Shown here: piece after piece, positions 1 through 64,000 of the stretch
How the letters are laid out: each line of letters begins with the position of its first letter
Position numbering within the stretch: position 1 is the stretch's first letter
DNA from: a phage
Sequence record: PZ445439.1
Strand: one strand, 5' to 3'
Length of the DNA stretch: 64,000 nucleotides
Made by a program: the position numbers and the translations under genes
Notes under the pieces: generated by a model
What the model was told of the DNA's origin: nothing
The model's input: the letters and a program-made list of their open reading frames with translations, nothing else
Databases searched by the model: none

Positions 1-304
1 ATTGAGAATCAATAATCATAGACCTTCCCCTTATGTTTCTGTTTGCGATTAGATTCTTTAAACGCTTTCTTCTTATCCTTATGAACAGAAGCTTTATTAA
101 AATTATGTTTTGCGACTAAATTGTTCATAGTGCTGAATTACCTCTCTTAAACATTTGCATGTGAATGAAAACTTTTTAGCTACACCACATTCAAATATAT
201 GTTCTCTTAAATCACGTGTATCAGTATATCCCATCTCGACGATAAAGTGCCGTATTAGATTTTTATCTTTATCATTTAGAGAATTAAAATAATCAGATTT
301 TGAA

Positions 305-601
305 TTAATTTCCCTGGCCAAGTTGAATCACCTTCAGTTGACGTTTTAGTTCTTTTATCATTTCTTCGTTCATCGCAATATAAAGATCGCGTAAAGCAGG
401 TTTTAGCATTCCATTTACTGGAGAACTAAATGGGCACACATAATCTTTTCCTACGAGCTTTTTAGTGAATTCCATGTTACAGAACTGAAATGCCGGTTCA
501 TTGGTATAAATTCCCCAATTAGTTGACATCATTTTATTAGCATATTCCAGAGCATTGATTTGATTCATAATTCCATCAATTTGAAACTTTTTAATATTCA
601 T
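305..601 (-). CDS. hypothetical small protein in the arn/asiA-side region upstream of motA
   Basis: 98-aa ORF, same strand as neighbours, tightly packed; no motif recognised. Confidence 0.3.
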   Translation of the reverse strand: MNIKKFQIDGIMNQINALEYANKMMSTNWGIYTNEPAFQFCNMEFTKKLVGKDYVCPFSSPVNGMLKPALRDLYIAMNEEMIKELKRQLKVIQLGQGN

Positions 602-1062
602 TAGTAAAGGTCCTCAGAGTAAAGTTCTTTTTCACTACCACCACGTTCAATACGTACTTGTCCAGCGTAAGTTGCAATAATCATTGCTTCTTCACGTGTC
701 CAATAATTACTATATTGGTCAATAAACCCTTGGTCATCATCGCAAACTTGTTGAGTAACTAATTGAGGTTTAACTACATCTAAAACTTCTGCCATATCTT
801 TAGAATAATGACGAGCACCTGGAATAATAAGAGTTCGTCCATCTTTTAATTTAAAACGATTAGCTGCACAGACAATTCGTCGTTGATACTTTTGGTTTTC
901 ATCCCAGTACGCAGTCTGCCAACAGATTTCAGGAACTTCTTTCAGAATATCTTCTTCTGTGCATTTATAACCATGCGCTTTAAATTTTTGAACAAGGCTT
1001 TCCGGAGTCTCACGAGATAAAGGAACATTTAGCATTTTTAAACGATTGATAAATGGGTTCAT
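601..1062 (-). CDS. hypothetical protein
   Basis: 153-aa ORF; shares short motifs (LIIPGARH / [14 protein letters not shown]) with the next ORF, suggesting paralogy. Confidence 0.3.
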
Positions 1063-1388
1063 TTAAACCATCCTTTAATACGTTGCCACAAAGTTTTCTG
1101 TTGAGCTTTGTTGACACCAATTGATCGAATAACTGGTTGAGATTCCTGGAATTCTTTATAATCAGCAAGGTAAATTTCATAAGCTGCATCTGTAAAGGTA
1201 CTAATCGCTGCCATAAAGTTCTTGCGAATTCCCATAGAGGCTTCAGAACCACCACGGATGATTAAATATTTACCAGTCTTAATCTTTACGATACTTCCAA
1301 GATAAGCTCCATGATACCAGATATCCCAACCTTCTTGAGTAGGTTCTGCACAACGACGAAGTTCATTGATAATTTCTAACTTGTTCAT
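1059..1388 (-). CDS. hypothetical protein (possible paralog of 601-1062)
   Basis: 109-aa ORF, 4-nt overlap with downstream ORF typical of phage coupling. Confidence 0.3.
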
Positions 1389-1398
1389 TATTTATTCC

Positions 1399-2034
1399 TC
1401 ACAGTTCAGATGCTACAGTGACTACTGCTTCAATGTTTTCTTCCGAGCGTTTAATGTCAAGATACACATTACCGTTTTTAGCGATTTTACATGACATTCC
1501 GATGTCAGTAAATTTCTGAATATGATGTTCCATCATTTTGTATCCAAAAATTCGCATATTTCCATTGTTGTTAATTTCAAAATTACGAATTCCGTGAGTG
1601 CGTTTTTCTAAAATAGCGAGATAGTTACTGCGATAAGTTTCAACCTTTTTAAGAACAAATCCATTTTCATCTAAAAGTTTTAACATGAAGTCTTTATCTT
1701 CTTCCATATCAGAAGTAATCTCACGAGCTTTACGAGTTGCTCGTTTTTTCAGCAGTTCCGGAGCATTTTCTTGTGCGTATAAAGTTGCTGCATTTGAAAT
1801 AATATCCTGAGCTTCACCAGTAATGATTAATCCATCACCAGATTTCTCCACTAGGCCTTTTTTAATCAATACCCCAATATTACTATTAACTACTGCATTA
1901 CCTAAATCTGGATGCACCTCACGAACTTCTGCAGCTGTAATAAAATCTTTCTTAGCAATAGTAATTAAAATTGCAGCAGTTTTTTCATTCAGAACATCGT
2001 TAGAAGCTTTGATGATGTAAGTTACTTTAGACAT
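1399..2034 (-). CDS. motA: MotA, activator of middle transcription
   Basis: 211 aa; sequence MSKVTYIIKASNDVLNEK...VASEL matches recalled T4 MotA almost residue for residue; early promoter cassette immediately upstream. Confidence 0.9.
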   Translation of the reverse strand: MSKVTYIIKASNDVLNEKTAAILITIAKKDFITAAEVREVHPDLGNAVVNSNIGVLIKKGLVEKSGDGLIITGEAQDIISNAATLYAQENAPELLKKRATRKAREITSDMEEDKDFMLKLLDENGFVLKKVETYRSNYLAILEKRTHGIRNFEINNNGNMRIFGYKMMEHHIQKFTDIGMSCKIAKNGNVYLDIKRSEENIEAVVTVASEL

Positions 2035-2049
2035 TTTCTAATCTCCGTA

Positions 2050-2100
2050 ATTCTGTATCAGTAGTTGATAGTTGTATAGTACCATAGTATGCTTTGGTTG
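2050..2100 (-). promoter_or_regulatory. early (sigma70) promoter cassette upstream of motA
   Basis: minus strand: A/T-rich UP region, GTTTAC at -35, about 18 nt, TGG-TACTAT at -10. Confidence 0.5.
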
Positions 2101-2136
2101 TAAACCGTTTTGTGAAAAAATTTTTGAAATAAAAAA

Positions 2137-2157
2137 GGGAGAGCCTCGGCTCTCCCT
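2137..2157 (-). terminator. GC-rich hairpin + U tract downstream of gene 52 operon
   Basis: GGGAGAGCC/GGCTCTCCC stem followed on minus strand by T-rich run. Confidence 0.5.
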
Positions 2158-2161
2158 AAAA

Positions 2162-2311
2162 TTACTGCATGACTGTGATAACTGTCATGATAACACGTTG
2201 AATTCCGAATGCAAGAAGACCTCCTGCTACGGCTGGAACAACACCTAAACCCGCCAGTAAAATGCTACCAGATACTAATGCAGCGCTTGTGATACCAATG
2301 AATGGACTCAT
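2162..2311 (-). CDS. small hydrophobic protein (about 49 aa), below ORF-track cutoff
   Basis: ATG overlaps the TGA of gene 52 (ATGA coupling), GAGGA Shine-Dalgarno, product MSPFIGITSAALVSGSILLAGLGVV... is membrane-like; GC hairpin terminator follows. Confidence 0.3.
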   Translation of the reverse strand: MSPFIGITSAALVSGSILLAGLGVVPAVAGGLLAFGIQRVIMTVITVMQ

Positions 2312-3636
2312 TTGATTTCCTCTAAATCTTTAGTGTATTCTGTAACTACATCAGTAGTTTTCCAATATTCGTTTTCTTCTTTTTTAGCTTTAGCTTCTTC
2401 AGCAAGTTTCTTTGCTTCGTCGGAAGTCATATGAAAAATGTTCATTCCAACTAGTTTATCAACATAAGAAGAATACATATCAATTTTAGAAAGTTCTTCG
2501 GTCAGTTCTTTACGAGTTTTACCTTGTACAACAATTTCACCTGAAATTACTTTCTTAATGAAATGTGCCTTGGCAAAGGCTAAACGAAATGCCGATTCAG
2601 TTTCTTTGATTTTGTTATCAATTCGTTTTTGGACATAAGTTTTACGAACTTCAACGAAGTCTTTGATTAAATCAACTACGTTATCGTAAACTTGTAGTTT
2701 TCCTTTCTCATTAATAACCGTAATATTCTGAGAACGACGCTCAATCAACCCGAAGTCTTTCATAATTTTTGCATGGCGTTCTTCTTCATTATCGCTCAAA
2801 GAATATTCTTTGCGGAATTTAACTTTGAATCCAAAACCGTGCTCACCGCAAGCATCATCCCATGTAATGAAGCCTTTATCTTCAAGTGGGTCTAAGATTT
2901 TACTCACATAAGTTTCACGATCATACTTATATGGAATCTCAGTGATATGCATTTGAGTTCGTGAAGTAAACTTATATGTTCCACGAATTTCATACTGCCC
3001 ATCAATTTCAACAACTTCACCACGAAATTCTGGGAATTCTACCTTCGGTTTAGTTACTCTCTTTCCTTGAAGAGCTTGCAGTACAGCTTTCTTAACAGAA
3101 GAAACGCTATGAGGAAGAATGTAAGTTGCATAACCAGTTGCAATACCGGAAACGCCATTAAGAAGAACAGTAGGAATAATAGGCAAATAGAAAGCAGGCG
3201 GAATGTGTTCTTTATCTTGATGTACCGGAGCATATTCAGTATCTTTATATACGTTATAGAAATTTTTACTTACACGAGCAAAAATATAACGACTTGCTGC
3301 TGCTTTTTGGACGGTACGAGAACCAAAGTTTCCTTGACCATCTAACAGAGGAAAGTTATTATTCCAAGTGTTAGCCATCAAAGCACCTGCGTCTTGCGCA
3401 GAGTTTTCACCATGATGATATCCAAGGTCCGCTACACCACCTGCAATAGAAGCGAGTTTGTGAAACTTATCTTTATTTCCTCGTGCCAAATCAAGAGCTC
3501 GAGCAATAACAAATCGTTGAACTGGCTTAAATCCGTCAATCATATTTGGGATAGCACGATTTTCAACCGTGTACATAGCATAAGCCAATGCTTCATTATC
3601 AATGATACTTTTTAAATCGCGATTATTCAGTTGCAT
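2308..3636 (-). CDS. 52: DNA topoisomerase II medium subunit gp52 (GyrA-like)
   Basis: 442 aa (same as T4 gp52); GFKPVQRFV...ARALD and active-site-region motifs of type II topoisomerase A subunit. Confidence 0.9.
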   Translation of the reverse strand: MQLNNRDLKSIIDNEALAYAMYTVENRAIPNMIDGFKPVQRFVIARALDLARGNKDKFHKLASIAGGVADLGYHHGENSAQDAGALMANTWNNNFPLLDGQGNFGSRTVQKAAASRYIFARVSKNFYNVYKDTEYAPVHQDKEHIPPAFYLPIIPTVLLNGVSGIATGYATYILPHSVSSVKKAVLQALQGKRVTKPKVEFPEFRGEVVEIDGQYEIRGTYKFTSRTQMHITEIPYKYDRETYVSKILDPLEDKGFITWDDACGEHGFGFKVKFRKEYSLSDNEEERHAKIMKDFGLIERRSQNITVINEKGKLQVYDNVVDLIKDFVEVRKTYVQKRIDNKIKETESAFRLAFAKAHFIKKVISGEIVVQGKTRKELTEELSKIDMYSSYVDKLVGMNIFHMTSDEAKKLAEEAKAKKEENEYWKTTDVVTEYTKDLEEIK

Positions 3637-3640
3637 AAAT

Positions 3641-3781
3641 TTACCATACTAGTGAATGTAGTGCCATAATAACATCAGAAATGAAAAGCACGACTTGAAT
3701 TAATCCGAACATTACTCCATAATATAGTGCTACCAATAAAGCAGCAAGGGCTAATGAATAGCCCAAGATTTTCTTAATCAT
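3641..3781 (-). CDS. small membrane peptide (about 46 aa)
   Basis: ATG embedded in the stop region of ac (AATGATTAA), ends 4 nt before gene 52; strongly hydrophobic. Confidence 0.3.
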   Translation of the reverse strand: MIKKILGYSLALAALLVALYYGVMFGLIQVVLFISDVIMALHSLVW

Positions 3782-3932
3782 TAGTAGATAACAACACAAA
3801 TGTTAAATATGCACACATACCCTGAGCTAAAGCTTGCGAAAACACACTGCTGGCATCAATACAGATAGTTAAAACACATGCTACTATCCAACAAATAAAT
3901 GAAATAACTCCTAATAATTTTGCGATATTCAT
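3774..3932 (-). CDS. ac: Ac-like small membrane protein (acridine sensitivity)
   Basis: about 52-aa hydrophobic ORF (MNIAKLLGVISFICWIVACVL...) between stp and 52, as in T4; GAGGAAAAT-ATG SD. Confidence 0.45.
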   Translation of the reverse strand: MNIAKLLGVISFICWIVACVLTICIDASSVFSQALAQGMCAYLTFVLLSTND

Positions 3933-3939
3933 ATTTTCC

Positions 3940-4020
3940 TCACTGGCGTCCGAAGACGCCTTTAGTTTTAAGATTATTACGATAGAACTGCATCACGTGT
4001 TCGTTGTGGAAATTACTCAT
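3940..4020 (-). CDS. stp: Stp peptide (26 aa), activator of the host PrrC anticodon nuclease pathway
   Basis: translation [26 protein letters not shown] equals recalled T4 Stp; start overlaps ndd stop (TAATG); missed by ORF track (too short). Confidence 0.8.
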
Positions 4021-4478
4021 TAATATGCCTGCAAAACAAATTTAAAGTTATCAGCCAACATACGGTTAATTTCTTCAAGTGTTTGATACTCAGAATGATG
4101 ATTACGAGTAAACGCTAAAGCTAACTGTCCTTTTCCAAATCCCGTCGTCAGAGGTTTCATCTTAGAAGCAGGCAGATAAAATACTGTGTATGGAACATTG
4201 TTATTTGCAATAGTACGTGCAAGCTGAGACCGACGTTGACGAATATGACTTAGAACTGCGCTGAATCCTTGCTTAGAACGTTGATTACCTACATAAAATC
4301 GTGCAGACACACATGGATTACTAAATGGACGACCATCTAATTTACTTACTAAAAAGTAAAATCCAGGTTTAGATAAAATATCTTTATGTGGAACTCCCAA
4401 AAACCATTCACCACCCTTGATTGTACCAATAACAGTTGCGCCTGCATTGTTCAGATCAGTAACAGTCATATATTTCAT
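4020..4478 (-). CDS. ndd: Ndd, nucleoid disruption protein
   Basis: ORF track 168 aa; internal start [18 protein letters not shown]... gives about 152 aa matching recalled T4 Ndd; GAGGAAAT SD before that ATG. Confidence 0.8.
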
Positions 4479-5987
4479 ATTAATTTCCTCTAAATTATTT
4501 TCTACTCCAAGGCCGCATGAATACACACGGCCATTAAATTAATCGTCGCAGTCGACGCTCAATTCCCAAAACTCTTCTACGGTATAAGTTTCAGTATCAT
4601 TTTCAATACAGAAACGTTCATTACTGTTATTTGCTAAAGTAGCGTTAACTGTCATTTTTTCGATAGTGCTCTTAAGAGGTGAAATACGAATTAACTGATC
4701 ACCGTTATCTAAACAAAAAATTTCACCAACTTTTACATCTTTAAAACTTTTCATAATTCACCTCAAGGAGTATAAAATCCGAATGCAGTTGTTGACCATC
4801 CCATCCAATGCGGAAAATTTGCGCCAATGTAAAACATAAGAATATAAAACCAACCGCTCAGCAAATTCATTATTTTACACCATTCCAAATTGTTTCAACC
4901 ACGGATTTTAAACCATTCTGGTGAATATCAATTCCGACTACTGTCATCAAATAGATTCCAACTACAACTGAACCTAATGCAAAAATCAGCATGAAAATGA
5001 ATAAAGCCGGAAAAATATTATCGAAAAACCATTCAATAAATGTAAAAGCACTGCGTTTACGCTTCATATTTTCCTCACATAAATCCAAAGTAAGCGTTTA
5101 ATACATCAATCATTAAAACGATTGGGAATATACTCAAAACTACTAGTATTATAACTACATTCCATATAGCTTTAACAATCTTTTTCATTTTCTGTTCCTC
5201 CGTAGTTGATAGGGTAATAGTACCACAGAGGAACAGTCTTGTAAACAACTTTTTTAAAAATATTCGTAATAAATGTGAATACCAATCACTACTGCCGAAA
5301 CTTGCGCAACCCACCATGCACAAGCAATAAGTACAGAATTCAAAATTTTCATAATAACCTCATCACAAAAGTAAATGTTAAACAAATTAATGGAATACTA
5401 ATTAACCAAACAAAACACCACCATAATGAACTCATAATTCAATCTCAGCGATTTTCATTTCATTACTATTAATAGCCTCTTTAAGACTATCTAAAAGAAT
5501 TACATTCCAGTGGTCATTCATATGACCATTAACTAAGCGTGTAATTTCTTCAGGAGTTGAAAAATAAGGCTGATCAGACTCCCAGTGCGATAATCCTAAG
5601 CGGGTATAAATCATACCTTCATCATCACTAGAATATTCAACTGACACAAACTCATCAGTTGTTTTATGTTTAGCGTAATAAAATTTAAATTTCATTTTAT
5701 TCAATAATCCGCTAAAAGATCGACGATTGCATCACGAAGACATTTATTCGCAATACGTTTAAGAGCAATTTCAGTTTCAGGCGCATTTCGAATAATCATT
5801 GAATTCAATTCAGCTTCGGCAAACTGAAGTTCTTTGACTAATTCAGCTTTATATTTTCCTTGACCTTTCTTAGCTTTTGCTCGTTTTAATTCAGCTGTAG
5901 TAAACATTTTGTTCTCCAAATCCGTATCAGTTGATAGGGTAATAGTACCACAGTCCTTGTGGTATGTAAACCATTTTGTGAAAATTT

Positions 5988-6545
5988 TTAAATGGAAAGA
6001 TACCATCCGTTGTAGTTACTTTTTCTTACAACCTTACGAAGGTCTTCTCTATCACCAATGAACTTCGGAGTGTACTGGATGACACCTGGATGAATTTCTT
6101 TAGTGTTGAATATAATTATACAGTCTGCGACCTGATGATTCAGAATGGGCCCTAGATTTATTCCAGAACCGTATGGATACTCTCCACTGCATCCTGTTGT
6201 TACCGAAATCCAACGAGAGTCAGTTTGATGTGTTTTGACTTCTACTCGAAGCCCGCAGTATTTTGGATGTGCCAAAACATCCCATGCATATGTATACGGG
6301 TCATCGACATCTTCTTGACCTTTGTTAACATATCCACTTAACCAATCTGCTACAACATACTCGGCATACACTGCGATACGGCATCTTTCGATAACTTCTG
6401 CCTTATCCTGATTTGGATTTTGCTTTAAAGAATATCTCGCAGTATCAGCAATTTTGACCTTCATTTCACTAGTCAAGTCACCGTTCGATAGGGTAAATGT
6501 CGGAATCTGAAATAGTCTCTGTAACCCCGGATTCGTTTTCTGCAT
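5988..6545 (-). CDS. denB: DenB-like endonuclease IV
   Basis: 185 aa, same length and map position (between ndd and rIIB) as T4 DenB. Confidence 0.55.
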   Translation of the reverse strand: MQKTNPGLQRLFQIPTFTLSNGDLTSEMKVKIADTARYSLKQNPNQDKAEVIERCRIAVYAEYVVADWLSGYVNKGQEDVDDPYTYAWDVLAHPKYCGLRVEVKTHQTDSRWISVTTGCSGEYPYGSGINLGPILNHQVADCIIIFNTKEIHPGVIQYTPKFIGDREDLRKVVRKSNYNGWYLSI

Positions 6546-6826
6546 TTAGACTTTCCTTTTTACCACTAAGATAAGCGTTATACACTTTAAGAGTACCATA
6601 GTAAATTCGATCATTTTCATCTAAAGAATTATGATCAAGTTCATCGAGTTCCTTTTTATCCATGACTATAACATCATTACAGTAAAGAAACCCAAGTTTT
6701 TCGTGACCAAACTCAAATTTATTGCAGTACACAATGTTAGCGTGATGATTTCCGTGTAGTTTAATCTCTTTTATGTCGGAATCACCGATATTCATACAAT
6801 AAATCATAATTCACCTTAAAACAAAA

Positions 6827-6838
6827 GGGCCGAAGCCC
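6827..6838 (-). terminator. UUCG-tetraloop hairpin at gene end
   Basis: minus-strand GGGC-UUCG-GCCC then U-rich tract. Confidence 0.5.
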
Positions 6839-7033
6839 TTATTTAAATTGTTCAATTCTTTTCTCTAGACATTCAGCATAAGATTTCATTGAGATAAACT
6901 GTGAAAGCAGTAATTCTTGTTCAACTTCATTAACCGTTAGAAACTTCGTGCTTTCTAAAAATTTGCCCAGTGCATTAATTTTGAGCATTAATTGTTCGTA
7001 TTCTTCTTTTACTCGTGCTTGATAACCTAGCAT
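6839..7033 (-). CDS. hypothetical 64-aa protein flanked by duplicated gene-end/hairpin repeat
   Basis: ORF ends ...EQFK-stop-UUCG hairpin, the same 3' end as rIIB. Confidence 0.35.
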   Translation of the reverse strand: MLGYQARVKEEYEQLMLKINALGKFLESTKFLTVNEVEQELLLSQFISMKSYAECLEKRIEQFK

Positions 7034-7065
7034 AATTTTCCTTAGTATGATAAGGGCCGAAGCCC

Positions 7066-8004
7066 TTATTTAAATTGTTCAGTAACGTCTTCAACTACTT
7101 CGTATTGGCAGGTACGCATTTTAGCATCGTTGTAATCAATCGGAATTGATACTACATCACGAGGATGTACTTTAACTTTTACAACTCGACTGGTTGAACT
7201 ACCGAAGTGACGAATATAAGATTTAGAACACACATGCAGACCGCGAGAACAAGTTTGTGTATCATCATCATTCACACGAGTACGTGGCATTTTAACTACT
7301 TTACCCGGACTGTTATCAAAGGTATTTGAGTGACAGTCAAAGTAATTGCTGCGAACTACTTTCCAAGCATAGAAGTAACCATCTTCTGTAATTTCAATAT
7401 CGTTTGCTACCAAGAAATCAAAGAGTCGAGATACCGCTTTTTGGCTCGGGTTTTCTAACAGATTTTCCAAGAACGGAAAATAGAATTCAAAGTTTTCGCC
7501 TTTTTCCATCGAATCAAGAATACGATCAACCAAACCAGACCGCAATTCAATATTTTGATAGAACAAGCTTCCACCTTCAATTCGAACATCACCGGAAATA
7601 TATTTTTCAACGGCGCGACGAACATTAATTTTTTGTGCTGCTTCTTCCAACTTATCAGCTACGAGCAGATTAAGAATTTCCTGGAAGTTTGAATGAGTGT
7701 TAGGAGTTGCGTTATAAGTTACACCATCAACAGTAATTGAAATGAATTTTTTAGAAGCATTCCAAATGATGTCAGATTTAGCAACTGGAGCAATAGCTAC
7801 ATCGCTATTAACTTTAACTGTAATGTCACCGCTAATAGTAACTTTAGAGCGTTCAGCTTCTTCAGCATTTTTTAAAACACGACGGATTGTGTCAACCGAT
7901 ACACCCTTCCAATCAGCCAGTTCCTGCTGAGTATAATTACCACTTGAATACAGTTTAACGATTTCAGCTTGTTCGTTTTTGGTCAGGCATTTAATATTGT
8001 ACAT
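7066..8004 (-). CDS. rIIB: rIIB rapid-lysis protein
   Basis: 312 aa as in T4; directly downstream of rIIA on the same strand. Confidence 0.9.
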   Translation of the reverse strand: MYNIKCLTKNEQAEIVKLYSSGNYTQQELADWKGVSVDTIRRVLKNAEEAERSKVTISGDITVKVNSDVAIAPVAKSDIIWNASKKFISITVDGVTYNATPNTHSNFQEILNLLVADKLEEAAQKINVRRAVEKYISGDVRIEGGSLFYQNIELRSGLVDRILDSMEKGENFEFYFPFLENLLENPSQKAVSRLFDFLVANDIEITEDGYFYAWKVVRSNYFDCHSNTFDNSPGKVVKMPRTRVNDDDTQTCSRGLHVCSKSYIRHFGSSTSRVVKVKVHPRDVVSIPIDYNDAKMRTCQYEVVEDVTEQFK

Positions 8005-8015
8005 AATTTTCCTTA

Positions 8016-10193
8016 TTAGGCCGCAAGGGCCTTCATAGTTTTAGCGATTTGGGAAACTTCATCATCACTTAAAGAGTTGCGATATCCGATGAAGTCGGAA
8101 ACAATACGGAATTTCTTGGTAAACTCAGCAACCATTTTATCACTGTTTTTTGAAGCATTATATGATAATTTATCAAAAAGATTAGTTACTGTCCAGATGT
8201 CATGACCGATGGTATCTTTTCCACCGTTGAAATATACACCCTGTAATGAACTAACCATATTAGCGAGTCGTGTATATTTTTCAGAAACTTCATCTGTACT
8301 GAAGTACTTCATCATAAAATCTAACTCAGGATACTTGATGATTTTATCAATATATCGTTTAGCTGAACTTGAATAACCTACGTACTCATCATAATCTACA
8401 TCATCAAAAGCATCTACATATAAATCACGCACAGTTTCAAAAATACATTGGCACTGACCAAGTTCTTTTACCTTTTTCTGTAAAAGCGGACGAATAACAT
8501 AAAATTCATTAATGCCAATAAGATTAGCCATACGAATCAAAATATTCATAGATGGATTACAAAGAGATGTAGTACCATCCATAGAGAAAATATCAGAACG
8601 ATGCATATACGCTACATAACCAGTAATTTCATCTGCTTCTGACGTAAGCGTAAATAGTTCTTCTTTTTCCCAACGCCCATCTTTAATTTCAAACTTAAAT
8701 GCTGTAGCAGCTTTAGGACGAGGAGCTTTACTTTTAACTGCCTTCGGAATATAGCTTTTAACTAAAGCTTCAATTTCTGACAAATAATGAATGTTAACTT
8801 CATCACTTTCAAACATCGCCATAATATCAGGAAGTAAATCAATTTGTGATTCTACTTCCGGGTTAATAAACAGAAGACGCTCATTATGATGAATATTTAA
8901 AGTGTTATTAAATTCACTATCATCTAACGCATGTGCTAATCCACGGACAATATTAACACGATTTTTAATATCATCAATAACGATATTAATTTTTGTTGTA
9001 TTAATACCGAACAGACGATAGCTTGATGCAACTGCTGAAGTTTCATGGCTTTGCTTAATGCGTTTCAGTCGAGGGTCAAGATTTACTTCATACACAACCC
9101 CTGCATTACATAACTTACTATCAGGTTCAAACATGCTCTGCATCTTCTTATATGACAGATTTTTAGTCGTGAATTTGACTGAATTACTAATCATATAATC
9201 TCGAGCAGAATACCCCATCTTCATCAATTCACGATATGTGTGACGAGGAGATGTAGATTCTTTAAATCGTTTTACATCTTCATTAAATGCTTGCTCACTG
9301 AGTTCTTTAACTCGTTCAATAATATTTTTACGGGTACGATCATCAAGTGAAAGAGCTTCGCGAGATGGAGCAATATCAAGTGAACCCATTGGAAACTTAA
9401 TGTAATTCACTTCATTACGAATGCTTAGCCAGTTACGCTCTCTAATAACACCATCAATAGGATAAACAATACCGCCATAGATGGCATACAATCCGCCACG
9501 ATCAGGCCAGTATCTTTCTGGATTTACGCCGTAATAATCATCAAAATCCGGAAAATAATCAATTTCACGGTCAAGACCATTGATGATAGCCAAATCTTTG
9601 AACGGCCGCATGATATAAGAAACTTCATAAGCAAAGTTTCTAAAGTCTTTTTCTTCAACTGGAACTACGATTTCAATACCAGTTTTATCATCTGGACCCA
9701 TTTCTTTTACGAATGTAGGTTTAATTTGTGGACCATCACCATCCATATAAGCTACATAACCACGAATTTCGCCTTTATGATACGAAGTAATACTAAACGT
9801 ATCAGTATAACTAAATGGAGATTTAGAACCTAAACCAAATCCGCCAATGAAATCGTTGGATTCGGCTTTAGATGAACTGAAGTATGAATTATACAGACCA
9901 GGAGAATTATCATCACCCTGAATATCAAAATCGCTCATGCCCGGACCAAAGTCTCGGCAAACAAATCGCGGATCTAATCGTCCAGGAACTTGTATGATAA
10001 ATTTTTCAGGATTTCCATTGAGTGCATGAGCATCAATCATGTTAGTAATTAATTCACGGACTACTGCGCGAATCTTGTTTGTATACAAATCAGACGACAG
10101 AATTTTAAATACTTTAGGAGATGCTGTGATGCTAAATGCTTTTGATTTAGAACCATTACCCAGAATTGTTTCTTTTTCAGTGGTGATAATCAT
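8016..10193 (-). CDS. rIIA: rIIA rapid-lysis protein
   Basis: 725 aa as in T4; N-terminus [20 protein letters not shown]... and ATPase-like region. Confidence 0.9.
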
Positions 10194-10203
10194 AATTTCC
10201 TCA

Positions 10204-10407
10204 TTAATTCATATTACGCTTAATAACTTCAGCAACTTCAAGTAATTCATCTTTAGTTGCAGTGTCGGATTGAATTTTATCTCTAATATCCTTAAAGCGG
10301 TTTTTAAATTCTTCGGCTTCTCCCATATCGAAAAAGCGTTGAATGATTCGATATTCTCGATGAACTGCTTTATCAAAAAGTTCTAAATTTACTCTGTATG
10401 ATTTCAT
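10204..10407 (-). CDS. hypothetical small protein (rIIA.1 position)
   Basis: 67-aa ORF with canonical early promoter (GTTTAC..TGGTATAAT) and SD upstream. Confidence 0.45.
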
Positions 10408-10424
10408 TCCAATATCCTCATTTG

Positions 10425-10462
10425 CCCAATTAATTATACCACATCCTTGTGGTAAAGTAAAC
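10425..10462 (-). promoter_or_regulatory. early promoter upstream of rIIA.1-like ORF/rIIA
   Basis: GTTTAC ... TGGTATAAT on minus strand. Confidence 0.55.
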
Positions 10463-12282
10463 TACTGGCTCATCCATTCTTTGCGAAGGTCAGCATTATC
10501 TCCCATGAGCATTTCAAAAAGCTCTTTCCAATTCTCAGGAAGTTTAACAACATCATATACTGGATTTTGAATCATCTCACGATATTCAGATTTTTCCAAA
10601 GAGCCAAGTCCCTTAATATAACGGATGCTATGTTTAGGTAGAGCATCTTTGGCACTCTCATATTCAGCGACTGTATAAAACCATTCTTGTTTTTTACCGA
10701 CCTGAGCGATGATTACAGGAGTTTTGACAAAGCGAATTCGCCCCTGTTCAAACAGTTCTGGCCAATTACTAAAAAATCCGAGCAGAGAAGGATAAATGCT
10801 TCCTAGACCATCATGGTCAGCATCAGTCATAATAGCAATATTACGATAATTCAAGTTTTCAGCTTTTTCACCAAGAACTAGACCAGTGATTGCGCAAATA
10901 TCAAACAGTTCTTTGTTTTTAAGCATATCGGCATATGACATACCCCAGCTATTAAGAACTTTACCACGCAACGGATAACCACCATGAAGTTCTTTATCGC
11001 GAACATCAATAAGATATCCAATAGCTGAATCGCCTTCGGTTAAGAACAACGTAGTGTCAGCATCTTTACCACAAAGATTCGCTTTAATATGTTTATGAAC
11101 CTTAGCTTTAGAAGCCTTTTTAGCTGCTTTAGTTTCTGCTGCTTTTTCTGCCGCCAATTTACGAGCTAATGCTGCTTCAATAATTGGCATTAAAATTGCT
11201 TCATTATTTAGAATAGCGCGTGAAATCTTTTTAGCATCAAGTTGAATATGACTACGGATTTCACCAAATGGAGAAGTCAAACGCTCTTTAGTTTGAGAAT
11301 CAAATCGCATGTTTTTCATATCACGAACAAACATAACGATAGTCAAACATTCTTTAACACGTGCTTTAGTCACATCAATTTTGAACTTACGTTTGATTTG
11401 TGGAATAAGGTCTTCACAAATATCATCCATAACACAATCAATGTGATGGCCACCATTCTTAGTGTGAATGTTATTCACGTAAGTTAATTGACGAAAACCA
11501 TCCGGTGAACGACCAACCGCAATAGAACAATTTTCTTGCTCTTGAACAATAGCATGCTCATCATATTGGCGTGCATATTTCTTAAAATTACCCTGAACCT
11601 TTTTACCATTAAAGGTAAATTGAATATCAGGATAAACTACAGCAAGTGTCTGGAGACGATCTAGTGTAATGTCAAGATAAACTTGGGACAGCTCATTAGT
11701 TTCAAATGACATAAAATCAGGAATGAAAGTAACACGAGTTCCTTTCCATTTTCCAGGAATATCTTCCCATGATTTATTTTCCATGCCATTTGAACAACGA
11801 ACTACAATATTATTTTGACCATCACCAGTTTCACCGACAAACATCACAGAAAAAATGTTTGTCAAACTAGAACCAACACCGTTCATACCACCAGTGACGC
11901 GTTCTTTATCATCACCAAAGTTACCGCCTGCTTTTGGAATAGTCCATGCAGCAACAGGACCAGGAATTTCTTCACCGGTAGGTGTTTTAACCATCGCTTG
12001 TGGAATACCACGACCATTATCTTCAACTGTTACTTGATTGTTTTTAATAGTAACATTAATTTTATTCGCGAATTTAAACTTAGTACGAATACCTTCATCG
12101 ACTGAGTTATCAATAATTTCATCAATAAGCTTAACAAGACCAGGTACATACTGAACACTTTCCCATTTACCAAACAGAAAGCGCTCATGCATTTCATTAG
12201 CTGAAGAGCCAATGTACATGCCACTACGCTTTTTGATATGTTCAATATCACTCAGAATTTTAATTTCATTCTTAATCATCAC
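10462..12282 (-). CDS. 39: DNA topoisomerase II large subunit, contiguous gene 39 (GyrB-like ATPase + Toprim; includes the part T4 encodes as gene 60)
   Basis: 606 aa; GHKL ATPase motifs (IDNSVDEG, VEDNGRGIP), Toprim and C-terminal region in one frame, no gap or split. Confidence 0.9.
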   Translation of the reverse strand: MMIKNEIKILSDIEHIKKRSGMYIGSSANEMHERFLFGKWESVQYVPGLVKLIDEIIDNSVDEGIRTKFKFANKINVTIKNNQVTVEDNGRGIPQAMVKTPTGEEIPGPVAAWTIPKAGGNFGDDKERVTGGMNGVGSSLTNIFSVMFVGETGDGQNNIVVRCSNGMENKSWEDIPGKWKGTRVTFIPDFMSFETNELSQVYLDITLDRLQTLAVVYPDIQFTFNGKKVQGNFKKYARQYDEHAIVQEQENCSIAVGRSPDGFRQLTYVNNIHTKNGGHHIDCVMDDICEDLIPQIKRKFKIDVTKARVKECLTIVMFVRDMKNMRFDSQTKERLTSPFGEIRSHIQLDAKKISRAILNNEAILMPIIEAALARKLAAEKAAETKAAKKASKAKVHKHIKANLCGKDADTTLFLTEGDSAIGYLIDVRDKELHGGYPLRGKVLNSWGMSYADMLKNKELFDICAITGLVLGEKAENLNYRNIAIMTDADHDGLGSIYPSLLGFFSNWPELFEQGRIRFVKTPVIIAQVGKKQEWFYTVAEYESAKDALPKHSIRYIKGLGSLEKSEYREMIQNPVYDVVKLPENWKELFEMLMGDNADLRKEWMSQ

Positions 12283-12304
12283 TTATCCTCGTTTGGTTTC
12301 GGGA

Positions 12305-12333
12305 ATATTATACTCCGGTAATCATAAAGCTAA
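12305..12333 (-). promoter_or_regulatory. MotA-dependent middle promoter candidate for gene 39
   Basis: minus strand AGCTTTA (MotA-box-like) 12 nt upstream of TATAAT. Confidence 0.4.
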
Positions 12334-12334
12334 A

Positions 12335-12346
12335 GGCCCGAAGGCC
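12335..12346 (-). terminator. UUCG-tetraloop hairpin after lipoprotein ORF
   Basis: minus-strand GGCC-UUCG-GGCC flanked by A/U runs. Confidence 0.45.
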
Positions 12347-12348
12347 TT

Positions 12349-12621
12349 TTATTTAAAACGGATAGTCGAATCCTTGAAGAATAGACCAGAACACACAGTT
12401 CCTTCTACTTTCTGCCCGGTAGGTCCAATAGCACGAAATCCAGTATGTTGGAAATCATTTTCAGAGCAACCGAACCAGTTATATCCAGTGATTTCAATAT
12501 TAGTAAAACCGCTTGAAGACAAAACTTTAGTTGCATTATCAGCATCAGTACATCCTACTAAAGATACTGCTAATACTAATGCTGCGATAGAACGATTAAT
12601 ATATTTCATAATTTCACTCAA
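12349..12621 (-). CDS. putative lipoprotein
   Basis: 90 aa, signal peptide with lipobox-like LVGC. Confidence 0.4.
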   Translation of the reverse strand: MSEIMKYINRSIAALVLAVSLVGCTDADNATKVLSSSGFTNIEITGYNWFGCSENDFQHTGFRAIGPTGQKVEGTVCSGLFFKDSTIRFK

Positions 12622-12991
12622 ATTTAATGGCTTGAAGAAGACTAATAATTCTTAAACGGCTTCTTTCATCTTTAACTGTAAAAGAAAGAGGGTCGCCAGA
12701 TTTCATAGTAATAGTGCATTCAAAATCAAAATCTTCAGGAACTTCTTCGAAGAAGTCAAATTCTTCATCATAAATTAGAACATTACTCTGAAAACTGTGA
12801 AGAATTTTTCCATCATTTCCAGATGCTGTACTAATCATTGTAACATTATTACCTTTCATATCTTCAACGATAAATTCGCTTGTAGATATTACATTACTAA
12901 TAGAACCATTCCTATAAATAGCAGAAAATAGATATTTCTTTTCTTCGCCTTCGCGAATACGATACTTCTTACCGATTTTAAACATAATTAC

Positions 12992-13165
12992 CCTTTAAGT
13001 AAGTCGTAAAAACCGCCATTCACATGCTTAGGAGCAGAAGGCCGACGAGTAGACAGACGATGACATTTAGGGCAAACATCATTTTCTCGTTCAGAAATCT
13101 TTTTAATTTTTTCATATTCATGCCCGCAATCTTCGGATTGGCATTTATAATCATACATTGGCATA
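12992..13165 (-). CDS. FmdB-family-like zinc-ribbon protein (about 57 aa)
   Basis: translation MPMYDYKCQSEDCGHEYE...CPKCH fits the MPxYxYxC..CxxC zinc-ribbon pattern; below ORF-track cutoff. Confidence 0.4.
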
Positions 13166-14181
13166 ATTATTCCTTAAAGTGTACTTTCAACATCTGATAC
13201 AAGGACCATGCCTGTTCATTATTTTCAATAGTAACTTTCATGACAGGAAATTCTGTGAAATCTTCTATTTGTTCTTGCTCTTCCTGCTTTTGCTCTTCGG
13301 ACGCTTGATATGGATTTCCAACTTCGTCAAAGAACTCTGCTTCATTCGTGGAGAGCCAGATAAAGTTTTCATCAAGGATATCACCGCCTGTTGCGTATCC
13401 AACCGTGCCAGTAGATGTCACAATTTTAGTAGGACGACTGAGATGGTCAACATCTAAAATTTTAAAAGGTTCCATACCTAAACGTCGTGCGTAGATTCCG
13501 TTATCAATATGGTCTTTAATAAAAGCTTCTTGAGCTTGTTTATTTTTAAATTGATACCATTTATTAACTTCAAATCTAATAGCCATTAATAAATTTCCTT
13601 CCAGTAAGTTGTACCGTCTTCAGTGATTTCACGGAATACACCATAAATCGGTTGTTTATCACCAACCTTTTCATACACATAAACCGAAGTCAAGTGAGTA
13701 AACTTGATGGTGTGTTCCTTTTGAACTACTACCAAATCTGGATCGAATAATACATCTTCAAATTCGTCATTAGTGCAATTCTGAACAATTTTACGTTTCA
13801 TTACAATTTCCTCATTAATTGAACAGTGGAGCGATGCGTTTCAGAAGAGTAGCAGCACCTTTAGCGAATTTTACATCATGAAAAACAGTTTCTTCTTCCG
13901 TTACAACACGAGCTTTAATGTTTTCACAATCCCAATTTTTGCGAACAATCTTCAAAAGCTGCAGTAAATCTTTACATTCAGCAATATCGATAACACATCC
14001 ACGAGAATCTTCCATTATCGCACGATAACCGTAAGCCATACCATAATCATTGAAAGATTGCTCGATGATAATTAAATTTTCCATTTTATTCTCCAAGTTG
14101 TTTTCTGTATCAGTAGTTGATATTGATATAGTACCATAATCAACTACTGATGTATATAGTTTTATGAAAAAATTTTAAACT

Positions 14182-14673
14182 TTATGCATAGCGAGCTTTG
14201 CTATAGTGTTTAATCCAACTTTCAGGAATGACTTTGTATGTTCCTAAAAATACCGCGTTGTATAACTTAACGCCATCTTCTACCCATTGATCAGTAATGT
14301 ATGCACACATAGCGCGAGTACGGTTAACAACACCTTCCTCACCTTCAGTAAATTCAAACTCATAAGGAGCAACGAACTTAATAGCCTGACCGAGTTTCCA
14401 CTTAAAGTCTACACCTACATGCGAAGTATCAATCGTTTCAATTCCTTTAGCAGGAACAGCTTTCAAAAACGCAGATTCAAGAAATTTCGCACGAACATAG
14501 CCAAACTGAGGTTTAGACTTTCCATCTTTAGGAATGATACGCACTTTTACTTCAGAATCTTCATCTTTAACACCGTGTTTAAGCTGAATGCTTACAACTT
14601 CGACCAATTTTCCTGCCGCTTTAGAGCGGGATTTATCAGATACACGAGCTAATTCACCAATATTAATAATCAT
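14182..14673 (-). CDS. hypothetical protein, MotB-position (possible motB homolog)
   Basis: 163 aa (T4 MotB about 162 aa) at expected map position; early promoter upstream. Confidence 0.4.
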   Translation of the reverse strand: MIINIGELARVSDKSRSKAAGKLVEVVSIQLKHGVKDEDSEVKVRIIPKDGKSKPQFGYVRAKFLESAFLKAVPAKGIETIDTSHVGVDFKWKLGQAIKFVAPYEFEFTEGEEGVVNRTRAMCAYITDQWVEDGVKLYNAVFLGTYKVIPESWIKHYSKARYA

Positions 14674-14746
14674 AGTTATCTCTCACTTGTTAAAAAGATT
14701 TTATACTCCACGGGACCATTATACTCTGGTCCCAAGAGTTTGTAAA

Positions 14747-15184
14747 CTAGCTTACACGAACATTAATCACTGCGCTGCGAGGAACTACAGAGTACTCTCC
14801 AGCATGAACTACGTTCAGAAGTTCAACACCATCTTCAATCCACTGATCAGTCACCCATCCACCCACAGGATTCGCGAATGGACGACGAATATAAACTGCC
14901 TTACACAGTAGATCAGTTGGATCTTCAGGTTTTTCAATTTCTGTCAATAGACTAAAATCTTTTTCATAAATAATAAGCGGTGATACCATTCCATAATAGT
15001 TTCTAATTTCAATATACATCATACCGATAAGAATTCCGCTATTAACACTAATAACAGTAAAAGGATATCCGCCAGTTAAACCAAGAAGTTCACAAAACTT
15101 ATTATGAGCTGTATTAGACAGTACCGAAAAATTCTTAATTTCATCAAATTTTTTCAATTGATAAACAGCATTATTTTTAATCAT
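14747..15184 (-). CDS. hypothetical protein sharing a C-terminal module with 14182-14673
   Basis: C-terminus ...TDQWIEDGVELLNVV..YSVVP aligns with ...TDQWVEDGVKLYNAV..YKVIP of neighbour. Confidence 0.4.
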   Translation of the reverse strand: MIKNNAVYQLKKFDEIKNFSVLSNTAHNKFCELLGLTGGYPFTVISVNSGILIGMMYIEIRNYYGMVSPLIIYEKDFSLLTEIEKPEDPTDLLCKAVYIRRPFANPVGGWVTDQWIEDGVELLNVVHAGEYSVVPRSAVINVRVS

Positions 15185-15761
15185 AATTTTCTCTTTAATC
15201 TAAGGTAATAAAGCCTTTTAATTCGGCATGTGACTTGCGGAACATTACTTGATGCCCACCAATGATAACTTTATCTTCAGGTACTTCGTATACAGCGAGA
15301 TAAAATCCTTTAGAAGCTAATTCTTCACGCTCTTCTCGTGTGAACCATCTCATCATATCATATTCACTAGCAAAAGCAAAATGATAAAGAGCTATAAACC
15401 ATCCTGGAATATAGTGATCTACGCCTACATATTCTTCTTTCTCAAAATTAGTATTAATTGCTATATTAGCATTTTTAACTAATAGTTTGTCTTCGTGCGG
15501 AAGAGGAATTCTTTTATTATCATTACTATGATGCATAAAATTAGGTCTGTCATAACCTACGTGTAATAACCACTCTTCGCTCCATGAATCCATTATACTC
15601 CTGTACGGCGTTATTTGAACACAAAGATCTCGACGTATTGTTATAGCATCTTCATAATTAAGAATACTAAATGATGATTCAACACGATAAATTTTCATTT
15701 TATTATCCTCAGTAGCTATGGTGTTATAATACCACAACTAACCGAGGAAGTAAACAACTTT

Positions 15762-16445
15762 TTATCGTTTTGTTGGAAGAGATAGAGGATCGCACTCTTC
15801 CTCTGACGGAGCATCTTCAAGACCCATAGCATATCGCAAAGCATACTTCATCATCAGGATGTCTTTCGCACAATCATGAATAGAATCATGCGCAACGAAT
15901 CCATCTAAAGTTCCCTTTGGAAGAGGACATGTAGTCATATCACGAACAAGCAGAAGTGCTTCAATTCTGGTACGAATATCACGCTGATTCCAGAATTTAC
16001 AAGGTTCTAACTTAAACGTATCAAGCTCATTCTCAGAAACGCCATTAAGACGTTGAATATCGCGAATGAGATCGACTAAAATTGGAAAATCAAACGACAT
16101 TCCACGGCACCAACCTTGAGATTTCCAAGGATCGATATTATGTGCATTGATGTAATCGTTGAATTTTGCAATACCATCAATGGTGCTTACATCTTCATCG
16201 GATGGTGCAATATTTTTTCGAGCTTCAGGAGACTGATTTTTCCACCATTCGATAGTGCTTTTAGTAAAAAGACGATGTCCTTTTTGGCTTTTTAAATCAA
16301 ATTTGATTTTAATGCCACGTGAAACTAATTCATCAAATGTTTCAACAACTTCTGGGTTAGGGTCAAAGGCAATAACAGCCAAATCAATAACCGCTGCTTT
16401 TTCACCGCTTCCCATTGTTTCAAAATCTATAATAAAATCAAACAT
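15762..16445 (-). CDS. dexA: DexA 3'-5' exonuclease A
   Basis: 227 aa as in T4; DEDD-type exonuclease features (FETMG... acidic motifs). Confidence 0.8.
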   Translation of the reverse strand: MFDFIIDFETMGSGEKAAVIDLAVIAFDPNPEVVETFDELVSRGIKIKFDLKSQKGHRLFTKSTIEWWKNQSPEARKNIAPSDEDVSTIDGIAKFNDYINAHNIDPWKSQGWCRGMSFDFPILVDLIRDIQRLNGVSENELDTFKLEPCKFWNQRDIRTRIEALLLVRDMTTCPLPKGTLDGFVAHDSIHDCAKDILMMKYALRYAMGLEDAPSEEECDPLSLPTKR

Positions 16446-16687
16446 TAAATTTTCCTCGCTAAATCGCGAATTTGACCTACAGTATAATCTTGGATATAAA
16501 CTTTATTAATGGGCTCATCAATAAATTTTGCCATAGATTCAATATCTTTTTGTATCTCTTCAAGACTGTATACTATCTTTAAAGCTTTTTCGCGAATAGT
16601 AACATTATCAGGTCCTGGATTTTCCTCAATGACAGCTTTGACATTTGTCATAAGAGATTTAAACTGATGCAAACTTAATTCAATCAT
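16445..16687 (-). CDS. hypothetical small protein (dexA.1-like)
   Basis: 80 aa; paralogous to the adjacent 86-aa ORF (shared LEEIxxD and YxxGxI motifs). Confidence 0.4.
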   Translation of the reverse strand: MIELSLHQFKSLMTNVKAVIEENPGPDNVTIREKALKIVYSLEEIQKDIESMAKFIDEPINKVYIQDYTVGQIRDLARKI

Positions 16688-16940
16688 TAATAATCGCCTT
16701 ATAAAGATAGCTAATTTCGCCTAAAACATAATCATTAATTGTAACAGTTTTCACTTCACCGCAAAAGAATTCTAACGCAATTAAATCTCGTTCAATTTCT
16801 TCTAATTGAAGCATCAACTTACTAGATTCAATTTTTACAGTTTCACGATTTTTACCATGAGCAATTTCATAAATTTCGCTAACTTTATCCTGAAGAAGAT
16901 AAAACTGATCTTTAGTTATTTCCACGAATAGCTTCCTCAA
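16680..16940 (-). CDS. hypothetical small protein (dexA.2-like)
   Basis: 86 aa; tandem paralog of 16445-16687. Confidence 0.4.
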   Translation of the reverse strand: MRKLFVEITKDQFYLLQDKVSEIYEIAHGKNRETVKIESSKLMLQLEEIERDLIALEFFCGEVKTVTINDYVLGEISYLYKAIIND

Positions 16941-16946
16941 ATTTAA

Positions 16947-18266
16947 TCATACGTAAAACACATCATAACGACCACGAGTGACACCAACATAAAGAAGCTG
17001 CTGAGCTAATTCAGCATCTGCATAATGAATACAAGGCGTATAGATGAAAGCACGGTCTACAGACATACCCTGCGCTTTATGGAATGTTGATGCAGGAAGT
17101 GCTTTCACTTTACTAAACTGTGATTTAGCATCCCAAAAATCACTCCATGGAGCTTTTCCGCCTTTATTCCAATTTTTATAAGTTTCTGCGGTTTTACCTA
17201 AAAATAGGTTAAACTTATATAGCTCTTCATCGGATGAAATTATTTTAATCTTTTCACGATAATATTCATCATCGCCATAAGTTTCTACTGTTAAATCCCA
17301 ATGACGAATTAGATATTCTCCAGGAACACCACGAGCTTTAACAAAGGTTGATGTATACTCTGCTTCTATAATACGAACTAATTGTCCGTTATTAAAAATA
17401 ATTTCTGACACAGGCTTTCCATCAATTTTATATGTTTTAATTAATGGTTCCTGCATTACAATAATTTCACCGACAATAAAATCTTTATCAGTTTCAAAAA
17501 TCTTTTTACGAATAATGCTATTTAACTTGTCAACAGATTTATTCGTAAATGCCATTACGCGATTTTCAAACAAATCATCTAGTGATTTGACGATTGAAAA
17601 ATAATTTACCATAAAATCGCGTAAAGCGGTATCACCGGTAAATCCACGTACTCCATGACCGTCAACAACTTTATCATAAATCCACTTACCGTTACGAACG
17701 TCAGTAGCTACATCAATAATAGGAGCATTACTGCGTTTAACTTCAGTGAGTTCACACTGATAAAAATCTTTGTGTGTAAAGAATGGACTGATATAAGCAG
17801 TATTTTCTCCTGGGTCAACAGGTCTAATTTGCTTATTATCACCTATTCCAATTATAGTACACCAAGGTGGAATGGTTGAAAGCAGAATTTTAAATAGCTT
17901 TCTATCATACATTGACACTTCGTCGCAGATTAATACCCTGCATTTAGCTAAATCTGGTACTTCTTTTTGTTCAAAAAGAACGTTTTCTTCATATGTTACT
18001 GGGTTAATTTTGAGAATACTGTGAATAGTACTTGCTTCTTTCCCAGATAGTTTTGAAAGAATCTTTTTAGCTGCATGAGTAGGAGCTGCTAAAATAATAC
18101 CAGTTTCACCTGTAGATATTAGGGCTTCAATAATGAACTTAGTAAGAGTAGTCTTACCAGTACCAGCAGGTCCATTAATAGTTACATGGTGTTTCTTTTC
18201 TTTGATAGCCCTCATAACGATGTTAAAGGCATTTTTCTGGCCTTCGGTCAAATCATCAAATGTCAT
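16947..18266 (-). CDS. dda: Dda DNA helicase (SF1B)
   Basis: 439 aa as in T4; Walker A GPAGTGKT and SF1 helicase motifs. Confidence 0.9.
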   Translation of the reverse strand: MTFDDLTEGQKNAFNIVMRAIKEKKHHVTINGPAGTGKTTLTKFIIEALISTGETGIILAAPTHAAKKILSKLSGKEASTIHSILKINPVTYEENVLFEQKEVPDLAKCRVLICDEVSMYDRKLFKILLSTIPPWCTIIGIGDNKQIRPVDPGENTAYISPFFTHKDFYQCELTEVKRSNAPIIDVATDVRNGKWIYDKVVDGHGVRGFTGDTALRDFMVNYFSIVKSLDDLFENRVMAFTNKSVDKLNSIIRKKIFETDKDFIVGEIIVMQEPLIKTYKIDGKPVSEIIFNNGQLVRIIEAEYTSTFVKARGVPGEYLIRHWDLTVETYGDDEYYREKIKIISSDEELYKFNLFLGKTAETYKNWNKGGKAPWSDFWDAKSQFSKVKALPASTFHKAQGMSVDRAFIYTPCIHYADAELAQQLLYVGVTRGRYDVFYV

Positions 18267-18574
18267 CGTAAATTCCCTGCAATTGGTATACTAACAATAC
18301 GCCCAGTATCTAAAATTCGCTGATATAATCTTTGCGTGTCTACGTCAGGCTTAACATGTTTAACTTCTATTTTATTAAACCAAAACTTACGTGGAGTCTC
18401 AACTAATCTTGGAATTCCCTTACCTAAAGCTAGTCGATACTGCTCTTTAAGAGTAGTAAATACTTTATCAGCAATATTCCATTCAAAAAATACAGCAGGA
18501 CGATGTTCATCAAGTGGAACTGGCGCTGTAAATCCGTCTTTGTCTCGGTAAACTATCGCATATACATAAACCAT
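18263..18574 (-). CDS. hypothetical protein (dda.1 position)
   Basis: 103 aa, 4-nt overlap with dda start. Confidence 0.4.
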   Translation of the reverse strand: MVYVYAIVYRDKDGFTAPVPLDEHRPAVFFEWNIADKVFTTLKEQYRLALGKGIPRLVETPRKFWFNKIEVKHVKPDVDTQRLYQRILDTGRIVSIPIAGNLR

Positions 18575-18575
18575 A

Positions 18576-19322
18576 TTATCCTCGGATAAGTTTAAAAATT
18601 GAACAATTTAGCGGGTATCCTCTTTTCAGTTTAAGTTTATCAATAAAAGACAAATTTTGATACCGCTCTACACCTTGAATAATTTTATCACACATATCAT
18701 ATTGCATTTCTGCTTCTGACAGCTTTTTCACAATTTTCCAATCCGAGCCTTTAAGAAGAACGTTCAGTTTAACAACTTCAGCGCCTTCTGCTATGCGAGA
18801 ACCATCAATACGAGCTTTAAGTGCTATAATCCTTAGCTTAATGTCAGAGGTCTGTTTTGATTTAGAAAGCTGAGAAATGTGTTCAATTCGATTTTCACGT
18901 TTTTTCTGTATAGCTTTAATTTGATTATAAGTCTTTTTGATTTTAGCCCATTTCTTTTCATCTAAATTTAGTTTATGAACTTTTTTCGCAGATGAACGAC
19001 CAATTCGCAAAGCAAATAAATCCCGTTTTTCAATCAACTCTTCTAAAGTATAATCAGAACGAAATGTATTATACTTTTTCTTTACTGCAATAACATTCCC
19101 TTTAATATATCCAATGTTATTATCAAAACGTTCTAATGATAATTTCTCTCCTTCAATACGATTATCAAAAGGTTCTCCCGAGTAAGCACAAACTTTTTGA
19201 TCTAAAATGTTCTTAATGTAATTGAAGTCTAAGTTAAAATCTTTAGAACGTCTTTTAGCAGATGCCTGAGTGTGCTCTAAACGACGTTTAATTTTACGAA
19301 TTTGATTATTAGACAGTTTCAT
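18576..19322 (-). CDS. srd: Srd-like basic protein
   Basis: 248 aa, lysine-rich, map position between dda and modA as in T4; early promoter upstream. Confidence 0.5.
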   Translation of the reverse strand: MKLSNNQIRKIKRRLEHTQASAKRRSKDFNLDFNYIKNILDQKVCAYSGEPFDNRIEGEKLSLERFDNNIGYIKGNVIAVKKKYNTFRSDYTLEELIEKRDLFALRIGRSSAKKVHKLNLDEKKWAKIKKTYNQIKAIQKKRENRIEHISQLSKSKQTSDIKLRIIALKARIDGSRIAEGAEVVKLNVLLKGSDWKIVKKLSEAEMQYDMCDKIIQGVERYQNLSFIDKLKLKRGYPLNCSIFKLIRG

Positions 19323-19339
19323 ATTTTTCTCACATCTTA

Positions 19340-19392
19340 CGGACGATTGACTACTATACTATAACATTTTTACTTCAGATTGTAAACAACTT
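19340..19392 (-). promoter_or_regulatory. early promoter upstream of srd
   Basis: minus strand GTTTAC, 18 nt, TATAGT. Confidence 0.5.
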
Positions 19393-19400
19393 TATGCAAA

Positions 19401-19427
19401 AATGCTTTAAAACTTTCGTGGTATAAT
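19401..19427 (+). promoter_or_regulatory. plus-strand middle-promoter-like element (MotA box + extended -10), antisense to modA
   Basis: plus strand AATGCTTTA, 12-nt spacer, TGG-TATAAT. Confidence 0.35.
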
Positions 19428-19444
19428 GAATCTAAGTCCTTCCA

Positions 19445-20047
19445 TTATAGATTAAATCCTTCAAAATCAAGAGTATAGATAGTATATGTTGAATACTTTT
19501 TATACTCATATCTATCTGCAATTCTAAATACACTTCCAGCTGGTATCATTACTTCTTGTTCATCTGAAACTAATTCCATATTACGATAACGATGGCTATC
19601 CGGAAACTTAAAGTTTGGATTGTATTCTTTACAGCGTAGAGCTTTTATGGCATACTCCTGGAAATTGAATACCATAGGAGCTTTGAATTCAAAAATAACC
19701 TGTGTGTTATACTCTAAACCGGAAGCAAAATGTAGAGCTATATTTTTATCATATGAAGCTGATACGACTTTATCAAATGTAATAATATCAATTCCTTGAT
19801 TTAACACCTGCTTAGTCTCAGCTGGAACACCTCTCCAAAGAGGTTTATCGTTTGGAACCAAACGAGATTTGATTATTTCATTTAACCAAGTATGGTCATC
19901 TGGTTTGTTGGTAATACAATGAATTAAAAGTTCAATTTCAGATAAATTAAACCCTTCAGAAAGTAATTCTTCACGAATAGAAGCACGCACCGATGCATCC
20001 ATTGATTTTATTTTAAAATCTTTTAGTTGCATTACTGAGTATTTCAT
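19445..20047 (-). CDS. modA: ModA ADP-ribosyltransferase
   Basis: 200 aa as in T4 ModA, adjacent and paralogous to modB. Confidence 0.8.
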   Translation of the reverse strand: MKYSVMQLKDFKIKSMDASVRASIREELLSEGFNLSEIELLIHCITNKPDDHTWLNEIIKSRLVPNDKPLWRGVPAETKQVLNQGIDIITFDKVVSASYDKNIALHFASGLEYNTQVIFEFKAPMVFNFQEYAIKALRCKEYNPNFKFPDSHRYRNMELVSDEQEVMIPAGSVFRIADRYEYKKYSTYTIYTLDFEGFNL

Positions 20048-20667
20048 TCAACTACCTCAATATCATAAACTTTAAATGTTCCAAATGAATCGTGTAATTT
20101 TTCTTTTGAAATAGAAGTTATTCTATACTTTCCAATTGGAATCATCCATTCCTGTTCACGCACAATCATCATTAAGTTATCAGTACGCTCTGAATCTAGC
20201 CCATCAGTATCTTCATACGTATACTTAAACTCAGTATTAGGAGAAGAAAGTATAATATCGCTGATATGGTCAGAATAATTAAAAGCTTTATCAGTTTTTA
20301 AGCGAAGTATTATTTTAGTAAAATATTCAGCATAAGAAAAAGAACATGCTGTGAGCAAACTAGTAGTAAATGAATCTACTCTATTCGTTGAAAACACTTC
20401 TCCAACTTGTAAATCTTTAATAAGTTCTTCTGTTGATTTTGATATACCACGATATAACTGATAAGGCGATTTAGTTAAATGCTTTTTAACGATTTTATTC
20501 AACTGCTGATGAAGAGCTTCATTCTTTTTAGCTTCCATACATTGCCAAAGAATTGACTGCTCAAAGTCAGTAAATTTTTCACAGACTTTTTTATACATAT
20601 CATATTGAAAATCAACGCTTTCAGCTTTTATAGATAACTGTTCAACATCTGCAAGATTAATAATCAT
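20044..20667 (-). CDS. modB: ModB ADP-ribosyltransferase
   Basis: 207 aa as in T4 ModB; 4-nt overlap with modA; early promoter upstream. Confidence 0.8.
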   Translation of the reverse strand: MIINLADVEQLSIKAESVDFQYDMYKKVCEKFTDFEQSILWQCMEAKKNEALHQQLNKIVKKHLTKSPYQLYRGISKSTEELIKDLQVGEVFSTNRVDSFTTSLLTACSFSYAEYFTKIILRLKTDKAFNYSDHISDIILSSPNTEFKYTYEDTDGLDSERTDNLMMIVREQEWMIPIGKYRITSISKEKLHDSFGTFKVYDIEVVE

Positions 20668-20694
20668 GATAGCCTCCGTATACTTCAGAAGCTA

Positions 20695-20735
20695 TCATAT
20701 CATTGTTAGGAAGGAAAGTAAACAACTTTTTGAAT
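20695..20735 (-). promoter_or_regulatory. early promoter upstream of modB
   Basis: minus strand GTTTAC ... TATGAT. Confidence 0.45.
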
Positions 20736-22846
20736 TATTTTGCCCAGGGAGCCCAGGGCGGAGGGTCAAGATGGTATGAAGCTAGTTCTTCTAGAAGAGC
20801 ATCTGGGGCTTCAATTCCATAATTCTGTAATACTATACGGTACTCTTTCTTATAATCACTAGAATCATTCTGGATATTCGTAGAATGATTATCTTCTAAC
20901 ATCTCAAATAAATCCATATTAATTCCTAGCGATAAAAACCAAAATGACGATTAGCTTCAGCAATCTTTCTTTCTTCTTCGGACATTCTCCATCGTAGTCC
21001 AACATCAAAATGAGCCCAGACCATCCTAACAAATGCATTTATATCTTTAATATCTTCAATAATGAATGTTTTACTTTTAGAAGGTTGACTCGCTAATTTA
21101 ACTTTATCGTCTTCAAACATGTCAAAAAGACCATATTCATGAGCTCTTTTATAGCCTTTAATAGTTAAAGCTTCAGAAGAAGAAAATGGTGAATCTGTAT
21201 TCTGCAAAATATCTTCAGTATGCTTTATAATTAGAATAATATTTTCTGGATATTTTCTTTCTTTTATATCTTTAATTAAAATATCCGGATTTTCTGCTAA
21301 AGGAATAATTAATGAGCATTTTTTATCAAGTGTATTTACTGATTTACCTTCTTTAGACATAAATTCTATTGAATAATGTTTTGCTACTTCAATCATGGGA
21401 TTTCCTTTTGCCTACTAATGGACCATCGGGAATTTTGTTTTCCTGGATATATTTCTCATTTTCTTCCATCATTTTACTGCCAATTTTAAGAAGCAAATCT
21501 AAGGCTTCATTTGCTTTAGCTTTAGCCTCTTCTAACGTCATGTTCTTGTTCATGATTTATCCCCATAGATGTCTCTCATCAATTTAAGTGCTGAGCGTTC
21601 TAATTTCTTTTCTTTCTCAGCACTAATCATTGATTTCATCCATTCTTCCGATTCGTTCTGCATTTCTTTATTTGCCTGTTCAACCCAACCATCGTCAATA
21701 TACATTGAGTTTGGTCTATTGAACCATTCAAGCATTTTCTTCAGAACTTTCATTTGTTTTACCTAAAACAATAGTAGGAGCATCGTCAAATTCATGAATT
21801 TTTAGCAATTTTGGATTTAAATTATTCCATACATAATAAATAAAGTATGATAAAGCATCTTCACTCGCAATTATAAATTTATTTCCTTCATTTATTTTCC
21901 AGTCATATACTGAATCGTACGAATAAAAAGATAAAGGATTACCATTATATTGTTCTGCGCTAACATTAATGTATTCGGATTTAGTAAATGCTTCAATTGC
22001 TCTAAACGGACTATTTGGCACAGTTTCAATAATTCCGATCTTTTTAAGTTTTATTTCAACATCTTCTGGAACTGGCATTGAAACGAAATTTTCTACGAGA
22101 TACATAGGGTTACAATAACCCTTATCAATCACTACGGCTACAGTAATTGGAACATCTTTAGCAAACGACATGCTATTACTGCTAATATACATTTCAAACA
22201 AAATTGCTTCCATAATTTTCCTCAATCACAAGATGTAGATGAACAGCTAGAATCACAAGAACTTCCGCATGAATCACCTGCCCATACATGAACAGGGACA
22301 TTTGTATCATATGAATCAGAACTAGACTGTGTATTCTGTGCATTAGATGATGTAGTAGGTACTGACCAGCGCCAAGGATTTTTATAATATTCTTGGGCTT
22401 CTTCATAAGTCATAGTAACTGCTTCTACTGTTCCATCTCCCATATAAACATACTCAACTACAGTTAAAGGAAGGTAGTCATTTGAAATAGGAACTACACC
22501 TTCTCCCGGAGTTGTAGAGAAAAAATCTGTAAAGAAATTTTTAAACCAATTAAAGATAAACATTACAAAAAGCCTCTTTGAAATTCGACTCTTTGAAATC
22601 CACCCCAGTCAGTATATCGCATTTCAGCATTGAACTCGACTGAACCATCTGCATGCATCATGAATGAATGCGTGACGACATCACAATCCCAGCTTTTCAT
22701 ACCCCATTTATCAGAGATAGCTTTATCAAGAACCTTCTGAAGGTCTTCATTTGGTTTAATCCAACGATTTAACATAGTGTTCTCCTCTATAAGATATTTT
22801 TATTATACCACACTCATTTTGACATGTAAACCATAAAATGAAAAAA

Positions 22847-22866
22847 GGAATCCCGAAGGATTCCTT
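22847..22866 (-). terminator. hairpin terminator downstream of soc
   Basis: AGGAATC-CGAA/UUCG-GATTCCT perfect palindrome with flanking T/A runs. Confidence 0.55.
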
Positions 22867-22873
22867 AAATTAT

Positions 22874-23131
22874 TTAACCACCTACACCTGGTGTAGGTGT
22901 AACAGTCCAAAGACCTTCATTAGCAGTGATCCATTCAGTACGTTGATTTTCTTCATATACTGTAGAATATGCTGCTTTTTCAGAAGGGAATGTCTGATAA
23001 TGAGCACCAGAAATTTTGTGAACATCAGAATAAAGAGGGAAAGCTACAGAAATTTCTTTACCCTGAATTGTACCACCATCAACTGCTTGGTCAAATGTTT
23101 TAATATTAACATAACCGCGAGTACTAGCCAT
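22874..23131 (-). CDS. soc: Soc small outer capsid protein
   Basis: MASTRGYVNIKTF...KEISVAFPLYSDVHKISGAHYQTFPSEKAAYSTVYEENQRTEW matches recalled T4 Soc; late promoter TATAAATA and AAGGAG SD upstream; UUCG hairpin terminator downstream. Confidence 0.85.
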   Translation of the reverse strand: MASTRGYVNIKTFDQAVDGGTIQGKEISVAFPLYSDVHKISGAHYQTFPSEKAAYSTVYEENQRTEWITANEGLWTVTPTPGVGG

Positions 23132-23159
23132 GTAATTCTCCTTTTATTTAAATTACATG

Positions 23160-23172
23160 ATTATTTATAATA
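23160..23172 (-). promoter_or_regulatory. late promoter (gp55-dependent) for soc
   Basis: minus strand TATAAATA about 25 nt upstream of AAGGAG-ATG of soc. Confidence 0.55.
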
Positions 23173-23547
23173 AATTCTCGCGGAACGTTAAAATACCCGA
23201 TTTTAGTTAATATAACAACATCGCCGTTAATAATTACCGGAGAATAATCTTCTGGAGCATTAAATTTCCAATGGGCTCTAATATTATATCCATCAGAACC
23301 AAATGCTCGAGTAGCCGGTCTCCCGGCTTTTTGCCACGCGTAGAAATCAAATTTCATTTTGAATGCTCTATAATTAATTTTAAAGCTTCTTCACTGACAA
23401 AAATTTCGTCAGGACCTTCTATAACTTCAACCATACGAAGTTGATTAGTTAAGAGCTCACATACGAGCTCCTTGTTATAATCTTTAAATAGCTGGTCAAT
23501 ACGTTTCTTATGGGCTTTCTTAAGCTGACGCTTATTTAAACGAGCCA

Positions 23548-24066
23548 TTAATAACCTCGGTCTTGACGAGCGAAGTTTTCAGCATTTTTCAGATAATAAA
23601 GTTTAAATATTTCTTCAGCTGACATTCCAAGAGCAATGAATTTATTCATGAAAAAGTGAAATTGATCAATCAGTTCAAATTTAATTTCAAGTTGATCTTC
23701 AGGAGATAAGTCTTGAATTTTCTTGGATTGCATTTCAGAATAACGTTTCTTCCAAGGTTTCCATACGGCAGAAGCTTCTTTTTCACCATTACTCATACCA
23801 CCAAGAGAAGTATATAGCTCGCGAGTTTCATCTGCGATATAATCGTCTTGGTTTCGCAACCAAGCAAGAACTTCTCCTGCAGTTTCAAGTGAATCGGGAT
23901 GACGATTTGTTTCTGGTTTATCATTAGCCAAACGAATCTGTAAATGCCGCTGCATATCAAGCATAACCTGCAATGGGTCAATACTGTGCATAATATACTC
24001 AGCATATGCACGATTTGCTTTATCAACACCTTCGATCAAATGAGCACATTCATTAAAGTGAGCCAT
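23548..24066 (-). CDS. 56: dCTPase/dUTPase gp56 (dCTP pyrophosphatase)
   Basis: start at internal MAHFNECAHLIEG gives about 172 aa (T4 gp56 171 aa); MotA-box middle promoter upstream; ORF-track N-terminal extension is unlikely. Confidence 0.8.
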   Translation of the reverse strand: MAHFNECAHLIEGVDKANRAYAEYIMHSIDPLQVMLDMQRHLQIRLANDKPETNRHPDSLETAGEVLAWLRNQDDYIADETRELYTSLGGMSNGEKEASAVWKPWKKRYSEMQSKKIQDLSPEDQLEIKFELIDQFHFFMNKFIALGMSAEEIFKLYYLKNAENFARQDRGY

Positions 24067-24099
24067 TATTTTTCCTTTCAATTCATGGGTTAGTAGATT

Positions 24100-24126
24100 A
24101 ATTATACAATAAATATATAAAGCAAT
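24100..24126 (-). promoter_or_regulatory. MotA-dependent middle promoter for gene 56
   Basis: minus strand TTGCTTTA, 11-12 nt, TATAAT. Confidence 0.5.
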
Positions 24127-24137
24127 AAGGAGGACAT

Positions 24138-24338
24138 ATGGTACAAAAATTAATGGCACTTGTTAATGCCATAAAAGGTAATAAGAAACGTATAGCTTTT
24201 ACTATTTCTGCTATGGTAGGAATTTTACTCTGGAACTTTATTTTATCACCTGTTGCAATTGCACATGGTATTAATATTCCAGTAGTTACTCTTGATACAT
24301 TCGTAGATTTAGCATTTGCTTTAGTTGGGTTAATTTAA
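24138..24338 (+). CDS. hypothetical small hydrophobic protein on the opposite strand (uncertain)
   Basis: only plus-strand ORF with a strong SD (AAGGAGG, 4-nt spacer); two predicted hydrophobic segments; lies in the 56-61 intergenic gap. Confidence 0.3.
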   Translation: MVQKLMALVNAIKGNKKRIAFTISAMVGILLWNFILSPVAIAHGINIPVVTLDTFVDLAFALVGLI

Positions 24339-25363
24339 ATCTTAGCATATTTAGATAGCCGCATTTTAGCCATCAACCCCTGGGCAATATTATTTTTCAT
24401 ATATTCCATAATTTGTTCAGGGGTTGCACCTTCCTTTCTAATCATATCATTAACATCTTTTGATTTCCAGGGAGATTTATCCCAAAACATAACCCTTTCT
24501 CCTGCATCAACTAATTTAGTCATTCGTTTGATAGTGTCAGGGTGACGAGGTTCATTATCTAAAACCCACACTCGTCTATCTTTAAATGGAACAACTTCTA
24601 GGTCTAATTGACCACCCGTAATAGCTATACCATTTTCAATAAAAAGTGAATCTATAGGTCCTTCTAGAACATATACATCACCATCTTTAACTCGTTCGAC
24701 TCCATATATTTTTGTTGCCTCAGGATAAGCTTTGATGGTGATATATTTTTGAGGAGCATCTTTCTTTAATGCACGTCCTTGAAAAGACTCAGCTTTTCCA
24801 TTAGCATTATAAATTGGAATAACAAGACGAGGCTCAGAAATTTCCTTTTTGTATGTTCCCGGTGCTATGCTATTAACTAATTTAGGCCATTCGGTTGTAA
24901 ACCAAAGATATTTCCATTTATCCTTTGGAATACAACGAGCTTTTACATATTTTATAATTGGATGGTCTTCCGCCAGTTTATCTAATCTAACGCATGACGG
25001 AAGAGATTTAATTATTTTCTTCTCAGGTTGTTTAGGAAGTTCTTTAGGTTTTTCTACTGGACGACTTTTACCTTTTTCTTTTCTTATTTCAAAGATATAC
25101 TCACGATATAAATCAGGTTCAAACTCCTTTAAATATATTCCGATTGGTGCATGATAGTTACAGTTATAACAATGAATATTTCCTTCATTATTATCACCAT
25201 AATACCATCCACGAGCTTTATTCTGGTCGGTTTTTGAATCTCCACAAACAGGGCATCTAAACCGTAATTTAAAAGTTGAACTATTATTTACTTGTGTGAA
25301 TTTAGGTAAATGAGCTAATGCACGGTATGCAAACTCATTATCAATCCAAGGTATTGATGACAT
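24335..25363 (-). CDS. 61: DNA primase gp61
   Basis: 342 aa as in T4; N-terminal zinc ribbon CPVCGDS...CYNC and Toprim-like core. Confidence 0.9.
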   Translation of the reverse strand: MSSIPWIDNEFAYRALAHLPKFTQVNNSSTFKLRFRCPVCGDSKTDQNKARGWYYGDNNEGNIHCYNCNYHAPIGIYLKEFEPDLYREYIFEIRKEKGKSRPVEKPKELPKQPEKKIIKSLPSCVRLDKLAEDHPIIKYVKARCIPKDKWKYLWFTTEWPKLVNSIAPGTYKKEISEPRLVIPIYNANGKAESFQGRALKKDAPQKYITIKAYPEATKIYGVERVKDGDVYVLEGPIDSLFIENGIAITGGQLDLEVVPFKDRRVWVLDNEPRHPDTIKRMTKLVDAGERVMFWDKSPWKSKDVNDMIRKEGATPEQIMEYMKNNIAQGLMAKMRLSKYAKI

Positions 25364-25531
25364 TTTTACTCTTCTTTTTCTTTAGATTCCTCTTTTTTCT
25401 TTTTAGGAATCTGTTCAGGACCTTTATTTACTACAGCGCCTGACGTTGTTCCAGTAGAGATATTTTCAGGATTACCACCTGAATCTCCAGCGACCATATC
25501 TTCTTTGATAAATTCTTTATATGTTTTCATA

Positions 25532-25888
25532 TTAACCTCTATTCATAAAAGCATTAAAAATTTGGTCATCAATAGATGGTGCAGTAATATTTTCTGCATC
25601 ATTTAGCAAATCATTAATTTCATCAGATAGCATAACACATGTACCTTTATTTCCTGTAATTGTTACTGCACAATTACGAACGTTTTCTTTATCAAATTTT
25701 AGGTTAATATTTTCGTAGTGAAAATCCTTTAATGCCGAATATATCTTTAAAATAAAATTGTCTTTTACTACAATAAACCCAACCTCACTATTAAAACGTG
25801 GTTCATGGAAACTGTAATAAACCTTTTCATCTATAAAATCGTATGAAATTTTTTCCATTTTTAAATATGAAAATTCAGAACTATACAT
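25532..25888 (-). CDS. hypothetical protein (61.1/61.2 region), shares C-terminal module with next ORF
   Basis: 118 aa ending IDDQIFNAFMNRG; about 40 nt of near-identical DNA at the 3' end shared with 25890-26537. Confidence 0.4.
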   Translation of the reverse strand: MYSSEFSYLKMEKISYDFIDEKVYYSFHEPRFNSEVGFIVVKDNFILKIYSALKDFHYENINLKFDKENVRNCAVTITGNKGTCVMLSDEINDLLNDAENITAPSIDDQIFNAFMNRG

Positions 25889-25889
25889 A

Positions 25890-26537
25890 TTAACCTTTAT
25901 TCATAAAAGCATTAAAAATTTGATCGTCAATAGAAACTTTTACTTTAGGCTGTTCTTCAAACGGTAATTCATATCCACATATTACAATTTTGTGATCGAT
26001 ACCAAAATACACAGAAGCAATATGATTAATATTATTTTCAGTGAAATCTAAATCAACATCAATATCTTTTTGACTAACGCTCAAAGGATAATTAATACGA
26101 ATAATTCGATTATCTTTAACAAAGATTCCACCGACATACTCTGTGTTGCGTTTAAAGTTTACACGTTTCCTAAATGAAAAATATTCAGGTTCTTTATGAG
26201 CCCGACTCATAGGACACAATGAGTAGCTAGAATAAGAGATGTCAAATCCTACACCTTCAATATGAATATGAGCCAACGTGTCATGATTAAACCAATTATA
26301 ATCATATGCCAAATCCATTATATTGTAATATGTGAAAGGCACCGGATTAACATCATATGTTGTACCTTTAAAATCTGCCCAGGCAACGATTTCGTTATCT
26401 TTAACAATTACAAAAATTGTGCCAATAAGATATCCACGGTTATTTTCATCAGGTGTTATATTATAACATTGTGCATCAGGAAATTTACCGTATTTAAACG
26501 GTGGATTTTTGTGCATATAATAAATCATATTATTCAC
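25890..26537 (-). CDS. hypothetical protein (61.1/61.2 region)
   Basis: 215 aa ending IDDQIFNAFMNKG. Confidence 0.4.
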   Translation of the reverse strand: MNNMIYYMHKNPPFKYGKFPDAQCYNITPDENNRGYLIGTIFVIVKDNEIVAWADFKGTTYDVNPVPFTYYNIMDLAYDYNWFNHDTLAHIHIEGVGFDISYSSYSLCPMSRAHKEPEYFSFRKRVNFKRNTEYVGGIFVKDNRIIRINYPLSVSQKDIDVDLDFTENNINHIASVYFGIDHKIVICGYELPFEEQPKVKVSIDDQIFNAFMNKG

Positions 26538-26823
26538 CTGTGATTTCGGTTACGATATTTTTGTTATTAAAGTTTTTATCGCAATACAGAACATAATTAT
26601 ACTGCATTACACCACCAGACTTAAGTTGTTTTTGCACTTCAGCTTTCATTTCAGGACGATCGCGCTCAACGATATTCATAATATCTGCTTCAATTTGGGT
26701 TTCAACTTCAGTCTGATCCGCAGTCATAGACCATTCGCACAAATCTTTATCATAGCCTGCCATAGCAGGCTGAGCAGCACAAGAAGCCAAAGTAAAAATT
26801 GTAGCAAAAATAAATTTTTTCAT
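26530..26823 (-). CDS. sp: Spackle-like periplasmic protein (superinfection exclusion), tentative
   Basis: 97 aa with N-terminal signal peptide, at the 61.3 position between 61 and dmd. Confidence 0.5.
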   Translation of the reverse strand: MKKFIFATIFTLASCAAQPAMAGYDKDLCEWSMTADQTEVETQIEADIMNIVERDRPEMKAEVQKQLKSGGVMQYNYVLYCDKNFNNKNIVTEITGE

Positions 26824-26883
26824 GATAATCTCCTCAGTAGTTTATGTTTATATAGTATCTCAATTTCCAACAAAAGTAAACAG

Positions 26884-27183
26884 CTATTTTAAAACTTCTG
26901 CATAATCACATGTTACAAACTGTTTCTCTAGCTTGACGATTTTACGAAAGTATCTTTTGCATTGGCGAATCTGTCGCTTCGTGGGGCGAACAGCAAACTT
27001 AATAAATTCCACTCGACCAAATGGAGGACTTTCTTCTGCTGGAATATCTAACACCAATTCCCACGTATCTGCAATAAGTGCTTTGAATTGAGTATTTTTC
27101 CTGACGTTATACGGAGTAGGTTTAAATAAAACAATATGCATATTATCCTCGGCAATCCACTTCGCACACTTTCTTGTCATCAA
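26884..27183 (-). CDS. hypothetical basic protein adjacent to dmd (61.4 position)
   Basis: 99-aa ORF overlapping the dmd 3' end; basic composition. Confidence 0.35.
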   Translation of the reverse strand: MMTRKCAKWIAEDNMHIVLFKPTPYNVRKNTQFKALIADTWELVLDIPAEESPPFGRVEFIKFAVRPTKRQIRQCKRYFRKIVKLEKQFVTCDYAEVLK

Positions 27184-27325
27184 TGAAAGCTTTAACTAAT
27201 GCTTTATTAACTTCAGCATATTGAGTAGTAGCCCATTGAACGTCATCTTTCATCATTGTGATTTCTTTAGTAAACATGCTTTCATTCTTAAACCACCCCA
27301 TAAAAACTACCTTTACCAATTCCAT
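27143..27325 (-). CDS. dmd: Dmd, antitoxin against host RnlA/LsoA RNase toxins
   Basis: 60 aa, MELVKVVFMGWFKNESMF... consistent with recalled T4 Dmd; early promoter upstream. Confidence 0.7.
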   Translation of the reverse strand: MELVKVVFMGWFKNESMFTKEITMMKDDVQWATTQYAEVNKALVKAFIDDKKVCEVDCRG

Positions 27326-27339
27326 AACAATCTCCTCAT

Positions 27340-27380
27340 TTAACCAACAAGACTACTATACCATAGTCTTGTCAGCTTGT
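27340..27380 (-). promoter_or_regulatory. early promoter upstream of dmd
   Basis: minus strand GTTTAC ... TGG-TATAGT. Confidence 0.5.
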
Positions 27381-27383
27381 AAA

Positions 27384-28811
27384 CTAAAATTTTAATTCAT
27401 TTGCCAAAGCATCTAACTGAGCTCGAGTGGATTCATTTCTTTGATAGCGATTCTGCTCAGCCTGAATCTGTTGTGAACCTGCTACTTCACTCACTTCAGT
27501 TGGAGTAGAATCTTGTTCAATTTCTACCCATTTTTGATTTCCTTTTTGAACACCCATCAAAAACTTATTCCACTTATTCTTATCACCATATCGTGATTTG
27601 ATTTGCTTAATGAGTTGTTGTTCAGCAGCTGCTAGCTCCTCGGTTTCAATGACCGCAAGCATAAAATCAGCTGTTGCTGGAAGACCAGCAGATTCTGCAA
27701 TATCGCTCATGTTAACATCGGAAGAGTCCCAAGCTTGTTTACCAACCTGTGCTGCAGTCCAAAGAACAGTTTCGGTTTCAACAGCCAGAGCACGCAATTC
27801 CTCTGCGATAGCTTTAACAGTTGTGTAACTATTTTCTGAATAAACTCTAATGCGGCAAGATTTACAAATACCTAGATAGTCGACAATAATGATTGTTGGA
27901 ACAAAATTCTTCTTGAGCTTTAATTCATTTAAAAGTGATCGAAATGTATTAGCGTCTGCTCCACCAGTAGGATATTGCTTAACGATTAAACGACCAAGGG
28001 TAGATTTCTCACGCCATTTTTCCATTTTTCCTTTATACTCAGCGTAAGAAATATGCCCATCATCAATGTCATCAAGAGAAACATCGAGCATGTTAGCATC
28101 AATACGTTTAGCACAGACTTCTTCTGCCATTTCCATGGAGATATAAAGAACGTTATGACCAAGCTGCAAATAATCTGCTGCCAATGAACACAGACCTAAT
28201 GACTTACCAACGTTAACGCCAGCCATTAAAACGTTCAGTGTTCCAGTCTCAGCTCCACCTTTCGTAATTTTGTTTAGAATTCTGAGTTTAAATGGAACCT
28301 TACGAGCTTTATTCATATAAGATAGCCAACGCGCTTCATAGTCATCCATCCAATCATGACCAACGTAGCTATCAAATGAAATTGATAATGCTTGGCGCAT
28401 GATGTCAGGAATAGCACCTACATCTGGCATTTTCTTATTTCGTTTTTCCGGAGGAAGCTCAGCATTAGTTTGAATTTCGATTATTTTAGACGTAGCATTA
28501 AACATCGCCCTTTGCTGAACATATTTTTCTGTTTCTTTTACTAACCAGCTGTGGTCTTCTGGAGAATCAGCCAGTTTTGAAATAAGTGTTTTTACACCAG
28601 AATATTCTGTTTCAGTAAATGAACTATTTTCTAATGCAACATTTAACGCATTAATAGATGGAACGCTATGATACTCATTAACATGAGATTTAATTAATTT
28701 GAATGTATTTTTAGCTGGACCACTTTCAAAATATTCTGAATCCATATATGGCCAAACTTTTGAAAAATAAGCTTGATCAAATATGAGATGAGAAAGAATA
28801 ATTTCTACCAC
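27384..28811 (-). CDS. 41: replicative DNA helicase gp41 (DnaB family)
   Basis: 475 aa as in T4; Walker A GAGVNVGKS, RecA-like fold motifs. Confidence 0.9.
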   Translation of the reverse strand: MVEIILSHLIFDQAYFSKVWPYMDSEYFESGPAKNTFKLIKSHVNEYHSVPSINALNVALENSSFTETEYSGVKTLISKLADSPEDHSWLVKETEKYVQQRAMFNATSKIIEIQTNAELPPEKRNKKMPDVGAIPDIMRQALSISFDSYVGHDWMDDYEARWLSYMNKARKVPFKLRILNKITKGGAETGTLNVLMAGVNVGKSLGLCSLAADYLQLGHNVLYISMEMAEEVCAKRIDANMLDVSLDDIDDGHISYAEYKGKMEKWREKSTLGRLIVKQYPTGGADANTFRSLLNELKLKKNFVPTIIIVDYLGICKSCRIRVYSENSYTTVKAIAEELRALAVETETVLWTAAQVGKQAWDSSDVNMSDIAESAGLPATADFMLAVIETEELAAAEQQLIKQIKSRYGDKNKWNKFLMGVQKGNQKWVEIEQDSTPTEVSEVAGSQQIQAEQNRYQRNESTRAQLDALANELKF

Positions 28812-28820
28812 ACTTACTCC

Positions 28821-29177
28821 TTAAAAGAATTTAAATTTTTTCTTTGACCTTTTATTAAATGCATCTTGCAGTTGCATTGTAATACATTTTTCTACATGAG
28901 GAGCTAACTCAGCTTTTCTTTCTTGGTCAAGAACAGCAAAGTCCATTACGACTTTTCCATCAACCCAATCTAATTTTGTCACATACACAATGTGTGTAGA
29001 ACCATCTTCTAGTTTAATGACAATCTCCTGGATAACATTTTCCATGGCAGATTTAATTATCTTAAGAGATTCATTAAAAAGACGTTCTTTTCTTTCTTCT
29101 TCCCCCTCCGAAGAGGGGGATTCATCGATAATTTCTAAATCTAAATCATCTTTACTCATTAAATTCTTCCATATCAC
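28821..29177 (-). CDS. 40: gp40-like protein (head vertex assembly chaperone position)
   Basis: 118 aa between uvsX and 41 as in T4. Confidence 0.45.
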   Translation of the reverse strand: MIWKNLMSKDDLDLEIIDESPSSEGEEERKERLFNESLKIIKSAMENVIQEIVIKLEDGSTHIVYVTKLDWVDGKVVMDFAVLDQERKAELAPHVEKCITMQLQDAFNKRSKKKFKFF

Positions 29178-30333
29178 TTAACTGCTCGAGGTCAGTTTCT
29201 AAATCAGCAGCTGATTTACTTTTACTTTCTGGAGATTTAAATTTTTCAACCTTTGAGTTAATCAATTCATCAACTTCAGCTTCAACAATTTCATTACTAT
29301 CAATAGCACCTAACTGATAAGCACGTTTAATAGCATCTCGGAATGGTTGATGCTTAAATAAAGGACCCCAGAATGTAGTGCAGTTGGTATCTTTTGCACG
29401 CCAAGATTTTTCTTCGCGAATCATCTCGCCGGTTTCTTCATCAAGAAATTCACGAGCATACCAGCCATTTTTAGGTTTTACCACGAATCCTAATTCTAAA
29501 GCCATATCTAACAATCCAGAATAAGGATCGATACCACCGTCAAATTTAACATCAATAAAGAATTTACTTTTTTCTTTAACGGTACGAGATTTTTCTACAT
29601 TTAGAACAAATTGATACCCCTGAAGATCAGAACCATCTTTAATCTGACGCTTACCGATAATGAATACAGTATCAGCCGAATACATTACGCCTGTACCACC
29701 TGTCATCACGGTTTTACTAAACATTTCAATTGTTTCAATTGTATGGTTAACCGCAACACATGGAATATTTTTAATGCTAAAGTAAGGAGTAACAATACGG
29801 AATAATGACTTCAGTGATTTAGCACGAGTCATATCTGCCACAGATTTTTCATTCAAGGCATCTTCAGTTTCTTTCTTAGAAGCCATATTACCGATTGAGT
29901 CGATGAATACAATAACTTTTTCACCACGCTCAATATCTTCAAGCTGATTCACCATATCAATTTTCAGCTGTTCAACTGACTGGATTGGCGTATGAATTAC
30001 TCGTTCCGGGTCAACTCCCATGGATCGCAAATAAGCTGGAGTAATACCAAATTCGCTATCATAGAATAGACAAACCGCGTCAGGATATTTGTTCAAATAC
30101 GCCGCAACCATAGTCAAAGACATATTTGATTTAAAGTGTTTAGAAGGCCCTGCGAAAATAGTTAAACCAGACTGCATACCACCATCAATCGCACCAGAAA
30201 TAGCAATATTAAGCATTGGGATTTTTGTACGGATTACATCCTTTTCATTAAAGAATTTAGATGTAGTCAGTTCAGCAGTCATTTTAGAAGTGGAAGCTTT
30301 AATCAAACGGGATTTTAAATCTGCAATAGACAT
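29152..30333 (-). CDS. uvsX: UvsX recombinase (RecA/Rad51 family)
   Basis: 393 aa; RecA-like core with Walker A-like GPSKHFKS and acidic C-terminal tail. Confidence 0.9.
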   Translation of the reverse strand: MSIADLKSRLIKASTSKMTAELTTSKFFNEKDVIRTKIPMLNIAISGAIDGGMQSGLTIFAGPSKHFKSNMSLTMVAAYLNKYPDAVCLFYDSEFGITPAYLRSMGVDPERVIHTPIQSVEQLKIDMVNQLEDIERGEKVIVFIDSIGNMASKKETEDALNEKSVADMTRAKSLKSLFRIVTPYFSIKNIPCVAVNHTIETIEMFSKTVMTGGTGVMYSADTVFIIGKRQIKDGSDLQGYQFVLNVEKSRTVKEKSKFFIDVKFDGGIDPYSGLLDMALELGFVVKPKNGWYAREFLDEETGEMIREEKSWRAKDTNCTTFWGPLFKHQPFRDAIKRAYQLGAIDSNEIVEAEVDELINSKVEKFKSPESKSKSAADLETDLEQLSDMEEFNE

Positions 30334-30410
30334 TCATTTTTTCCATAGGCATCATTATATTTTCCTCACTGGTTAAAGATAGAGTAATTATAACACAATA
30401 AATTTAGGCA

Positions 30411-31259
30411 TTAATCAACTGCTATTGGATGAATAGCATTAAACTTATGAAATGCTTCTGATTTTTCTTTGCGCGAAACACACATGCGAAGAACCTTTAA
30501 TGGCTCGTCTTCTTCACCCAACGATTTTCGTTTTTCAATATTAGAAGTTTTCCAACGAGCTTGCTCTGGAAACTCTCTATTGATTTGCTCAAGCGCTCTA
30601 TTATGTTTAGAATTACTACGAATTGAACTGCACCCGCCAGGAGCTTGTGCTTTTCCAGATACAACCAGATATTTGAACAAGGCCAAATGCGGATAACCTT
30701 GATTAATTAAATTGAGAAATGCATACATATCTTCACATAAATCAATTTTTCCATACCCAATTTGTTCTGTCGTAAGTTTTCCGAGGTCATACCATGTATT
30801 CGTGAATCCATATGAATTTTCACGATAATTACCCCAAGATGAAGTAATTTTAAAAATAGGTAGACGAGCATGGCCATGATAATACCCGCAATCCATAGCA
30901 TCTTCAACGTATTGAATCAATTCGTAGAATTGTTCACGGGTTAATTGATTGACTTTATCTACACAGCGACGATCATCTCTTTTTCGCATTGAGCTCATAC
31001 GAATCGTAGTATCATCGTCAATCATCCAGATTCGTTGACCTGCATACATATCAGTAATTGCTTTACGAGTACCGGCAATTCCGTTTACATCATCAGGAAT
31101 AGTTACAATTTTAGCTCTAGACCCATAGGCGTCATAATAAGCTTTTTCTTCATGTTCACGTACTACAATATGAGGTTCATAATCAGTCGGAAACATATCA
31201 AGGGCAGAAACTGCCCCTACGCGTTGATAGCTCGGAATTACGAATTGAATCATTTCCAC
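30411..31259 (-). CDS. GT-A-fold glycosyltransferase at the beta-gt position (possibly beta-glucosyl-HMC-alpha-glucosyltransferase type)
   Basis: 282 aa; N-terminal IPSYQR and DxD-like MIDDDTT motifs typical of GT-A enzymes; does not resemble recalled T4 beta-gt (351 aa, GT-B). Confidence 0.5.
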   Translation of the reverse strand: MEMIQFVIPSYQRVGAVSALDMFPTDYEPHIVVREHEEKAYYDAYGSRAKIVTIPDDVNGIAGTRKAITDMYAGQRIWMIDDDTTIRMSSMRKRDDRRCVDKVNQLTREQFYELIQYVEDAMDCGYYHGHARLPIFKITSSWGNYRENSYGFTNTWYDLGKLTTEQIGYGKIDLCEDMYAFLNLINQGYPHLALFKYLVVSGKAQAPGGCSSIRSNSKHNRALEQINREFPEQARWKTSNIEKRKSLGEEDEPLKVLRMCVSRKEKSEAFHKFNAIHPIAVD

Positions 31260-31990
31260 TCACCGTTATAATCTTTTTTCACAATATGAGTTTCGCCAGT
31301 ATTCCACCAATGATCAACCAAGTAAAAATGACGAGAATATACATGAAGACTTCCAACATTCCATATAATAGAACCTGCTTTATACTGACGAGTTGAATCG
31401 CCTGCATTCAAATCAGATACTAATTTATCTAATACGTATTTTTGCCATGCATAATCATTACGGAATCCGAAGACCACGTCATTTGAGCGCATGCTTACTA
31501 CTGCATTGACTTTCTTATCACGAATCAGGTATTGTACTGTATTCGTACACATGAAATCTGACATGCCATCTTTATTGTAGTCAAACTGCATGGATGGACG
31601 AGTATAAATCATGATACCACGCCGAGAATCAGGATTTTGACCGAGTTCAGCTAAACACATATCATACTGGGCATAGTTATCTTCTGACCAAATAGCCCAA
31701 CCATAATTCGAGTTAATTTCGCCTTTAGAAGATGCTACCTGCTGCCAAATCTTTGGTGTTTCACCTGGAATATCTTTAACAAACAAGCTCTTAGATTTAT
31801 ACCATTCAAGTTCACGCTGAATGTATTCATCATTAAGAGCGCCAAAAATAAACGGTTCATCTGCTACAAATGATGCGCCAATAATTTCAATAGTTTTAAC
31901 GCCAGTTTTATCAACTACGAAATCTTTTTCCTTTAATGCAGTTCCCAAATAAAAACGGATTTCTTCAACTGTCATAGAGTCATTAATCAT
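31250..31990 (-). CDS. 42: dCMP hydroxymethylase gp42
   Basis: 246 aa as in T4; thymidylate-synthase-like fold motifs. Confidence 0.9.
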   Translation of the reverse strand: MINDSMTVEEIRFYLGTALKEKDFVVDKTGVKTIEIIGASFVADEPFIFGALNDEYIQRELEWYKSKSLFVKDIPGETPKIWQQVASSKGEINSNYGWAIWSEDNYAQYDMCLAELGQNPDSRRGIMIYTRPSMQFDYNKDGMSDFMCTNTVQYLIRDKKVNAVVSMRSNDVVFGFRNDYAWQKYVLDKLVSDLNAGDSTRQYKAGSIIWNVGSLHVYSRHFYLVDHWWNTGETHIVKKDYNGEWK

Positions 31991-32143
31991 TTAAACCTCA
32001 ATTGATACATTCATATTTAACTTGTAACAGTAATAAACTCCAACCTAAAATAATAGTTGGAATCATAAGAGGAACCGTTACACTATAGTATATACTTATT
32101 ATAACCATCAAGATTAAAAGCAATGCTGCTATAATTTTGCTTT

Positions 32144-32395
32144 TCATTCCTTCTCTCTGATGATAATTACCTGATTTGGCTGTGCAGACTTTTTAGTTTC
32201 ACCAGCAATTGACCAAATAAATGTAATAAACCAACCAATAATTGACCAGTTAAACAGTAAAGATGTGAAAAAGATTCCTACTGTCGATTTTGACCCACGC
32301 ATCAAGGCGATAAACCATGGAAGCATGTATATAATAATAGCCAACACACCTGAAACTAAAACCATAAAAATTGAACCTGCTACTAAAGTTTCCAT
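32144..32395 (-). CDS. imm: Imm immunity (superinfection exclusion) membrane protein
   Basis: 83 aa, two hydrophobic helices, position between 43 and 42 as in T4. Confidence 0.7.
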   Translation of the reverse strand: METLVAGSIFMVLVSGVLAIIIYMLPWFIALMRGSKSTVGIFFTSLLFNWSIIGWFITFIWSIAGETKKSAQPNQVIIIREKE

Positions 32396-32402
32396 GTTTT
32401 CC

Positions 32403-32783
32403 TCACTTAGTCAAATTTTTTACACATGAATTATAAGAATTCACTACATACTCCATCGGAGCATTTTTACCAGTACGCCATTGGTAATTATTAGCCCAAT
32501 TAGCCCAAATTTCGGCGCAGTAGTTTTCAATTTTTTCTTCGCGTGTAATTACATCAGAATTACGATATGCTTGAGCAGATTCATCTGGACGAATAGCTTC
32601 GTCAAAATTCGCCTGCATTTGTTCGACTGTTTGCTTTGGAGCTTCTTTATAACACTTGACATTAGGATTATAAAATTTGCTTGAACAGTTTACAATTTTT
32701 CCTACATCAGACTGATTTACTACCGGTCCTTGAGCTACACAACCAGTAAGACCTAATGCAATAACCAAAATAGCGATTTTCAT
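32403..32783 (-). CDS. putative lipoprotein (imm.1 position)
   Basis: 126 aa, signal peptide with lipobox LTGC. Confidence 0.4.
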   Translation of the reverse strand: MKIAILVIALGLTGCVAQGPVVNQSDVGKIVNCSSKFYNPNVKCYKEAPKQTVEQMQANFDEAIRPDESAQAYRNSDVITREEKIENYCAEIWANWANNYQWRTGKNAPMEYVVNSYNSCVKNLTK

Positions 32784-32793
32784 AATAATTTCC

Positions 32794-33042
32794 TCAAATG
32801 CAAGTAGTAATTACTCCAGTAGTGCTTATGCAGGTATTACCCATTTGCACACCTAAAGATCCATTTGTATTCACATGAAGATTATCATCAATTTTAACTG
32901 ATATTTTACCATTAGTGTGAATAACGGTGCTAGATTCAATCACAGGTTGAGTATCATTTTCAACACTAACAAATGGAACTGCTGCTAATGCAACTAAACA
33001 AACTGCTAAGCATCCCATAACAATTTTCATTTTATTCTCCAA
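32794..33042 (-). CDS. small secreted/membrane protein
   Basis: 82 aa with N-terminal hydrophobic signal-like segment; early promoter upstream. Confidence 0.35.
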   Translation of the reverse strand: MENKMKIVMGCLAVCLVALAAVPFVSVENDTQPVIESSTVIHTNGKISVKIDDNLHVNTNGSLGVQMGNTCISTTGVITTCI

Positions 33043-33187
33043 ATCTGTATCAGTAGTTGATAGTTGTATAGTACCACAGAGGAACAGTCTTGTAAAACAG
33101 TTTTGTGAAAAATTTTTTAGGGAATTCTAAAGGTCCAGAATCATCTGTTTTTCATAAGTATAGATTTATATTACTTGTATGAAAAAG

Positions 33188-33203
33188 GGACCCGGAGGTC
33201 CCT
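33188..33203 (-). terminator. hairpin downstream of gene 43
   Basis: GGGACC-UCCG-GGUCCC stem-loop after the stop codon. Confidence 0.5.
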
Positions 33204-33215
33204 AGATTTATTCTA

Positions 33216-35912
33216 TCAGCCAAACAGGAAGTCTAACGAAGCTTTTTCTTCATAGTCCATACCAGCCGATTCACACATGCCTGCAAGCGGTTTAACAAAC
33301 GATTTTTGGAACAAAGTTGAGTAGTCAATCCAAGACAGTACGTCAGAACGAATTTCTTTTGGAAGTTCTGTACCCGACGGCCAAGCAATGCATTTGTCAC
33401 CAAATGGATTTCCTTCACGCAATGGAAGAACCATTACTTTATTTCCATCCAAAATTGGAGCTACACCTAAACCGCTAACAGCTCGACGATAAGTTAGCAC
33501 ACCACGAATATGGAACGGACATTTAAATCCTGGCCAACCTTTATCATCATATTTCGCTATATCGTTCGCAGTTTTTACTTCAGCAATAACTTTATAGTCA
33601 AGTTGACGATATTCTTTCTCGAAGTTCTTGTAATATTCTTGGACAGACTCTTCACCTTCCTGAAGAATACGACGAATACTTTCTTCGAGAGCTTCTTGGA
33701 CCGCTTTAGGCGTTGAACTCTGCTGAGTTTCCATACCCATGATTTTTAGATGCGGTTCAGCAAATCGCTTATCTTCCATATCATATACGTTCAGAGCATA
33801 ACGCTTTTTCGCTTTCCAAAATCCACCAACGCCCTTTGAACCAAGTGGAGGGCAAGAAATAGCTTCACGGTCCATATGCATCAGATGCTCGCGGTTATTC
33901 ATATAATCACATAACTCACGATATGCAACATCAATCATAGGTTCCATCTTTTTCTTACCGAACTGATTCATGAATTCAACTAAATCGTTCTGCTCTTTGA
34001 ATCGGTCAAGACCAACTTTTTCAATAACTTTATCTACACAAACATATACCGAATCAGTATCACCTGCTGCAATGAAATCTTCGCCATTAGTTCCGCATAC
34101 TTTATTCAGATATTCATTAATTTTACGAGCAATCCACTGAATACCAACTTGGCCGAAAATTGTGATAGCAGTAGCATTTCGCAAATCATAGTAACGGAAA
34201 TGAATATTACCAAGAGCACCGTAAAGGCTGTTAATAAGAATTTTACGGTTCAGCTGATTTGTATTAGCAAGTGTAGCCGCTTTTTCACATTCTTCAATCA
34301 AACTATTGAGAACAGATTCAGTATAATTCGATAGTTCATTTAAGAAATCATCACTGAACTTAACATATCGTTCAACTTCAGGTTTAGTTGAACAAGACCC
34401 TACGCCTTTCATAATAATCTTTTTAATAGCTTCGGCATTCATTTCTTCAGCGAACATTTTCTTTTTCCAATCTTTACGCTGGAAAAATACTTTAGCGATT
34501 TCCTTTGGAATGATACCTTCTTGATGCTTATCATACATCCATCCATTCGGAGAACAAGAATATTCATCACTCGGTTTAGGAGCTGTTCCTGCGATATATT
34601 CATGAATTGGATGAACTTTAAACTGACCACGAATAGTCTCAGGACTAATGTTAACCTGACGAATAATGCTCGGATACAGAGACGTCAAGTCAAAACTCAT
34701 AATATATCGACGAGCAATTGGTTTAGGTTCAAATACAAATGCACCCGGAAAACTTTGTTTAACGTGCGAACCTTGTTGAGGAATAACCTTGTGTTCACCT
34801 TTCAATGAGTTAAAAATAATAGCATCCCAAGTTTTAATAGGACTCATTACACCAGAAAAAGGCATTTTAGCGTAATAAGACATACTTAAAACTAGATCAA
34901 TAAACCCGCGAATTTTATCAATTGCTTGAACTGATTCTACGTCAATGATGTTATAACTAATGTATCGTTGATGATTAGTCTCACGAAGTTTATTAATAGG
35001 ACCGTCGTATGGTAATTTACCTTTTTTGGTTTCATGTTGAGCAACTGATTCCAAAGAGAATGACGGCAAATTAGTAAAAGCAAATTTCTTGTACAAATCT
35101 AAATAATCAAGAATAGATACACCATCAATAGAATAAATTTCTTTGCTGCCGTACATATTTTGAATTAGTTTAGATTTTACTCGACCGATTGGAGAGAAGC
35201 GTTTCATACTACGTTCACCGAGAACCATTTTAACGCGATTCATGATATACGGAACGTCAAATCCCTCAATATTCCAACCAGTAAAAATAGCAGGTCGTTT
35301 CTGTTCCCAGAGATTGATATATTCCATGAGCATATCACGCTCATTATCGAATGGCATATAAATTACTCGGTCAAGAATTTCTTGAGGAACTTCATCACCA
35401 CCTTCACAGTCAAGCTTAGCAGCTAACTTTGCATCCCATTTTGATACTGAACCATACATTGAATTCAAAAGGTCGAAAACATAAAAACGATCATCAATTG
35501 AATCGTAATGAGTGATAGCATCAATTTCATATTCAGCTTTCATTGGGTCAGGAAATTTATCACCAGTAACCTCAATGTCACAGTTAGCTACACGAACAAA
35601 TTTTCGGTCATAAACAATTTCTGAACCGTATGTATCACTGATATAAGCGAGTTTAAAATCGTTCATACCGAGAGCTTCGAGACCGATGTCTTCCATTCGT
35701 TTCATCCAATCTCGAGCATCTTTCATTGATGGAAATTTTTGAGGAGCGCAGTTTTTACCATAGATGTCTTTGTACTTTGACTCTTCCTTACAATGCCTAA
35801 ACATAGTTGGAAGATATTCTACTTCACGAGTACGTTCCTTTCCATTTTCATCAATATAACGTTCAACAATATTATTTCCGACTGTTTCAATAGAGATATA
35901 AAATTCTTTCAT
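33216..35912 (-). CDS. 43: DNA polymerase gp43 (family B) with 3'-5' exonuclease
   Basis: 898 aa as in T4; exo motifs, DTDS polymerase motif (AAGDTDSVY), KKRY motif. Confidence 0.95.
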   Translation of the reverse strand: MKEFYISIETVGNNIVERYIDENGKERTREVEYLPTMFRHCKEESKYKDIYGKNCAPQKFPSMKDARDWMKRMEDIGLEALGMNDFKLAYISDTYGSEIVYDRKFVRVANCDIEVTGDKFPDPMKAEYEIDAITHYDSIDDRFYVFDLLNSMYGSVSKWDAKLAAKLDCEGGDEVPQEILDRVIYMPFDNERDMLMEYINLWEQKRPAIFTGWNIEGFDVPYIMNRVKMVLGERSMKRFSPIGRVKSKLIQNMYGSKEIYSIDGVSILDYLDLYKKFAFTNLPSFSLESVAQHETKKGKLPYDGPINKLRETNHQRYISYNIIDVESVQAIDKIRGFIDLVLSMSYYAKMPFSGVMSPIKTWDAIIFNSLKGEHKVIPQQGSHVKQSFPGAFVFEPKPIARRYIMSFDLTSLYPSIIRQVNISPETIRGQFKVHPIHEYIAGTAPKPSDEYSCSPNGWMYDKHQEGIIPKEIAKVFFQRKDWKKKMFAEEMNAEAIKKIIMKGVGSCSTKPEVERYVKFSDDFLNELSNYTESVLNSLIEECEKAATLANTNQLNRKILINSLYGALGNIHFRYYDLRNATAITIFGQVGIQWIARKINEYLNKVCGTNGEDFIAAGDTDSVYVCVDKVIEKVGLDRFKEQNDLVEFMNQFGKKKMEPMIDVAYRELCDYMNNREHLMHMDREAISCPPLGSKGVGGFWKAKKRYALNVYDMEDKRFAEPHLKIMGMETQQSSTPKAVQEALEESIRRILQEGEESVQEYYKNFEKEYRQLDYKVIAEVKTANDIAKYDDKGWPGFKCPFHIRGVLTYRRAVSGLGVAPILDGNKVMVLPLREGNPFGDKCIAWPSGTELPKEIRSDVLSWIDYSTLFQKSFVKPLAGMCESAGMDYEEKASLDFLFG

Positions 35913-35919
35913 AGATATT

Positions 35920-35950
35920 CCTTAGTTTATAGCCCGAGTTATTAGGCTCT
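35920..35950 (-). promoter_or_regulatory. gene 43 translational operator hairpin (gp43 autoregulation site) plus SD
   Basis: minus-strand RNA GAGCC-UAAUAACUC-GGGCU hairpin followed by AAGGAA SD and AUG; loop AAUAACUC matches the classic T4 gene 43 operator. Confidence 0.6.
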
Positions 35951-35973
35951 TGATATATTATACTCCAAATAAG

Positions 35974-35987
35974 GGGCCGAAGCCCCT
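35974..35987 (-). terminator. UUCG-tetraloop hairpin between regA-side ORF and gene 43 operator
   Basis: GGGGC-UUCG-GCCCC followed by U-rich sequence. Confidence 0.5.
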
Positions 35988-35992
35988 TTGCT

Positions 35993-36280
35993 TTAAATTT
36001 CTATTGTACGACGCGATATAACGGACTTGCCATCTGTATTTGTGGTTTTGATAATCGCATGAAATGCGCGTTGGCGTGGGTAAACTAATCGTTGGAATTC
36101 TTTTTGGAATTCTATTTGTTTATCTTCCGGGAGGTCAAAAACCAGTTGGGTAGAAGACAGACCATATGTTTGTTTTAGATTTTCGAATATTAGAAAAGCT
36201 TCGGTAAACTGAATCTCTGATTGTGTCATATAATTTACCTTAATTACCAATCGTATATTTAGGAACGAGTTTCCATTCAT
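35993..36280 (-). CDS. hypothetical small protein between regA and 43 (uncertain)
   Basis: 95-aa ORF overlapping regA 3' end; UUCG hairpin follows its stop. Confidence 0.3.
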   Translation of the reverse strand: MNGNSFLNIRLVIKVNYMTQSEIQFTEAFLIFENLKQTYGLSSTQLVFDLPEDKQIEFQKEFQRLVYPRQRAFHAIIKTTNTDGKSVISRRTIEI

Positions 36281-36608
36281 GTTTTTGTTTAAAAGAAATA
36301 ACTCGGAAGTTATTAGTTAAATCTTTCATAAAAGTTCTTTGACCAGGAACGATTTCAATCAGTCCCCAATCTTCTAATAGCCATGCAATCGAATCACGAC
36401 GAACTTCATCTTCTTCTGTCATTTCAACTTGACGGCCATCCATACGAAGCATTTCTTTAAAATGAACGATATAGTATAGTCCTTTTTTCTGAAGAATATG
36501 ACAGGACTGATACAGAACTTTATCTTTATTATTAGCAATTCCCATACGAGTCAAAGTTTCTTTTACTTTCAGAAAATCTTCAGGTTTTTTAAGAGTAATT
36601 TCAATCAT
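36240..36608 (-). CDS. regA: RegA translational repressor
   Basis: 122 aa as in T4 RegA; position between 62 and 43. Confidence 0.85.
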   Translation of the reverse strand: MIEITLKKPEDFLKVKETLTRMGIANNKDKVLYQSCHILQKKGLYYIVHFKEMLRMDGRQVEMTEEDEVRRDSIAWLLEDWGLIEIVPGQRTFMKDLTNNFRVISFKQKHEWKLVPKYTIGN

Positions 36609-36609
36609 T

Positions 36610-37173
36610 TTACCATTCCAATGCTAGTTTTTTGAGTTGTTTCTGTTCTTTTACGTTCTTAGTCACTTCTTTCAAAAAATCATCCGTGACTAAACCTTTT
36701 AGTTCTTTTAATACTAAAGGAAGTTTTCCATTTTTAGTAAGAATTGATTTATAGTTAATTGCATCATTTGTATTAACTTGATACCGTTTAGCAAGTAACT
36801 TAATAATCAATACTTCGGTGGAATCTTCAACCAGTTTTGCCCATTTACCATATCTTTTACCACGAGGAACTGCAGCCATTAGATAATTAAAATGAGCTTC
36901 ATCACTTAAGCCTGATCCAATTAAATTCATAGCATATACAGCTGGCATGCACTCTGGAAATTGTGATAATGCATTTTCGACCATGAATTTTGAATAATCT
37001 TTTTGAGCAATAGAGCATTTAGTTTTATTATTGATAGCTCCAATTATTTCAAAAAATTCATTTTCAGCTTTTTCTTTAAAAGAATCAGCAGCGGATTGGA
37101 CAGCTGTCCAATCTTTTGAATACCAAGCAACTTGATGCTCGTTTAATTGAATATCATCTTCAAATAAGCTCAT
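36610..37173 (-). CDS. 62: clamp loader subunit gp62
   Basis: start at [10 protein letters not shown] gives 187 aa as in T4; coupled to gene 44 stop. Confidence 0.85.
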
Positions 37174-37174
37174 A

Positions 37175-38134
37175 TCACTTCCACTGCATTTCACATGCTA
37201 ATTGAATGAAAAGATAAGCTAAATGTAATTCAGTGTTAGCTGCAATACCATGATACTGATTATTTTCGCCGACAATTTCGTACATACGAATAATACTCTG
37301 TGGAGTTACACGTGAATAGATTTCTTCGGCAAGTTTACCCACGAACCACGAATAATCAGCTGCATATTTTGGTGCTAAAGCTCTGAGTTGTTTAACATCT
37401 TTATTTTTGAGAGACTCAAGAACATCATCAATAGCGCCACGATCGTTAGTAACCAGTGATAAAATACCAGCATCCAAAACACCTTTAGATGAATAACTAT
37501 CGAGCTCGCCAATAGTTTTACGAAAATCAGGAAAATTCTTTTTAACCAAAGCTGCTACAACTTTCATATCAGCTATAGCAATTCCTTCATGCTTACAGAT
37601 TTCAGTCAATCGACGAATCATCTGCTTCATCATTTCAATTTTATCTTCATCGGTCGGTTGACCGAACGTAATAACTCGGCAGCGTGACTGAAGTGGTTTA
37701 ATAATACCATCAATATTGTTAGCAGTAATAATAATACTACAGTTTGAACTATAAGCTTCCATAAAGGAACGAAGATGTCGCTGAGATTCTGCTAAACCTG
37801 AGCGGTCAAATTCATCAATAACGATTACTTTTTGACGACCATCAAATGAAGCTGCACTCGCAAAATTAGTTAAAGGACCACGAACGAAATCAATTTTACA
37901 GTCTGATCCATTTACAAACATCATATCAGCATTTACATCATGACACAATGCTTTTGCTACAGTTGTTTTACCTGTTCCTGGAGAAGGAGAATGAAGAATA
38001 ATATGTGGAATCTTACCTTTACTTGTAATAGATTTAAAGGTTTCTTTATCAAAGGCGGGAAGAATACATTCATCGATAGTAGATGGACGATATTTCTGTT
38101 CAAGAATGTGTTCTTTTTCATTTACGGTAATCAT
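37175..38134 (-). CDS. 44: clamp loader ATPase gp44 (AAA+, RFC-like)
   Basis: start at MITVNEKEH gives 319 aa as in T4; Walker [15 protein letters not shown] Walker B, SRC-like motif. Confidence 0.9.
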
Positions 38135-38169
38135 AATTTCCTCATTCAAGTTTTAGTGTAAATTATAAA

Positions 38170-38181
38170 GGGCCGAAGCCC
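38170..38181 (-). terminator. UUCG-tetraloop hairpin downstream of gene 45
   Basis: GGGC-UUCG-GCCC immediately after stop. Confidence 0.5.
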
Positions 38182-38185
38182 TCTA

Positions 38186-38872
38186 TTAAAAATCGTGGGT
38201 AGAATCAGCTTCAAGAGCTACTACATAATTCGCATGTTCACCTTCAAATTTAGCAGCACCTTGTTTACCTTTTGCCCAGAGCAGAAGTTTATAATTTCCT
38301 GGTTGCATTTTCATATTTGCCATATTGATAATGAAATTAAATGTATTTTCACCATCATAATCACCAAGAGTCAAAGAATATTTAACACGGGTCAGAGCAG
38401 AATCTTCTACTTTATTAAAACCGTTAATTACGATTTTACCTTCTTTTACCGTGATAGCAATTGTATCAATTTGCAGACCACGAGATACACGCAACAGTTG
38501 TTGAAGGTCTTCAGCTTTAATTTCAGTAACAACAGATGCTACCGGGAATGGAATTGGTTTATTAGGAGCAACTACTGTACTCGGATCGGCTGCTGGCCAA
38601 AAAATTGTTGAACGGGCATCAGCAATTTTAATATTTCCATCTTCTGACTGGGAAATTTCTGCATCATCATTAACTAGAGACAGAATACCGAGAAAACCGT
38701 TCAAATCGTAAATTGCTACATCAAAATCAATAACGTCAGAAATATTTGCTTCCGCATAAGTTGTACCATTAACTGCGCGAGTCATAATAAATTGACCGGA
38801 TTTAAGCATAATGCCAGAGTTAATAGTAGCGAAATTTTTCAAAATATTCAGTGTGTCTTTAGATAATTTCAT
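38186..38872 (-). CDS. 45: sliding clamp gp45
   Basis: 228 aa as in T4; UUCG hairpin right after stop. Confidence 0.9.
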   Translation of the reverse strand: MKLSKDTLNILKNFATINSGIMLKSGQFIMTRAVNGTTYAEANISDVIDFDVAIYDLNGFLGILSLVNDDAEISQSEDGNIKIADARSTIFWPAADPSTVVAPNKPIPFPVASVVTEIKAEDLQQLLRVSRGLQIDTIAITVKEGKIVINGFNKVEDSALTRVKYSLTLGDYDGENTFNFIINMANMKMQPGNYKLLLWAKGKQGAAKFEGEHANYVVALEADSTHDF

Positions 38873-39756
38873 TTCAATTTCCTATTTACATAATAGTTAG
38901 ACCAGGACCGTACAGCACCCTGATAAGATTCGTCGTTAAACCCATTAGCTACTGCAATTTTACGAAATTTATTATAACTTGGTTTTCCGTAAGCATGCCA
39001 TAAAGATTTTAATTCATCTTCATGTTCAATCCAAGTTCCTCTAGCTTTAGATTTTCTAAATTTTGATTTGAATTCCGGTAAATTATTTCTAACAGTTGCT
39101 TGAATTGAAGCTCTCTGTCTTCTTTCAGCATTATTCCATAATTCTTTTTGAGATTTAGAAATTTTTGATCTTACACTTTCTGAATTCATTATATCACTAA
39201 ACTTTTTAGCATAACTACAATTAAGATATTTCAATTTCATCTTATTTGAGAGTTTAAGCTTTTTCTCATCGGTCCAGTGATTCTTCATTGAATTAGATAT
39301 TTTGTATTTTACTTCAGAACTATGTTTGTAACCTTTACGAATACCGACATACTCAGGCGTAATTTCAGATTGCGAAAGCTTTACAATTTTTCCAGTTAAA
39401 ACATTTTTATATGTTCCATATCCTTTAGCACCAATTAAAGTATTTTCATCTGCGTATGCTTTATTAAAATATTTTATATTACTTTTTGCTTTAACTTTTA
39501 ATTGAAAAAATCTCTCCAATTTTCTTGGATCTAATATAGTTTCAGCTAAAATTTTGACGGTATATTTAGTGGTTTTAATAAGTTCAAAATATTCATCGCT
39601 ATAACTCGATGACACGCTTCCAGTATAAATCTTTCCAGCTGAATCAATTATATTTGTTCCATCGAAAATTGCGTTAATTTTTGAACCTATATAATAACAC
39701 GGAAAAATATTTTTAGCTTCCCGCTCTGGAAAGCTAATAAGATATACTAAATTCAT
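38869..39756 (-). CDS. free-standing GIY-YIG homing endonuclease (Seg-like)
   Basis: 295 aa; N-terminal [10 protein letters not shown]...CYYIGSK resembles GIY...YIG motif, basic C-terminal DNA-binding-like region; inserted between 45 and rpbA. Confidence 0.55.
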
Positions 39757-40142
39757 TTATTAAACTCGGCCACAATTGTTTCCGCAACAATTTGAGCAGC
39801 AACAATTAGACGTTCATCTGCATTACCACAATAATCATCTTCAAGGCGTTCACCACATGAAGTCATAATAAATTTAGCACCGGCGTTTAGGGATTCTGTA
39901 GTATGTTTGCGCATTAGTTCAATCCATTTATTACTTACTTCACGATCGATAGCTTCATAATACGCATGACGAGCAGGTGCAGATTTAATTTTGTTCTGAA
40001 TAACTTCCATTGCGTTATCAGAAAGAGACAAAACCCATGCTCGACGAATTTTATTTTGGTTTTGTGGATTTGATTCAGAACGCACGTGTTTTGGCTGAAT
40101 ATCTTTTACGTCAACAGTATAATTCACAGTAATTTTAGTCAT
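39753..40142 (-). CDS. rpbA: RpbA-like RNA polymerase binding protein
   Basis: 129 aa as in T4 RpbA, position upstream of 45. Confidence 0.5.
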
Positions 40143-40395
40143 AATACACCTTTAGTCATAATAATCAGTAACAGTCCAAGCTTCATTTCTATTGGACATT
40201 ATTTTTGTATATTCTGCTTTAAATGCATTCCTAAGCATAGATTCAGTAACTATATGCTCTTCATTAGAAAAATTATTTCTCAGAATATATCGTTTTATTT
40301 CAGGAAAAGTTAATAAATGCTGTCCAGTTGAATATTCCATGTTTTTCCTCCATAGAGATTATACTCTAATAAATTAAAGCATAATCTCTTATAAA

Positions 40396-42078
40396 TTAAA
40401 CCATTACAGTAAATCGACCAACTTTCTTCATTTGAAGATGCTGACCATATTCTTGTGGGTCATGGTCTTTATGCGAAATTATAAAAACATTAGTATTTTT
40501 CATTGAATTTATAATATTCGCTACACCTTTAATACCTTCGGCATCAAATGACCCATCAAACACTTCATCGAGTATTAATGTACTAATACTAACACCAGAT
40601 ACAATAGAAGCAATATCACGCCAAGTAAATAAAAGAGCAATATCAATTCTTGCCTTTTCACCTTCACTAAATGAAGCATAACTAAAATCTTCACGACCAC
40701 GGGATTTAATTGTCTCATTAAATTCTTCATCTAATGTAAACACATAATCCGCTTCCATTATTTTAAGATAATGGTTAATCTGCTTATTAAATAATGGAAT
40801 GTACTTTTTAATAATAGCACCTTTAATACCAGAATCTTTGAGCATATCAGTCAAAATTCCTCGGTGGTATTTTTCCATTACTAAATTAGTTTTTGTCTTA
40901 ACAATTTTATCAAGTTCTTCTTGAAGCAGTGCTATTTCATCAGCATGGTCAATAAACTCAGAAGATGCTTTTTCTATAGCCGCTTTAACCTTTTTAGCTT
41001 TATCTACTGTCGTGATTAGAGATTGCTTTTTATTGCGAATATCATTTGCCAACGACTGTTGGGTTTTAATATTATCTCGGTATTCATCAACAAGAACTTT
41101 TAAATTATCACGATGTGTTGAAAGCTGTTCAAACGAATGCGTACATTCAGAAACTTTATCTTTAATTTTAGAAACAACTTTATCACCGGAACTCAATTGC
41201 GACAAACAGGTTGGACATAATCCACCTTCGTGATACATATTAATGACTTTATTATATGAGTCAATTTTTGATTTAATTAAAACTGCTTCTTGACCGATTT
41301 TATTAAATGCATCAGTCGGGTCTTCATCCAAAACAATATTAACTAATCTTTCATTAGCTTCTTCTATTTCCGATTTTAGCGTTCTAGCTTCTTTTGCCAA
41401 ATCATCGTACATATTTTGCAGACGAGTAAGGTTGTCACCCGTTAATTTTTTCTGGCGTTCAACGTTATCATTATATATTTTAATTTGTTGGATAATACTA
41501 TCTTTTTTAACATCAAGCACTTGGTTTTGTGAATTTAATTCACGTATTAGTGCTTTATTAAGCTTATCCATTTCAGCTAATGTTCCTACCTCAAGCAGGT
41601 CTTCCACAAGCTTTCTTCGTGCAGGGGTCGACAAACCCATGAAAGGGGTATACCCTGCTGTACCAAGGACAACAATCTGCTTGAAACTGGCATATGACAT
41701 TCCGATAAGCTGTTCAAATTCTGCTTGGAAATCTTTACTGCTGGCAGATTCATTAAGACGTGTACCGTTAACGGTGATTTCGAAAACGTTTGGTTTTTGT
41801 CCTCTTTTGATATAGTACTTTTTCTCATCATATTCCATCCACAGTTCAACTAAAAGTTCTTTCTTATTTGTGCTGTTTATTAATTGACCTTTCTTTACAT
41901 CACGGAATGGCTTGCCAAAAAGCCCAAATGTGATGGCTTCTAACATAGTAGACTTACCACCGCCATTTCGTCCAGTAATAAGAGTTTTTTGAACCTTATC
42001 TAATTGAATGTCAATAGGATTTCCACCTACTGACATTATATTTTGATACCTAACTCGGTTTAGTTTAAAATTCTTCAC
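40396..42078 (-). CDS. 46: recombination endonuclease subunit gp46 (Rad50/SbcC-like ATPase)
   Basis: 560 aa as in T4; Walker A GRNGGGKST, long coiled coil with CPTC zinc hook, signature/Walker B at C-terminus. Confidence 0.9.
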   Translation of the reverse strand: MKNFKLNRVRYQNIMSVGGNPIDIQLDKVQKTLITGRNGGGKSTMLEAITFGLFGKPFRDVKKGQLINSTNKKELLVELWMEYDEKKYYIKRGQKPNVFEITVNGTRLNESASSKDFQAEFEQLIGMSYASFKQIVVLGTAGYTPFMGLSTPARRKLVEDLLEVGTLAEMDKLNKALIRELNSQNQVLDVKKDSIIQQIKIYNDNVERQKKLTGDNLTRLQNMYDDLAKEARTLKSEIEEANERLVNIVLDEDPTDAFNKIGQEAVLIKSKIDSYNKVINMYHEGGLCPTCLSQLSSGDKVVSKIKDKVSECTHSFEQLSTHRDNLKVLVDEYRDNIKTQQSLANDIRNKKQSLITTVDKAKKVKAAIEKASSEFIDHADEIALLQEELDKIVKTKTNLVMEKYHRGILTDMLKDSGIKGAIIKKYIPLFNKQINHYLKIMEADYVFTLDEEFNETIKSRGREDFSYASFSEGEKARIDIALLFTWRDIASIVSGVSISTLILDEVFDGSFDAEGIKGVANIINSMKNTNVFIISHKDHDPQEYGQHLQMKKVGRFTVMV

Positions 42079-42521
42079 AAAAGATTCCTTTTAATGTATC
42101 TTTTAGACCATTCTATCATATCATCATAATCTAAAAAGTATTCATCAAATTCAGCCATGCAAACAACACCTTGTGCTGCTTTTGATGTGATATAAATTAT
42201 TCCAACATATCTAGAATCTTCTTCGGTATAATCAATATTTGCTATGAATTCATCATTAATGTCAAATGTCGAAAACTTCACAGTATGCATCCTTAATACA
42301 AGATACGGCCATATCTCGCAATGATTTAGGTGTGTCATTATCTAAAATGTTGAAGTTAAAAGATACAGCCCAATCTGTACAGACCGTGACCTTTTTAATA
42401 CAATTATCTTCAACCTCTAGCGGTTCAAACCAATATTCAATAATTTCTTTATGACCAATATCATCTTTTACTTCGCATTCAAAATGCTGACTCATCATAA
42501 CATTTTTAAATTCATCAAAAG

Positions 42522-43541
42522 TCATTGTGTTGCCTCTACATATAGCTGATTTGCATATTGAATAAGTGCTTCACGGTCAGAATCAGTGATGTCTGGAATT
42601 GCATTAATGTATTCTTCCATCAACGTCTGAAGCGATTGAACTTCAACTTCTTCACTGTCATCTGACTCGACAGAGTTATCAATTTTTGACACAACTCGTA
42701 ATGAATGCACAACTTTTTCTAGTTCAGATTCGAACTTCGTCAGATTTTTGTCTACCTCAGTTACTATAACACGTACTGATAGATTTGTAAAATCTTTATA
42801 GTCAATTTTTCCTTTAAATGGATAATGAATTCTACGATGCCAGGTAGTATTGTTTGGAATAAATTCCATTCGTTCTGTTTCTGTATCAAACATCCAGAAC
42901 CCACGAGGGTCATTCTCGTCACCTGCAGTTAGTGTCCATGGTGTCCCAATATATCTGACGTTAGCAGCCTCAGAGATAGTATGGAAGTGACCAGACCACA
43001 CTTCTTTATAAGTCTTAAGGAAATCAGGTTCAAGACCGTGAGATTTCATTCCTTTATAAAAATAAAATCCATTCAGTTCCCAGTGACCAACACAAAAAGA
43101 AGCAGATGAAGTTTTGATGTGCTCAAGAATTTCACCAGTATTTTCTTCACACATCCAAGGAATCAAATCAATCAAACACCCGTCAAAATCTACCGTAGTA
43201 GGCTTATCATATACTTTAACATTAGGATATTTAGCCAAAAGCTCAGTAGAAGCATTTGGATGCATTACATTTTTGTAGTGGAGATCGTGATTTCCTACAA
43301 TAGTATGTAATGTGATTCCAGCATCATCAAGCATTTGAACTATTTCACGGGCAAACTCCATAGTTTTATGTGTGATTGCTTTTCGCACATCAAAAATATC
43401 ACCATATTGAATCCATACAGTAATTCCATTTTTCTTAGAATATTCTATCGCTTGCTTAATTCCATCAATTTGAATACCGCGAATCCACTCATCATCAGCT
43501 TTAACGCCTAAATGCCAATCACCCAAGTTTAGTATTTTCAT
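42522..43541 (-). CDS. 47: recombination endonuclease subunit gp47 (Mre11/SbcD-like)
   Basis: 339 aa as in T4; calcineurin-like phosphoesterase motifs (GDWH, GDIFD, GNHD, GHWE). Confidence 0.9.
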   Translation of the reverse strand: MKILNLGDWHLGVKADDEWIRGIQIDGIKQAIEYSKKNGITVWIQYGDIFDVRKAITHKTMEFAREIVQMLDDAGITLHTIVGNHDLHYKNVMHPNASTELLAKYPNVKVYDKPTTVDFDGCLIDLIPWMCEENTGEILEHIKTSSASFCVGHWELNGFYFYKGMKSHGLEPDFLKTYKEVWSGHFHTISEAANVRYIGTPWTLTAGDENDPRGFWMFDTETERMEFIPNNTTWHRRIHYPFKGKIDYKDFTNLSVRVIVTEVDKNLTKFESELEKVVHSLRVVSKIDNSVESDDSEEVEVQSLQTLMEEYINAIPDITDSDREALIQYANQLYVEATQ

Positions 43542-44142
43542 GGTGTCTTTTCCATCCTAATTTAGCTGCTTTTGAAACCAGTTCTTTAATTTTTCCTTTT
43601 GTCCATTCAGGACCAGGAGGTTCATGACATAACATTTGCTTAACTCCGTTATTATACCATTTTTTACCTTTATTATGTGATGAAGCTTTAAATTTATTTG
43701 ACCTTCCTTTTACATAACCTTCTGGAATATAAGGCAAAAAGGCAGATTTTCCTGTTAATGGATCATGTGAATGTATATTTCCTTTACAATTATGAGAACC
43801 ATATAATGGATGATTTTGTCCTTTATTATCTCTTCCAAATGAACCTTTTGGAGCAGCATATGACATATTAAAGAATAATGGATTTTTAACTGCATCATGC
43901 AATCGTTGATAATATAACTCGCATTTAATAGCTTCTTCACGCGTATCAAATTCAGCTAAAATGCATGAATCAAATAAGTGAGGATTATCTGAAAGCTCTT
44001 TATTATAAATTTTCTTATACTTTTTAGATAAAACTGAACCATGATATCCAGCTAAATGCCTATCTAAAGACGTAGATCCAATATAAAAAGGAGGAAGTTT
44101 ATCTCCACTATATATTGTTAAATAAGTTATATATTTTTTCAT
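43519..44142 (-). CDS. GIY-YIG-like homing endonuclease (putative)
   Basis: 207 aa; YITYLTIYSG...PPFYIGSTS, conserved R/H and E (REEAIKCELYYQ), C-terminal GKKWYNNG-type basic motifs common in phage homing endonucleases. Confidence 0.45.
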   Translation of the reverse strand: MKKYITYLTIYSGDKLPPFYIGSTSLDRHLAGYHGSVLSKKYKKIYNKELSDNPHLFDSCILAEFDTREEAIKCELYYQRLHDAVKNPLFFNMSYAAPKGSFGRDNKGQNHPLYGSHNCKGNIHSHDPLTGKSAFLPYIPEGYVKGRSNKFKASSHNKGKKWYNNGVKQMLCHEPPGPEWTKGKIKELVSKAAKLGWKRHHENTKLG

Positions 44143-44305
44143 ATATCAAGAACCGTCATTGAAATGCAAAATAAAATTATTGAAATAAACCCATCTGGTG
44201 TGCTAAAGAACCCAATCCAACATGCTTTAGTGAATAGATAAAATGCAAGAAAAAGTATCACATATTCAAGAAATATCATTATATCAAACTCCGTATAAAG
44301 CTAAA

Positions 44306-44317
44306 GGGCCGAAGCCC
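44306..44317 (-). terminator. UUCG-tetraloop hairpin downstream of a-gt
   Basis: GGGC-UUCG-GCCC immediately after stop, U-rich flank. Confidence 0.5.
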
Positions 44318-44318
44318 T

Positions 44319-45521
44319 TTATTTTGTAATAATGTCAAACTGTTCTTTAAAGCAGAAGCTTGAATCTTGATGCTGATACAAAAATTCATAAGCTTTTTCG
44401 CGTTCGCGGTCATAAAGAGTTCGGTCAGATGACAGTTCTTTAATACGTTCAAATGTTGATTCCATGTCATTTTCATCAAACCAAATGATACCGCTATCAT
44501 GCGAGGTCAAAGGAGTATTATCAACACGGAATTTTAAATTTTCGCCAGTAGATTTCCAAAATACCGGAATTGTTCCACATGCACCAAGCTCGAGATGAGT
44601 ATATTCTAAAGAACGTTGTAGATATTTTTTATCCAACTTACTCAACTGATAACCAAAACCGGATTTACTCATACGTTCAAGCATTTCGCTATTTACATAA
44701 CGGTCAAGAATTTGCGTTGGCAAATTAGGAGCAATTTTAATTTGGTCTACTTGATGAAGACGATAATACTCGTATGGAATTCCTTTTTCTTTAATAGGAA
44801 TGAACGCTGGAGAACGTTCCAGACCTTCCATAATAGTACTTAGTCCTGCAGGTTTAAGATGTTTTTCATGAAAATCAAACATCTGATAAAAACCTTTCCA
44901 TGTAGTCGTACGACCAATCCAACGGTTGATATTCATGTTAATTTCAGAAACATCTTTCCAGTAGGTTGACCGAACCTTCGCAATATCCATAGGAGGCTGA
45001 AAGTTATATACTGTCGGTGCTTCTTCAATATCATCAAACAGAGAAACTGTTTCAGGATACCATTCTTTCATCAGAACTTTATTAAAATCACCATTATCAG
45101 AATGGCTAAAAATAACATCAGCTCGACGAACAGTTTCTTCTAATCCCAAATTTCGGCGCAAAGAAAGAGAAGAATGGTCATGTTGATAAACTACAACACG
45201 AACAGAAGGTTTAATGTTATCAATAATTTTTTTATAGTTATTAATAGTGTCTTCTTCAACCGAAGTAGCAGGAACTGAATTGATAATTAGAATATCACAA
45301 TCATTTACCAGCTTAAGTGTTTTATCATATTCTTTTGCCAATAAAACCGGAATTGAAAATGATTTATAATCATGCGCGCAATTACGAGTAAATGATTTAT
45401 CTTTAGCATAAACCAAAGTTACTTCATGACCATTTTTAATAAACCAATCACGTTGCTCGAGTGAGAATTTTGTTACACCACAACCTTCAAGACCTCGAGC
45501 CATAAAAATACATACTTTCAT
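44319..45521 (-). CDS. a-gt: alpha-glucosyltransferase (hmC DNA alpha-glucosylation)
   Basis: 400 aa; MKVCIFMARGLEGCGVTKFSLEQRDWFIKNGHEV... closely matches recalled T4 a-gt; MotA-box promoter upstream, UUCG hairpin after stop. Confidence 0.9.
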   Translation of the reverse strand: MKVCIFMARGLEGCGVTKFSLEQRDWFIKNGHEVTLVYAKDKSFTRNCAHDYKSFSIPVLLAKEYDKTLKLVNDCDILIINSVPATSVEEDTINNYKKIIDNIKPSVRVVVYQHDHSSLSLRRNLGLEETVRRADVIFSHSDNGDFNKVLMKEWYPETVSLFDDIEEAPTVYNFQPPMDIAKVRSTYWKDVSEINMNINRWIGRTTTWKGFYQMFDFHEKHLKPAGLSTIMEGLERSPAFIPIKEKGIPYEYYRLHQVDQIKIAPNLPTQILDRYVNSEMLERMSKSGFGYQLSKLDKKYLQRSLEYTHLELGACGTIPVFWKSTGENLKFRVDNTPLTSHDSGIIWFDENDMESTFERIKELSSDRTLYDREREKAYEFLYQHQDSSFCFKEQFDIITK

Positions 45522-45522
45522 T

Positions 45523-45560
45523 TAATATCCTCTTTGTTTTGGTTTATTTTACCAAAAATT
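45523..45560 (-). promoter_or_regulatory. MotA-dependent middle promoter for a-gt
   Basis: minus strand GCTTTA, 11 nt, TAAAAT, then SD AAGAGGA. Confidence 0.45.
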
Positions 45561-46457
45561 TATAAAGCAATATAGGAGCCGAAGCTCCTATCCACATAAT
45601 ACGCCATACAGAGGCTCATTAGAACTTTTAAATTTTATGCGCTTATATTTTATAGTTCCTTCTGCTTTAGCTTTATCATGAGACTCTTTAAAGCGTCTCA
45701 TCATTTCCTCTTTAGAGGAACGAATTTTATTATAATCTATTTCAGAAGTCTGGGTGTTCATCTTTCATAACTGCCACCATTTTTTGACTTGATAAGAATC
45801 AACCCACACTTTCATATTAGGGTCTGCTCTTACAATAGGAGGATTAACTTCTTTAATTGAACTATCATGGTATTCTTTTTCAGAAATTTTCACACAAAGA
45901 TGACCATTCAAAGATTCAGTAAATCCTGCATTAATTTTAAGACGCTTGAATTTTACGTGTGTAAGCATCAATCATATCCTCAATTTGCGATCTAGTAGTC
46001 TTCCAAAGAATACTGATGAGTTCATCGTTATATGGCTGTTTTAGAATATCCCGACTTTTCTTGATAGCATATTCGTATTGAGCAAAATTATTATTTTCAG
46101 CTGCAATCTGAGCGTGCTTATAAAGACGATTCAGTTCGCGTTTGTTTTTAGACAATAACTTATTTGCTTTTCTTTCTGCTTCAAGACGGTTCTTTTCTTC
46201 AATAGAAGAAATAAGCTTTTCCACTTCATCATTAATTTCGGGTTTATCAGTCATATTATTTCTCTAATATAAAATAAAAATCATCATCTGTTAAATGATA
46301 CCGATAGTTTAATTCTACACCATTAGATTTAAAAGCGGTATCATACGGATTTTCTGGATCAATATCAATGTCAAGAGCTAAAACTTCCCTGAGATACATT
46401 TTAAGTAAATAGGGAATAGCTTCAACTTCAGGTATTTCTTCCAAGAATCCGGAGAGG

Positions 46458-47015
46458 TTAATCGTTAGCCTCATATAAAAAATCCAAACTAGGAGAATCG
46501 TCTACAACACTTTTCTTTTCAGCCCCCGGTGTTCTATAGGTTGATTCTTCGTAATGCGTCATTTTATCGTAGATGTCTTGAATAAAAGTTTCATCTACTA
46601 ACGCAACCATATCGTCGTCACGACTGTCATAGACATTGTGAACGAAGTAACTATATTTCTTTGCAACTTCCTTACGTTCTTTTTTAATACGTTGGACGAA
46701 TGCATTAAAACAAGCTTGAGTTATATACGCATGTGGGTTTTTATATTTCGTTTCATCAAAATTGTGAAGCCCCTTAATAGAAGCTTCTATACCATCTGCA
46801 ATCATTTCTTGTTTCCAAGACTGGGTGTATCCTGAAAAGTTGAAACGTTTAGATAAGCCTTCTGCAATAAGCATAATGGCTAATCCGATAGTATCATTCT
46901 GACGAACTACTTTATTTGGGTCTTTATTATTTGCTAATTCTGTTTTCCAATCAATAATAGCTTGTAAAAGCTCTTTATTGTTTACGTAATTATATTTAGG
47001 CTTAGTTTCTGACAT
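46458..47015 (-). CDS. 55: late sigma factor gp55
   Basis: start [17 protein letters not shown] gives 185 aa as in T4 gp55. Confidence 0.85.
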
Positions 47016-48923
47016 TTTCACCTCTTAGCTCAATTCATAGATCTATTATATCATAATATTTGAAGATCTATCTTAAAGCATAGAGAATATCAGTTATCTA
47101 AGTAAACAGTATGCTTGGAATACTTTCTCCATCATCTTTTTAAATTCATGAATATCTATATAATGACTAGTTAGATCAGCATGATATAAAAAGTCTAAAA
47201 ACTTTTCATGTGTACTAACATATTCACTTTCATTTAATTCAGAAACATGGCTTTCCCAATATCCAACACCAGTCTTATTTGGGAAAAATGAAATTTTCAT
47301 GTATTGGTCAACATAGAAAATGCCATAATTTTCAATAGTAATAGAAATATTAATAAATTTCATACATTCATCAACTTAGCCGCTTCAAGAGCTGCATCTA
47401 GTGAATCAAATTGGTCAACGTATTCAATCAATTCGCCATAATTGGCATATAACCACCATTGGCTAAATTCATACTCAAGGATGAATCCGTTTCCTTCAAT
47501 TTGAGTTAAACCAATGCCATTTGTATTTACTTCATATCCAGCAAGACGCAAATCGTTAATAAGAGCTTCGTTCATAATTATACCTTAGTAATTTTCAGGT
47601 CTGCAAATTTTTTCTTGCGTTGATTTTTCATGCGACGAATAGTTTTATCGGAAATTTCATGCTTTTGATAAGCTTTAGATTCTACACCAAAAGCTTTAAC
47701 ATCAAATTCTGACAAGATATATTGAACCAACAATTCACGGACAGTATTGCGTCCAATCTTCTGATCATTCTGTTTCATCGTCTGATGAAGCTCTTTTTCC
47801 CATTTATCCAAAATTTGAGGAGTTACAATATCGCCTTTTTCTAGCAAAGAAACTACTTTATCATATGCGTAAGAATTGATGGCGTTTTTAATTTGAATAG
47901 TCATACATTATCCTCAATTGCGTTAAAATTTTATTATCCAAAAAGGGCCGAAGCCCTTAGCTAAACTTTTTGGCACCCTTCCAGCCTTCATACATCATTG
48001 CGGCTGATATTAATATTGCTCCTGAGCAACTTGAATATTTGTGATTCCAAAACCAGTTTAGAAAAACTTCGTCATCAATACCTTGTGCTATCATATTTTC
48101 AAAGAACTGACGACGAGCTTCGGCAATTCGCTGCGATAATTTAGATTCAGGATTCATTTAAATTTTCCAATTACCGTTTTCATCAATGAATTTAATCCAG
48201 TCATTTACTGACCACTTAGTTGTATCGCCTTTTGGAGTAACATTTAAAGTATATAGCCCTTGCTTAAAAAGCATTCGTTTGATATTCATATTTTCCTCAG
48301 ATGTAACGATAACACTCGTTTGATTTACGTTTAGCAACTCGTTGAGAAGTATTATAATCAAAATCATCGTCAATGTAAACTGATTTTTTCAACTTTCTTA
48401 CTTCACCACGTAATTGGCGATTTAGCTCATCTTTAACTTCTGAATCAATACCTTTCATTCTACGCCATTTATCTGAGCGAAAAATGTTTTCAACCATATC
48501 TTTATGACTTACCCCATCAGGAGCTTTACGCTTTCCGAAATAGTCATAATCACGAACTTTCAAGTCTTTACGACGATACGTTTTACCCATGGAGTTTAAT
48601 TTCCTTAGCAACTGAACTAAATGCAGCACGATCGCAAATCATGCGTTTATGTAACTTGAGTATAATATAGCAAACTTCAAAACTATTTACATGAGTAACA
48701 CGAACAGCATTACCATTAATGAGATAATACTGTCCCTTTTTAATTTCTTTATCAACCATAACCATATCAATTCCTCAAAGGTAATTCATATGTTAATAAT
48801 ACCACGGTTTGAACTTGTTGTAAACAACTTTGTGAAAAATATTTCAGGGAATGATAAGAAAGGAACGATAGCTTAGAATGGTAATATACAGAATGTAAGA
48901 AAGAAAGGCCCAGAGGGCCCATC

Positions 48924-49247
48924 TTAGTCTTCTATGATATCTCTATCATATCCAAGTGAAATGAGAGTTTCTTTGAAGTGTTTAATGTTCTTTTGCCTAG
49001 AATCATTAATGAAAATGACCGGATACCGAATATTAAGAGATGTGAATCCGGCGCGTTTGGCAAGAGATACAATCAGTGGACGATCATACTCAATCTTACC
49101 ATTATTAGTAAGAACTTTATAGAAAGTAAAAGGAGCATTGAGCTCCTTTAGAAGTTTTGTAACTGATTGACATCCAGGACAACGACCTACTTCATCTGGA
49201 ATTCCATAGACTTCAATCTTATTCTTTAAGTTCGAGTTTTGTTCCAC
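48924..49247 (-). CDS. nrdH: glutaredoxin-like NrdH-type redoxin (start uncertain, possibly GTG)
   Basis: KIEVYGIPDEVGRCPGCQ redox motif; no in-frame ATG just before the domain, GTG with AAGGAA SD at about 49247; the ORF-track N-terminal extension overlaps the upstream gene. Confidence 0.5.
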   Translation of the reverse strand: MEQNSNLKNKIEVYGIPDEVGRCPGCQSVTKLLKELNAPFTFYKVLTNNGKIEYDRPLIVSLAKRAGFTSLNIRYPVIFINDSRQKNIKHFKETLISLGYDRDIIED

Positions 49248-49863
49248 GAGAAATAATTCCTTGGTAAGCCCAATAAGGAGGATTAACAGAATCCTCACCA
49301 GAGTTTTCTTCAGGAAAATAAACCTGGATAACGAAGCCGGATTCATCAAAGGTAAAATAAACCGTAGGCAGTTCACCTAACAAATCGGCACGAGCGTTGA
49401 TTTCTTCGAGGTCTTGTTCACGTCCAGCCCAGAAGCTTGGGTTCAGACTACATTCATAGAAATAATAGTCATTACCGAACATATCAAAACCATTCCAACT
49501 CTCTACTACATACCGCTCAAAACTAATCATAATTAATCCTTTTTATCAAGAACCGCATTCAGCTTGTTAGTAATTTTATCCAGACGCTCATTGAACTCAC
49601 TAGAAGATAAGCCCTTTTCCGGAGAAATTAAACTAATCACGAAAAATACAACAATAAAAGGAATAAGAAAAATAGCTCCAACTGCCATAAACAGAAAGAA
49701 CGTTACAGTTGTAAGAAAATCAGCTAAACCTTTACGAAATTTATACATATTTTACCCTTAATTGATTAACCAAGCATTGATAAGCACTAAACTATATTGC
49801 GAATAAAATTCTGGACCAAAATGAAAAATCATATCATTTATAGTATCCATAATGCAATTCAAT

Positions 49864-50334
49864 TTAATCATGTTTCCACACCCCATCGGTATTTGACCAA
49901 AGTCGCTGATTATCTGATCCTCGCCACAGCTTTTTAGTCGGAAGATTTTTCTCATACTTCCCATCAATAATAACATCAACATATTTAAGCATTTCTAGTT
50001 GTTTAATATCTTCAAACTTATATCCTGTCCACAACCAAATGCTTTTATTGGGATAAAGATTTTTTACTGTTTGAACAATGCAATGAATAACATCTCGGTT
50101 ATCAGGATAGAGAGGGTCTCCTCCAGTTATAGTCAATCCTTCTATATAATCATTATTCAAACATTCAATTAATTGTTCTAGCGTTTCACCGGTGAATGGA
50201 ATACCATTTCTAGCATTCCATGTTGATTTATTATAACACCCTTCACATTTATGCAAACATCCAGTAACAAAAAGAACGGTCCTGCACCCAGGACCATTAA
50301 CAAAATCACAAGGATAAATTCTATCGTAATTCAT
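49864..50334 (-). CDS. nrdG: anaerobic ribonucleotide reductase activating protein NrdG (radical SAM)
   Basis: 156 aa; CxxxCxxC-like cysteine cluster (GCLHKCEGC) of glycyl-radical activases. Confidence 0.85.
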   Translation of the reverse strand: MNYDRIYPCDFVNGPGCRTVLFVTGCLHKCEGCYNKSTWNARNGIPFTGETLEQLIECLNNDYIEGLTITGGDPLYPDNRDVIHCIVQTVKNLYPNKSIWLWTGYKFEDIKQLEMLKYVDVIIDGKYEKNLPTKKLWRGSDNQRLWSNTDGVWKHD

Positions 50335-52148
50335 TGATGCTTAACCCTATGCATGATTTCTTTATTTTTGCCGAGATTAAATCCGCGTTCATTCGGATTT
50401 CCCAAATAGCCGCATGTTCTTCTTATGGTATTCATCTTTTTAGGATCAGTTTCTCCACAAATAGAACAAACAAATCCGTTTTCAGTAGGAGTCATTTCAT
50501 GGGTACTTCCACACGTAAAACATTTATCTACTGGCATGTTAACGCCAAAATAATCTAAATGCTGTGCAGCATAATCCCATACGGCCTCAAGACCTTTTAG
50601 GTTGTTTTTCATATCAGGAAGTTCAACATAAGAAATGTGACCACCTGTCGCAATGAAATGATATGGTGCTTCACGAGAAATTTTTTCAAACGGAGTAATA
50701 TTTTCTTCTACTGAAACGTGGAAACTGTTAGTGTACCATCCTTTATCAGTAACATCCTTTACACTTCCATATTTTTCAGTATCAAGTTTACAGAAGCGAT
50801 AACAAAGGTTTTCAGCGGGGGTAGAATACAAGCTAAAAGCAAAACCGGTTCTTTCAGTCCACTGCTTAAGACGAGCATTCATTTTAGATAAAATTTCTTG
50901 TCCAATATCACGACCGACAAGAATATTCAATTCGTGAATACCAATGTATCCTAGGGACACTGAACTTCTACCGTTTTTAAATAACTCAATTATATCATCA
51001 TCCGGTTTAAGACGAACCCCGAATGCACCTTCTTGGTAAAGAATAGGAGCAACAGTCGCTTTAACTCCTTTTAAAGAACTAATTCTACACATCAAAGCTT
51101 CAAAACACAAATCCATTCGCTCATTGAATAATTCGGCAAATTTCTGTTCATTGAACTGTGTTCCAATATAAGAATCTAACGCAATGCGTGGAAGATTCAG
51201 CGTTACAACACCAAGATTATTACGTCCATCAAGAATTTCATTACCAGTCGAATCTTTCCATACGCTCAAGAAACTACGGCAACCCATCGGAGAAACAGGA
51301 ATAGATGAACCGGTGATAGCTTTATTGTTTTTAGCTGAAATAATATCAGGATACATCCTTTTGCTTGCGCACTCTAGAGCAAGCTGCTTAATATCATAGT
51401 TCGGATCGTCTTTATAAAGATTAACGCCTTCTTCAACAAACATAACAAGCTTAGGGAAAATAGGAGTTATCCCATCACGACCGAGACCTTTAATACGATT
51501 TTTCAGAATTGCTTTCTGAATCATTCGTTCAGTCCAGTCAGTTCCCGTACCAAATGTAATTGTTACAAAAGGCGTTTGTCCATTTGAACTAAAGAGAGTA
51601 TTTACTTCATATTCATAAGCTTGGAATGCATCGTATACGTCTTTTTCTGTTTTAGATTGGGCATAATTCAACGCATCAGCAATTTGCCATTTTTCTGCAT
51701 CCTCGATATGTTTTGCATAGGTGCGTTTAACATAAGGAGAAAGTACTTTATCTACATTCGCAAAAGTCGTTCCGCCATATTGATGAGAAGCAACTTGTGC
51801 AGTAATTTGCGCCATAATTGCAGTAGCAACACCGATTGATTTAGGTGTTTCAATCTGCGCATTACCGAGCTTAAATCCGTTCTCAAGCATTCCTTTTAAA
51901 TCTACTAAACAGCAATTAGTAAATGGAAGAGCAGGGGAATAATCAATATCATGGAAATGAATAATTCCGCTTTCATGCGCTTTCATAATAAAAGACGGGA
52001 CCATATTTTTGGCAATGTGTTTAGACACAATACCAGCCATAAGGTCCCGTTGAGTTGGAAAAACACGAGAATCTTTATTAGCATTCTCGTTTAAAAGGTC
52101 TTTATTAGTTTTATGAATCAATCCTTCAATTTCTTTTTCAATTGTCAT
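50331..52148 (-). CDS. nrdD: anaerobic ribonucleoside-triphosphate reductase NrdD, intron-less
   Basis: 605 aa; C-terminal glycyl-radical motif RTCGY and zinc-ribbon cysteines; single uninterrupted ORF. Confidence 0.9.
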   Translation of the reverse strand: MTIEKEIEGLIHKTNKDLLNENANKDSRVFPTQRDLMAGIVSKHIAKNMVPSFIMKAHESGIIHFHDIDYSPALPFTNCCLVDLKGMLENGFKLGNAQIETPKSIGVATAIMAQITAQVASHQYGGTTFANVDKVLSPYVKRTYAKHIEDAEKWQIADALNYAQSKTEKDVYDAFQAYEYEVNTLFSSNGQTPFVTITFGTGTDWTERMIQKAILKNRIKGLGRDGITPIFPKLVMFVEEGVNLYKDDPNYDIKQLALECASKRMYPDIISAKNNKAITGSSIPVSPMGCRSFLSVWKDSTGNEILDGRNNLGVVTLNLPRIALDSYIGTQFNEQKFAELFNERMDLCFEALMCRISSLKGVKATVAPILYQEGAFGVRLKPDDDIIELFKNGRSSVSLGYIGIHELNILVGRDIGQEILSKMNARLKQWTERTGFAFSLYSTPAENLCYRFCKLDTEKYGSVKDVTDKGWYTNSFHVSVEENITPFEKISREAPYHFIATGGHISYVELPDMKNNLKGLEAVWDYAAQHLDYFGVNMPVDKCFTCGSTHEMTPTENGFVCSICGETDPKKMNTIRRTCGYLGNPNERGFNLGKNKEIMHRVKHQ

Positions 52149-52618
52149 TTTAAACTCTTTCTAAGCTGCTTCTTAAATGAAGCTATTAACTGTGTTTTAG
52201 TGTCAGATTCATTATATTCAAATCCTCTTTGAAGCATCTCAGCCATCATTTCCTCTTTTCCTAAACGAGAAAATTCCTTTGATTTATCTCCAACAAAGTT
52301 AGGGTGAATATTGTTTTGGGTGTAATCGGATTTTAAATAAGTAAGTAAATTTTCTAACCATTCAAGATAATCAACGCCTTGTCCCTTTAAACCAGAACGA
52401 TTAAATTTGTGCTTCATTTGACCTTCTGCAGCATTACACAGATTACATAACAATCCACGTACCTTTCCTGCTTTCGGTCCATTTAATTCATGGTCATGAT
52501 CGAGGTGATTAGCTTGAACATCAGGATTTAATTCTCGTTGGCAAATTAAGCATTTACCATTTTGTGCATTATAAAATTTTTGTTTTTCTTCTTTATATAA
52601 TTTGCCAGTCAATAACAT
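52145..52618 (-). CDS. 49: endonuclease VII gp49 (Holliday junction resolvase)
   Basis: 157 aa as in T4; His-Cys box LDHDHELNGPKAGKVRGLLCNLCN. Confidence 0.85.
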   Translation of the reverse strand: MLLTGKLYKEEKQKFYNAQNGKCLICQRELNPDVQANHLDHDHELNGPKAGKVRGLLCNLCNAAEGQMKHKFNRSGLKGQGVDYLEWLENLLTYLKSDYTQNNIHPNFVGDKSKEFSRLGKEEMMAEMLQRGFEYNESDTKTQLIASFKKQLRKSLK

Positions 52619-52667
52619 AATAAAACCCTTACCTTAAATAGATAAGGGTATTTATTATTTTCAAGTA

Positions 52668-53132
52668 TTAAAACGCTCGGTCAGAAAAAGAAATTTGGGT
52701 TTCAAGCCATTCAATGTATTCTGCGGCAGCTTGCATCAAATTTCCTTCGTAGCCATCGTTATTTTCTTGTGAAGCTAATTTAGCTAATGCATATGAAATA
52801 CGTTCACCTTGAAAAGCGGCTTTAGGCTTCTGGGCAGCTTGATTAGTTCGTTCTACGACTTCTTCAATTTCACCATTTTCTACTGATTCAGTATTCCACA
52901 AACACCAATACGTAATTGGCTTATCATAGATGTTAATAATCTTTCCATCAGAAAGTTCAATTTCAATAATTCCAGTATCAGGTTCTATATCATCTTCACA
53001 TTCTTTTGCAAGTTCACGAACTTTAAAGACAGTACCTGCACTAAGTTCCGGCCAGTAATTACACAGCCCTTTATCAGCACGATTAATTCTAAACCACTTA
53101 TCTACTGTAATCATGTCCCATCTCCATATCAA
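52668..53132 (-). CDS. hypothetical protein at the pin position (possible protease inhibitor Pin)
   Basis: 154-aa ORF located between 49 and nrdC as T4 pin; no motif recognised. Confidence 0.3.
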   Translation of the reverse strand: MIWRWDMITVDKWFRINRADKGLCNYWPELSAGTVFKVRELAKECEDDIEPDTGIIEIELSDGKIINIYDKPITYWCLWNTESVENGEIEEVVERTNQAAQKPKAAFQGERISYALAKLASQENNDGYEGNLMQAAAEYIEWLETQISFSDRAF

Positions 53133-53953
53133 TTAAGTCATTTATCGTTGGTTCATTATATACTGTTTCTTCATCAGTGTAAACCGGTTCTTCCGGCTCT
53201 GGCTCTACAGTTTCCCATCTAGCCGCCCACCAAGGTTTTATAGCGTAATCCATTCTCGTACTGTCTGAGTTACTACACGTTCACGGGGCTCGACTAGTTC
53301 AACAGTCGGAACTGCATAATACCAGTCAGAATGATAAGAACCTGATCGAGATTCATTTACCGCTACATGTACATTATGTTTTGGACTAAAGTAAACGCAC
53401 TGACGATATTGGCATTTACCATCTTGCACCCAATCTTCTATTTCGACAGGTTTAAGATAATCCGAAAAATCGAAATCATAATTTTCTGAAAATGCATCGT
53501 GGTCTTCAATAATTTCACTCAGAACTGCATCAACATCTAATTTATTTTCAATAGTCATTTGTCACCACTTAATTTCGCAATTTATTAAGTTCTTCATAAT
53601 CAATCCAGGATTCTAATCCTGATGGCAAATCAGATTCAATTTCCCAAAGAAGTTCTTCAATTTTCTGAAGACGATCCAATTCTTCAGCTGGAATAGTAAC
53701 CATTGCCGGAGCTCTTGCTGCACTAATATCGTAAATCATATTTACCCCAGTTTGACCATGCAATCGCCATATTTCCACTTAGAAATAGACTTTTCGCCAT
53801 TAGAATAATAAACTTCGAGTTTAGCACGGTTATTTTTAATTTGAATAACCTTAGCTGTCATCAAAGTTCCATACCCATAGTAAACTGCAACTTCATCACC
53901 TACATATACCGCGCTTCCGCGGTAGTCATGGATATAATCAGTTCCTTCGAGCA

Positions 53954-54217
53954 TCATTTAAAGTATTCCCGCAATTGGTCAAATCCACCAATATGACTTC
54001 CATCAGGAGCAAATACCTGAGGCATCGTCAAGCCGATTTGAGTATCACGACCTAGTTTCGTCAGAAGCTCAGCAATTTTCTCATCATCAAAAACACCTTT
54101 TTCCGGCATAATGTTGATAAATTCAAACGGCTGCTTCTTCACGGTCAAAAGACGTTTTGCATTATCGCAATACACACATTTATGGATGTTGCTATCATAA
54201 CCATATACTTTAAACAT
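53954..54217 (-). CDS. nrdC: NrdC thioredoxin/glutaredoxin
   Basis: 87 aa as in T4; active site CVYC. Confidence 0.85.
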
Positions 54218-54447
54218 AATATTCCTTAATTCCTAGTACTTGTTTAAAAGTCTCGTCGTAATCAAGACTTTGGCCCGTTTGTTCTTTATGTTTGTATATA
54301 ATATCACTTACTTCTGATAGCATATTTTTATATGAACGAGTTAAAGCAGATTTAAGCACGCTGTATCTATCAGGAAATTTACCATGTTCATTATAATAAG
54401 CTATTGCTAATTCACGGACTGCCTTTTCAGCAGCCTCCATATATTCT

Positions 54448-54765
54448 TTACGCTTGGTCATTTTCTTCTCGGTCAAATCGGTGTTTACAATGGCGACATT
54501 TATAACGAAGATTACTATTCTGCCAATGAACTAATTGTACCTGTTCAGTGCCGCACTTTGGGCAATTAGGAATATTCTTAGAAGCTCTTTCACGTCGTTC
54601 AACCATGGCCATAATAGCATCCCATGCTGGAGGTTTAAAATCTAAATCGTCGCAACCATGAATCTTTCCACGCATTTCCATATCATCTTCCTCACCAGCC
54701 ATAATAATTTTAATTAAACTGGAATTACTTGAAGCTGCGATGTCTTCTAATAAACGCTTTTTCAT
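54448..54765 (-). CDS. small zinc-ribbon protein
   Basis: 105 aa with CPKCG...CRHCKH. Confidence 0.35.
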
Positions 54766-55691
54766 TTCAATACCTCGATGGCATTACGTAAACCATTTGC
54801 TTTGGCGGTTAAAGCCTTAAGAACTTTAGTATGCTCTTCAATTTGTTTTTCAACTTCAGCCAAACGTACATTGAGATATTCACGTTCTTCGCTCAGATTA
54901 TCAACCTTTTCTACTTTAGGTTCTTTTATAACTGACTTATATGTATTAGGGTTCTTCAGTTTAATTAGAATGCGTGAACTATATAACATTGAACCATTAT
55001 CTTCGGTTTCGTCATACATTTCTACTACGTCCATGATTTTTAACATCATGCGAAGTTTATAAGACAACGAACGAATAGTTTTGTTGTGCTTATTAATTTC
55101 TTTAGCTGTCATGATGCCGAGATTACGTGAGTAATAATAAGGAACCTGGATATTAATTAATACTGATGAACCACCTGGCTTGTGTGTTACTTCATCAGCA
55201 ATAACCCAGTCCTTAACATGAACTGTATTTGTACGATCATCGCCCGCGGTAAATAGTTTACGAGCATGCTTAAAAAGCATATTCACTTGGTCATTGAATT
55301 GACAAGCAAATTTATCAGCAAATTTAGTTTCAGGAATGGTAGATAACCAATCAGCCAAATGGGTCTTTTTAACATCATTAACAATAGTAAATTCAACCAA
55401 ATCGGTTATAGATGTCTCAGATTTAATGAAGCTCGGCTTCATAAAGTTTTTAATGTTCTCATGAGCTACAGTAGAAGATAACATACGAGAACGTTTAAAC
55501 CATTCAAGCAAATTTCCTAACGAATGAGAATAAGCATTCTGAGTATCTTTACAGATATGATTTTCCTGTCCAACATATTGAAGGAAATCACGAAGAATAT
55601 TATTAACTACTGCTCTGTGTCCTATCTGATAATTGCGATGTTTAGTAATAAGACTGTTAAAATAATCAATATAATGTTTACGAGTTTTCAT
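54762..55691 (-). CDS. hypothetical protein with C-terminal coiled coil (family member 1 of 4)
   Basis: 309 aa; heptad-like C-terminal about 40 aa ([33 protein letters not shown]). Confidence 0.45.
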   Translation of the reverse strand: MKTRKHYIDYFNSLITKHRNYQIGHRAVVNNILRDFLQYVGQENHICKDTQNAYSHSLGNLLEWFKRSRMLSSTVAHENIKNFMKPSFIKSETSITDLVEFTIVNDVKKTHLADWLSTIPETKFADKFACQFNDQVNMLFKHARKLFTAGDDRTNTVHVKDWVIADEVTHKPGGSSVLINIQVPYYYSRNLGIMTAKEINKHNKTIRSLSYKLRMMLKIMDVVEMYDETEDNGSMLYSSRILIKLKNPNTYKSVIKEPKVEKVDNLSEEREYLNVRLAEVEKQIEEHTKVLKALTAKANGLRNAIEVLK

Positions 55692-55745
55692 ATTCTTCTC
55701 ACTTAGTTAATGATTTATGCTCCAAGCCATCCTTGGCTTTAAATT

Positions 55746-56747
55746 TTACTTAATTAACTGTAAAGCTTGTTCAAGACGATCAAGACGATTAACAGATTCT
55801 TCCCAAATCCTTTTAGCCTGTTCATATTCTTTCTGCGCTTTATTAGAAATTTCTAGAACTTCTTTATAAGCTTTTTCTAGTGCAATAACTTCTGGACGAA
55901 TTTCTACCGGTTCGGGTGAATCATCAAGACATTCCATTAGTTCCTCAAGAGTAGTTTCTTCTTTAGGAGTATTCACAATTTCCTCGCATTTTTGTTGATA
56001 AATTTCTTTATCAGTCGGTGAGTACGCGCATTTCACTTCACGAAGGCTAATTATAATTTTATATCCTTCCCAACCACATATATTTTTGAAAGGATACGTA
56101 TGAATACTTTTTACAGTTTCCATACAGCCCAAAGCCGCCTCTAACTGATGGGTTATAGTACTAGCAATTGAGAAAAATTTATTAATATTCTTTTGGTTAA
56201 CTTCCGGTGTAAAAAATCCATAATTCACAAAAATAGCTACTTTATTTTTATCAAGCTCATATTCTTTTACGATAATCATATCAGAAGCTAAAGGATGAAT
56301 TTGACGATAATCACCATAACATAATTTAGAAGCTGATTTTAAAATTTGTCCTTTAAAAAGTCTGAAATTACTAATCCAACGACGAGTAAAAATATTCTCA
56401 GGGTCTTCTTTATTATTAAGATGATAAGAATTAACATCACCGAACCAATTATATCCTACTACATCTTTGGTTCGTTTAATTTCTTTCCCAAATTTACCAA
56501 AAATATCCCGATTAACCAAATATGAAAGAAGACGAGACCCTTTAAAGGTTTCCTTAATATCATCTTTATCTACACGGCTAGAAATTTTACAAACTTCATG
56601 AATAAATTTACTTGAAGAAACTATACTTGCATCAATACTATTGAGCCATTGATTGATAATAGAAAGAACACCGTGATGACTAGACATGGGTTTAACTTTA
56701 TCATCAATAACGCTATTGAATGATTTGATATATTCGTTACGAGTCAT
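55746..56747 (-). CDS. hypothetical protein with C-terminal coiled coil (family member 2 of 4)
   Basis: start at MTRNEYIKSF after early promoter; C-terminal coiled coil. Confidence 0.45.
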   Translation of the reverse strand: MTRNEYIKSFNSVIDDKVKPMSSHHGVLSIINQWLNSIDASIVSSSKFIHEVCKISSRVDKDDIKETFKGSRLLSYLVNRDIFGKFGKEIKRTKDVVGYNWFGDVNSYHLNNKEDPENIFTRRWISNFRLFKGQILKSASKLCYGDYRQIHPLASDMIIVKEYELDKNKVAIFVNYGFFTPEVNQKNINKFFSIASTITHQLEAALGCMETVKSIHTYPFKNICGWEGYKIIISLREVKCAYSPTDKEIYQQKCEEIVNTPKEETTLEELMECLDDSPEPVEIRPEVIALEKAYKEVLEISNKAQKEYEQAKRIWEESVNRLDRLEQALQLIK

Positions 56748-56804
56748 AATAATCTCCTCAGTAGAAAGTAAGAACATTATACCACATCCTTGTGGCAAAG
56801 TAAA

Positions 56805-57833
56805 CTAGTTCAGTGCATTTAGTGCATTGTTCAGTTTAGAACGTTGTTTTGTCAGATTTTGAACCCTTGACTGTGCTTGTTCTAACACCTTTTCAGCTTC
56901 TAGCATTTCATTAGTTGCTTTAACAAGTTCATCATCTACTGCTTTAAGAGACTTCTCAATCGCATCGGCGTGCCATTTTTCAACAGGTTTAAGACTCGGA
57001 TTTTCAACAGGAAGAAAATTCACTTTATTGAATTTCCATGCATCATTATTACCTGAACTATACATCCAAAATTTAGGATCGTTTGATAAGTAATTAGATA
57101 AATTTAAGTTATAGTTATCTTGCACTTCCTGTTTTTTCTCTTGCGGGACTTCGTCCTTTCTCAAATAATCATATTTAAATGAAACGACCATATCAAGTTC
57201 ATATGTTGTCGTATCTAATTTAAATCGTTCGAAATGCTGCGAAATCTTAGACTGAACAGCGGAAACAACATCCATATACTTAAATGCTTCTGTCAATTGT
57301 GATTTAAGGCATTCGCAAATTGAAAGAGAATTTTTTGTATTAGGTTTAAAGCTAATTCGTGCAGTTCTGTTATTTTCTTTTAATGGTCTTACTTCCATCT
57401 GAAGAGTATAACCATCAAATTTCAGATTCTTTAAGTTAATGTCAGAGCCTTTTAATCGACTAGCAGTAGACAAAATTTGCTTTAATTGTCTACGGAACAG
57501 AGCAATAAATCTCCATTCAATACGATAATGATTTGGATTGAAAAATCCAGATGATAAATCGACCTTACTTTGACCAACGCCTTGAACAAATAGAGGATTT
57601 TTATAATCAATAGTTTTACAGAAATCAACGAGTTGCTCGCGAGCAGTCATTTGTGTAATATACCCTGCTTTACTAAAATGACGTAACCATTCACTGCTAT
57701 TCAAATGTTTAAAGGCATGAATGGAACAATTAACTTTACCAAGGTCTAAATTATTTTCGCACAAAAATGTCATAGCATCACGAGTATAACTGGCATTACG
57801 AACAATATCTTCAATTTGAGAACGAGTTTTCAT
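56805..57833 (-). CDS. hypothetical protein with C-terminal coiled coil (family member 3 of 4)
   Basis: 342 aa; C-terminal coiled coil. Confidence 0.45.
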   Translation of the reverse strand: MKTRSQIEDIVRNASYTRDAMTFLCENNLDLGKVNCSIHAFKHLNSSEWLRHFSKAGYITQMTAREQLVDFCKTIDYKNPLFVQGVGQSKVDLSSGFFNPNHYRIEWRFIALFRRQLKQILSTASRLKGSDINLKNLKFDGYTLQMEVRPLKENNRTARISFKPNTKNSLSICECLKSQLTEAFKYMDVVSAVQSKISQHFERFKLDTTTYELDMVVSFKYDYLRKDEVPQEKKQEVQDNYNLNLSNYLSNDPKFWMYSSGNNDAWKFNKVNFLPVENPSLKPVEKWHADAIEKSLKAVDDELVKATNEMLEAEKVLEQAQSRVQNLTKQRSKLNNALNALN

Positions 57834-57841
57834 AGTATTCC

Positions 57842-58753
57842 TTAAGATTTAAGTAAATCAACAATTTTAATTAACTTTTCACGCTCAGATTTAGCTTTAC
57901 TACTCAGTCCAGATAGTCTAAAAATTTCATCATCATATTGTTGAATAGAAATATTCAGCTCTTCAATCTGCTTATTAAAATAATCAATTTGTTCAGAATG
58001 TTTTTCGTTACTACGAACTGGTACAGGTTTTGTAGGCAATTCAATTGAACTGGATTCATCCGGGCGATAAATTAAAATACAACTTGAACCAATTGGACAT
58101 TTTGCACCAGATGAATATTCTAATGTTCCAGATTCTTTTAAAACTTCAAAAGCTAAACAGAGATGATGGCCCATATTAACATAATCCGTAGAGCGAGCTC
58201 TGACGTAATAATCATCTCCACGAATACTAAATTTAAAACATTTAAGGTCTTCTGTATTATTAGTTTTAAAAATCATTTGTTTATCTAGACCTTTAGCCAA
58301 TCGAGCGCCTAACGCTAATAATCGTCGTTGATTTTCCCATAAATCCGCAATCATTTGGTCGAATGATAATTTCGGCATTAGTCGGCCATAAAGGTCGTAT
58401 CCTTTATTATAATTGCGAAGGATTTCACTCGCGTTAATACGAGACAATGCTCCAATTTTATTAAGGGCTTTCATAATGCGATTAGATAAACTCATTCCAG
58501 ATCCGTTTGTTCGCTGTAAATGTTTTTCTAATCCAAACCCAATATCAACTTTAAACTTATCTAAAATTTCAGCATGAACATCTCTGTCAATAACATTCAA
58601 ATCCAAAGTTGAGTTAAATCTATGAAAAAATTTATCTGGCTCTCCACGACGAAATACAGTCCATTCATTCATCATTTTTTTATTAACTAAAGATTTAATT
58701 ACTGCATTGACATTATTAATTACTACTGACATATTTTCCTCACTCAATTTCAA
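57842..58753 (-). CDS. hypothetical protein with C-terminal coiled coil (family member 4 of 4)
   Basis: 303 aa; C-terminal coiled coil. Confidence 0.45.
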   Translation of the reverse strand: MKLSEENMSVVINNVNAVIKSLVNKKMMNEWTVFRRGEPDKFFHRFNSTLDLNVIDRDVHAEILDKFKVDIGFGLEKHLQRTNGSGMSLSNRIMKALNKIGALSRINASEILRNYNKGYDLYGRLMPKLSFDQMIADLWENQRRLLALGARLAKGLDKQMIFKTNNTEDLKCFKFSIRGDDYYVRARSTDYVNMGHHLCLAFEVLKESGTLEYSSGAKCPIGSSCILIYRPDESSSIELPTKPVPVRSNEKHSEQIDYFNKQIEELNISIQQYDDEIFRLSGLSSKAKSEREKLIKIVDLLKS

Positions 58754-59147
58754 TTTTACTAAATATACAGAATAAGATGGAACAGACTATATAAGCACCA
58801 CACACAGATTGAACTAATACCATTCCAAAGAACCAAACAATATTATCAAACAATGTCTGTTTTACGTCGAAAGGACGTAAACTTACAGTAATATTATCAC
58901 CTTTTTCTATTGAAGAATACATCTCTGGGGAAATATATTCACTAAATCTATAACCGTCTTTTAGTTCATATACGGCAATAAACGATAAACTAGACCCTTT
59001 TCCTTGTGTTCCTGTAATGGTATTAACTATAGTAACATCATAATCTTTATAATGCATATAATCATTAATAGCATAATAACCGTATGCAACTACTACACAT
59101 AAACAACATATCAATAAATTCAATCTTTTAATTATCAACTGTTTCAT
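58740..59147 (-). CDS. membrane protein
   Basis: 135 aa, N- and C-terminal hydrophobic helices. Confidence 0.4.
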   Translation of the reverse strand: MKQLIIKRLNLLICCLCVVVAYGYYAINDYMHYKDYDVTIVNTITGTQGKGSSLSFIAVYELKDGYRFSEYISPEMYSSIEKGDNITVSLRPFDVKQTLFDNIVWFFGMVLVQSVCGAYIVCSILFCIFSKIEIE

Positions 59148-59202
59148 AATAATCTCAATTAAAAGGGCTTAGAACCATTATACCATCCTTGGTATAAAGC
59201 GG

Positions 59203-59730
59203 TTATGCGAGTACCGTCTTTAACCGTTCTTCAAACTTCCGAAGAGTATTTTGGCGTTCAGCTCTTTGCTTTTTGTAAGTTTCAATACGCTCTGAAATGA
59301 GAGTGTATCGTTCATTCACTGATTCTTTCATAAAATCAGGAATTTCACGAGAAGCTTTAATCTCGTCAAATTTATCAATAACAGCTTGCTCTTCAGCAAT
59401 TAAGTTATCATACATTAAAATATCTTTCTTGATGAACTCAATATCTTCTTGAGTTACACGAGATAATTTAGATGCTTTATCCTTTTTGTACTGTTCGTTA
59501 GTATCACGAGACCAATGTAATATACGATTTTTATTCGTATTCTTGTAAATTTCTACAATACCAATCTCATCAATAATAACGATCCAATTCCAACGGGATT
59601 TGTAAATTTGTCCTCCATCAACAGTGATTTCACCTCCGATTGAGATGTCATTAAAGAACTTGCTTTGTGCTTCAGATTTAAATTTACCATCGTTGTAATT
59701 TACCAAGTTGAAAATATCTTTAGCATTCAT
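59203..59730 (-). CDS. hypothetical protein
   Basis: start at MNAKDIF (GGAGGAACAGAAA-ATG SD); the upstream part of the ORF-track call is read-through of the early promoter. Confidence 0.4.
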   Translation of the reverse strand: MNAKDIFNLVNYNDGKFKSEAQSKFFNDISIGGEITVDGGQIYKSRWNWIVIIDEIGIVEIYKNTNKNRILHWSRDTNEQYKKDKASKLSRVTQEDIEFIKKDILMYDNLIAEEQAVIDKFDEIKASREIPDFMKESVNERYTLISERIETYKKQRAERQNTLRKFEERLKTVLA

Positions 59731-60194
59731 TTTCTGTTCCTCCGTAGTTGATAGTTGTATAGTACCACAGAGGAACAGTCTTGTAAACAACTAAAAGAAA
59801 CTTCTTTCACAATTTTTTCCACTGAACCAGGCGCTCACTGCTTTCTTAGTCTCGGGAGCAGTGTTATCCATAAACCATTCAAAGGCAGCCTTTTTATGAT
59901 TCTGGAGGGCTTCTCGGGCTTTAATCTGCTCACGGTCTATTAACACTAACATATGAGCCTTTCTTGTCACCAGGGGCTTCTTATGATTTTTTGAATACTC
60001 CCAATCATTTGTCCATCGCATTGTCGTTGCGAATTGAAGTACAGCTTCTTTAATTTTAGTTTCGTAAATTTCACGAGCCTTTGAGTATAACATTATTACC
60101 TCCATTTACCAGTTTAATTCTAGTCATCTTTTTGATGGCAGTCCATATAATCTATTTCTGAACTGCCTTTTTGTCTTAGAAGGTCTCTTATGAA

Positions 60195-61175
60195 TTATTT
60201 CAGAAGAGTAACCTCAGCAATTTCTTCCCAACCGTTTTTGTCGGTCATAATAAAGTCAGCAAGATAAAGAGCAGTACGCAGTGAAACATTGCGTAAACGA
60301 TTAACATTGACTTTCATCCATGATAATGCTTTATAAGTTTCTTCATCAGAAAGACCGCGCTTTTGCATCATGTCAGTTGAAAGAATAACATCTTCAACCC
60401 TGACCATAATTTCTTCATTAGTGTGAACACCTAAATCTAAATAAACTGAGCGGGACACTAATGCTTGTAAATGTGGAGCAAGTTTAGTACCACGGTCTAA
60501 TTCGCGGTCAATGTCAACGTTTGTGATAAAAACAATCGTTCCTTTAAATTCAAACTCACGCTCAATGCCTTTTTCTTCTAAGTAAGAAGATGCAGTGCTC
60601 CAGCAGACTTTACGGGTCTCTCCGGTGTCTAGAGCAGCTTTTAGAAGATTAAGAATGTCCATATCAGAGAAAACATCCACATCATCAATCAAAAGGACAG
60701 AATTCTCTTCACGATTATTCCAGAGCTGCTCATAAAGACCGATACCAGAGATTTTACCATTAATGCTTTTATACTCAATGTATCCAACATCATTTGCTTT
60801 ATTTAAAGCTTTATCTAAAGAATACGTTTTACCAATACCTGCCGCACCAGAGATAATTAATGAACGAATGTTTCCGTTAATAATACCATTCGTCATCATT
60901 CCCATAACATTAAATCTTTTATTAATGCGGGTTTTCATATCTTCATATGATTCTTTAACTTCTTCAACTTTTACACCATCATATGAAATATCTGATTTGT
61001 AAACCCAAACACCGCGACGCTTACCGTCAATTTCAACAAAAACTTTACCATCTCCTTGTGCATCCACCGGAGCATTATCTGGGAACCATTCGCCTAAGAG
61101 CTCAAAAGTTCCAGAGATTTCTTTACCGAAGTAGATACCCTTATTGATAGTTACAGTTTTCATTTTATTCTCCAA
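60195..61175 (-). CDS. P-loop NTPase (AAA-like ATPase) of unknown function
   Basis: 326 aa; Walker A GAAGIGKT, Walker B VLLIDDVD; early promoter upstream. Confidence 0.5.
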   Translation of the reverse strand: MENKMKTVTINKGIYFGKEISGTFELLGEWFPDNAPVDAQGDGKVFVEIDGKRRGVWVYKSDISYDGVKVEEVKESYEDMKTRINKRFNVMGMMTNGIINGNIRSLIISGAAGIGKTYSLDKALNKANDVGYIEYKSINGKISGIGLYEQLWNNREENSVLLIDDVDVFSDMDILNLLKAALDTGETRKVCWSTASSYLEEKGIEREFEFKGTIVFITNVDIDRELDRGTKLAPHLQALVSRSVYLDLGVHTNEEIMVRVEDVILSTDMMQKRGLSDEETYKALSWMKVNVNRLRNVSLRTALYLADFIMTDKNGWEEIAEVTLLK

Positions 61176-61179
61176 ATCC

Positions 61180-61240
61180 GTATTAGTTGATAGTTGTATA
61201 GTACCATAAAGCTTTATGCGTGTAAACAGTTTTGTGAAAA
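61180..61240 (-). promoter_or_regulatory. early promoter upstream of the P-loop ATPase gene
   Basis: same conserved cassette (UP-like A/T tract, GTTTAC, TGG-TACTAT). Confidence 0.45.
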
Positions 61241-61257
61241 ATTTTTAAAATAAAAAG

Positions 61258-61275
61258 GGAGCCCGAAGGCTCCCT
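61258..61275 (-). terminator. hairpin downstream of the nucleotidyltransferase-fold gene
   Basis: GGGAGCC-UUCG-GGCUCCC then U tract. Confidence 0.5.
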
Positions 61276-61276
61276 A

Positions 61277-62290
61277 TCATTTATAATAACTTCGATGGTT
61301 TTCGAGATACACCCTTTCAAGGAAGTCATCCCAGAAACTCATGTCTACTTTTTGCTGCATACCGTTCTTAGAAGCTTCAATGGATGCTGCTTCTACTCGA
61401 TCGACCACATCTTCCAAAAACTCTTGAACCGTTTTAAACGGATGCTTACCCAACTTCACGTCGAGAATAAATGGAGCATCTTTGAGTGGATAGACCAAGT
61501 CGCCAGTTTTGTAAATTTCCAACAGTTGAAGTCCACCACGACAAGCATGACTCAGGGCTTTCCAGTCAATGCCCTCATTCGCTTCAGCCTTACGAGCGCG
61601 TTCACCATATTCAGCATCTAATTTGTTCAGTGACTGCTTAAGCTCAATAAGAGAAAGCGTTGTCTGATATTTACGACCCAGCACAGTGTAGAACGTCTGT
61701 GGGCCTGTTTTCTCATGATTATGGAATACCCATTCACAGAATTCGTTTTCTGGAAGACGATGCTTAATATCTTCAACCTTGGTACGACGCTGCTTAATAG
61801 AACCATCTTCTTGATAGTCAACCCACTGATCAGGGATTTGATTAACTACTTTCAATACATCACGTAATGCAGCCAAACGAGAACCCTTAACGCCATATTT
61901 AGAAGCTTGCTTGCGGACATATCCTAAATAGGATTTCATGTTAGTCGTATAAAAACGAGAACGGTTGTCTTGAATAAACTTCCATACGTCAGGCAAATCA
62001 GATTTAACCACTAGTTCAGGTGGAGTGTGAAGCATATCTAATGCTACAGTTTCACCATCTGCTGCTAATTTAAAGAAATACTTAAGACTATACAATTCGT
62101 GGTCAATATCATCTTTAGTGTTTTTAGATGATGTGTTGTTAGTGTTTTTACTCATGTGCTCTTTAACGTTTCCAATAAGAATATCACGAGCAGGAGGAAC
62201 AAAAATTTCTTTAAAATCTACATCAGATTCTGGGGTAGAAGTTCCATAAAGATGACTACCAAAATAGCTTTTCATTACTGTTTTCATCAT
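61277..62290 (-). CDS. Pol-beta-superfamily nucleotidyltransferase-fold protein of unknown function
   Basis: 337 aa; N-terminal FGSHLYGTSTPESDVDF fits the GS-x10-DxD nucleotidyltransferase signature. Confidence 0.5.
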   Translation of the reverse strand: MMKTVMKSYFGSHLYGTSTPESDVDFKEIFVPPARDILIGNVKEHMSKNTNNTSSKNTKDDIDHELYSLKYFFKLAADGETVALDMLHTPPELVVKSDLPDVWKFIQDNRSRFYTTNMKSYLGYVRKQASKYGVKGSRLAALRDVLKVVNQIPDQWVDYQEDGSIKQRRTKVEDIKHRLPENEFCEWVFHNHEKTGPQTFYTVLGRKYQTTLSLIELKQSLNKLDAEYGERARKAEANEGIDWKALSHACRGGLQLLEIYKTGDLVYPLKDAPFILDVKLGKHPFKTVQEFLEDVVDRVEAASIEASKNGMQQKVDMSFWDDFLERVYLENHRSYYK

Positions 62291-62748
62291 TCAGCCTTAT
62301 ATTCAATAACAGGACACACTTTAGCTTTACGGGCTTTTAAAAATTCGATAATAAGAGATTTCTTAGGTTGAATAGGAGGTAAATCTTTATACGCTCTATT
62401 AATATTTTCTACGTGTAAAGCATAATCCTTTTTCCATTTATAATTTTTATATTTTTCACGCAAACGCGCAGGAATAACAAATGAACCGATAATAAGTAAA
62501 ACAACCAAAAGAGCAAGTATAAATGCCGATGGAAGAAGAGTCCATAAACTACCGAAAATAAGCCAACGTTGTAGACTTTCTGCACAAATAATTGTTAGCC
62601 CTACGAGTATAGCACACCCAAAAATAAAAACAAAAAATGTAGGGATAGCAATAGACCAAAAGTATGCACATAGTGTCTTAGGCCGTTGCCATTCGTCGTT
62701 AAACAATTTGAACAATTTATAGTGCCAAGAGTTTTCATTAATAATCAT
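62287..62748 (-). CDS. membrane protein
   Basis: 153 aa with 2-3 hydrophobic helices; 4-nt overlap with upstream gene. Confidence 0.4.
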   Translation of the reverse strand: MIINENSWHYKLFKLFNDEWQRPKTLCAYFWSIAIPTFFVFIFGCAILVGLTIICAESLQRWLIFGSLWTLLPSAFILALLVVLLIIGSFVIPARLREKYKNYKWKKDYALHVENINRAYKDLPPIQPKKSLIIEFLKARKAKVCPVIEYKAE

Positions 62749-62750
62749 AA

Positions 62751-63272
62751 TTATCCTTTCATTGAAGGTGTAATAGTTGTTAAATACTTAATCATAGCTT
62801 CAGCTTCTGATTTTGATAATGAAATTTCTCCATTGTTTTGACGAATAGAAATAAAATCCGGATGACGGTCACCACCAGCTTTTAAAACACACATATAAGT
62901 ATCAGCTTCGTCTTCAATATTTGAAATGATTGAAGCAGTTCCACATGAATGTGGTTTTTGATAAATCAATACGGCTTTTCTTCCACCATTTGACTGTTCA
63001 TAGGCTTTTAATACATCAAACAAATCAGTTCTTTTATCAATAGCTAAAATGTTATTTTCATCTTCAATGTTAAATCCTTCGGATACTTCATAAAGCGTTA
63101 CCCATAAATCACCAATGTCAATAACAGCATTTACGTTTCCACGGCTTTCAAGAGTATTACAAATTTTCTTGATTTCGTCATAACTCATTTTAATAATATC
63201 ATCTCCTTGACTAAGGAAGATGTCATTTTTAAATTCAACACGAATTAAACCACTTTCACTTGAAATATACAT
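62751..63272 (-). CDS. hypothetical protein (paralog pair member)
   Basis: 173 aa; C-terminus KSEAEAMIKYLTTITPSM resembles neighbour. Confidence 0.4.
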   Translation of the reverse strand: MYISSESGLIRVEFKNDIFLSQGDDIIKMSYDEIKKICNTLESRGNVNAVIDIGDLWVTLYEVSEGFNIEDENNILAIDKRTDLFDVLKAYEQSNGGRKAVLIYQKPHSCGTASIISNIEDEADTYMCVLKAGGDRHPDFISIRQNNGEISLSKSEAEAMIKYLTTITPSMKG

Positions 63273-63278
63273 ATTTCC

Positions 63279-63824
63279 TCACTTTGAAATCATAGTTGGA
63301 ATGACAGAATCAAGATAAGTCTTTAGCGCAATAGCTTCATCTTTGGTAAATGTGACAATATGCGATCGAAAATCATCAGTTTGACGAATAGTTAAGACAT
63401 CTCCATCTTCATAGCATTTTGATACATTTAAAACAGTTTCATCATTCTGATCGCAAGCATTAGTAATAATAGCATTGCGATTTTTAAACCATTTTAAAAT
63501 GTGTTTTCTTTCATTAGAATAATAAAAATATTTAATCTTAGTTATAAAATTATCCCAATTGTTAATTGATAAGCATATAGACTCGCTTTCAATATTAAAT
63601 CCTGGGCATAAAGAATAAAAATGAATTTTATGCTCATCATTAATGCTTACAATTTTATCAGTATAAGGATTTTCAATTTGGGTTAAATGAATGATTTCAC
63701 TAGGCGTAAAATATAGCATATCGTCTTCTTGTGTCAAACGATACATATTATTTACTTTTTCTATAGCCAATTCACCAAAAAGTGAACTAACTTCTAATAC
63801 TAATCGTTTTGCCTCTCCCATCAT
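63279..63824 (-). CDS. hypothetical protein (paralog pair member)
   Basis: 181 aa; C-terminus KDEAIALKTYLDSVIPTM; preceded by a coupled ~34-aa micro-ORF and early promoter. Confidence 0.4.
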   Translation of the reverse strand: MMGEAKRLVLEVSSLFGELAIEKVNNMYRLTQEDDMLYFTPSEIIHLTQIENPYTDKIVSINDEHKIHFYSLCPGFNIESESICLSINNWDNFITKIKYFYYSNERKHILKWFKNRNAIITNACDQNDETVLNVSKCYEDGDVLTIRQTDDFRSHIVTFTKDEAIALKTYLDSVIPTMISK

Positions 63825-64000
63825 TACATGCTCCTTTGAATAATATCAATAATGTTGTTCACCAGATTATAAGTAAACATTGGGTAATTATATTGAATCA
63901 TCACATACACAACAAACAAAACTTTCATTCTCTTCTCCTTGGCAGTTGACAAGATTACTATACCATAACCTTGCCAACTTGTAAACCGTTAAATGTTGTT

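Follow-up and report, generated by a model that had tools for sequence, protein, structure and literature searches.

We found that a 295-aa open reading frame (ORF) lying between rpbA and gene 45 of a phage (sequence record PZ445439.1) is best explained, taken as a whole, as a free-standing T4 Seg-type homing endonuclease gene (HEG) of the SegG-like GIY-YIG branch, which would home at the rpbA/45 junction; we put the probability of this reading at roughly 0.8. The gene itself is genuine, and the putative Seg-type homing endonuclease that it encodes is probably active. The evidence, drawn from sequence comparison, comprises the homology of the N-terminal domain to T4 SegG, an insertion polymorphism among close relatives, and clusters of substitutions at the two insertion junctions. 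Positions below refer to the window, by which we mean the whole stretch of 64,000 nt that was analysed; the features discussed are as follows.

38186..38872, minus strand: gene 45, sliding clamp, 228 aa, downstream flank (ORF listing; annotation of homologous records)
38813..38872, minus strand: variant gene 45 5' end, 15 substitutions relative to the T4-type allele, 13 of them in nt 7-33 (38840..38866); candidate homing or cleavage-site region
38869..39756, minus strand: putative free-standing HEG of the SegG-like GIY-YIG family, 295 aa (ORF listing; PHROG 655; exact protein QXV83531.1; GC 28.9%)
38872..39051, minus strand: clade-specific C-terminal helical module, aa 236-295, presumed specificity module
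38880..38883, minus strand: Shine-Dalgarno AGGA for gene 45, from the HEG penultimate codons AAT AGG AAA (read from the sequence)
38971..38996, minus strand: candidate MotA-type middle promoter for gene 45 inside the HEG, ATGCTTAC-N11-TATAAT (consensus match only)
39052..39321, minus strand: basic helical repeats, aa 146-235, degenerate NUMOD3-like ...K(I/L)S...K..W, presumed DNA-binding (NUMOD3 E = 0.1; family profile; hhalign)
39322..39441, minus strand: beta-rich linker, aa 106-145, family motif Y.TYK..TGK.V.L....YVG (AF2 model; family consensus)
39442..39756, minus strand: N-terminal catalytic domain (predicted), aa 1-105, divergent GIY-YIG (V4-Y5, Y22-I23-G24, E81, N98)
39753..39772, minus strand: HEG-linked variant rpbA 3' end, seven substitutions, ...VAEFNK* in place of ...AADFNR* (comparison of HEG+ and HEG-less phages)
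39753..40142, minus strand: rpbA, RNA polymerase binding protein, 129 aa, upstream flank (ORF listing; annotation of homologous records)
40356..40383, minus strand: MotA-type middle promoter motif upstream of 45.2, TATGCTTTA-N12-TATAAT (pattern scan; consensus match only)

A 295-aa reading frame between rpbA and gene 45

The original prediction had placed an endonuclease ORF at this locus and quoted GIY-YIG-like motifs from it; coordinates and motifs were both recovered exactly in the ORF listing of the window, where the ORF opens with an ATG codon. It shares the orientation of its two neighbours, and the same strand carries genes 44, 62 and regA beyond gene 45 on the downstream side and rpbA, 45.2 and 46 on the upstream side. 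Both boundaries are 4-nt ATGA overlaps, one between the rpbA stop and the ORF start (39753-39756), the other between the ORF stop and the gene 45 start (38869-38872). The G+C content of the ORF is lower than that of gene 45 and rpbA, which stands at 35-36%. The prediction that T4 lacks an endonuclease gene at this position was correct: T4 has no gene there, and a 55-bp spacer lies between rpbA and gene 45 in that phage.

Copies of the gene have evolved under purifying selection, with dN/dS of 0.03-0.30 among Tequatrovirus copies and 0.14-0.23 between genera, and this selection extends over the whole ORF, the nuclease domain included. Given these values and a match of the protein to PHROG 655, 'homing endonuclease' (E = 6.6e-33), the ORF is more than a chance reading frame.

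A SegG-like nuclease domain

SegG of T4 is an experimentally active free-standing GIY-YIG endonuclease; its gene is inserted between genes 32 and 59, and its target is gene 32 (PMC2988022). It is 40% identical to the HEG protein over 103 aa (E = 3e-9 by tblastn against 2.3 Gb of phage genomes, 1e-16 by pairwise BLASTP), and the part of the HEG protein that resembles it, as delimited by tblastn, comprises residues 1-102. An exhaustive profile search recovered a family of 267 cluster representatives at 50% identity (E ≤ 1e-3). Across a 122-sequence alignment of this family, Y5, Y22, G24, Y44, S47 and N98 are invariant and V4, P19, I23, S25, K26, E81 and F97 are conserved in at least 90% of members; the window copy retains all of the invariant residues.

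These residues can be placed on the GIY-YIG scheme by reference to I-TevI. The 'GIY' strand would be represented by V4-Y5, in a predicted strand spanning residues 2-8, with Y5 aligned to I-TevI Y6, and the 'YIG' strand by Y22-I23-G24, in a predicted strand spanning residues 21-26 and aligned to I-TevI Y17-V-G19; an alternative hhalign pairing, of low confidence, sets I-TevI YVGS against Y44-T-G-S47. By alignment alone, the putative metal-binding Glu is E81, which lies in helix 77-87 in the context ERFF, compared with E75 in ENFW of I-TevI, and the C-terminal Asn is the invariant N98 in YFN, compared with N90 in GYN. The AF2 model predicts an alpha/beta fold with a three-stranded sheet that resembles solved GIY-YIG domains, and the HEG protein has a beta-hairpin insertion of ~20 residues after the YIG strand.

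The canonical catalytic Arg (R27 in I-TevI) has no counterpart, in that no Arg of the N-terminal domain is invariant or nearly so in the 122-sequence family alignment; in that region the family conserves instead K26 (at least 90%), Y44 and S47. Active T4 SegG likewise does without the canonical Arg. In the HEG protein, K26 and K42 are candidate substitutes for it. The HEG protein was matched neither by the Pfam GIY-YIG model (PF01541), even at E up to 10, nor by NCBIfam models, and a PDB sequence search with it returned nothing relevant. SegG itself is unmatched by Pfam GIY-YIG, and these negative single-sequence searches are therefore uninformative. Seven of the 122 family members do match PF19835, SegE_GIY-YIG. 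A profile of the N-terminal domain set against I-TevI residues 1-100 in hhalign gave a probability of 2.4% with only YxGS aligned, and we discarded this comparison as evidence either way; at full length the probability was 67%, driven by the NUMOD3 helix.

A further connection is provided by a second Seg-like ORF in the window, the 47/a-gt ORF at 43519..44142, which matches the family N-terminal domain (E = 2e-11; hhalign 98%), reaches 21.4 bits on Pfam GIY-YIG, where the cutoff is 22.6, and retains the Arg (...YIGSTSLDRH...). Because this ORF both matches the family domain and nearly reaches the Pfam cutoff, it ties the family to canonical GIY-YIG. The GIY-YIG assignment that had been predicted is supported, with some nuances: PHROG 655, the homology to SegG and the family motifs bear it out, Pfam GIY-YIG and NCBIfam do not, and the missing canonical Arg is a reservation. 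We conclude that the N-terminal domain is a homologue of SegG, with a predicted I-TevI-like catalytic fold.

The C-terminal half

A long basic C-terminal region had also been predicted, and residues 146-295 indeed contain 34 K+R as opposed to 14 D+E (pI 10.1). Between the nuclease domain and this region, the linker is modelled by AF2 with strands at residues 113-118, 124-128 and 136-138 (pLDDT ~90), and its motif is kept in the family consensus. Pfam returned sub-threshold matches only for the HEG protein, NUMOD3 among them; NUMOD3 is present, however, in 85 of the 122 family members. It is by way of the NUMOD3 helix that the family profile matches the DNA-binding domain of I-TevI (1i3j, E = 1.8e-4), and hhalign pairs the NUMOD3-like segment of the HEG protein with KHSDITKSKISEKMKG of I-TevI. 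The last 60 residues are common only to homologues at the same rpbA/45 site; sequence and fold searches otherwise recovered no recognisable relative of them and no match to a known fold.

Expression signals

No clear Shine-Dalgarno sequence or promoter of its own was seen upstream of the HEG. In all three genera that carry it (Tequatrovirus, Mosigvirus and Gaprivervirus), the HEG start overlaps or abuts the rpbA stop, which suggests that the HEG is translationally coupled to rpbA. The MotA-type motif upstream of 45.2 is also present in T4 (L007:217) and is the likely source of a 45.2-rpbA-HEG-45 message. A strict scan found no exact late promoter (TATAAATA) in or near the ORF, the nearest sequence being TGTAAATA at 38890..38883.

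The HEG appears to carry signals for the gene downstream. Its stop overlaps the gene 45 ATG in Tequatrovirus, Mosigvirus and Gaprivervirus copies alike, and AATAGGAAA, in the Shine-Dalgarno region of gene 45, is kept in the HEG copies of all three. Besides the candidate middle promoter listed above, the HEG contains a second near-consensus MotA motif at 39213..39188 (consensus match only), and counterparts of these embedded motifs stand at equivalent positions in AV118 and TH15, those of the motif at 38996..38971 being at L004:2765 and L005:2762, respectively; a strict MotA-box scan of the ORF yielded near-consensus motifs only. In HEG-less phages, the spacer between rpbA and gene 45 holds a consensus MotA-type middle promoter, TGCTTTA-N12-TAAAAT (T4, L007:847), which is missing in HEG+ genomes. 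The motifs embedded in the HEG have a parallel in segG, which harbours promoters of gene 32 (PMC2988022).

This arrangement bears on an alternative that we consider unlikely, namely that the gene derives from an HEG but is catalytically dead or domesticated, does not home, and is kept for the ribosome-binding site or promoter of gene 45 or as a DNA-binding regulator. The Shine-Dalgarno sequence and candidate promoter embedded in the ORF would fit this account, as would the deletion of the T4 spacer promoter in carriers, the lack of a conserved Arg at the GIY-YIG position and of a Pfam GIY-YIG match, and the precedent of I-TevI, which doubles as an autorepressor (PMC2988022). A Shine-Dalgarno sequence alone would, however, need just a few 3' codons, whereas purifying selection covers the entire ORF with its nuclease domain. 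Moreover, all family-invariant residues are present and are shared with active SegG, and the cassette is found in different backgrounds with short linked tracts (see below), as ongoing transfer predicts.

Distribution and insertion polymorphism

A megablast search with positions 38100-40400 as query against 50,697 phage records matched 625 records, among which 24 covered the full query and are HEG carriers, a minority of T4-like phages; the remaining records align to the two flanks only (62% query coverage). The same 55-56-bp spacer separates rpbA from gene 45 in T4, FriedrichZschokke, slur14, 215Ecol030PP, RPN226 and LH2. As T4 and most of its relatives carry this spacer instead, the HEG stands in place of the spacer and is not a gene common to all relatives. 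At the same rpbA/45 site, Mosigvirus (AV118 and at least 10 other records) and Gaprivervirus (TH15) have homologues that are 55-59% identical. In one UNVERIFIED record, ESh24, the HEG copy has a frameshift. The presence of the insert in 24 of 625 records shows that it is not found in all relatives, and agrees with the insertion polymorphism that had been anticipated at this site. The HEG is an insertion or replacement that is polymorphic among close relatives.

Variant tracts at the insertion junctions

We compared the window with the HEG-less phage FriedrichZschokke and found 53 mismatches over 4421 aligned nt, 22 of them no further than 60 nt from a junction (binomial P ~ 7e-21). All 15 mismatches in gene 45 fall within nt 7-60, 13 of them within nt 7-33, and all seven in rpbA fall within nt 371-389; outside these junction tracts there are zero mismatches for ~1.0-1.2 kb on each side. 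Other HEG+ phages show the reverse arrangement. The more distant GRNsp7, N2 and SfPhi01 depart from the window at 13-18 sites of gene 45 outside its tract and at 7-14 in rpbA, and SHBML-50-1 at nine and four sites, respectively, but in the junction tracts these four phages show only 0-3 differences. In the rpbA 3' tract, 7-8 nt differ from the window in six of six HEG-less phages, compared with 0-3 nt in the four other HEG+ phages; the ATGA overlap between rpbA and the HEG start arises from this variant rpbA end. Since the flanks differ and the junction tracts track the HEG, the cassette, together with ~20 nt upstream and 33-60 nt downstream, appears in different backgrounds. A shared cassette with short flanks is consistent with what a homing element would be expected to leave behind if its co-conversion tracts were short.

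Related changes were seen in the other genera. Between the Mosigvirus AV118 (HEG+) and AlbertHofmann (HEG-less), 13 of the 34 downstream differences fall in gene 45 nt 9-26, and HEG+ Mosigvirus, set against a HEG-less phage of the same genus, has gene 45 codons 3-9 recoded; in the Gaprivervirus TH15 these codons look recoded, the comparison here being with a HEG-less Dhakavirus only. The start of gene 45 reads ATGAAACTGTCTAAAGATACTA in HEG-less Tequatro- and Mosigviruses alike, and GATACT (gene 45 nt 16-21) is altered in all three HEG+ lineages, to GACACA, GAAACC and GACACC.

An attempt to define the target site by strict linkage between the HEG and the gene 45 5' allele failed. The patch at gene 45 nt 21-33 (slur14 type) also occurs in ~35 HEG-less records, and the HEG+ type over nt 7-33 is found in at least two HEG-less phages, RPN226 and LH2. 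The gene 45 5' allele, occurring partly or wholly in ~35 or more HEG-less phages, is thus not strictly HEG-linked; among the 11 genomes compared, only the rpbA 3' tract is fully so. The nested partial tracts in HEG-less phages could be products of short-patch repair, selected resistance alleles or pre-existing polymorphism. The suggestion that the target lies in the 45/rpbA region of relatives receives support that falls short of proof: in rpbA, HEG-linked substitutions occur only in the final 20 nt, and in gene 45 only in the opening 33-60 nt, but the gene 45 allele is present in HEG-less phages as well. Taken together, these patterns support an active homing cassette that would move horizontally and have its target at the rpbA/45 junction.

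The polymorphism might alternatively reflect deletion and not invasion, the HEG being ancestral at rpbA/45 in Tevenvirinae and lost from most lineages. Homologues at the same site in three genera, with dS >1.6 between them, do point to a long association with the site. HEG-less phages, however, have a conserved 55-bp spacer whose consensus middle promoter is lacking in HEG+ genomes, which indicates replacement and not simple deletion; and the flanks of the window are identical to those of a HEG-less phage for >1 kb on both sides, whereas those of other HEG+ phages differ. The G+C content of the ORF, lower than that of its flanks, and the low fraction of carriers also weigh against ancestral presence, and we consider this account somewhat less probable still than a dead or domesticated gene. 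Least probable is a nuclease with a non-homing role, such as attack on competing phages or host DNA or anti-defence, for which the site beside gene 45 would be incidental, given that its closest relatives are Seg-type homing endonucleases, that site fidelity extends over three genera and that junction-restricted substitutions are a homing signature.

Proposed mechanism of homing

Under the reading that we favour, homing at the rpbA/45 junction by a SegG-like endonuclease, events in a mixed infection with a HEG-less phage would run as follows. The protein would bind the T4-type rpbA/gene 45 junction through its basic NUMOD3-like helices and the clade-specific C-terminal module, and the GIY-YIG domain would cut nearby, most probably within the first ~30 nt of gene 45. 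Repair of the break from the HEG+ genome would give the recipient a copy of the endonuclease gene with a short stretch of flank, and the recipient's local markers would be excluded in the process. The carrier genome would itself be protected, as it has the HEG in place of the 55-bp spacer and differs at the rpbA end and at gene 45 nt 7-33. Expression of the HEG would probably be low, with no obvious Shine-Dalgarno sequence or promoter and with coupling to rpbA on a middle-promoter message, while gene 45, which is essential, would draw its ribosome-binding site and perhaps also a promoter from the 3' end of the HEG. Loss of the HEG by deletion might for this last reason be costly.

A more specific combination of these elements can be proposed, although tentatively and with the odds against it. 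The SegG-like clade would have an Arg-less GIY-YIG site, with K26, Y44 and S47 in place of the R27 helix; the present member would target the first ~30 nt of gene 45; the partial HEG-type alleles (slur14-type nt 21-33; nt 7-33 in RPN226 and LH2) would be short-patch conversion scars or resistance alleles; and the MotA-dependent promoter of gene 45 would have been replaced by signals inside the HEG. If this were true, the partial gene 45 alleles would bear visible witness to an arms race still under way at the clamp gene, and clamp expression in carriers would rely on signals within a selfish gene.

Novelty and significance

The exact protein is on record as QXV83531.1, 'putative homing endonuclease', of Escherichia phage PaulHMueller, and RefSeq and UniRef, like several GenBank records, list near-identical copies as 'homing endonuclease'. 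Given these earlier annotations the finding is no surprise, and the HEG is an ordinary instance of a well-known type of element. A literature search found no described endonuclease at rpbA/45, and a 2010 review of T4 mobile elements (PMC2988022) makes no mention of rpbA or gene 45. What is added, of modest importance, is a Seg-type endonuclease whose insertion site, rpbA/45, is new and which probably has a new target as well, in the sliding-clamp gene. The locus has a bearing on marker exclusion and mosaicism in T-even phages, model phages of the BASEL collection among them, and the window phage and FriedrichZschokke, identical for >1 kb per side apart from the cassette, are a ready experimental pair. 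The Arg-less catalytic domain common to the HEG protein and SegG could also inform on GIY-YIG chemistry.

Comparison with known systems

The closest relative of the HEG nuclease domain is T4 SegG (gene 32.1, between genes 59 and 32). The two proteins share the same invariant set (VY, PxYYIGSK, GKxY..S, E and YFN), do without the canonical Arg and are missed by Pfam GIY-YIG. Both genes are free-standing cassettes that have no promoter of their own and lie directly upstream of an essential replication gene, and both contain signals for the downstream gene within the ORF, known for segG (PMC2988022) and candidate in the HEG. They differ in insertion site (rpbA/45 as opposed to 59/32) and in length (295 aa as opposed to 210 aa), and their C-terminal halves are unrelated, that of the HEG protein consisting of NUMOD3-like basic helices and the clade-specific 60-aa tail. 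The presumed target of the HEG is gene 45/rpbA, whereas that of SegG is gene 32, and activity is proven for SegG but putative for the HEG.

Like the HEG protein, I-TevI combines an N-terminal nuclease with an extended C-terminal DNA-binding region (presumed in the HEG protein) and has a NUMOD3-type helix, SKISxxxK. I-TevI, however, is encoded in the td intron, whereas the HEG is free-standing, and the HEG protein differs from it in having the ~20-residue beta-hairpin insertion after the YIG strand, no equivalent of Arg27, and neither a zinc finger nor a detectable I-TevI-type HTH; sequence similarity between the nuclease domains alone is not significant. Finally, SegA-F and the ORF at 43519..44142 retain the canonical Arg after YIG, which the HEG protein does not, and differ from it in C-terminal domains and target sites, but they resemble the HEG in their intergenic position, in sharing the orientation of their neighbours and in their patchy distribution.

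Promoter motifs in the rpbA-45 interval

The rpbA-45 spacer of T4 contains a consensus MotA-type middle promoter, TGCTTTA-N12-TAAAAT (T4 locus L007, 847-871), whereas this sequence is missing from genomes that carry the endonuclease gene between rpbA and gene 45 (HEG+; T4 847-871 versus window 38873..39752). MotA-like motifs are found within the endonuclease ORF itself, at positions that are conserved across three genera:

Window: 38996..38971 and 39213..39188
AV118 (Mosigvirus, L004): 2549 and 2765
TH15 (Gaprivervirus, L005): 2546 and 2762

Gene 45 alleles in phages lacking the endonuclease gene

Some Tequatroviruses without the endonuclease gene (HEG-less) have a partial or complete HEG+-type allele at the 5' end of gene 45, and retain the T4-type spacer and rpbA end:

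slur14 (L006): 901-960
RPN226 (L011): 1511-1570
LH2 (L012): 1511-1570

A patch at gene 45 nt 21-33, in which TLNIL replaces TTALL, was found in about 35 HEG-less records, and in RPN226 and LH2 nt 7-33 are of the HEG+ type. Possible origins of these patches are scars left by conversion, alleles that confer resistance, or polymorphism of long standing.

Other copies of the endonuclease

The exact 295-aa protein encoded at 38869..39756 is present in Escherichia phage PaulHMueller of the BASEL collection (QXV83531.1), so the window probably derives from this phage or from one almost identical to it. Members of the protein's cluster are also filed under assemblies of Escherichia coli, Shigella flexneri and even Bacillus cereus, deposits which presumably reflect phage contamination. 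In Shigella phage ESh24 (ON528734.1, flagged UNVERIFIED; L017 770-1658), a 1-nt insertion splits the gene into two ORFs; either the sequence is in error at this point or the copy is decaying.

Additional ORFs between gene 46 and a-gt

Further ORFs were noted at two places in the window:

43519..44142 (-), second Seg-like GIY-YIG ORF, 207 aa, between gene 47 and a-gt
42075..42525 (-), gene 46-47 interval, two ORFs of 87 aa each that overlap one another

The 207-aa ORF matches the N-terminal catalytic-domain profile of the 295-aa protein's family (E = 2e-11; hhalign 98%) and keeps the canonical Arg (YIGSTSLDRH); against the Pfam GIY-YIG model it scores 21.4 bits, below the cutoff of 22.6. It is polymorphic for presence or absence, occurring in 68 of 604 records, and T4 lacks it. 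The two 87-aa ORFs occupy the positions of T4 46.1 and 46.2.

Follow-up and report, generated by a model that had tools for sequence, protein, structure and literature searches.

The window, the whole 64,000-nucleotide stretch of phage DNA that was analysed (sequence record PZ445439.1), carries on its minus strand an open reading frame (ORF) that a sequence-only reading had proposed to be a second GIY-YIG-like endonuclease gene lying between gene 47 and a-gt. The 207-aa ORF was borne out, with its ATG start and the translation attributed to it, and the word "second" is apt, another Seg-like ORF being present at 38869..39756. The genes and signals at the locus are as follows.

42522..43541, minus strand: gene 47, downstream neighbour (Pfam Metallophos, E 2.6e-8, and annotations of relatives)
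43519..44142, minus strand: predicted homing-endonuclease ORF, intact, 207 aa, ATG start, GIY-YIG Seg-like, free-standing
43519..43541, minus strand: endonuclease/gene 47 overlap, 23 nt, two reading frames
44139..44279, minus strand: gene 47.1, upstream neighbour, 46 aa (phrog_6693, E 9e-30)
44302..44321, minus strand: G+C-rich UUCG hairpin, directly 3' of a-gt
44319..45521, minus strand: a-gt (DNA alpha-glucosyltransferase), upstream, same transcription direction (PF11440, E 4e-237)

The proposed location can be refined: the ORF lies between gene 47.1 and gene 47 and is not the direct neighbour of a-gt. Gene 47.1 bears this name in the RB32 and T4 records and is annotated as a predicted membrane protein in PP01 and T4. 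Gene 47 encodes an Mre11/SbcD-like recombination nuclease subunit and is presumed to be the target gene of the endonuclease. The 207-aa ORF itself lies far above chance because it matches phrog_10820 with an E-value of 1e-94 (and phrog_314, "homing endonuclease", with 5e-18), has 170 database homologues and shows a dN/dS of 0.03-0.12 between closely related Tequatrovirus copies. The pN/pS ratio is 0.06 in the nuclease half and 0.085 in the C-terminal half, indicating purifying selection on each of them.

The ORF is packed tightly at both ends. Its ATG overlaps the stop codon of 47.1 (ATGA), and the overlap with gene 47, which had been put at about 23 nt, is exactly that long: the first nucleotides of gene 47, translated in a second frame, give the endonuclease tail H-E-N-T-K-L-G-stop, and the TGA stop falls within gene 47 codons G7-D8. 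The same overlap arrangement with gene 47 was seen in Klebsiella, Dhakavirus and Aeromonas orthologues. The UUCG hairpin following a-gt is annotated as a terminator in several relatives, fPS-90 among them. No promoter was found between this hairpin and the endonuclease gene, no T4 late promoter (TATAAATA) occurs near the gene, and sigma-70-like matches in its vicinity are at chance level only. RNA folds around the starts of the endonuclease gene and gene 47 are no more stable than those of shuffled sequence, and a hairpin sequestering the ribosome-binding site is therefore unsupported. The endonuclease gene would have no promoter of its own and would be transcribed as part of an a-gt/47.1/47/46 transcript; its translation may be coupled to that of 47.1 through the ATGA overlap.

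Nuclease domain and C-terminal half

Two regions can be distinguished in the protein.

43849..44142, minus strand: GIY-YIG catalytic domain, aa 1-98, with Y7, Y20-I21-G22, G32-Y33-H34-G35-S36, R68, E75 and N92
43588..43785, minus strand: putative DNA-binding region, aa 120-185, with two tandem beta-hairpin modules, IHSHDPLTGKSAFLPYIPEGYVKGR and KWYNNGVKQMLCHEPPGPEWTKGK

The motifs on which the sequence-only reading relied are all present: YITYLTIYSG...FYIGSTS at aa 4-25, an R/H pair at R28-H29, REEAIKCELYYQ with E75, and GKKWYNNG at aa 159-166. Y7, within I5-T6-Y7, is the "GIY" tyrosine, Y20-I21-G22 is the "YIG" motif, and G32-Y33-H34-G35-S36 is a Seg-type GYxGS motif. Y7, Y20-I21-G22, E75 and N92 are invariant among 39 homologues; in the hhalign alignment E75 and N92 fall on the corresponding SegA residues, and they are the counterparts of I-TevI E75 and N90. 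R28 occupies the position of I-TevI R27, at the start of helix 1, but is not invariant: the family column is mostly K/R, with N, Q, S or E in several homologues. R68, nearly invariant in the family, might stand in for it.

The match to the Pfam GIY-YIG family PF01541 is just below the cut-off (21.4 bits against a gathering threshold of 22.6, E 3.1e-4); 13 of the 39 family members match Pfam GIY-YIG at E <= 0.01 and one of the 39 matches SegE_GIY-YIG. These profile scores mark the family as a divergent GIY-YIG sub-family that the PF01541 model captures poorly. With hhalign, the family profile aligned to T4 SegA over 99 columns (92.6% probability, E 4.5e-7), and alignments to T4 SegF and to I-TevI (the latter with an approximate sequence) were not significant. 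PDB sequence searches with the single protein or the 39-sequence profile returned nothing relevant, and a search of NCBIfam gave no useful match. The AF2 model of the N-terminal domain (pLDDT >93) fits the GIY-YIG fold, a three-stranded sheet with helices; I-TevI, whose catalytic domain is PDB 1LN0/1MK0, supplied the top three Foldseek matches in the PDB, and a BFVD fold search returned 85 matches at E <= 1e-3, mostly annotated as GIY-YIG, Seg-like or NUMOD endonucleases. The near-threshold Pfam match, the SegA alignment and the invariant Tyr, Tyr, Glu and Asn uphold the assignment to GIY-YIG-like nucleases.

In the C-terminal half, AF2 places paired strands at 123-126/133-136 and 161-164/169-172 (pLDDT 86-91). 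The hairpin motif is kept in gene-47-associated homologues and in NUMOD3-bearing relatives, in many of which a W-x-N-N-G...P-x-G-W-x-K-G element recurs. The GKKWYNNG-type motif had been called typical of phage homing-endonuclease DNA-binding modules; its recurrence in these relatives and the confident hairpins agree with a module of that kind, and "typical" has to be limited to the sub-family because no Pfam family was matched and the Seg and Mob proteins of T4 lack the element. NUMOD3 is present in 19 of the 39 relatives, and in the 207-aa protein it gave no Pfam match even at E <= 10; the isolated C-terminal half matched no Pfam family, and the Seg-type helix-turn-helix (W..L..LW..GKP...F.K.A..GFP..SY) is absent from this form. 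DNA binding by the short form, which lacks both NUMOD3 and the helix-turn-helix, is therefore putative.

Like T4 segA-G, the window gene is free-standing, lies between T4-type phage genes, occurs sporadically and overlaps a neighbouring gene, in the way that T4 segF overlaps gene 56. SegA and the window protein alike begin with a GIY-YIG domain that bears the G-Y-x-G-S motif. They differ in that T4 has no seg gene at its 47.1/47 junction, that SegA and SegF end in a helix-turn-helix whereas the window protein has neither this nor a detectable NUMOD3, and that the two W/I-x-x-N/D-G...P-x-G-W/Y-x-K-G hairpin modules are missing from the T4 Seg proteins. I-TevI is a GIY-YIG endonuclease encoded by the T4 td intron, unlike the free-standing window gene, and its DNA-binding half is built from a zinc finger, a minor-groove helix and a helix-turn-helix.

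Insertion at the start of gene 47 and its distribution

Occupied and empty sites were aligned (ZN18, RB32 and T4 being empty), a comparison of the junction in related phages that the sequence-only reading had suggested, and revealed a clean insertion of 601 bp at the 47.1/47 junction, at the gene 47 start codon. Empty sites read ...GATATATGAAAATTTTAAATTTAGGTGATTGG, and the occupied site has the 601 bp extra between 7-nt repeats. The alignment defined the following features.

44136..44142, minus strand: upstream direct repeat ATGAAAA, former gene 47 start that now serves to start the endonuclease and overlaps the 47.1 stop
43535..43541, minus strand: downstream direct repeat ATGAAAA, present gene 47 start
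43524..43533, minus strand: patch of four synonymous substitutions in gene 47 codons 3-6 (at 43533, 43532, 43527 and 43524)

The endonuclease gene would seem to have taken over the former initiation site of gene 47. Counting related genomes as independent, the gene is present in 68 of the 521 Tequatrovirus records matching the region (13%) and in about 2% of Mosigvirus records, and it is missing from T4 and from all RB phage records examined. Carriers include teqhad, ECO4 and BASEL AndreasVesalius. All 68 Tequatrovirus copies are at least 96% identical to one another, so that part of the distribution could reflect one acquisition and ordinary recombination thereafter. A few decayed copies were also found: a premature stop interrupts that of GEP001, those of ESh36 and ZCEC15 are frameshifted, and KNP1 has an internal deletion. 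IMG/VR contributed 10 loci only, not enough to analyse at the population level.

In a Klebsiella phage, Winklervirus, Dhakavirus, Mosigvirus and Biquartavirus, homologues that match along the full length (49-70% identity) occupy the position just upstream of gene 47, with upstream neighbours that vary among the five groups. This position is common to the orthologues of Mosigvirus AV109, Dhakavirus IME540, Klebsiella phage SmallBear_ER8, Winklervirus LC53 and Aeromonas phage L9-6; several orthologues end, like the window ORF, in residues (...HEN/NEN) whose coding sequence is the gene 47 start, and that of LC53 is separated from gene 47 by a gap of 121 nt. AV109 (267 aa) and L9-6 (249 aa) keep the C-terminal Seg-type helix-turn-helix that the window form lacks, and the short form is itself conserved across several groups at 59-76% identity with all catalytic residues intact. 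Annotations of these orthologues range from "hypothetical" to "homing endonuclease". Relatives that have only the nuclease domain in common are located away from gene 47: the endonuclease of Dhakavirus Bp7 is 67% identical to the window protein over the nuclease domain (aa 1-114), but lies upstream of gene 39 and carries a C-terminal NUMOD3-type region and a helix-turn-helix, and is an example of nuclease and targeting domains being exchanged as modules. The sequence-only reading had suggested an insertion placed closely against an essential gene, which is what the clean insert, its presence in a minority of records and the likewise placed orthologues of five other groups display.

The patch replaces ATT TTA AAT TTA with ATA CTA AAC TTG in gene 47 codons 3-6 and also alters the endonuclease's own tail, from NFKFR to NTKLG. 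Across about 2 kb of flank, seven occupied and eight empty sites show fixed differences at gene 47 nt 9, 15 and 18 and nowhere else, with nt 10 differing in every occupied site except one of the seven. A wider search found the patch in about 9 of about 433 insert-free records, and we dropped the notion that it is an absolutely fixed difference between occupied and empty sites. Haplotype linkage is also seen in the first ~300 nt of gene 47; the patch is nevertheless short and separable from the gene 47 haplotype, since the insert-free UGKSEcP2 has it within the other downstream haplotype. The pattern recurs in the Dhakavirus pair IME540/JS10, which differs at five positions within codons 3-6 and is identical over the following 24 nt, and in which divergence is about 19% across the first 300 nt of gene 47 and roughly 6% in the remainder. 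On this comparative evidence the patch is a candidate recognition or immunity determinant; alternatively, it could be hitch-hiking donor sequence. The linked patch, the haplotype linkage and the rare insert-free genomes with the patch are indirect signs of a possible site-specific cleavage of the insert-free allele and one-way gene conversion in mixed infections. An empty-site 29-mer, ATGAAAATTTTAAATTTAGGTGATTGGCA, had at one point appeared universal in divergent T4-like phages; this was an artefact of how the pattern search ascertained its sites, and empty sites collected independently of the pattern in Mosigvirus, Dhakavirus and Marfavirus differ at it.

Probable homing and alternative explanations

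We consider it likely that the 207-aa ORF is a free-standing phage GIY-YIG Seg-like homing endonuclease gene present as a 601-bp insertion at the gene 47 start codon. As such it belongs to a known class of selfish mobile genes, as an ordinary member that is new to its class. The endonuclease probably homes to the start of gene 47. During co-infection with an insert-free relative, the C-terminal beta-hairpin modules would bind the first gene 47 codons, around ATGAAAATTTTAAATTTAGGTGATTGG, and the GIY-YIG domain would make a double-strand break nearby; phage recombination would then repair the break from the carrier genome, so that the gene is transferred together with part of the gene 47 sequence beside it. 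Protection of the carrier's own site may come from the insertion, from the four synonymous changes, or from the two combined. Our literature search found no paper that names or tests the gene and no cleavage or homing experiment on the protein or its close relatives.

An active site-specific nuclease could also be kept for a benefit beyond its own spread, for instance by excluding the 46/47 region of competitors, or by cutting DNA so as to increase recombination or amplification in the vicinity of a-gt and 46/47. The strong purifying selection on both halves and a gene-47-adjacent position conserved in the window's genus and five further T4-like groups would suit such a role, and there is a precedent for a Seg enzyme of benefit to its host in SegB, reported to promote amplification of anti-defence loci (PMC13096335). 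We nonetheless find this explanation rather unlikely: the low frequency of the gene in Tequatrovirus and Mosigvirus and the existence of decayed copies suggest a selfish element that the phage can do without, not one that benefits it, and the neighbourhood gives no hint of anti-defence cargo.

The 207-aa form might instead be a crippled relic that has lost its helix-turn-helix, neither binds nor cuts specifically, and is kept since its deletion would disturb gene 47 translation. It does lack the Seg-type helix-turn-helix of the 267-aa and 249-aa orthologues, SegA and SegF, its 3' end supplies the sequence immediately 5' of the gene 47 ATG (the start and ribosome-binding region), and truncations or frameshifts occur in some copies. 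A sequence serving only as a spacer would not have a nuclease-domain pN/pS as low as elsewhere, and the short form persists with intact catalytic residues in several groups; moreover, the precisely insert-free phages SHFML-26 and UGKSEcP2 are viable with the same gene 47 allele, which indicates that removal of the gene is tolerated. We therefore hold the relic explanation to be improbable.

An ordinary conserved auxiliary protein without nuclease function, for which nothing speaks but the many "hypothetical protein" annotations, is very improbable given the nuclease fold and conserved catalytic residues, and is contradicted by absence from most close relatives with a clean empty site; fold matches to GIY-YIG enzymes and sporadic presence were found in place of the ordinary conserved protein without a nuclease fold that the sequence-only reading had set against its own proposal. 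The RefSeq and phrog_10820 label "HNH endonuclease", which has only these database labels in its favour, is almost certainly wrong, as no HNH-family Pfam match was obtained at E <= 1, every significant fold match is a GIY-YIG enzyme with no HNH structure among them, and the GIY and YIG motifs are invariant.

Reading the gene as a GIY-YIG homing endonuclease corrects this RefSeq mis-annotation and the many "hypothetical" records, and extends the known set of T4-type free-standing homing endonucleases by a gene-47-specific lineage. Its predicted target is the first ~30 bp of gene 47, for which a putative natural resistant allele and insert-free, putatively resistant phages exist. Homing elements shape the mosaicism of therapeutic T4-like phages and can bias marker inheritance around the essential 46/47 genes in mixed infections.

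More tentatively, the gene-47-associated lineage may form a distinct, widespread Seg-like sub-family whose short form targets DNA through the two beta-hairpin modules alone, the patch being a natural immunity determinant. If so, the insert-free patch phages (SHFML-26, UGKSEcP2 and others) would represent repair conversion without the gene or precise gene loss, a single natural phage population would display the homing-endonuclease life cycle in all its stages, and the prediction would place the target site to within about 20 bp. The short architecture without a helix-turn-helix may also be of interest for engineering GIY-YIG nuclease fusions.

The occupied and the empty 47.1/47 junction

The source of the window is a T4-like phage (genus Tequatrovirus), and this region is 99.6% identical to that of phage vB_EcoM-G28. 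The 207-aa ORF quoted in the sequence-only reading matches 43519..44142 on the minus strand exactly, in the following neighbourhood.

Features around the endonuclease gene
42522..43541 (-), gene 47, Mre11/SbcD-like subunit (Metallophos)
43519..44142 (-), endonuclease ORF, ATG start, 207 codons
44139..44279 (-), gene 47.1, 46-codon ORF (phrog_6693; annotated 47.1 in T4, RB32 and PP01)
44302..44321 (-), G+C-rich UUCG hairpin
44319..45521 (-), a-gt (Pfam AGT, E 4e-237)

The endonuclease start codon and the stop of 47.1 share the sequence ATGA, and the last 23 nt of the ORF overlap gene 47, in agreement with the roughly 23 nt first proposed. The tail H-E-N-T-K-L-G-stop is the beginning of gene 47 in another frame, the stop codon falling within gp47 codons G7-D8. 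When positions 43300-44500 were compared with other phages by megablast, 68 of the 521 matched records spanned the whole query and the rest were short by about 600 bp. Alignment of the window with the junctions of ZN18, RB32 and T4 strain 147 gave a clean empty site, ...GATATATGAAAATTTTAAATTTAGGTGATTGG, at which the stop codon of 47.1 and the start codon of gene 47 overlap. Compared to such sites the window carries 601 additional bp with a 7-nt direct repeat, ATGAAAA, on both flanks, so that the endonuclease gene now uses what was formerly the start codon of gene 47, with its surroundings; gene 47 itself begins at the other copy of ATGAAAA, which falls within the 3' end of the endonuclease ORF. 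The suspected insertion tight against gene 47 was thereby confirmed. In the T4 reference 47.1 abuts 47 and the endonuclease gene is absent, and the 68 carriers are isolates described in recent years; the matches listed (60 of 68) include neither a T-even nor an RB phage.

Neither a T4 late promoter nor sigma-70-like sites better than chance were detected near the endonuclease gene, and no significant RNA structure occludes its start or that of gene 47. The gene would most likely be read from the a-gt/47.1/47/46 transcript, its translation most likely being coupled to that of 47.1. The endonuclease stop is reached 20 nt past the gene 47 ATG, which is preceded by a weak GGA (-12 to -10); since this ATG is thus placed inside the insert ORF, translation of gene 47 may partly depend on ribosomes translating the insert.

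Other differences were noted in this part of the chromosome. The window retains a-gt and lacks mobB between a-gt and a-gt.2 (45588..45761), whereas in T4 strain 147 (KJ477685, 2879..2918 of the retrieved locus) 47.1 is directly joined to a-gt.2, a-gt and mobB both being missing when compared to the T4 reference (locus L022, 36584..38731). The same Tequatrovirus region also occurs at 99% identity in PV654520.1, "Pseudomonas phage vB_PSGBLB0006", whose attributed host, Pseudomonas aeruginosa, looks doubtful because the same submitters deposited an almost identical E. coli phage.

Nuclease domain and C-terminal modules

The evidence from sequence that the protein is of GIY-YIG type is weak and consistent. 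The Pfam GIY-YIG match (residues 4-84, E 3e-4) scores 21.4 bits, under the curated threshold of 22.6; PHROGs returned phrog_10820 (E 1e-94, labelled "HNH endonuclease") and phrog_314 ("homing endonuclease", E 5e-18). A database search found 170 homologues. In a 39-sequence alignment Y7, Y11, G13, P17, Y20, I21, G22, S23, Y33, G35, S39, L56, F57, A71, E75 and N92 are invariant and R68 nearly so; the canonical arginine position (R28 here) is K/R in most of the family, not all. Among these 39 members, 13 give weak GIY-YIG matches, 19 a NUMOD3 match and one a SegE_GIY-YIG match. The family profile aligned with T4 SegA over 99 columns (92.6% probability, E 4.5e-7), pairing the YIG, the Seg-type GYxGS motif, the Glu and the Asn, and SegA is the closest characterised relative by sequence among those tested. 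Structural evidence, taken from a model, is clearer: AlphaFold, run from the same alignment, predicts residues 1-95 confidently (pLDDT >93), and the best three Foldseek PDB matches are the I-TevI catalytic domain (probability 0.99-1.0), which is the closest characterised relative by structure. Predicted viral structures gave 85 matches at E <= 1e-3, most of those listed being annotated as GIY-YIG, Seg-like or NUMOD endonucleases.

The proposed GIY-YIG-like nuclease was upheld by the SegA profile match, the invariant Y7, Y20-I21-G22, E75 and N92 and the I-TevI fold match. The ORF is systematically called "HNH endonuclease" in RefSeq (e.g. NC_054916.1, NC_054933.1) as in phrog_10820; many GenBank records have it as "hypothetical" and some as a (putative) homing endonuclease. 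As no HNH family matches the protein, an HNH motif is lacking and the predicted fold is GIY-YIG, the HNH label is wrong and the annotation should read GIY-YIG instead.

The C-terminal half departs from known Seg proteins. Residues 120-185 are modelled as two beta-hairpins (pLDDT 86-91), which by eye repeat a single module, IHSHDPLTGKSAFLPYIPEGYVKGR and KWYNNGVKQMLCHEPPGPEWTKGK. The GKKWYNNG motif, taken initially as typical of homing-endonuclease DNA-binding modules, lies within the second; it does recur in many relatives, including NUMOD3-bearing ones, but the hairpin module matches no Pfam family and was not found in T4 SegA, SegF, MobB, MobC or I-TevII. The Seg-type helix-turn-helix (W..L..LW..GKP...F.K.A..GFP..SY) is absent from the window protein and present in SegA, SegF, the 267-aa Mosigvirus and 249-aa Aeromonas orthologues, the Bp7 gene-39 endonuclease and ORF 38869..39756, which makes the 207-aa protein a short form. 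It thus differs from the Seg-type family in its insertion site and in having hairpin modules instead of NUMOD3 and the helix-turn-helix. The original observation was correct and its interpretation is supported: we consider the protein an uncharacterised Seg-type free-standing endonuclease, showing the genomic traits of that family and predicted to work alike.

Two further insert-like genes deserve mention. A 295-aa ORF (38869..39756, minus strand) separates gene 45 (38186..38872) from rpbA (39753..40142), an interval that in T4 is a short intergenic gap only. It combines N-terminal GIY/YIG-like motifs (LVYLISF...YYIGSK...YTGSV), a weak NUMOD3 match and a SegA-like C-terminal Seg-type helix-turn-helix, is only distantly related to the 207-aa ORF (blastp E 0.33) and is probably the "first" GIY-YIG endonuclease of the sequence-only reading. 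Citrobacter phage PhiZZ23 (5065..5919 of its locus) has another annotated homing endonuclease (284 aa) between 46.1 and 46, with an HNH-like motif (HHVLPKS...N...H) and a Seg-type C-terminal helix-turn-helix; the window lacks this insert, the end of gene 46 at 42078 abutting the next ORF.

A synonymous patch linked to the insert

The flanks of seven occupied and eight empty Tequatrovirus sites were compared over about 900 bp on the upstream and 1100 bp on the downstream side. The sole fixed differences were gene 47 nt 9, 15 and 18 (window 43533, 43527 and 43524); nt 10 (43532) differs in every carrier except P922. All four changes are synonymous (ATT TTA AAT TTA to ATA CTA AAC TTG), and the chance that three random fixed sites in 2 kb would all lie <=18 nt from the insertion point is ~1e-6. 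A synthetic 92-nt query joining the empty junction to the carrier-type allele was fully covered in 436 records, most with exactly four mismatches or more. Insert-free matches at 100% came from five records (BCPEco_001, BCPSen_003, Ec_YwIITB1 and two of SHFML-26), with three others at 98.9% and one at 97.8%; RB14 has one of the four changes. With the patch in ~9 of ~433 insert-free records, its association with the insert is strong, not absolute. These patch-bearing, insert-free phages, among them PBM-1, UGKSEcP1 and EPIMAM01, have gene 47 joined precisely to 47.1, as in SHFML-26 and UGKSEcP2 (loci L030 and L032, around 1195..1260). Such phages would be accounted for if the insert had been lost precisely by way of the 7-nt repeat, or if repair of a break had converted the site while the gene was not copied.

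Farther into gene 47, nt 45-281 exist as two haplotypes, one found in 7/7 sampled carriers and the other in 3/7 sampled empty sites; beyond, the flanks are mosaic. UGKSEcP2 has its patch in the other downstream haplotype, so the patch is <45 nt and separable from it. Between the Dhakavirus phages IME540 (carrier) and JS10 (empty), codons 3-6 hold five differences and the following 24 nt none, and over its first 300 nt gene 47 diverges by ~19%, compared with roughly 6% in the remainder, which in this single pair looks like a co-converted tract. Together with the haplotype shared by carriers, this pattern hints at linkage.

Association with gene 47 in other phages, selection and decay

By tblastn, homologues occur in 173 phage records, and all full-length ones inspected lie directly upstream of gene 47, the genes further upstream varying.

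Orthologues and their identity to the window protein
LC53, Winklervirus, 69.9%
SmallBear_ER8, Klebsiella phage, 69.5%
AV109, Mosigvirus, 65%
IME540, Dhakavirus, 61%
L9-6, Biquartavirus (Aeromonas phage), 50%

Several share the same overlap, with a ...HEN or ...NEN tail encoded by the gene 47 start. In contrast, the Bp7 homologue has the nuclease domain alone in common (67% over aa 1-114), with another C-terminal half and a position upstream of gene 39. This modular pattern is as expected if the target is chosen by the C-terminal half and lies at the 5' end of gene 47, a sharply defined, testable prediction for which predicted natural resistant controls are at hand. Reviews of the mobile elements in T4-type phages tally the seg-like genes of each genome and mention none at gene 47 (PMC2988022, PMC2993671), and we found no paper in the searchable literature naming or testing an endonuclease gene beside it; the lineage described here is gene-47-specific and extends over Tequatrovirus and five further groups of T4-like phages. 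In IME540 (1784..2615 of its locus) 47.1 is missing and the endonuclease gene occupies its place in JS10 (992..1135), so that in Dhakavirus the insert has taken the place of 47.1 and does not stand behind it. The conserved MKILNTGDWH start of IME540 gene 47 is at 2602, and the annotated start (2530) is probably too far upstream.

Intact copies are under purifying constraint, with dN/dS of 0.03-0.12 among Tequatrovirus copies and 0.14-0.25 across other phage groups; pN/pS values of 0.06 (residues 1-98) and 0.085 (residues 99-200) indicate that both halves of the protein are constrained. Decayed copies were also found: in GEP001 (3001..3549 of its locus) codon 183 is a premature stop, ESh36 and ZCEC15 have one extra base, KNP1 (an UNVERIFIED record) and KNP5 an internal deletion of ~223 nt, and the ERS-1 copy is in three pieces; sequencing errors could account for some of them. 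The combination of intact copies under constraint, a few decayed ones, presumably sensitive empty sites and the rare empty sites with the patch matches the life cycle expected of a homing endonuclease gene.
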